Origin: a virus
Reading direction: 5' to 3' (one strand)
Virus genome (UHGV): UHGV-0087644
Length of the DNA stretch: 13,730 bases
Shown piece after piece: positions 1 to 13,730 of the stretch. Under the pieces are notes generated by a model that was not told the DNA's origin, did no database searches, and worked only from the letters and a program-made list of their open reading frames with translations. The first letter of the stretch is position 1, and the number at the start of each line of letters is the position of its first letter. The translations under genes and the position numbers were made by a program.

Positions 1-68
1 CGAGTAAGTCCGTTATCAAGCGGATTTTTAATGAATAATTCGATACGTTCTTTGGTAATAGTGGTCAT
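1..68 (-). CDS. hypothetical protein, N-terminal fragment (3' end runs off the window)
   Basis: ATG at 68-66 preceded by SD-like AAGGTGA; reads MTTITKERIELFIKNPLDNGLT to the window edge. Only about 22 codons visible. Confidence 0.3.
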   Translation of the reverse strand, partial: MTTITKERIELFIKNPLDNGLT

Positions 69-263
69 AGCTATTTCACCTTAATCTCAACATTTCGCAG
101 CGTTAGCTCTACTGTCAGGTCTGACTTTCCTGTTAATGCTAATGCGATATTTTCTGGGGTAATGAGAGCAGTTATTGCTTACCCCATTGCCAGACGAATA
201 ATTATTCGTATTTCGCGATCGTCACATGCTCCTGGTCGAACGATTGATATTTGTCCGTCCATC

Positions 264-632
264 TCACTCCCCTTTGATGCGAATGCCAGCGGCGCGGATT
301 GCATCGATGACTTCAGAAACTTTGTATGCCATTACCGTTTGGTAATCATCGTGAAAATCTGTTCGATGAAGCATGCTGCTACGTTCCGGGAGCAGTATTT
401 CCCGCTCCTCCAGTTCTGCAATGCGTTTGCTTTGAGCTTCCAGTTCACCCAGTAGTGCCAGCACGGTAGCCGGATTAGCCTTGGCAATAAAATCCCGGAC
501 TGGCTTACAATCAATCTCCGCACTACCGTGACGAATAACGAAAAAATCACCGTTTATTTTTTTAGCTTGCCACTTATCTTTACCGGCTTTCACTGCCACA
601 TCACGCAGTGCCTGATAGTCAATCTCGCTCAC
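264..632 (-). CDS. hypothetical phage protein (possibly Ead/Ea22-like, tentative)
   Basis: 122-aa ORF in track; GTG start at 632-630 preceded by strong SD AAGGAGG; overlaps upstream gene by 14 nt. Family label is from memory of an ANPATVLALLxELE-type motif only. Confidence 0.55.
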   Translation of the reverse strand: MSEIDYQALRDVAVKAGKDKWQAKKINGDFFVIRHGSAEIDCKPVRDFIAKANPATVLALLGELEAQSKRIAELEEREILLPERSSMLHRTDFHDDYQTVMAYKVSEVIDAIRAAGIRIKGE

Positions 633-1113
633 TGGTTACCTCCTTCATAAAAATAATCCAGTGGGTCTTGTCACCCTTTCCTGTTCGTTGACCGATAACA
701 GGCTTTCTGTCGGTCAGTGCCAATATCTGGCGAACAGGTATTTGCGTTTCATTCCATTTAAAAATCAGAACGCCGTATGGCCACAACACACGAAAGGCTT
801 CTTTGAATCCCTGCCGTAAATCATCACGCCAGGTATCTTTATTCAGCCGTCCATATTTCTTTCCCATCCAGGCGTTATCACCAACACGCTCAAGATGCGG
901 AGGGTCGAATACAACCATCGAAAAGGATGCGTCTGCAAATGGTAGTGCACGAAAATCAGCCATCAGGTCAGGACTGATAATCAGGCGTCGTCCATCACAC
1001 AATGTGTGCTCTTCCTTTCTGATATCGCTAAATATCGCCCGGTCGTCATTCTTATCGAACCAGAACATGCGACTACCACAGCACATGTCGAGGATTGCTG
1101 CATGTCCAGTCAC
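619..1113 (-). CDS. small SAM-dependent methyltransferase, probably DNA N6-adenine/N4-cytosine type
   Basis: 164-aa ORF; motif-I-like ILDMCCGS near N-terminus and motif-IV-like VVFDPPH about 60 aa later; GTG start at 1113 with strong SD AAGGAGG, overlapping upstream stop (GTGA). Target and base specificity not determinable by eye. Confidence 0.55.
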   Translation of the reverse strand: MTGHAAILDMCCGSRMFWFDKNDDRAIFSDIRKEEHTLCDGRRLIISPDLMADFRALPFADASFSMVVFDPPHLERVGDNAWMGKKYGRLNKDTWRDDLRQGFKEAFRVLWPYGVLIFKWNETQIPVRQILALTDRKPVIGQRTGKGDKTHWIIFMKEVTSERD

Positions 1114-1802
1114 TGGTTGCCTCCTTTGCGAAGCTGGGCATCGGTATTGATGCGACTAAAATAGAATCCGAATACTTTCTTCCATGGCTTAACAACAGCG
1201 TCCCTGATTGAGTTTGGGTTAAATCCAGCCTCGATGGCCTGTTTGCTGTCAAAGAACACATACCCAAAACCTTCCTCGTTCTCAGCGCAGACTGGACCTT
1301 TATACGAACCGTGTTTTCTTCCCCCGGCCAGACCTGTTCTATATGCGTGCTGAGTGTTGCCCGCTACCGTCGTCCACTCCAGGTTTGAAACATCATTGTT
1401 TTGTTTATTCCCGTCTATATGGTTAATTACGTGCTCATCAGAAGGCTTAGGGCCGAGAAAGTTTTCAGCAACTAATCGGTGGATGTTCACGCCTTTTAGT
1501 TTTCCTTCAAGCTCCAGCCTAACGAATAAATACTGATTTCTGTTCTTGCCGCGCATGGTTGGGTTTAATTGCTTTAGTTCGCCAGAGGCCAATGAGAAAA
1601 TGAGTCCCTTTGAGGTGATGAAATAGCGATACTTAAAACCAAAAATCTCTTTCACATCGCCAAATAAGTCAGCCAGCGCCGCGCACTTGGCCTCCGCTTC
1701 AGCAAATTTACGCACCAGATATTCAGCGTTTGTTTCGTTAACCTTTAAATCACTTGGGATGCATTTACCTTTCAGAAATCCATCCATCTCAATTAGTGTC
1801 AT
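1110..1802 (-). CDS. HNH homing-endonuclease-like protein (NUMOD4 + HNH_3 type)
   Basis: Track ORF 1110-1829; contains [17 protein letters not shown] (NUMOD4-like) then [20 protein letters not shown] (HNH_3 signature). Start chosen at ATG 1802, which overlaps the upstream stop (ATGA); 1811 or GTG 1829 are alternatives. Confidence 0.7.
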
Positions 1803-1972
1803 TTGTTCCATTTCTTCCCACTCCGCCACATTGCATTCAGATATTTGTTGTCATTAACAGAACCGAAACTATTTCTCTTAAGCAATTCCTCTCTCGATGG
1901 CATTGGCTTTACGCGTTGGCGAATAATCATTTCTGCCGGAAGAATGCCGGGATTGTATGCAAGTCCTCTCAT
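1799..1972 (-). CDS. hypothetical small protein (57 aa)
   Basis: Sub-ORF of track ORF 1799-2122; ATG at 1972 preceded by GAGGA; stop overlaps HNH start. The longer track version would overlap the upstream gene extensively. Confidence 0.3.
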
Positions 1973-1982
1973 TGTAAATTCC

Positions 1983-2276
1983 TCAGTCATTACTGATAGC
2001 GCCATAGCGTGAGCGGTAATTACGCAGGCGCGGGTCAATTTCAGGGAAGTGGGTATATGTGGCTTTGCGGAATGGTCGGATTGATGTCTGGTAAATTCGC
2101 TCGCGTTCTTCTTTCTCTGCAAGCCATATACAGTGGCGAAATTCCTTTTCCTCTTTCGTTTCCTGCGGTAGAGACATTATTCGATCGTAGTTTTTTCTGA
2201 ATTTATCCAGCACCTCCGATACGGAATTGCCGGAACAGCGGCGCGGGTCATCCGCACCATACAAAGGCGCTGGCAT
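1983..2276 (-). CDS. hypothetical protein, possibly anti-RecBCD Abc2-like (P22 abc2 position and size)
   Basis: 97-aa ORF with SD AAGGAT before ATG 2276; sits distal to erf as abc2 does in P22. Assignment is by position, size and partial sequence recall, not a search. Confidence 0.45.
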
Positions 2277-2299
2277 AATTAAATCCTTATTTTTCTAAA

Positions 2300-2683
2300 T
2301 CAGAATGGGATGGAATCGTCGTATACAGGAGTGTTCTGCTGGTTACTACTTTGCTGCTGCGGGCCATTTCCTGAAGCTGCAAATCCAATCTTTGCATTCA
2401 GTAATTCAAGAGTGATTGATTGACCATTTTGCCCCTGATAAATATCAACCCTGATGTTTTCTCCGGTAATTTCAACAATGCCACCTTCAACAAGAACACT
2501 ACGGTAGTAATCCGCTTGCGCTCCCGGCTTGGCAAATACAACGGAGCTGTAGTTTGTCCATTCTTTCTTTTTTGTCTGGCGATCGTAATACTGAACGCCA
2601 GCACGGATGTTGAATCCGATATTTTCCCCGGTATGAAACTCTCTTGCGGGCTTGTTTAGTCTTACGGTAATCGAATGTGCCAT
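2300..2683 (-). CDS. mini single-stranded-DNA-binding (SSB-like, OB-fold) protein
   Basis: Start at internal ATG 2683-2681, overlapping erf stop (TAATG); 127 aa ending in DDSIPF, the canonical SSB acidic C-terminal tail, preceded by a Gly/Gln-rich linker and OB-fold-like N-terminal region. Confidence 0.55.
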   Translation of the reverse strand: MAHSITVRLNKPAREFHTGENIGFNIRAGVQYYDRQTKKKEWTNYSSVVFAKPGAQADYYRSVLVEGGIVEITGENIRVDIYQGQNGQSITLELLNAKIGFAASGNGPQQQSSNQQNTPVYDDSIPF

Positions 2684-3288
2684 TAAGCAGCAGCTCCTTC
2701 TAATTCGTCTCGTCTGATGTTGTAAACGTCCTGCGCTTTGTGCTGCTCCGGTGTGCCTTCGAGCATCTTCCACGCTTTGGCGAACGCCTGTTTAAGCTCT
2801 TCTACGGTGTTTTTCTGCATTGCTGCGTCAGTGAATGCTTTTAGAACCTGTTCAGGTGTAGGTGATGGTTTTGATTGCTTTGCTGCTGCGTTCTGCTGAT
2901 GTTTATGCTCGTCGGTATCTGCATCTTTCGCATCATCAATGCCGAACAAACCATTGAGGCAATACTTGCGTGCATAAGAGCTTGTAGCTCCCGTAACTTG
3001 TGCAGAATCCATTCCTTTCTTGCTTTCTTCCTCTCGTGCAAGAGCGGTTGCCGTATGACTGTTTTCGCCATCGGTAATAGTTGCCGTGGCTTTCACGTAA
3101 TACCGATCACCAATCAACACAACTTCATCGCTGATTGATAAAAACAGACCATTCAGTAACGGCTTAACGCCTTCAAGAATGTCTTCGCAGCTTCTGTATT
3201 TATATTTACCGAATGAGTTGTACTGATTCTTTGGCGCGTTCAGATTCTCCTGAATGGCTGCCAGCCTTGCATAAAATTCTTTGCTCAT
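2683..3288 (-). CDS. erf: Erf, essential recombination function (ssDNA annealing) protein
   Basis: Track ORF 2683-3318; sequence from MSKEFYARLAAIQENLNAPKNQYNSFGKYKYRSCEDILEG matches my recollection of P22 Erf. Start placed at ATG 3288 because the 3318 start is a TTG without SD. Confidence 0.8.
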   Translation of the reverse strand: MSKEFYARLAAIQENLNAPKNQYNSFGKYKYRSCEDILEGVKPLLNGLFLSISDEVVLIGDRYYVKATATITDGENSHTATALAREEESKKGMDSAQVTGATSSYARKYCLNGLFGIDDAKDADTDEHKHQQNAAAKQSKPSPTPEQVLKAFTDAAMQKNTVEELKQAFAKAWKMLEGTPEQHKAQDVYNIRRDELEGAAA

Positions 3289-3389
3289 ATGTTTGATCTC
3301 AGAATGGACACGGCCCAAGGAAATAACGCTGATTTAATACTTCGACTCGGGACAAATTAAGGCATACCCGCATTCCTTCGCGGTCGCCA

Positions 3390-3548
3390 TTATGGCGATA
3401 CCAGAGAGCTTTCTGCGTGTACATGCGTCTCTGTAACTTGCTCTCCTTCACTGTGGTTGCAAGTGACATGAATATCTCCTTCGTTACCGATTAATTCTTT
3501 CATCTGACGAATGAATTCTTCGTCTGACCAGTTATCTGTAAAACTCAT
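3390..3548 (-). CDS. small protein in the Arf (accessory recombination function) position
   Basis: 52-aa ORF (MSFTDNWSDEEFIRQMKEL...) not in the track (<60 aa); ATG overlaps kil stop (ATGA); lies between kil and erf as arf does in P22. Position-based call. Confidence 0.4.
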   Translation of the reverse strand: MSFTDNWSDEEFIRQMKELIGNEGDIHVTCNHSEGEQVTETHVHAESSLVSP

Positions 3549-3697
3549 TTCCTGCGATACCACGGAAGGTTGATAGCTGATTTCATCGCTTTATTTGCTT
3601 CAATCCACATTTTTGAATCACCAATAAATCTGGCTATTACTGCTTTGTTCTGTGCTGCACGAAGCATCTGGTGATTGATGGCTATTTCATTGCGCAT
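3545..3697 (-). CDS. kil: Kil-like host cell-division inhibitor
   Basis: 50-aa ORF not in track: MRNEIAINHQMLRAAQNKAVIARFIGDSKMWIEANKAMKSAINLPWYRRK; resembles lambda Kil (FIGD-containing core) from memory; immediately downstream of cIII, start overlapping the cIII end. Confidence 0.55.
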   Translation of the reverse strand: MRNEIAINHQMLRAAQNKAVIARFIGDSKMWIEANKAMKSAINLPWYRRK

Positions 3698-3813
3698 AAT
3701 AAGACCTCAACTCTTTTCCATCCGTCACGTAATTTACGGGTGATTCGTTCAAGTAAAGATTCATTTAGTTGGAAGGCACCCATGCGAGCGCCTCCCGCGA
3801 TTGCGTAAATCAT
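3682..3813 (-). CDS. cIII: CIII, FtsH/HflB protease inhibitor
   Basis: 43-aa ORF not in track; contains ESLLERITRKLRDGWKR, matching the conserved lambda CIII core; ATG at 3813 preceded by SD AAGGAA. Confidence 0.8.
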   Translation of the reverse strand: MIYAIAGGARMGAFQLNESLLERITRKLRDGWKRVEVLLCAMK

Positions 3814-3837
3814 GGGTGGTTCCTTATGTTGGTTTTA

Positions 3838-4806
3838 TTAGTAGGTTATTTTTGTTGCGAATACTTCGCCTTTTACGATGGCTGTTATGATATTTTTAGC
3901 AACATCTTCTGATGCGCCAACCTTGATAAGGTCAGCAAGTATTTTGTTATTTACTTCTTTCCGGTGAGCTTTATCCTTTGCTCTACGCTCTTCTTCGTCC
4001 TTGATTCTTTTTCCTTCTGCTATTCTGGCTTGCTCTTTTGCTTCAGCCTCGCGCCGGATTCGTTCAGCCTCCTCCTGTGCTTTTCGGCGTTCTGCTTCAA
4101 TTGCCGCCTGCTTTTCTCTTTCAGCTCGTTCTGCTGCCTCTTTTGCTTCGCGCTGTGCTCGTTGCTCGGCTTCAATGCGTTCACGCTCTGCACGTTCCGC
4201 TGCGGCCTTAGCTTCTGCTTCTCGCCTTGCTGCTGCTTCAATTTCGGCTTTTGCCTTTGCTTCGGCTTCTGCTCTGGCTTTCTCTTCAGCTTCTCTTTTT
4301 AAGCGTTCTTCATACTCTCGCTTTTCCTGCTCCGCTTTGAGTCTTGCCTCTTCTCTTTGGCGGTCAAATTCGCGATCCATCAAAATAGCTATTTCATGGT
4401 CAGACTCAATTTGCTTTGCGAGAGCTTCAGCTGCTGCCTTAGCTTCTTCTTCGGCTTTAATCCGTGCCTGTTCCTCCTCATAATCAGTAAGAGGCTGGCG
4501 CGCCTTGGCTTTCAGTTCATCAAGGCGATCGCGCACTGTCTTGCGGTTGGCATCAATTAGCTTTGGAATTTCCTTCAGTTCAGCAACAAGGTCTTTGCCA
4601 AGACCATCGAGATATGTTTTCGTCTGCGCAACTTTATACGCCAGAGAAGCGATCTCCTTTCTGCCCTTTGCCGTTGTGATATCAGGCACAAAGGACATAA
4701 CTTCACGTTCAACCCTTTGAAGGATTTCTTCAATCTGGTCGGCAGACTGAAATACAGTCATTGCATTTGCTTTTTCAATAACAACTAAATCTGTTACTTC
4801 ACTCAT
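3838..4806 (-). CDS. coiled-coil protein with long E/R/K/A-rich helical segment, function unknown
   Basis: 322-aa track ORF; ATG 4806 with SD GGAGG; folded-looking N-terminal about 110 aa, then about 160 aa of charged low-complexity helix (EAEAKAKAEIEAAARREAEAKAAAERAERE...), then short C-terminal domain ending KITY. Confidence 0.7.
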   Translation of the reverse strand: MSEVTDLVVIEKANAMTVFQSADQIEEILQRVEREVMSFVPDITTAKGRKEIASLAYKVAQTKTYLDGLGKDLVAELKEIPKLIDANRKTVRDRLDELKAKARQPLTDYEEEQARIKAEEEAKAAAEALAKQIESDHEIAILMDREFDRQREEARLKAEQEKREYEERLKREAEEKARAEAEAKAKAEIEAAARREAEAKAAAERAERERIEAEQRAQREAKEAAERAEREKQAAIEAERRKAQEEAERIRREAEAKEQARIAEGKRIKDEEERRAKDKAHRKEVNNKILADLIKVGASEDVAKNIITAIVKGEVFATKITY

Positions 4807-4818
4807 ATATCCTCCGTC

Positions 4819-4846
4819 AAAAAATTGCCCTCACACTGGAGGGCAA
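4819..4846 (-). terminator. rho-independent terminator candidate (minus strand) just upstream of the coiled-coil gene
   Basis: Perfect 8-bp stem TTGCCCTC/GAGGGCAA (4825-4832 / 4839-4846) with 6-nt loop; A6 run at 4819-4824 on the plus strand gives a U-run after the hairpin on the minus transcript. Confidence 0.55.
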
Positions 4847-4937
4847 AGAAGATTTCCAATAATCAGAACAAGTCGGCTCCTGTTTAGTTACGAGCGACAT
4901 TGCCCACATAGCAGACTCGCAAATCTGCTATATGTGC

Positions 4938-5099
4938 TTATTCGCATCGCATGACAACATCAAATTTTTCGAGATTACTTTGTCGCAACAATCCCTCTTC
5001 TACGCGGTCAGCTTTTCTATAATTATCAAATTCGAAATGTTTAATTACTTCTTTCGTTTCTCGCTCTATAACTTCAACGATGTATTTCTTATTCATCAT
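4938..5099 (-). CDS. hypothetical small protein (53 aa)
   Basis: ORF MMNKKYIVEVIERETKEVIKHFEFDNYRKADRVEEGLLRQSNLEKFDVVMRCE, not in track; ATG overlaps upstream stop (ATGA). Confidence 0.3.
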   Translation of the reverse strand: MMNKKYIVEVIERETKEVIKHFEFDNYRKADRVEEGLLRQSNLEKFDVVMRCE

Positions 5100-5395
5100 T
5101 CTTCCCCAAGAGCTTTGCTGATTGCTGACTGTGCTTTCGATACTTCATCAGGATAATGGTCATTCCAGTTTTGCTTGTATGCCTTGTTTAGCATCGCTTG
5201 CAGGGCATTTAAAAGGTCTGGTGCTGCCGCTATCAGATTCATATCTTCTTTGCTAACGATTAGTGATGAGTGACCATCCTTCATGACATAAGAGTCGATG
5301 ACACCACCATCTTTACCTGTTGCTTGACTGCTTAATCGCAGAAAGCTGTTACTTGTCCACCATTTCCATGGGCCGGGTGTATAATTCATATTCAC
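5096..5395 (-). CDS. hypothetical phage protein (possibly Ead/Ea22-like C-terminal region, tentative)
   Basis: 99-aa track ORF; SD GAGGTG before tandem ATGs at 5395/5389; LIAAAPDLLNALQAM motif recalled from Ea22-like prophage proteins. Confidence 0.5.
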   Translation of the reverse strand: MNMNYTPGPWKWWTSNSFLRLSSQATGKDGGVIDSYVMKDGHSSLIVSKEDMNLIAAAPDLLNALQAMLNKAYKQNWNDHYPDEVSKAQSAISKALGEE

Positions 5396-5428
5396 CTCTG
5401 TTGTTTACGCCAAAAATAAAGGCCACCA

Positions 5429-5629
5429 TCAGGCAGCCTTGTTATTCTGTTTACCAAGTTCTCTGGCAATCATTGCCGTCGTTCGTATTGCCCATTTATC
5501 GACATATTTCCCATCTTCCATTACAGGAAACATTTCTTCAGGCTTAACCATGCATTCCGATTGCAGCTTGCATCCATTGCATCGCTTGAATTGTCCACAC
5601 CATTGATTTTTATCAATAGTCGTAGTCAT
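5429..5629 (-). CDS. ral: Ral-like restriction-alleviation protein
   Basis: 66-aa track ORF MTTTIDKNQWCGQFKRCNGCKLQSECMVKPEEMFPVMEDGKYVDKWAIRTTAMIARELGKQNNKAA; matches my recollection of lambda Ral (same length, same N-terminus). Confidence 0.6.
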   Translation of the reverse strand: MTTTIDKNQWCGQFKRCNGCKLQSECMVKPEEMFPVMEDGKYVDKWAIRTTAMIARELGKQNNKAA

Positions 5630-5699
5630 ACGGATAGTCCTGGTATTGTTCCATCACATCCTGAGGATGCTCTTCGAACTCTTCAAATTCTTCTTCCAT
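5613..5699 (-). CDS. possible 28-aa highly acidic peptide
   Basis: ATG 5699 preceded by GAGGTG; MEEEFEEFEEHPQDVMEQYQDYPYDYDY; overlaps ral start by 17 nt in another frame. Could be spurious. Confidence 0.2.
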   Translation of the reverse strand: MEEEFEEFEEHPQDVMEQYQDYPYDYDY

Positions 5700-5842
5700 A
5701 TCTCACCTCAAATAAGTGGTTTGCTGCGAAAGTAAATACGCTTAAGTTACCTGTTATTTATCCCACCAAGTTCCGTATCTATCTATCCAGTTACACCAAT
5801 CGTCAAACCCCAGCGATTTTTGTTTGCCGCTTCGATATTTGG

Positions 5843-6025
5843 TCAGCGTACCTCTACTCCTGATGCGCCTCCATCGGGGTCAGGCGACCCATTAAAAGAC
5901 TTTCTGTGCTGAATTTCGTAACGAAGCGTCTTAATCGAAACGTCCACGGCATCGGCAAAACTGATGCCTTCTTCATTGGCCAGTTCCTGAACTACTCTTT
6001 TCAGTTCATTGTCCAAATTTTCCAT
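5843..6025 (-). CDS. hypothetical small protein (60 aa)
   Basis: Track ORF 5843-6049 trimmed to ATG 6025, preceded by AGGGGTGAGGG; MENLDNELKRVVQELANEEGISFADAVDVSIKTLRYEIQ... Confidence 0.45.
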   Translation of the reverse strand: MENLDNELKRVVQELANEEGISFADAVDVSIKTLRYEIQHRKSFNGSPDPDGGASGVEVR

Positions 6026-6100
6026 ACCCTCACCCCTTTGTTTATTCACCGCAGGCCACTCGACCCGCTCGATTCGTTCTGTGCGTAATGCTTGCGCCGA

Positions 6101-6259
6101 TCAGACACCCCAAACTCTGAACCACCAACGAAGAAACATGACGACTGGCGGGGTAGACAGAAGAATGGCCGCATTGATAAGAAGAATGGCCGCAGTGATA
6201 AGCAGACCCAAAATGACCCCCTGCACTACGACCGGGAGTTTTTCATACAGTTTTTTCAT
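6101..6259 (-). CDS. small single-pass membrane peptide (52 aa)
   Basis: Not in track; SD AAGGAG 5 nt before ATG 6259; MKKLYEKLPVVVQGVILGLLITAAILLINAAILLSTPPVVMFLRWWFRVWGV has one hydrophobic helix; contains an in-frame 21-bp tandem duplication. Confidence 0.4.
   Translation of the reverse strand: MKKLYEKLPVVVQGVILGLLITAAILLINAAILLSTPPVVMFLRWWFRVWGV
6160..6201. repeat. 2 x 21-bp tandem direct repeat (one mismatch) inside the membrane-peptide ORF
   Basis: GAAGAATGGCCGCATTGATAA / GAAGAATGGCCGCAGTGATAA; in-frame, encoding duplicated LITAAIL/LINAAIL heptads. Confidence 0.6.
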
Positions 6260-6261
6260 GG

Positions 6262-6603
6262 CTACTCCTTAAGAAGGCGCTCAAGGAATGCGCCATTACA
6301 GTCAATTACATCGATGATCTCTTTGGCTAATGAATCGATATCGTCGCTCGATTCGAAGTCATCCTGTGGGATGTAAAAGCCACCCTCAGTTTTAAACATA
6401 ATTTCCTTGACGGTTAATGCTGCAACCTCATACATAAAGCCATAAACAATGCGTCGAGGGGTGTTATACCTGAGTCCGAGGATCTTTAATTTTTCTGACT
6501 CCTGAGTCAGCTGGTCGTATGCCTTTACCAGCTCCGCTATCAGTCCCTTTTTCAGCTCACCACGCAGTACGTACATCCCGTTAGCCGTTTTATTTTCCAT
6601 CAC
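6262..6603 (-). CDS. hypothetical protein (113 aa)
   Basis: Track ORF; start overlaps upstream stop (6600-6603); no motif recognised. Confidence 0.55.
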   Translation of the reverse strand: MMENKTANGMYVLRGELKKGLIAELVKAYDQLTQESEKLKILGLRYNTPRRIVYGFMYEVAALTVKEIMFKTEGGFYIPQDDFESSDDIDSLAKEIIDVIDCNGAFLERLLKE

Positions 6604-6764
6604 CGAACCTCACTCGCTGTTACTTTGAAATATTGCCGCCGGGCATCGCGTATCTTCTCCAGCTCGCAGTTCTTCGCTGACTGGTGATACTTGCTGATGT
6701 GGCAGACCGGAGTGCGTGGATCGAAGTCACGACCGCATACCGGGCACTTGATGCTGTTCTTCAT
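6600..6764 (-). CDS. small zinc-ribbon protein (54 aa)
   Basis: Track ORF 6600-6821 trimmed to ATG 6764, preceded by GAGGTGG; MKNSIKCPVCGRDFDPRTPVCHISKYH has a CxxC...C..H arrangement. Confidence 0.5.
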   Translation of the reverse strand: MKNSIKCPVCGRDFDPRTPVCHISKYHQSAKNCELEKIRDARRQYFKVTASEVR

Positions 6765-6874
6765 GGGCCACCTCAGATTAATGCGATGGATTTGCCCTTC
6801 GTTTTCTGGCGACCAACACAAGTCACACCCATTTCACTACGTGGCTTGCGGTAGTAAATTATATTTGTTCAGAC

Positions 6875-6897
6875 AATAAAAAACCCACCGAAGTGGG
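6875..6897 (-). terminator. rho-independent terminator candidate (minus strand; tL1-like position after the first gene downstream of N)
   Basis: 5-bp GC stem CCCAC/GTGGG with CGAA loop (6884-6897), abutting the stop of the upstream ORF, followed on the minus transcript by a U-run (plus-strand ATAAAAAA at 6876-6883). Confidence 0.45.
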
Positions 6898-7242
6898 CTA
6901 TGACCATTTTTTATTTGGATTTCGTTGGTGAGCGTGATTAACAACTCTGTGCATTACATCCTCATATTTTTCATCTTCAATTTTTTCGACATCGCGAGGA
7001 AATGGTGTTGCTAATGCTTTGTCAACTTTGTCCATTGGTTCTTCATTAATCTTATATTCAGGACCGTCATCTATAGCATTAAATCCAGGTGTTACACCGT
7101 TTTTTAATGCATATGCTATCCTTTTTTCCCATCTCGCTATTCTCCTCCTGTCTCGAGATGTAAGACCTCTATCAGATACTTTTCTGTTTTGTCCGCGGTC
7201 AGGATTAACATAAATAGTCTTTTTCACCATAAGCATACTCAA
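6898..7242 (-). CDS. hypothetical protein with arginine-rich N-terminal region (114 aa)
   Basis: Track ORF; start overlaps N stop (ATGA); SRDRRRIARWEKRIAYALKNG is basic; followed directly by a terminator. Confidence 0.5.
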   Translation of the reverse strand: MSMLMVKKTIYVNPDRGQNRKVSDRGLTSRDRRRIARWEKRIAYALKNGVTPGFNAIDDGPEYKINEEPMDKVDKALATPFPRDVEKIEDEKYEDVMHRVVNHAHQRNPNKKWS

Positions 7243-7544
7243 TAAGCACCGTACGGTAGTTTACTGTACAATTTTATTTTTTGGACTGCATGTATTTTGT
7301 TTCCTAACGGGTTTGAATCTTTGTAATAAATACTTCTATTTTTTCGAACGACTTCTTCTTTCTTCTTGCAGCAAAGGCTTCCTAGTGATGCTGCTTTGTC
7401 TGCTCTGACGCAACCAGAGAGCTTTAGCGCAATTTTTCGCGCCAGTGCTTCATTACTGCGTCGCTCGGCAATAAGTTCTGCTCTGCGAGCTTTGTAGCGG
7501 CTTTTTGCCGTACCTTTGGATTCTTTCCAGACAATGGTTACCAT
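7239..7544 (-). CDS. N: N-like transcription antitermination protein (phi21-type arginine-rich motif)
   Basis: Track ORF 7239-7574 trimmed to ATG 7544 (SD AGGAG); N-terminus MVTIVWKESKGTAKSRYKARRAELIAERR matches the phi21 N arginine-rich RNA-binding peptide as I recall it; nutL lies upstream. Confidence 0.75.
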   Translation of the reverse strand: MVTIVWKESKGTAKSRYKARRAELIAERRSNEALARKIALKLSGCVRADKAASLGSLCCKKKEEVVRKNRSIYYKDSNPLGNKIHAVQKIKLYSKLPYGAY

Positions 7545-7654
7545 AATGGTCTCCTTTAAGTGGCTTTGGCGCATGACGCGTCGAGGTGCTTATCTTCTCG
7601 ATCGCTGTCTTGCAGCTGCAATTCGCGCCATCCCCAAAACCACTCAAGTTCTGG

Positions 7655-7695
7655 TCTCAACGGTTAGGTTGAGAGTCCGCCGATGTTAAAGAGCC
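7655..7695 (-). promoter_or_regulatory. nutL: boxA plus boxB hairpin
   Basis: Minus-strand reading: boxA GCTCTTTAACA (plus 7684-7695), 9-nt spacer, boxB with 7-bp stem TCTCAAC/GTTGAGA and loop CUAACC (plus 7655-7674). Between the predicted pL and N. Confidence 0.6.
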
Positions 7696-7740
7696 TGCCA
7701 ATCTGTTCCGTTTGGCTTCCAGCGTCCTGCTGATGGCTTA

Positions 7741-7770
7741 AATTTAAGACTTCTTAATTTATTGGTCAAG
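7741..7770 (-). promoter_or_regulatory. pL promoter candidate with overlapping oL operator
   Basis: Minus strand: -35 TTGACC (plus 7764-7769), about 17-bp spacer, weak -10 TAAATT; perfect palindrome TTAAGACTTCTTAA at 7744-7757 overlaps the spacer/-10. Confidence 0.4.
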
Positions 7771-7834
7771 TGCATTTTTGAAGAAAACTTAATTTTATGG
7801 GCGTGAATTTAGTTTGTCTTTGATTTTTAACGGG

Positions 7835-7860
7835 AAATAAAAAAGGGGCGAAAGCCCCTT
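7835..7860 (-). terminator. rho-independent terminator for the cI transcript
   Basis: Stem AAGGGGC/GCCCCTT (7843-7849 / 7854-7860) with GAAA loop, followed on the minus strand by UUUUAUUU; overlaps the cI stop codon. Confidence 0.55.
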
Positions 7861-8509
7861 AAGGAAGGTTTGCTAGCTTGGCATCAACGACAACGCCAAT
7901 GATTTTACAGTTCCCATTGATTTCAATCATTGGGTATTGTGGATTGAGTGGTTTCAGGAATTTTCTACCGGCATCAATAACTAACTTTTTGAATGTCGCC
8001 TCGTTTTCCCCTTCAAGTTTGGCGACTACCAGCTTTCCATTACGTGGTTCGACTTCTGGGTCGACGAGAATAATCATCCCCTCAGGAATACTCAGTCCTG
8101 CCGGGGCAGTCATTGAATCGCCTTTAACGTCGAGCCAAAAAGAGTCTTCAGAACAATCTACCGTTGTGTCGTACCAGTTATCTATTGCACGCCTATGATA
8201 TGGCTCTACAGCTTCCATCCAACATCCTGCGCTTACCCAACTAATTAGAGGATACGAACCTCTTGGATCATGCCTGCTGTGATAGGCAATGTTTGAAAGA
8301 CTATCCTCTCCTTTCAACAGGTAATCAGGGGAGCACTGCAAAGCCTTGGCTAAGGCCAATAGGTTTTCGCCATTGGGCTCAGTTTCAGATCGCTCCCATT
8401 GGGAAATAGCAACATTAGACACGCCAACCATCTTGCCAAGGGCAGCCTGCCTAATCTTGAGTTCTTTTCTGCGAGCGCGAATACGCTCACCCATCAGTTG
8501 TGTATTCAT
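7859..8509 (-). CDS. cI: CI-type prophage repressor (HTH + S24 LexA-like peptidase domain)
   Basis: 216-aa track ORF; N-terminal HTH (QAALGKMVGVSNVAISQWER); C-terminal FWLDVKGDSMTAPAGLSIPEGMIILVDP...ATFKKL...FLKPLNPQYPMIE closely parallels the lambda CI C-terminal domain. Confidence 0.9.
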   Translation of the reverse strand: MNTQLMGERIRARRKELKIRQAALGKMVGVSNVAISQWERSETEPNGENLLALAKALQCSPDYLLKGEDSLSNIAYHSRHDPRGSYPLISWVSAGCWMEAVEPYHRRAIDNWYDTTVDCSEDSFWLDVKGDSMTAPAGLSIPEGMIILVDPEVEPRNGKLVVAKLEGENEATFKKLVIDAGRKFLKPLNPQYPMIEINGNCKIIGVVVDAKLANLP

Positions 8510-8589
8510 AGTTAAGACATCTTAAATAAACTTGACTTAAGATTCCTTTGGTGGATAATTTAAGTGTTCTTTAACTTCGGAGCGAGTCT
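8510..8589. promoter_or_regulatory. oR operator region with divergent pR / pRM promoters
   Basis: Palindrome TTAAGACATCTTAA (8512-8525); pR -35 TTGACT (8532-8537) and -10 GATAAT (8554-8559); degenerate operator-like TTAAGTGTTCTTTAA (about 8559-8574); SD GGAG before cro ATG 8590. Confidence 0.65.
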
Positions 8590-8775
8590 ATGTACAAAAA
8601 AGATGTTATTGACCACTTCGGAACCCAGCGTGCTGTTGCTAAAGCACTAGGCATTAGCGATGCAGCAGTCTCTCAGTGGAAAGAAGTTATCCCAGAGAAA
8701 GACGCCTATCGATTGGAAATCGTTACAGCTGGCGCCCTGAAGTATCAAGAAAGTGCTTACCGCCAAGCGGCATAA
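8590..8775 (+). CDS. cro: Cro-like repressor (YdaS/Cro HTH family)
   Basis: 61-aa track ORF immediately downstream of pR, divergent from cI; HTH region GTQRAVAKALGISDAAVSQW. Confidence 0.75.
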   Translation: MYKKDVIDHFGTQRAVAKALGISDAAVSQWKEVIPEKDAYRLEIVTAGALKYQESAYRQAA

Positions 8776-8781
8776 GCAAAT

Positions 8782-8822
8782 TGCTCTTTAACAGTTCTGG
8801 CCTTTCACCTCTAACCGGGTGA
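8782..8822 (+). promoter_or_regulatory. nutR: boxA plus boxB hairpin
   Basis: boxA TGCTCTTTAACA (8782-8793), 11-nt spacer, boxB stem UCACCU/GGGUGA (one G-U pair) with loop CUAACC (8805-8822), the same loop as nutL. Confidence 0.6.
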
Positions 8823-8890
8823 GCAAACATCAGCGGCAAATCCATTGGGTGTGCCGCTATAACTCAATATCAATATAGGAAAATTAACAA

Positions 8891-9187
8891 ATGGCACAAG
8901 CAAGCTACAGCAAGCCAACACAGCGAGAAATTGATCGCGCTGAAACTGATTTACTCATCAACCTGTCAACGCTTACCCAGCGCGGTCTGGCAAAGATGAT
9001 TGGCTGTCATGAATCGAAGATAAGCAGAACGGACTGGCGGTTTATTGCTTCGGTCCTGTGTGCTTTCGGAATGGCATCAGACATCAGTCCGATTAGCAGG
9101 GCTTTTAAGTATGCGCTTGATGAAATCACAAAGAAAAAATCCCCGGCCGCCACCGAGGATTTTAAGCAAATTGATATGCAATTCTGA
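8891..9187 (+). CDS. cII: CII transcriptional activator
   Basis: 98-aa track ORF; ...LAKMIGCHESKISRTDWRFI... and C-terminal KKKSPAATEDFKQIDMQF parallel lambda CII (HTH and C-terminal tail). Confidence 0.85.
   Translation: MAQASYSKPTQREIDRAETDLLINLSTLTQRGLAKMIGCHESKISRTDWRFIASVLCAFGMASDISPISRAFKYALDEITKKKSPAATEDFKQIDMQF
8900..8913 (-). promoter_or_regulatory. candidate CII-binding site (TTGC-N6-TTGC) of a pRE-like leftward promoter
   Basis: Plus strand GCAAGCTACAGCAA, i.e. TTGC-N6-TTGC on the minus strand, inside the first codons of cII, where lambda pRE lies. Confidence 0.4.
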
Positions 9188-9219
9188 GTGAATTACTGGA
9201 TCAATCCACAGGAGTAATT

Positions 9220-9381
9220 ATGACAAAACGTCGTAAGAAATACCAGGAAAAAGAAGAGATTCGACACCCTGATTCACCTGAGGGATTAGTGGTAGCCGCA
9301 GCAAATAACAGGGCGTTCGCAGAGCGCCTTGTTGGTGTTTACAGACTAGCCAAAGCAGGAGTGAAACATGGGCGTCGTTAA
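9220..9381 (+). CDS. possible small basic protein (53 aa) between cII and O
   Basis: Not in track; ATG 9220 preceded by AGGAG; [53 protein letters not shown]; 3' end overlaps the O start by 14 nt. Confidence 0.3.
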   Translation: MTKRRKKYQEKEEIRHPDSPEGLVVAAANNRAFAERLVGVYRLAKAGVKHGRR

Positions 9382-10198
9382 GTTAGCTGATTACAGGCCT
9401 CAACTGGAGGTCGTGGAGCATCGCGTGGCAGAACTCGAAGATGGCTACACTCGGACTGCAAACACACTGTTAGAAGCCGCCATGCTTTCTGGACTTACTC
9501 TACATCAGTTACTGATTGTTATGGCTGTGTGGCGCAAGACATACGGTTACAACAAAAAAATAGATTGGATCGGAAACGAACAGTTCGCTGAACTCACTGG
9601 CATGGCACCAACCAAATGCTCTACCGCCAAAAACGAGCTTATCAGAATGGGAGTTCTCATTCAGGTTGGGCGTCAAGTTGGTATGAATACAAACATTTCC
9701 GAGTGGAAAACGAAAGTTAACGGATTCGGTAAAACATTTACCAATTCGGTAAAACAAACCTTCACCAAATCGGTAAAAAGCAATTTACCGAATCAGTCAA
9801 ACACAAAAGACAATATACAAAAGACAATAAATACAAATACCCCCTTACCCCCTAACGGGGATGGCGATGGGCAGGTTAAACCTGAACGTCGCAAGGCAGA
9901 ACGAATCGACTACGAATCCTTCCTGAACGCCTACAACACCGAAGTCGGTGACAGACTTCCACACGCTGTTGCGGTCAACGAGAAACGAAAACGCCGCCTG
10001 AAGAAAATCATCCCGCAACTGAAAACGCCAAACGTGGACGGTTTCAGGGCGTATGTCAGGGCTTTTGTGCATCAGGCCAAGCCGTTTTACTTCGGAGACA
10101 ACGACACGGGCTGGACGGCTGATTTTGATTACCTGCTTAGGGAAGACTCGTTAACGGGAGTTCGGGAAGGGAAGTTTGCAGACAGGGGGATTGCATGA
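9368..10198 (+). CDS. O: replication initiation protein O homolog
   Basis: 276-aa track ORF after cII; SD AGGAG; iterons and an A/T-rich stretch inside the coding region; stop overlaps helicase start (ATGA). Confidence 0.75.
9724..9840. repeat. origin of replication: iterons plus A/T-rich region inside the O gene
   Basis: Direct repeats ATTCGGTAAAAC (9724-9735, 9744-9755), ATCGGTAAAAAG (9768-9779), inverted copy TTTACCGAAT (9784-9793), then A-rich 9801-9840. Confidence 0.6.
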
Positions 10199-11571
10199 AA
10201 CAGGATATCGAAGCGAGCGTTATCGGTGGCCTGCTGATTGGTGGATTAACACCAACCGCCAGCGACGTTCTGGCAACGCTGGATCCGGAAGCGTTTTCAA
10301 TTCCACTCTACCGGAAAGCCTTCGAGGTTATCCGCAAGCAGGCGAGAAACAGAAACCTAATCGATGCGCTGATGGTTGCCGAGGCGTGCGGAGAGGAGCA
10401 TTTCACGTCAATCCTGATGACCAGCAAAAACTGCCCGAGTGCCGCAAACCTGAAGGGATATGCCGGAATGGTCGCGGATAACTATCACCGCCGTCTGGTT
10501 CTGGAAATCATGGATGAAATGCGTGAACCAATTCAGAGCGGAACCATCGACGCATCGAGTCAGGCGATGGATGAGCTTGTAAAGCGTCTTTCAGCCATCA
10601 GAAAGCCCCGTGACGAGGTTAAACCTGTACGGTTAGGGGAAATCATCACTGACTACACTGACACGCTTGACAGGCGCCTGAGGAACGGAGAAGAGTCAGA
10701 TACCCTGAAGACCGGAATCGAAGAACTTGACGCCATCACCGGAGGGATGAACGCAGAAGACCTGGTGATAATCGCTGCTCGTCCTGGTATGGGGAAAACC
10801 GAGCTGGCGCTGAAGATTGCCGAAGGCGTTGCAAGCCGAGTTATTCCTGGTTCTGACGTCCGGCGCGGAGTGTTGATTTTCTCGATGGAAATGAGCGCAT
10901 TGCAGATTGCAGAGCGAAGCATTGCCAACGCCGGGAGGATGTCGGTTAGCGTGCTGCGAAATCCTGCATCGATGGATGACGAAGGCTGGGCGCGCGTTGC
11001 TAACGGCATGAGTCAGCTTGCAGATTTGGATGTATGGGTAGTCGATGCCTCGCGGTTATCGGTCGAAGAAATACGCTCAATCGCAGAACGGCACAAACAG
11101 GAAAATCCAAACCTGTCACTCATCATGGCGGATTATCTTGGCCTGATTGAGAAGCCGAAAGCAGACCGCAACGACCTCGCAATTGCTCACATCTCCGGAA
11201 GCCTGAAGGCGATGGCGAAAGACCTGAAAACGCCAGTTATCTCCCTGAGTCAGCTTTCGCGCGATGTTGAGAAGCGACCAAACAAACGTCCGACAAACGC
11301 AGATTTGCGTGATTCTGGAAGCATTGAGCAGGACGCAGACTCAATCATCATGCTCTATCGGGAAGCTGTATATGACGAGAACAGTAGCGCCGCGCCATTT
11401 GCTGAAATCATTGTGACGAAAAACCGTTTTGGCTCACTTGGTACGGTTTACCAGCGGTTCTGCAACGGACACTTTGTTGCATGTGACCAGGATGAAGCCA
11501 GACAGATTTGCACAGCATCAAATGCACCTGCTGCGCGTGGCAGACGATATGCACAAGGGGCTGACGTATGA
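10195..11571 (+). CDS. DnaB-family replicative DNA helicase (P22 gene 12-like)
   Basis: 458-aa track ORF; Walker [14 protein letters not shown]; DnaB-like N-terminal region and RecA-like C-terminal domain; coupled to O. Confidence 0.85.
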
Positions 11572-11651
11572 CCATCTACATCACTGAGCTGATAGCAGGC
11601 CTGCTGGTAATCGCAGGCCTTTTTATTTGGGGGAGGGTAAATCGTGGCTGA
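11568..11651 (+). CDS. possible 27-aa hydrophobic peptide
   Basis: ATG overlaps helicase stop (ATGA); [27 protein letters not shown]. Could be spurious. Confidence 0.2.
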
Positions 11652-11850
11652 GTTAATTTTCTCTGCATTGAGGATTCTCGGTGCTATGTGGATGGTGGCG
11701 ACGTTCATTGTTGTTGCCAGCAGTTTTGTCCGGTTGGTAGGCGAAGGTAAAGACCTGGTGGGTGTGCTTTTCGGTAGCATTTTCCTGTGGGTGATTATCG
11801 GTGTTATGCCTGTCGCTGTAGCAAAAATGGCGTGGCGTTTTGTGAGTTGA
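11644..11850 (+). CDS. small membrane protein with two predicted TM helices (68 aa)
   Basis: Track ORF; GTG start preceded by GGGGGAGG; two hydrophobic segments. Confidence 0.4.
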   Translation: MAELIFSALRILGAMWMVATFIVVASSFVRLVGEGKDLVGVLFGSIFLWVIIGVMPVAVAKMAWRFVS

Positions 11851-11867
11851 ACTGAGGGTAAGTATCG

Positions 11868-12188
11868 ATGGACGAATCAAGAAAGCAGTTTGAAGAAAGT
11901 TGGTTGCGACGTGGAGGCGAATCCTCAGACCTTATCCGTTACCCTGAAAATCACCATGAAATTGGCAGTGGTAATATTGGTGGTCAATATGTGATGGACG
12001 ATGTTCAAGGCCACTGGCAAACGTGGCAGGCATCGCGATCAGCTATTGAAATAACCGCGCCAAAGTTCATCGACAGCAGAGAAGCATTAGCCAAAGGGTT
12101 TACTGTTGATTATTCCAATGGCTTCGGCGATGGAATGGATGCTTATGAGGAAAACATCCGCGCCGTTGGAGTCAAAGTGAAGGAGTGA
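11868..12188 (+). CDS. hypothetical protein (106 aa), start of nin region
   Basis: Track ORF; SD GAGGG; stop overlaps next gene. Confidence 0.5.
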   Translation: MDESRKQFEESWLRRGGESSDLIRYPENHHEIGSGNIGGQYVMDDVQGHWQTWQASRSAIEITAPKFIDSREALAKGFTVDYSNGFGDGMDAYEENIRAVGVKVKE

Positions 12189-12190
12189 CG

Positions 12191-12601
12191 ATGAAGCAAA
12201 CAATCTTCCTCCGTGGTAAACAACAACAGCAAGCCGCAATCAACGCCATCCTCGCAACACCACTCGATAAAGACAAGCCAGTTACCATCCGCATTACTGA
12301 CTACAAGCGCAACCTTGACCAGAACGCAAAATTTCACGCGATGCTGGCGGATATCGCACGTCAGGTTCAATGGTGCGGAAAATGGTTAAAACCGGAACAA
12401 TGGAAGGTTTTGTTGATCAGCGGTCATGCAGTGGCAACAAAACAGGAAGCTGATGTTTTGCCCGGGCTTGAAGGCGAATACGTCAACATTCGCGAAAGTA
12501 GCGCGCAGATGAGTGTGAAGCGTATGGCAAGTCTGATTGAGTACACGACAGCATGGGCTATTGGTCAGGGTGTCAGATTTACCGACAGGAGGTACGAATG
12601 A
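12191..12601 (+). CDS. ninB: NinB (Orf-family recombination mediator)
   Basis: Track ORF 12185-12601 trimmed to ATG 12191 (SD AAGGAG); ...[27 protein letters not shown]... parallels lambda NinB (RSLDQNRKLWACLGDVSRQVEWHGRWL). Confidence 0.8.
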
Positions 12602-12774
12602 GACGACAGCGACGAAGCATCACCGACATCATCTGCGAAAACTGCAAATACCTTCCAACGAAACGCTCCAGAAATAAACGCAAGCCAATCCCAAAAGAAT
12701 CTGACGTAAAAACCTTCAATTACACGGCTCACCTGTGGGATATCCGGTGGCTAAGACATCGTGCGAGGAAATGA
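12598..12774 (+). CDS. ninE: NinE
   Basis: Track ORF 12553-12774 trimmed to ATG 12598, overlapping the NinB stop (ATGA); [58 protein letters not shown] matches my recollection of lambda NinE. Confidence 0.65.
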
Positions 12775-13130
12775 CAATGGATTATTCACAGTTAAGTGAT
12801 TTTGAAATTAACAGAATGGTAGGAGACATAATTTTTAAAGGCCTTTGGGCATGTAAACCGGAAACGTCAGGGAATAACACCAACAAATGGTATTACGGAA
12901 ATGCTGATACAACTTTTGAGCCATTAAACCCTTTACCTGACTACTGCAATGATCCTAGCGCCTCATGGCCGATTATTGAGAAATACAGGATTAGCATTAT
13001 CAATCTCGATGAAGACGAGTGGGGTGCACGTGGTGTGGCCTACTGTAAATCTAAGCGAGCTATACATGAAAATTCCCTCCGCGCCGCCATGATTGTCTTT
13101 CTCATGATGCAGGACGCCAATAATGCTTAG
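12771..13130 (+). CDS. hypothetical protein in the P22 ninX position (NinX-like, tentative)
   Basis: Track ORF 12735-13130 trimmed to ATG 12771, overlapping the NinE stop (ATGA); 119 aa. Confidence 0.45.
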
Positions 13131-13299
13131 CCCATCCCAATCCCTCCAATACCAGAAAGAAAGCGTCGAGCGGGCTTTAACGTGCGCTAACTGCGGTCAG
13201 AAGCTGCATGTGCTGGAAGTTCACGTGTGTGAGCACTGCTGCGCAGAACTGATGAGCGATCCGAATAGCTCAATGTACGAGGAAGAAGACGATGAATGA
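13123..13299 (+). CDS. ninF: NinF
   Basis: 58-aa ORF not in track; [58 protein letters not shown] matches my recollection of lambda NinF. Confidence 0.65.
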   Translation: MLSPSQSLQYQKESVERALTCANCGQKLHVLEVHVCEHCCAELMSDPNSSMYEEEDDE

Positions 13300-13730
13300 G
13301 TTAATAAATGGCAATGCCATCAAAATGACAAGCATTGAAATCGCTGAGTTGGTGGGTAAGCGTCATGACAATGTGAAACGTACCATCGAAACGCTGGCTA
13401 AAAATGGTGTTATCCGGCTTCCTCAAATTGAGGTTTCCGAAAGAATCAATAACTTAGGGTTCAATGTTCAGTACGAGCATTACGTCTTCGAAGGCGAACA
13501 AGGTAAGCGAGATAGTATTGTTGTTGTTGCCCAGTTGTCGCCAGAGTTCACCGCTCGCCTTGTTGACCGCTGGCGAGAGCTTGAAGAAGCTGCGGTTAAT
13601 ATCCCCAAAACGCTACCGGAAGCGTTGCGCCTTGCTGCTGATCTTGCTGAGCAGAAAATGCAACTGGAAAACCAGCTCGCAATTGCCGCACCTAAAGTTG
13701 AGTTTGCCGATCGCGTTGGCGAGGCCAGCG
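13292..13730 (+). CDS. Rha-family regulatory / antirepressor-like protein, 3' end beyond the window
   Basis: ATG overlaps NinF stop; MNELINGNAIKMTSIEIAELVGKRHDNVKRTIETLAKNGV resembles a Rha N-terminal domain, followed by an AntA/KilA-type region; open to the window edge. Confidence 0.6.
   Translation, partial: MNELINGNAIKMTSIEIAELVGKRHDNVKRTIETLAKNGVIRLPQIEVSERINNLGFNVQYEHYVFEGEQGKRDSIVVVAQLSPEFTARLVDRWRELEEAAVNIPKTLPEALRLAADLAEQKMQLENQLAIAAPKVEFADRVGEAS

Follow-up and report, generated by a model that had tools for sequence, protein, structure and literature searches.

Regulatory signals that lie within coding sequence raise a recurrent question, namely whether the conserved letters serve the DNA or the encoded peptide. 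We consider this question for a direct repeat situated in the first codons of the activator gene cII, within a 13,730-base stretch of phage DNA (the whole of which is hereafter called the window). A first-pass annotation, made from the letters of the sequence, had proposed that a CII-dependent promoter located here drives transcription leftward, antisense through cro and into cI. Geometry, conservation and the GenBank annotation of related phages all point in the direction of that proposal. We assign a probability of roughly 0.9 to the reading that the repeat serves as the operator half of the CII-dependent promoter of repressor establishment, pRE, in a lambdoid phage that combines 21/P22-type immunity with a 21/HK97-type cII. 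What is observed directly is the anatomy of the sequence, the register in which it stands, the extent to which it is conserved and the family to which the adjacent protein belongs; these observations are set out below together with the alternatives on which they bear. The pRE feature as such is already known, as an identical 14-mer is annotated in phage 21, HK629 and mEp235.

The target of CII has been described as TTGCN6TTGC on either side of the -35 element in PRE, PI and PaQ (PMC4651098), and CII contacts both sides of this -35 (bioRxiv 10.1101/2025.05.02.651988). The target is common to P22 and lambda, and the pattern TTGCN6TTGC/T has served for the prediction of PRE and PaQ among P22-like phages (PMC2629481). 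With the motif defined in this manner (PMC4651098; PMC2629481), the window displays the sequence properties of the pRE class: a bracketing repeat, a poor -35, a -10 at 17 bp, a location within cII and a cognate gene of the CII family.

Genomic Context of the Site

The window represents the early region of a phage of the lambdoid group. The gene order cI (minus strand), cro (plus strand) and cII (plus strand) was verified by Pfam, which also identifies an O-type initiator and a DnaB-type helicase to the right of cII; the genes on the left side encode an N-like protein, Ral, CIII, Kil, Erf and Abc2. The genes cI, cII and cIII are all intact, and the features relevant to the establishment of lysogeny are collected in Table 1.

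Table 1. Features of the predicted promoter and of the surrounding establishment region, in window coordinates.
Feature	Position	Strand	Basis
Candidate CII-binding direct repeat TTGC-TGTAGC-TTGC	8900..8913	-	Sequence; lambda/P22 register; GenBank relatives; conservation
-35-position hexamer TGTAGC	8904..8909	-	Between both TTGC repeats; same bases are the minus_35_signal of phage 21
-10 hexamer TAATTT	8881..8886	-	Geometry; same hexamer is the pRE minus_10_signal of phage 21
Predicted leftward transcription start	A at 8874 (alternative A at 8876)	-	Lambda analogy only
cII (activator gene, 98 aa)	8891..9187	+	Pfam Phage_CII, E=2.7e-33
cro (P22/21 type)	8590..8775	+	Pfam P22_Cro, E=5.7e-28; annotated in relatives
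Prophage repressor (cI / P22 C2 type, 216 aa)	7859..8509	-	Pfam HTH_3 and Peptidase_S24; annotated in relatives
Terminator-like hairpin with T-run	7843..7860	-	Directly after the repressor stop codon
pR, TTGACT-16-GATAAT	8532..8559	+	Sigma-70 scan; promoter in HK629 and mEp235 annotation
cIII	3682..3813	-	Pfam Lambda_CIII, E=4e-15

According to DNA searches, the immunity region is of the 21/P22 type and adjoins a cII of the 21/HK97 type. Over positions 7800..9400 the best DNA matches are phiv205-1 and mEp235 (99.4-99.5%), HK629 (97.9%) and phage 21 (97.8%). No record spanning the whole window was found in the phage collection or in the collection of complete E. coli genomes, where the matches are mosaic and cover at most 65%; this pattern of partial matches is typical lambdoid mosaicism.

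Sequence and Geometry of the Predicted Promoter

On the plus strand, positions 8900..8913 read GCAAGCTACAGCAA, and the minus strand accordingly reads TTGCTGTAGCTTGC, i.e., the two TTGC repeats at 8913..8910 and 8903..8900 separated by TGTAGC. The letters thus bear out the earlier statement that a plus-strand GCAA-N6-GCAA corresponds to TTGC-N6-TTGC on the minus strand. With the cII ATG at 8891, the repeat occupies nucleotides +10 to +23 of cII on the opposite strand, extending from codon 4 to the second base of codon 8 (GCA AGC TAC AGC AA). It had also been proposed that this placement within the first codons of cII resembles that of lambda pRE, and indeed the offset of +10 to +23 is the same in both lambda and P22. 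Other TTGN registers in the vicinity (TTGG at 8918..8915, TTGT at 8899..8896) do not have the N6 spacing and were dropped.

With the start codon of cII taken as anchor, the minus-strand sequence is TTGC TGTAGC TTGC TTGTGC CAT TTGT TAATTT. As in lambda and P22, the repeat is followed by 9 nt that include CAT and by another 4 nt before the -10. The hexamer at the -35 position agrees with TTGACA at two of six bases and is therefore a poor -35 element. A sigma-70 consensus scan called pR but did not call a promoter in the region of 8900..8913, and this silence, together with the poor -35, is consistent with dependence on an activator.

The first-pass annotation had suggested looking for a -10 about 17 bp downstream on the minus strand, and the hexamer TAATTT (8886..8881) is present at exactly this distance from the inter-repeat hexamer, 13 nt past the proximal TTGC. 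It keeps the A at position 2 and the T at position 6, is preceded by TGT (with TG at 8889..8888) in a manner that resembles an extended -10, and lies, on the opposite strand, between the Shine-Dalgarno sequence of cII and its ATG. By analogy with lambda, a leftward start is predicted at about 8874, where an A lies 7 nt after the -10. Such a start would be convergent with that of pR, near 8566, at a distance of approximately 308 bp, and the predicted leader of approximately 365 nt would be antisense to the whole of cro.

The occurrence of the motif carries no weight when considered on its own, and it is its position and context on which the case depends. TTGCN6TTGC matches once in the 13,730-base window; dinucleotide shuffles yield an expectation of 1.10 matches, and at least one match is present in 136 of the 200 shuffles. 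The looser form TTGYN6TTGY likewise matches once (3.8 expected), so that no second site of this form exists elsewhere in the window, while 13 matches are obtained if one mismatch is allowed (21.6 expected, sd 4.9). Motif enrichment was hence rejected as evidence, since the exact, degenerate and one-mismatch counts are all at or under chance and thereby uninformative. Position, on the other hand, exceeds chance: the empirical rate of the motif is only about 4e-5 per position and strand (1.10 / 27,460), and the offset from the cII ATG and the strand are exactly those of lambda pRE and P22 PRE.

As an aside, TTGC-N6-TTGC-like sequences are somewhat rarer in the window than in the shuffles, although this effect is weak. 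For exact matches the rarity is absent from the whole genome of mEp235, which contains five, and the deficit in the window may reflect noise and not an avoidance of spurious CII sites.

Conservation at the DNA Level

In order to compare the site amongst relatives, we assembled 270 loci from annotated phage records and IMG/VR contigs, which were found in four single-protein scans with the CII proteins of the window, lambda, P22 and an Erwinia phage. These loci collapse to 90 distinct 120-mers around the cII start and represent four CII subtypes; they are highly redundant and were picked by protein similarity, so that the counts given below do not represent independent events. The comparison was ungapped and anchored on the ATG. 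When the DNA of the window was aligned by MAFFT with that of phage 21, lambda and P22, a spurious gap of 4 nt appeared and broke the register.

The pattern TTGC-N6-TTG[C/T] occurs in exact register in 88 of the 90 distinct sequences, and NANNNT is found at the -10 offset in all 90, while the relatives vary across 12 spacers and 14 -10 hexamers. When 11 diverse representatives are compared from -45 to +30, five of the eight motif positions are invariant and two more are nearly so; all three bases of the ATG and both the A and the T of the -10 are likewise invariant. Amongst the remaining 62 columns only one is invariant, and the mean pairwise identity there amounts to 38%.

These data bear directly on the possibility that the repeat is a matter of chance or a by-product of coding, in which the N-terminal residues of CII would happen to spell the repeat and the DNA itself would have no function. 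The site does lie inside an open reading frame, and a single match where 1.10 are expected is what such an explanation would predict. The encoded residues, however, differ by subtype: codons 4, 5, 7 and 8 specify A-S-S-K in the window, A-N-R-N in lambda, T-S-R-K in P22 and A-K-R-K in Midgardsormr38, and the GCAA nucleotides are nevertheless kept, including the synonymous third positions of codons 4 and 7. That GCAA persists while the residues change means that it is the DNA which is conserved and not the peptide. Moreover, 88 of 90 sequences hold the repeat in one fixed register with respect to the ATG and the -10, the spacer and flanks vary, and only one of the 62 other columns is invariant, which renders an origin by chance or coding exceedingly improbable. 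Judged from these alignments, the motif constitutes a phylogenetic footprint across diverged cII genes.

The same comparison addresses a second possibility, that the site is mainly autoregulatory and that bound CII would block the pR-driven transcription of cII or its translation. The evidence for this is positional: the start of cII coincides in part with the site, and the ribosome-binding region of this gene with the -10. A roadblock, however, would have no need of a -10, and the presence of NANNNT at a fixed 17 bp in all relatives reflects the requirement of a promoter. We hence regard a mainly autoregulatory role as very improbable and retain the reading as pRE.

Two of the 90 sequences carry imperfect half-sites. 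The locus L105 (IMGVR_UViG_643886152_000004) reads TTTC-N6-TTGC, and L110 (IMGVR_UViG_3300012999_000186) reads TTGC-N6-TTTC; the -10 is retained in both. Such sites could represent pRE promoters that have been weakened in nature, or else variants that are tolerated.

A further observation concerns the mosaic structure of the region. Homology to HK97 and the Stx phages starts at about 8861, which in terms of minus-strand transcription is just downstream of the pRE -10. To one and the same 5' end of cII, the relatives join at least four upstream modules that are unrelated and whose junctions fall within a few bases of the ATG (such as ttgtTAATTTtcctatattg, ttgtTAATTTtccaatagtg, ttctTACTATctccataggt and ttctTAATATttccaatagtg); NANNNT is found at equal spacing in every one of them. 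As each joined module keeps this hexamer pattern, the mosaic joints inside the promoter leave the promoter unbroken.

The CII Protein and Its Specificity

The product of the adjacent gene matches the Phage_CII profile (PF05269) over positions 1-90 of 91 with 114.5 bits, the cut-off being 21.3, and it also matches the lambda CII structures in the PDB (1xwr/1zpq/8igr, E=1e-4). It is 100% identical to CII of mEp235 and 99% identical to that of HK97, while identity to lambda CII and to P22 C1 amounts to 31% and 22%, respectively. When seven sequences that include the lambda, P22, 21 and Erwinia types are aligned, no variation is seen at A34, G38, S45 and R46 of the helix-turn-helix; S45 and R46 belong to the recognition helix, which reads ESKISR in the window and KSQISR in lambda, with Lys43 corresponding to Gln39 of lambda. 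Members of this family are characterised by a tetrameric assembly and by a tail at the C-terminus that is responsible for sensitivity to FtsH; the C-terminal segment KKKSPAATEDFKQIDMQF of the window protein aligns with NKKRPAATERSEQIQMEF of lambda.

The regions that would harbour pI- and paQ-type sites lie outside the window, and mEp235 and HK97 therefore served as proxies. In each of these two phages the canonical sites number three: the first is pRE, the second lies upstream of xis and the third antisense within Q. The site upstream of xis is TTGCGTGTAATTGC, whose 14-mer is identical to that of lambda pI (29091..29104), and the site in Q is TTGCGAGCACTTGC, whose 14-mer is identical to that of lambda paQ (44173..44186). 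A -10-like hexamer follows 13 nt downstream of each of these 14-mers. The coexistence of a CII of the same subtype with lambda-type pI and paQ sites argues, at the level of sequence comparison, that the 21/HK97-type CII shares the specificity of lambda CII.

Shared specificity is also what separates the reading as pRE from a third possibility, namely that the 21/HK97-type CII has drifted in its specificity and that the TTGC repeat is an unused relic. The identity of only 31% to lambda CII and the one substitution in the recognition helix would accommodate such drift, and our literature search found no binding or transcript-mapping study, nor any other direct experiment, on CII of the phage 21, HK97 or 933W type. 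Yet the site is strictly retained across many 21/HK97-type variants while neighbouring bases vary, and phages with an identical or 99% identical CII keep the 14-mers of pI and paQ exactly as in lambda. Furthermore, S45 and R46 are invariant, and cI, cII and cIII are intact. A vestigial site thus appears very unlikely.

A more modest departure from the lambda scheme would be a 21/HK97-type CII, with its Lys for Gln in the recognition helix, that has an extended or shifted sequence preference, or a CII site that doubles as a direct negative-feedback element on cII by occluding or blocking transcription from pR, apart from the antisense and convergent action of pRE; we consider such refinements to be very unlikely. 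Within the 21/HK97 subtype of CII the spacer is conserved as TGTARC.

The Proposed Establishment Circuit

With pRE as the preferred reading, the arrangement of genes and signals suggests the following course of events, in which binding and activation by CII, the transcript start and the downstream effects are inferred by analogy with lambda and P22. After infection, pR would express cro and cII, and CIII would shield CII from FtsH. In lambda, cIII encodes an FtsH inhibitor that stabilises CII, and the annotation of phage 21 designates its cIII as 'FtsH inhibitor'. A CII tetramer would then bind both TTGC repeats that bracket the very poor -35 and recruit the sigma-70 RNA polymerase to the -10 TAATTT. 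Transcription would proceed leftward from about 8874, antisense through the nutR/tR1 region and cro and across OR, and the transcript would cover the repressor gene (8509..7859) and end at the hairpin at 7860..7843. This hairpin is the likely end of both the pRE and the pRM transcripts; the same scan found no other terminator-like site on the minus strand between 8874 and 7860. The outcome would be a burst of repressor that establishes lysogeny, and at the same time pRE would oppose the expression of pR and cro via antisense as well as convergent transcription.

The window thus carries an intact circuit for the establishment of lysogeny, consisting of cII, cIII, pRE and cI. Beyond correct annotation, the significance of this is small. 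The combination of the TTGC-N6-TTGC rule with positional context reliably finds pRE in lambdoid genomes with a diverged CII, and the site provides an example of a regulatory DNA signal within coding sequence that is conserved independently of the peptide, a principle already established for lambda and P22.

Comparison With Known Systems

The closest counterparts are found in phage 21 (OL657228), HK629 (JQ182735) and mEp235 (JQ182731), which agree with the window in every letter of both the 14-mer and the -10 hexamer. The record of phage 21 gives the site two labels, 'CII binding site' as well as 'pRE CII-dependent promoter for repression establishment', and designates TAATTT as the -10, while HK629 and mEp235 label the 14-mer 'putative coliphage lambda cII binding site'; the site annotations in all three were made by similarity. 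Phage 21 and the window share all but one base, just after the -10, in the 90 bp that surround the start of cII. The two differ at the 3' end of cII, which is of the HK97/mEp235 type in the window and lambda-like in phage 21.

The pRE of lambda is arranged in the same manner. Its repeat (38369..38382) occupies cII positions +10 to +23 on the opposite strand relative to an ATG at 38360, and the sequence TTGC GTTTGT TTGC ACGAAC CAT ATGT AAGTAT likewise presents a very poor -35 between the repeats and a -10 that is 17 bp off, located between the cII Shine-Dalgarno sequence and the ATG and ending at 38350. In both cases the promoter converges on pR from a distance of approximately 310-320 bp (320 bp from PRE to PR in lambda; PMC5001618) and is directed antisense through cro into cI. 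The window differs from lambda in the spacer and -10 (TGTAGC and TAATTT as opposed to GTTTGT and AAGTAT) and in its immunity region, the cI, cro and operators of which are of the 21/P22 type. The lambda promoters pI and paQ share with the window site the TTGC-N6-TTGC repeat and a -10-like hexamer 13 nt downstream, but are located elsewhere, upstream of xis/int and antisense within Q, respectively.

P22 PRE (NC_002371, 32026..32058) also agrees with the window in register and direction, with its site at 32045..32058 and the ATG of c1 at 32036, and P22 shares with the window the type of its cro and repressor genes. The sequence, TTGC GAGTGC TTGT GAGTTC CAT ATGT GAACAT, differs in the site itself (TTGC-GAGTGC-TTGT) and in the -10 (GAACAT). 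The P22 record carries the label 'promoter RE; activated by P22 C1 protein' as well as a protein_bind feature for C1. One published version of this site, TTTCN6TTGT (PMC12111858), deviates from RefSeq, which reads TTTC TTGC GAGTGC TTGT. This looks like a slip in register, as the TTTC directly precedes the annotated C1 site, which is TTGC-N6-TTGT.

A different solution to the same task is represented by the YdaT-type regulators, which, according to PMC9986795, occupy the position of cII downstream of cro in lambdoid immunity regions and are functional equivalents of CII in some lambdoid prophages. YdaT is an unrelated POU-domain protein that recognises an inverted repeat, TTGATT-N6-AATCAA, whereas in the window a protein of the Phage_CII family is accompanied by a direct repeat of TTGC.

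Additional Features of the Region

Within the 3' end of cII, the minus strand carries a strong terminator-like hairpin with a T-run (9136..9163), situated in a stretch of about 9133..9202. The matching stretch of HK629 is labelled 'similar to coliphage lambda oop RNA', and the P22 record places the oop terminator and promoter at the matching location. This stretch probably encodes an oop-type antisense RNA against cII. At the gathering threshold, Rfam returned zero matches in the window, the oop-like and cIII-thermometer families included.

Two minus-strand open reading frames look like accessory genes of the early-left operon. One of them (3838..4806, 322 aa) lies between cIII and ral and has no Pfam match; annotations of E. 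coli prophages designate such a gene 'coiled-coil domain-containing protein' or 'TolA'. The other (1110..1829, 239 aa), located further to the left, contains an HNH_3 endonuclease domain. On the plus strand, an open reading frame of 53 aa (9220..9381), which belongs to no Pfam family, is found between cII and the O-type replication gene, the start of which it overlaps, and it is annotated in relatives as an HK97 gp53-like hypothetical protein.

What the first reader, a model, noticed from the sequence alone, without database searches (positions are those of the whole stretch)
9724..9840. Iteron array and A/T-rich stretch inside the O gene
Three direct and one inverted copy of a (A)TTCGGTAAAA motif at 20-24-bp spacing, followed by a 40-bp A-rich tract, sit in the middle of the O coding region, the classic lambdoid ori architecture. 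The iterons are reflected in the protein as a repetitive [18 protein letters not shown] segment.
Basis: partly seen in the sequence, partly recalled or inferred. Interest (0 to 1): 0.35.

Follow-up and report, generated by a model that had tools for sequence, protein, structure and literature searches.

The report
P22-type replication origin inside O gene
The repeats are the well-known replication origin that lambda-like phages carry inside their own initiator gene, here the phage P22 version, so the finding is real and correctly read but ordinary.

Summary
Window 9717-9800 holds four direct 17-nt iterons at 9717, 9737, 9761 and 9784. Each is an imperfect palindrome, TTTACC-N5-GGTAAA. A 40-nt A-rich tract follows at 9801-9840. 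All of this lies in the middle of an O-like initiator gene (9368-10198), and a DnaB-like helicase gene follows (10195-11571).

The start-to-start spacing (20/24/23) is identical to the annotated lambda iterons. The segment is about 96% identical to the rep_origin annotated in P22 GenBank records, which maps to window 9717-9861.

All 84 O-gene sequences I scored (window, P22, HK97, lambda and 80 IMG/VR loci) carry a four-copy array at the same place, in at least six sequence classes. Iteron class follows the N-terminal DNA-binding domain. Third codon positions are nearly frozen in the iteron arms (3/16 variable) but free in the N-domain (86/100), so selection acts on the DNA.

The only mild twist is that this O gene is a natural hybrid. 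It has P22-type N-domain and iterons, with an HK97-type C-domain and helicase. Origin activity itself was not tested. Novelty: already known.

The parts
9368..10198 (+). O-like replication initiator gene (276 aa). It is a natural hybrid: the first ~60 nt are HK97-like, the N-domain and iterons are P22 gene 18-like, and the C-domain is HK97 gp54-like.
   Evidence: ORF list and translation. Pfam Phage_rep_O aa 19-113, E=4e-36. PHROG 345 'replication initiation O-like', E=2e-106. Three-way DNA alignment. Domain identities: N-domain 93.5% to P22 and 49.6% to HK97; C-domain 59.6% to P22 and 99.1% to HK97.
9717..9733 (.). Iteron 1, TTAACGGATTCGGTAAA. The left half-site is degenerate. It is close to the reverse complement of iteron 4.
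   Evidence: Its start coincides with the first base of the P22 rep_origin feature (record 32840).
9737..9753 (.). Iteron 2, TTTACCAATTCGGTAAA. It is a perfect 6+6 dyad with a 5-nt spacer.
9761..9777 (.). Iteron 3, TTCACCAAATCGGTAAA.
9784..9800 (.). Iteron 4, TTTACCGAATCAGTCAA. The right half-site is degenerate.
9801..9840 (+). A-rich, low-stability tract, the presumed DNA-unwinding element. It contains a 14-nt tandem, ACAAAAGACAATAT / ACAAAAGACAATAA, at 9803-9830.
   Evidence: 26 A of 40 nt and rank 23/13,691 for low duplex stability. GC 0.28-0.30 and AT skew +0.6. Tandem repeat D4. 100% identical in P22 and HK97. It starts ACACAAAAGACA, as the lambda tract does.
9841..9861 (.). C-run/G-run segment CCCCTTACCCCCTAACGGGGA. 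This is the right end of the stretch equivalent to the P22-annotated rep_origin, and it encodes the proline-rich hinge (PLPPNG).
   Evidence: Coordinate mapping from the alignment with P22. Nearly invariant in window, P22 and HK97.
10195..11571 (+). DnaB-like replicative helicase gene. Its start overlaps the O stop codon.
   Evidence: Pfam DnaB_C E=1e-77 and DnaB N-domain E=5e-13. 99% identical to HK97 gp55. 89% identical to P22 gp12 over the 403 aa available.
8532..8559 (+). pR-like promoter (TTGACT-16-GATAAT) between the repressor and cro genes. Its transcript would run through the origin.
   Evidence: Consensus scan only. Its position matches the early-right promoter annotated in P22.

Best explanation
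This is the replication origin of a lambdoid prophage or phage, of the P22 specificity type, embedded in its own initiator gene.

Shown here:
- Four dyad-symmetric 17-nt iterons with the lambda spacing (20/24/23) lie just downstream of the sequence encoding the Phage_rep_O DNA-binding domain.
- An A-rich, easily melted tract follows.
- The C-terminal domain coding region and a DnaB-like helicase gene come next.
- The iteron arms are conserved at the DNA level regardless of codon position.
- Iteron sequence class changes together with the initiator's N-domain across homologues.

Inferred by analogy with lambda:
- Dimers of the O-like protein bind each iteron through the N-terminal domain. Together they form a wrapped nucleoprotein complex (the O-some). 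Iteron centres lie about two helical turns apart, and an A4-5 run ends each iteron.
- With negative supercoiling and rightward transcription from pR, this complex melts the adjacent A-rich tract.
- The C-terminal domain then brings in the phage's own DnaB-like helicase. Lambda instead uses P to hijack host DnaB.
- Host primase and Pol III then start bidirectional theta replication.

The peptide encoded by the iterons and A-rich tract ([44 protein letters not shown]) is most likely a tolerant linker whose sequence is dictated by the DNA.
For: - Family: Pfam Phage_rep_O in the N-terminal third, and DnaB_C/DnaB in the next gene.
- Homology to an annotated origin: P22 records AF527608 and OQ031658 annotate rep_origin 32840-32984 inside gene 18. 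Iteron 1 of P22 starts exactly at 32840. The window differs from P22 at 2 of 68 iteron positions, both in the spacer of iteron 2.
- Lambda architecture: the annotated lambda iterons at 39034/39054/39078/39101 give spacing 20/24/23, identical to the window, P22 and HK97. The tract after iteron 4 begins ACACAAAAGACA in all of them.
- Universality: all 84 O-gene sequences scored have a four-copy array at nt ~297-354. Scores are 62-88/102 against a background maximum of 38-44. Two loci score 45-47, apparently because the fourth copy is shifted by 1 nt. There are at least 6 iteron classes.
- DNA-level constraint: among 17 P22-type genes, 86/100 third codon positions vary in the N-domain but only 3/16 in iteron arms (Fisher p=1.4e-7). 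Spacers and inter-iteron gaps vary at all codon positions.
- Module covariation: iteron identity tracks N-domain identity (Spearman 0.67-0.72) more than C-domain identity (0.39-0.41). Helicase identity tracks the C-domain (0.81) more than the N-domain (0.45).
- Literature: lambda O binds four iterons in the middle of gene O, next to an AT-rich tract (PMC7466680; PMC6022878). [quoted passage not shown] A viable lambda hybrid has O-P, and therefore ori-lambda, replaced by P22 orf48-18-12, so an origin must lie in that segment (PMC3349717). In-frame deletions in the lambda AT-rich tract still give complementing O protein, which fits a tolerant linker.
Against: - Nothing here shows binding, unwinding or initiation for this sequence.
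- The P22 origin itself is annotated 'by similarity with lambda'. I found no paper in the library reporting gp18 footprinting or physical mapping of the P22 origin.
- The covariation statistics use non-independent pairs. They are also confounded by physical linkage: iterons adjoin the N-domain coding sequence, and the helicase gene adjoins the C-domain.
- The element may sit in a defective prophage.
- The A-rich tract is not the single least stable stretch of the window. 5012-5055 and 8501-8545 are lower.
Confidence: 0.9

Rival explanations
1. The DNA repeats are only a shadow of a repeated peptide (TFT-SVK units) selected at the protein level. On this view they are not protein-binding DNA sites.
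For: The translation does contain a repetitive segment, [16 protein letters not shown].
Against: - Third codon positions in the iteron arms are almost invariant (3/16) while 86/100 vary in the N-domain.
- Each unit is an inverted repeat at the DNA level, which peptide selection would not create.
- Other iteron classes encode unrelated peptides at the same spacing, for example SLTLAKTANKTLAKSAN in HK97 and GKSPKTRDKTSLKLGD in lambda.
- Amino-acid changes are tolerated in spacers and gaps.
Confidence: 0.03
2. The sequence is an origin by descent but is inactive here. It would be a relic in a cryptic prophage, or a hybrid initiator whose P22-type N-domain and HK97-type C-domain no longer work together.
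For: The gene is a three-part mosaic. No test of function was possible.
Against: - The O and helicase ORFs are intact with overlapping stop/start.
- The iterons match their cognate N-domain (97% and 93.5% to P22), and the C-domain matches its cognate helicase (99% and 99% to HK97). The predicted specificity pairs are therefore preserved.
- An O protein 100% identical over all 276 residues recurs on four separate IMG/VR viral contigs (L005-L008). The gene covers at least 80% of the query in 34 complete E. coli genomes, the ten best at 98.6-99.2% identity. That recurrence argues for a transmissible, selected combination.
Confidence: 0.1
3. The array acts mainly as a regulatory or titration site for the initiator (autoregulation, copy-number handcuffing or exclusion of related phages) rather than as the start site of replication.
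For: Ectopic copies of ori-lambda iterons inhibit rep-lambda phages (PMC3349717; PMC4488673, listed). Iterons can therefore have trans effects.
Against: These effects in lambda are secondary to origin function. The adjacent conserved A-rich unwinding tract and the lambda-identical spacing are origin features, not operator features. The site lies about 350 nt inside the gene, far from the promoter.
Confidence: 0.04

Closest known systems
Phage P22 origin inside gene 18 (the gene 18 / gene 12 replicon, 'repP22')
   Same: - Same iteron sequence class, TTTACC-N5-GGTAAA.
- Same four positions, with 66/68 iteron bases identical.
- Identical A-rich tract and C-rich hinge.
- N-domain 93.5% identical.
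- A DnaB-like helicase gene lies immediately downstream.

   Different: - The C-terminal domain is only 59.6% identical to gp18 and is instead 99.1% HK97 gp54.
- The helicase is 99% HK97 gp55 against 89% P22 gp12.
- The first ~60 nt of the gene, and its start overlap with the upstream small ORF, follow the HK97 arrangement.
- The host context is E. coli rather than Salmonella.
Phage lambda ori (four iterons ITN1-4 plus AT-rich tract inside gene O)
   Same: [quoted passage not shown]
- Four dyad-symmetric iterons at start spacing 20/24/23.
- The A-rich tract begins ACACAAAAGACA immediately after iteron 4.
- Phage_rep_O N-domain.

   Different: - The iteron sequence is different: ATCCCTCAAAACGAGGGA.
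- The N-domain is 46% identical.
- The C-domains are unrelated. Lambda's binds P, which recruits host DnaB. Here a phage DnaB-like helicase is encoded instead.

HK97 / Stx-phage / mEp213-type O gene
   Same: - C-domain, helicase, A-rich tract and gene ends are 97-99% identical.
- Same four-iteron layout.

   Different: - The iterons are TTAGCC-N5-GGCTAA.
- The N-domain is only 49.6% identical, which implies a different origin specificity.

Iteron-type plasmid origins (pSC101, P1, F, R6K, RK2: Rep protein + iterons + AT-rich DUE)
   Same: The working principle is the same. An element-encoded initiator binds directly repeated ~20-bp sites and melts an adjacent AT-rich element. This rests on established knowledge (reviews PMC5043065 and PMC10797057, listed).
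   Different: - The initiator family is Phage_rep_O, with no plasmid Rep family hit.
- The origin lies inside the initiator's coding sequence.
- There is no DnaA box near the array. The only TTATNCACA match in the window is at 12782.

Membership tests
Lambdoid O-type origin (ori-lambda architecture) | The origin lies inside the initiator's own gene, between the N- and C-domain coding parts. | tested here: met
   The array is at nt 350-433 of the 831-nt ORF. The Pfam N-domain ends at aa 113 and iteron 1 starts at codon 117.
Lambdoid O-type origin (ori-lambda architecture) | Four ~18-bp iterons with internal dyad symmetry, spaced about two helical turns apart. | tested here: met
   Starts at 9717/9737/9761/9784 give spacing 20/24/23, identical to the annotated lambda iterons. 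The half-site arms match 4-6 of 6 positions. 0/1000 simulations gave a cluster of 3 or more.
Lambdoid O-type origin (ori-lambda architecture) | An A/T-rich, strand-asymmetric tract lies immediately to the right of the last iteron. | tested here: met
   9801-9840 has 31/40 A+T, 26 of them A, and ranks 23/13,691 for low stability. Its first 12 nt are shared with lambda.
Lambdoid O-type origin (ori-lambda architecture) | The initiator carries the Phage_rep_O DNA-binding domain. | tested here: met
   PF04492, 123.8 bits against a cutoff of 28.7.
Lambdoid O-type origin (ori-lambda architecture) | The initiator binds the iterons and replication initiates here. | not testable with these tools
   Indirect support only: DNA-level conservation of the arms and iteron/N-domain covariation.
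Lambdoid O-type origin (ori-lambda architecture) | The partner is a lambda P-type loader that recruits host DnaB. | tested here: not met
   The downstream gene is a DnaB-like helicase (DnaB_C E=1e-77). This is the P22/HK97 variant of the system, not the lambda variant.
P22 replicon (gene 18 / gene 12, repP22) | P22-class iterons and A-rich tract collinear with the annotated P22 rep_origin. | tested here: met
   About 96% identity over the 145-nt feature, by my count from the alignment. 66/68 iteron bases are identical.
P22 replicon (gene 18 / gene 12, repP22) | gp18-type origin-recognition (N-terminal) domain. | tested here: met
   93.5% identity over 107 aa.
P22 replicon (gene 18 / gene 12, repP22) | gp18-type C-terminal domain. 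| tested here: not met
   59.6% identity to P22 against 99.1% to HK97 gp54. The gene is a hybrid, so it belongs to the P22 origin-specificity class but is not a straightforward P22 replicon.
P22 replicon (gene 18 / gene 12, repP22) | A phage-encoded DnaB-type helicase lies immediately downstream. | tested here: met
   458 aa, 89% identical to gp12 over the 403 aa compared and 99% to HK97 gp55.
Plasmid iteron origins (Rep_3 / RepA type) | Initiator of a plasmid Rep family, with DnaA boxes beside the iterons. | tested here: not met
   Only Phage_rep_O was found. There is no DnaA-box consensus within the O gene.

The most novel reading that the evidence does not exclude
The stretch that is base-for-base identical in the window, P22 and HK97 (A-rich tract plus CCCCCTTACCCCCTAA, 9801-9856) may be more than an unwinding element. 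It may serve as the shared 'linker' at which lambdoid phages recombine. Recombination there would exchange origin-specificity modules (N-domain plus iterons) against helicase-recruitment modules (C-domain plus helicase). The window would be a live product of such an exchange. On this reading, the sequence is frozen jointly by origin function and by its role as a recombination joint.
Probability: 0.3. Interest if true: 0.3.

Novelty: already known. Interest (0 to 1): 0.12.

Why it matters
It matters little as a discovery. The iteron plus A/T-rich origin inside gene O is textbook lambda biology. This particular iteron class is already annotated as rep_origin in P22 GenBank records and described in the literature (PMC8022706).

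Its practical value is for annotation.
- It pins the origin of this prophage to 9717-9861.
- It shows that the O gene is a P22-specificity / HK97-helicase hybrid.
- It gives a simple rule for locating origins and predicting replication specificity or incompatibility classes in lambdoid prophages, including Stx phages: four dyad iterons at 20/24/23 spacing, ending just before ACACAAAAGACA.

Tried and rejected
- Rfam scan at gathering thresholds and a tRNA scan of the whole window found nothing.
- A sequence search of the O protein against PDB chains gave only chance hits at E about 0.3, so no structural inference was drawn.
- My first cluster test, allowing up to 4 mismatches to the dyad pattern, was too lax. 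59 hits were found and 48/300 shuffles gave a cluster of 4. I replaced it with a test at up to 2 mismatches.
- The consensus scan called a 'terminator-like' hairpin at 9777-9737 on the minus strand. This is simply iterons 2 and 3 pairing with each other, and I rejected it as a terminator.
- An isolated fifth match to the dyad pattern lies at 12204, TCTTCCTCCGTGGTAAA. About 0.46 chance hits are expected per window, so I treat it as chance.
- I looked for a DnaA box near the array and found none.
- Literature searches for direct biochemical or physical mapping of the P22 origin found nothing in the held library. The P22 genome paper PMC94795 is not held.
- I did not run structure prediction or the large protein-database searches, because the conclusion does not depend on them.

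Full report
**What is in the sequence**

The window is the early region of a lambdoid phage or prophage.
- A cI/LexA-like repressor lies at 7859-8509 on the minus strand.
- A P22-type cro lies at 8590-8775, and cII at 8891-9187.
- A 53-aa ORF lies at 9220-9381.
- A 276-aa ORF lies at 9368-10198. Its residues 19-113 match Pfam Phage_rep_O (E=4e-36).
- A 458-aa DnaB-like helicase gene lies at 10195-11571.
- To the left are N-like, Nun, Erf, SSB, Abc2, HNH and methyltransferase genes. To the right are nin-region genes.

The finding lies in the middle of the O-like ORF.

**Checking the observation**

The 10-mer TTCGGTAAAA is at 9725 and 9745 exactly, at 9769 with one mismatch, and on the minus strand at 9783-9792 with one mismatch. 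The repeat finder returns a four-copy direct family with start spacing 20/24/23. It also returns inverted repeats that link each of the first three units with the fourth.

Read out in register, the units are:
- TTAACGGATTCGGTAAA (9717)
- TTTACCAATTCGGTAAA (9737)
- TTCACCAAATCGGTAAA (9761)
- TTTACCGAATCAGTCAA (9784)

These are four direct copies of a 17-nt imperfect palindrome, TTTACC-N5-GGTAAA. The 'inverted copy' is the left half-site of unit 4. Units 2 and 3 have left half-sites too. Unit 1 is nearly the reverse complement of unit 4, so the degenerate half-sites face outward (I1).

The statistics are clear.
- With up to 2 mismatches in the 12 arm positions, the window has five hits, four of them these. 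In 1000 first-order Markov simulations, none gave a cluster of 3 or more and one gave a cluster of 2.
- The four-copy register score is 80/102 at 9717 and at most 45 elsewhere in the window.

The following 40 nt (9801-9840) have 26 A and 5 T. They are among the most single-base-rich 40-mers in the window and rank 23rd of 13,691 for low nearest-neighbour stability. GC falls to 0.28-0.30. The tract contains a 14-nt tandem, ACAAAAGACAATAT/ACAAAAGACAATAA.

**What it is**

The N-terminal half of the gene, including the repeats, matches P22 gene 18 at 92.7-93.8%. P22 iteron 1 starts exactly at 32840. By alignment, the feature corresponds to window 9717-9861. Within it the window differs from P22 at about 6 of 145 positions, and at 2 of 68 iteron positions, both in the spacer of iteron 2.

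The RefSeq lambda record annotates ori iterons 1-4 at 39034, 39054, 39078 and 39101. That spacing of 20/24/23 is the same as in the window, P22 and HK97. The lambda sequence after iteron 4 begins ACACAAAAGACA, as here. The layout is therefore homologous to ori-lambda, not merely similar.

**Comparative test**

I fetched 80 IMG/VR loci encoding O homologues at 48-100% identity. For every gene I scored the best four-copy array at the lambda spacing.

All 84 sequences, counting the window, P22, HK97 and lambda, have such an array at nt ~297-354 of the match region. Scores are 62-88/102 against within-gene background maxima of 38-44. Two loci (L069, L071) score 45-47. By eye, their fourth copy is shifted by one base.

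At least six iteron classes occur:
- TTTACC..GGTAAA
- TTAGCC..GGCTAA
- ATCCCTC..GAGGGA
- TCACC..GTGACA
- TACCC..GGTAA
- TTAGC..TGCTAA

The refutation criterion is therefore not met.

**DNA sites or protein repeat?**

I compared 17 collinear P22-type genes.
- 86 of 100 third codon positions vary in the N-domain coding region.
- Only 3 of 16 vary in the iteron arms (Fisher p=1.4e-7).
- The 5-nt spacers and the inter-iteron gaps vary at all three codon positions.

The constraint therefore follows the dyad arms, not the reading frame. The other iteron classes encode unrelated peptides at the same place. In lambda, in-frame deletions in the AT-rich tract still yield O protein that complements (PMC6022878). 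The repeated peptide is a consequence of the DNA repeat and most likely forms a tolerant linker.

**Modules**

The three-way DNA alignment shows a mosaic.
- The first ~60 nt are HK97-like.
- The N-domain and iterons are P22-like.
- The A-rich tract and CCCCCTTACCCCCTAA are identical in all three.
- The C-domain is HK97-like.

The numbers agree. The N-domain is 93.5% identical to P22 and 49.6% to HK97. The iterons are 97% and 34%. The C-domain is 59.6% and 99.1%. The helicase is 99% identical to HK97 gp55 and 89% to P22 gp12.

Across unique homologues, two patterns hold.
- Iteron identity follows N-domain identity (Spearman 0.67-0.72) more than C-domain identity (0.39-0.41).
- Helicase identity follows the C-domain (0.81) more than the N-domain (0.45).

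This fits the classical two-domain model: the N-terminal domain reads the origin, and the C-terminal domain engages the helicase or loader (PMC6022878). There is a caveat. The pairs are not independent, and simple physical linkage in a mosaic genome would give the same trend.

**Mechanism**

The anatomy, homology, DNA-level constraint and covariation are shown here. The following steps are inferred from lambda (PMC7466680; PMC6022878):
1. O dimers bind the four dyad iterons and form an O-some. Iteron centres lie about two helical turns apart, and each iteron ends in an A4-5 run. This phasing favours bending, which I infer from the sequence.
2. Supercoiling and rightward transcription from the pR-like promoter at 8532-8559 open the A-rich tract.
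3. The C-domain delivers the phage DnaB-like helicase.
4. Host primase and polymerase complete initiation.

There is genetic support for an origin in the P22 segment. A viable lambda hybrid has O-P, and hence ori-lambda, replaced by P22 orf48-18-12 (PMC3349717). PMC8022706 states that P22 gene 18 contains four ~20-bp repeats different from lambda's, and treats the corresponding repeat region of phage L as its likely origin.

I found no direct biochemical demonstration for the P22 class in the held library. The P22 annotation itself is by similarity.

**Rivals**

- Protein-level repeat. The codon-position analysis and the dyad symmetry contradict it.
- Inactive relic or incompatible hybrid. This cannot be excluded without experiment. 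It is unlikely because the cognate pairs (iterons with N-domain, C-domain with helicase) are preserved and the ORFs are intact. An identical O protein also recurs on four IMG/VR contigs, and the gene covers at least 80% of the query in 34 complete E. coli genomes, the best ten at 98.6-99.2% identity.
- Mainly regulatory or titration role. The origin-type A-rich tract and the lambda spacing argue against it.

**Comparison and novelty**

The feature is a member of the lambdoid O-type origin architecture and of the P22 origin-specificity class. It is not a plain P22 replicon, because its C-domain and helicase are HK97-type. It is not the lambda variant either, because the partner is a helicase rather than a P loader. 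It works like plasmid iteron origins but has a different initiator family and no DnaA box nearby.

The feature is already known. The hybrid arrangement is a routine example of lambdoid mosaicism.

The most novel reading still open concerns the invariant A-rich/C-rich stretch. It may double as the recombination joint at which specificity and helicase modules are exchanged. I give this about 0.3 probability and modest interest.

Noticed in passing
window 6898-7242 (-) and 7239-7574 (-): A Nun transcription-termination (exclusion) protein, 96.5% identical to HK022 Nun, is encoded directly downstream of an N-like antiterminator gene. Phages mEp235 and mEpX1 have the same arrangement.
   Followed up: partly
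window 9136-9163 (-): A G+C-rich hairpin followed by a T-run lies on the minus strand at the end of cII. It is at the position where P22 records annotate the oop terminator, so it is probably the oop antisense RNA terminator. Rfam gave no hit.
   Followed up: partly
window 9803-9830; locus L078: The A-rich tract contains a 14-nt tandem, ACAAAAGACAATAT/ACAAAAGACAATAA. Lambda has ACAAAAGACACTATT/ACAAAAGAAAA at the same place. IMG/VR locus L078 carries only one copy. A 14-nt loss would shift the O reading frame, and its match length is not a multiple of 3.
   Followed up: partly
window 9368-9430 and 9220-9381: The 5' ~60 nt of the O gene are HK97-like rather than P22-like. The gene start also overlaps the upstream 53-aa ORF (PHROG 1331) as in HK97. 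This implies a second mosaic junction near 9430, in addition to the one at the A-rich tract.
   Followed up: partly
window 9737-9777 (-): The consensus scan calls a terminator-like 18-pair hairpin here. It is iterons 2 and 3 pairing with each other, a side effect of the dyad repeats, not a credible terminator.
   Followed up: yes
window 12204-12220: An isolated fifth match to the iteron dyad pattern (TCTTCCTCCGTGGTAAA, 2 mismatches) lies inside the NinB-like gene. About 0.46 such hits are expected per window by chance.
   Followed up: yes
window 5012-5055 and 8501-8545: These are the two least stable (most A+T-rich) 40-mers of the window. The second is the repressor-cro intergenic operator/promoter region. 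The first lies around the start of the 4932-5156 (+) ORF, which has no PHROG match, and was not examined.
   Followed up: no
window 619-1829 (-): A DNA methyltransferase gene (619-1113) and an HNH endonuclease gene (1110-1829) overlap end to end at the far left of the early-left operon.
   Followed up: no
loci L066, L069-L071, L077: In some divergent O homologues the fourth iteron (or iterons 2-4 in L077) appears shifted by one base relative to the 20/24/23 register. Spacing is therefore conserved but not absolutely fixed.
   Followed up: no

Follow-up and report, generated by a model that had tools for sequence, protein, structure and literature searches.

The open reading frame that runs off the end of the 13,730-nt window (the whole stretch of DNA analyzed here) corresponds to the 5′ part of roi, an already known and annotated gene at its position behind ninF. 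Our data are jointly best explained by the presence of this gene in an E. coli phage or prophage of the lambdoid group (HK022/HK97/HK620-like), within its nin region, including a presumed control by Roi and IHF, and we consider this overall explanation highly probable. The reading frame starts with an ATG at positions 13292-13294 on the plus strand and stays open for 146 codons up to position 13730, where the window ends, without a stop codon. It should provide codons 1-146, or 61%, of the 240 codons expected for roi, and we have very high confidence in this gene assignment.

Identity and domain structure of the gene

The deduced 146-residue fragment is identical in 145 of its 146 positions to the Roi protein of phage HK620 (AAK28878), and the same value was obtained with WP_089640521, annotated by PGAP as a KilAC protein, from a prophage of E. 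coli PSS-04. Identity amounts to 91% with the Roi protein of H-19B and to 82% with that of HK022. Residue 100 is an alanine in the window, and a threonine or serine in the HK620-type and H-19B-type relatives, a single conservative change. A megablast search with positions 12700-13730 retrieved the same order of ninE, ninX, ninF and this gene from E. coli prophages with up to 99.3% identity, and the gene is labelled roi or "DNA-binding protein Roi" in HK620, H-19B, CUS-3, Stx2 phage 86 and others. Among the PHROGs, its product falls into family 63 ("anti-repressor Ant", E 6.6e-51), and RefSeq refers to the family as "phage antirepressor KilAC domain-containing protein." Taken together, these matches far exceed what chance would produce. 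A sequence search of the PDB with full-length Roi gave no match at E ≤ 0.1. NinG and other core nin homologues were considered as alternative identities and are excluded, as no nin family is found among the Pfam and PHROG matches of the fragment; in H-19B, NinG is encoded by a separate gene located 3′ of roi.

A reading of the window made from its letters alone (the sequence-only reading) had placed this frame directly behind ninF and had assigned its product to the Rha family, and both statements are borne out by our searches. Residues 12-99 (13325-13588, plus strand) match the Pfam model PF09669 (Phage_pRha) with 38.3 bits (curated cut-off 29.9; E 2.1e-9), and the match covers the whole 91-position model. 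The NCBIfam model TIGR02681 (phage_pRha) scored 19.1 bits against its cut-off of 45.95 and aligned to residues 12-36 alone. Judged by these models, the roi product belongs to the broad Rha superfamily and lies outside the narrower TIGR02681 subfamily. The Rha proteins of phi80 and P22, the founding members of PF09669, share with the Roi protein of the window a Rha domain that exceeds the Pfam threshold, but they lack a KilAC domain and are encoded at another genome position. One relative of the window (L001) carries a separate Rha-family gene after its lysis genes. An AlphaFold2 model of the 146-residue fragment, which was computed without an alignment and serves as a rough guide to secondary structure only (pLDDT 51.6), predicts with low confidence a helix-turn-helix at residues 14-38 and a β-hairpin wing within the Rha domain.

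The expectation that a domain search would recover both a Rha and an AntA/KilA-C domain held for the Rha domain in the fragment itself and for the second domain in full-length relatives. In 240-residue proteins that are 99% identical over the shared part, PF03374 (ANT/KilAC) matches residues 126-228 with 113 bits (cut-off 25.3; E 8e-33). The window contains just the first 21 codons of this domain (residues 126-146; 13667-13730, plus strand), a part in which the full-length relatives are identical to it, and the fragment on its own does not match PF03374. Codon 146 being the last in the window, our statements on the C-terminal domain, on the stop codon and on the gene downstream are based on relatives.

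On the 5′ side, a Pfam search of the reading frames of the window yields the gene order ninB-ninE-ninX-ninF. NinF (58 residues; 13123-13299, plus strand; Pfam NinF E 1.8e-12, PHROG 672 E 1.2e-37) ends with a TGA codon at 13297-13299. The predicted overlap between ninF and the following gene exists, but it is not the four-nucleotide ATGA overlap that had been read from the sequence; it comprises 8 nt (ATGAATGA, 13292-13299), in which roi is read in another frame than ninF. A Shine-Dalgarno-like GAGGA motif (13279-13283, plus strand) is situated 8 nt 5′ of the roi ATG, inside the ninF coding sequence, and this placing suggests that translation of roi is probably coupled to that of ninF. The ninF-roi junction is identical base for base in HK022, H-19B and HK620, and in HK022 the final ~140 nt of ninF together with the junction match the window without a single difference. 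The minus strand of 13292-13730 contains only two reading frames, of 41 and 42 codons. A promoter scan of the plus strand from 11500 to 13730 found no sigma-70-like promoter and none specific for roi, a terminator-like, tR2-like hairpin is present at 11597-11620, 3′ of the gene for a DnaB-like helicase (P), and scans of the window for Rfam families and tRNAs gave zero matches. The roi gene is most likely transcribed from pR together with the other nin genes, as a delayed-early gene.

A candidate operator and an IHF core site inside roi

The Roi protein of HK022 (gp65; Clerget & Boccard, 1996) provides the most informative comparison. As in the window, its gene follows directly on a ninF homologue through the same ATGAATGA junction, and the 82% identity over 146 residues is made up of identical flanking segments and one divergent stretch. 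Residues 22-63, which contain the helix-turn-helix and the wing, represent another allele in HK022. At the DNA level, the allele-variable segment spans approximately nucleotides 62-195 of the gene (13352-13486, plus strand; 134 nt in the comparison of HK022 with the window), encodes the recognition helix and wing region, and is 56% identical between the two phages, whereas its flanks are 95-100% identical. Two short DNA elements within this segment keep their place: an IHF core at the same position and a dyad at the same center, the latter with the half-site CTGCA in HK022 and CCTCAA in the window. HK620, H-19B, other Stx phages and the gene encoding WP_089640521 carry the same helix-turn-helix, dyad and IHF-core allele as the window, together with the same ninE-(ninX)-ninF-roi order.

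The dyad of the window is a perfect 6-1-6 palindrome, CCTCAA-A-TTGAGG, at 13421-13433, centered on nucleotide 136 of the gene. A search for related loci with an alignment of Roi had returned 80 copies that all represent one allele, and we therefore used two anchored DNA patterns to gather alleles from IMG/VR and picked 12 representative N-terminal types. Nine of the 12 allele types possess a dyad at the identical center, with at least five of the six arm positions complementary; at all other centers, the corresponding null rate is 0.0036 for at least 5/6 and 0.001 for 6/6. The half-sites of four types read CCTCAA, CCTGCA, CCCCCA and CCACAG. In alignment A6, 82% of the cells are paired, compared to 33-49% when the partner is slid, and four of the seven dyad pairs show changes on both sides, i.e., compensatory ones; the covariation score was reached by none of 500 shuffles. 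Symmetry extends to 7-1-7 in two allele types that lack the IHF core, and the dyad is broken (CCTCAG) in a small number of copies of the allele found in the window.

The half-site type goes along with residues 22-35, the predicted recognition helix, and this holds also for the distant genes of Stx2_14040 and APSE-7. Helix KRHDNVKRTIETL is found with CCTCAA, SRHDKVKQSIERL with CCCCCA, SR(H/P)(S/D)NVK(V/I)SI(D/E)RL with CCTGCA, and SRPDSVKRTIETL with CCACAG. Since the helix allele and the dyad are only about 25-60 nt apart, this correlation could in part reflect linkage, which weakens the argument for a matched specificity of helix and dyad and leaves the selection on dyad symmetry unaffected.

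Compensatory changes would also be expected of an RNA helix, and the dyad could accordingly be read as an mRNA hairpin instead of a DNA operator, with a function for instance in processing, pausing or the control of translation. A stem of 5 bp with a loop of 3 nt is possible and coincides with the predicted local fold. The fold of 13395-13475 is nevertheless no more stable than that of shuffled sequences (z = 0.24), and the Rfam scan detected no family here. Moreover, the innermost pair around the 1-nt spacer could not form in RNA, yet it is complementary in 11 of the 12 alleles, one of which has acquired it through a double change (CAG-A-CTG), and operators of dimeric helix-turn-helix proteins typically have exact dyads of this kind, which here extend up to 7-1-7. 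We regard the hairpin as the weaker interpretation and assign it only a small probability.

The dyad at 13421-13433, next to the IHF site, is instead a likely candidate for the operator of Roi, a proposal that we make with moderate confidence. Located 10 nt downstream of the dyad (13444-13456, plus strand), the IHF core consensus WATCAANNNNTTR (AATCAATAACTTA) has its sole match in the 13.7-kb window; as 0.95 matches are expected by chance, this count is unremarkable in itself and the site gains its weight from position and conservation alone. In HK022, the sole match to the IHF core in 9 kb lies at the same position of the gene (nucleotide 153). Four diverged alleles, HK022 and three other types, share the core at nucleotide 153, and the window possesses it within the 56%-identical segment. 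The synonymous bases of ATC-AAT-nnn-TTA are identical in these four alleles, compared to 50-57% identity of nearby third positions.

Further copies of the Roi dyad in the window and in the relative L001 are represented by near matches at chance level only. One of them, CCTCAACTGGAGG at 9398-9410 near the start of replication gene O, is a near-palindrome that differs from the roi dyad by two mismatches. The window has no other site of this kind outside roi, a single one is close to chance (0.15-0.3 expected by our estimate), and a role as a secondary Roi site is only possible. A second perfect 6-1-6 palindrome, ATGGCA-A-TGCCAT, is present within roi itself at 13308-13320 (plus strand; codons 6-10), where the 5′ end of the gene is conserved in full. 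In total, the 13.7-kb window holds eight perfect 6-1-6 palindromes (3.5 expected), two of which fall into the 439-nt roi fragment.

The roi alleles of the 933W/EDL933-Stx type (L006, L097 and L108), with the helix SQHGNVRISIERL and the wing ENKQTISPNKF, contain neither the dyad nor the IHF core. A mechanism built on these two elements can consequently not be universal, and the 933W-type Roi proteins may form a functionally different class in major Stx2a phages.

A possible Roi-IHF circuit

The definition of roi goes back to HK022, whose Roi protein is said to contain a helix-turn-helix and reportedly binds to a site that lies inside the roi gene, close to a site for IHF; binding of Roi is reportedly stabilized by IHF, and point mutants of roi are said to be able to grow on hosts deficient in IHF. 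According to work credited to Henthorn and Friedman (1995), Rha is reportedly inhibitory to phage growth in IHF-deficient hosts as well, and the Rha proteins of phi80 and P22 have an IHF-dependent phenotype in common with Roi, as is also stated in the Pfam family text. Two later papers refer to Clerget & Boccard (1996) when they describe Roi as binding DNA and as implicated both in the lytic growth of HK022 and in inhibition of the lytic cycle; sequence-specific DNA binding and the inhibition of lytic growth in IHF-deficient hosts are ascribed to it through these citations (PMC3430580, PMC4587872).

The DNA binding and the IHF phenotype are thus drawn from the literature on the HK022 protein, whereas from the sequences we infer the operator function of the dyad and the step of autoregulation or roadblock. 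In the resulting scheme, the N-terminal helix-turn-helix/winged domain of the Rha type would enable the two-domain Roi protein to bind DNA in a sequence-specific manner. A Roi dimer would occupy the dyad at 13421-13433 in its own coding sequence and IHF the adjoining core site at 13444-13456, and the nucleoprotein complex formed by both would limit the production of Roi, transcription onward toward Q, or both. Without IHF, this control would fail and Roi would block lytic growth. In its most far-reaching form, the proposal holds that the Roi operator is embedded in the code for the protein's own DNA-binding region and co-varies with the recognition helix, so that a cassette of about 130 bp, comprising both specificity and target, is swapped between phages; together with the IHF site it would set up, upstream of Q, a complex within the gene that acts in autoregulation or as a roadblock, a circuit lost in the 933W-type alleles. 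We put this extended version forward tentatively and with more doubt than confidence.

A different role is implied by the family labels of PHROG 63 and RefSeq. Roi might be a true antirepressor whose KilAC domain binds the repressor of another phage, either co-resident or superinfecting; it might also be a modulator that dampens RecA and the SOS response like AriS of Listeria. In either case, it would alter the induction of other prophages. P1 Ant1/KilA and Listeria AriS are the ANT/KilAC-domain regulators closest to Roi, and its layout of an N-terminal regulatory domain followed by KilAC corresponds to that of AriS-like proteins. In Listeria, the KilAC domain of such proteins acts as an inhibitor of the SOS response, and proteins of the pRha-KilAC type have been counted among them (PMC9043618); this was the only functional work on the domain in the literature that we searched. 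Most AriS-like proteins, however, possess an AntA/AntB or Bro-N domain at their N-terminus, unlike the Rha domain of Roi, and AriS, which comes from Firmicutes, is only a distant relative. The antirepressor labels have been transferred from P1 Ant1/KilA on the basis of domain similarity, and none of the PADLOC defense models matches roi. As far as we know, roi, a gene of the delayed-early operon, is not controlled in the way that P22 ant is. The literature that we searched, which mentions Roi in secondary citations only, yielded no experimental report of Roi binding a repressor or affecting the SOS response. We regard an antirepressor or SOS action of Roi as unlikely.

Distribution of roi and composition of the early region

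The gene had been taken for an insertion into the nin region, between ninF and ninG. This arrangement is indeed present in H-19B, and the ninF-roi junction itself recurs in HK022, HK620 and many Stx phages. DNA specific for roi (13300-13730) was detected at a coverage of at least 80% in 965 of 5426 complete E. coli genomes, about a fifth. A tblastn search with the Roi protein matched 1467 phage records, in 792 of which a single match covers at least 80% of the protein. Among 123 distinct roi contexts from IMG/VR, ninF is located upstream in 78, and the next gene is ybcO (DUF1364) in 88 and ninG in 34; accordingly, roi is followed by ybcO-rusA in HK620 and PSS-04 and by ninG in H-19B. In the nin region of lambdoid phages, roi represents a commonplace alternative module and no unusual insertion.

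A number of public roi copies in IMG/VR (among L012-L291) are disrupted, either by a stop at codon 45 (CCT TAA ATT), by a stop at codon 50, or by frameshifts after codon 52. These copies are consistent with IS629 insertions within roi of Stx2a phages, to which a passage in PMC4587872 refers, and the gene appears to be dispensable in some prophages. As the window stops within roi, its reading frame might likewise be a decayed or truncated pseudogene of a defective prophage that yields no functional protein. All 146 codons are intact, though, with one conservative difference from the Roi protein of functional phages, and the flanking early genes of the window all give full-length family matches, so that we hold decay of this particular copy to be very improbable.

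In the leftward direction, the window contains an N-like antiterminator gene (7239-7574, minus strand; PHROG 271, E 1e-31) that is directly followed on its 3′ side by a gene for a Nun-like termination factor (6898-7242, minus strand). The predicted product of the latter is identical to HK022 Nun in 106 of 109 residues (PHROG 5632, E 9e-71). Nun replaces N in HK022, whereas the phage represented by the window has both, and a pair of N and Nun is also annotated in mEp235 and mEpX1. Three further reading frames of the early left region gave little or no hint of their function: the one of 322 residues (3838-4806, minus strand) matches only PHROGs 1376 and 21365, both of unknown function, and those of 113 (6262-6603, minus strand) and 68 residues (5843-6049, minus strand) have no PHROG match at E ≤ 1e-5; none of the three has a match in PADLOC. 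In the leftward operon, the distal end (619-1829, minus strand) is occupied by two abutting frames, one DNA-methyltransferase-like (164 residues; its match spans positions 50-205 in a PHROG model of 229 positions) and one HNH-endonuclease-like (239 residues), and upstream of these two in the operon are Abc2 (1983-2276), an SSB-like protein (2300-2773), Erf (2683-3318) and Ral (5429-5629). At a single location, coverage of the 13.7-kb window stays below 80% in all phage records and complete E. coli genomes, with maxima of 54% (CUS-3) and 65%, respectively. Judged by these matches, known modules are assembled in a new combination in this early region, a mosaicism that lambdoid phages commonly show.

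Our analysis guards against classing roi as an uncommon insertion or as an antirepressor of proven function; the finding itself is of little weight, since roi behind ninF is a standard annotated feature of phages of the HK022, HK97, HK620 and Stx types. The covarying dyad and the conserved IHF core provide a testable candidate for the Roi operator, which is of modest, specialist interest and does not constitute a new kind of system. The alleles of roi would represent natural specificity variants of a protein whose role in the development of lambdoid and Stx phages is poorly defined.
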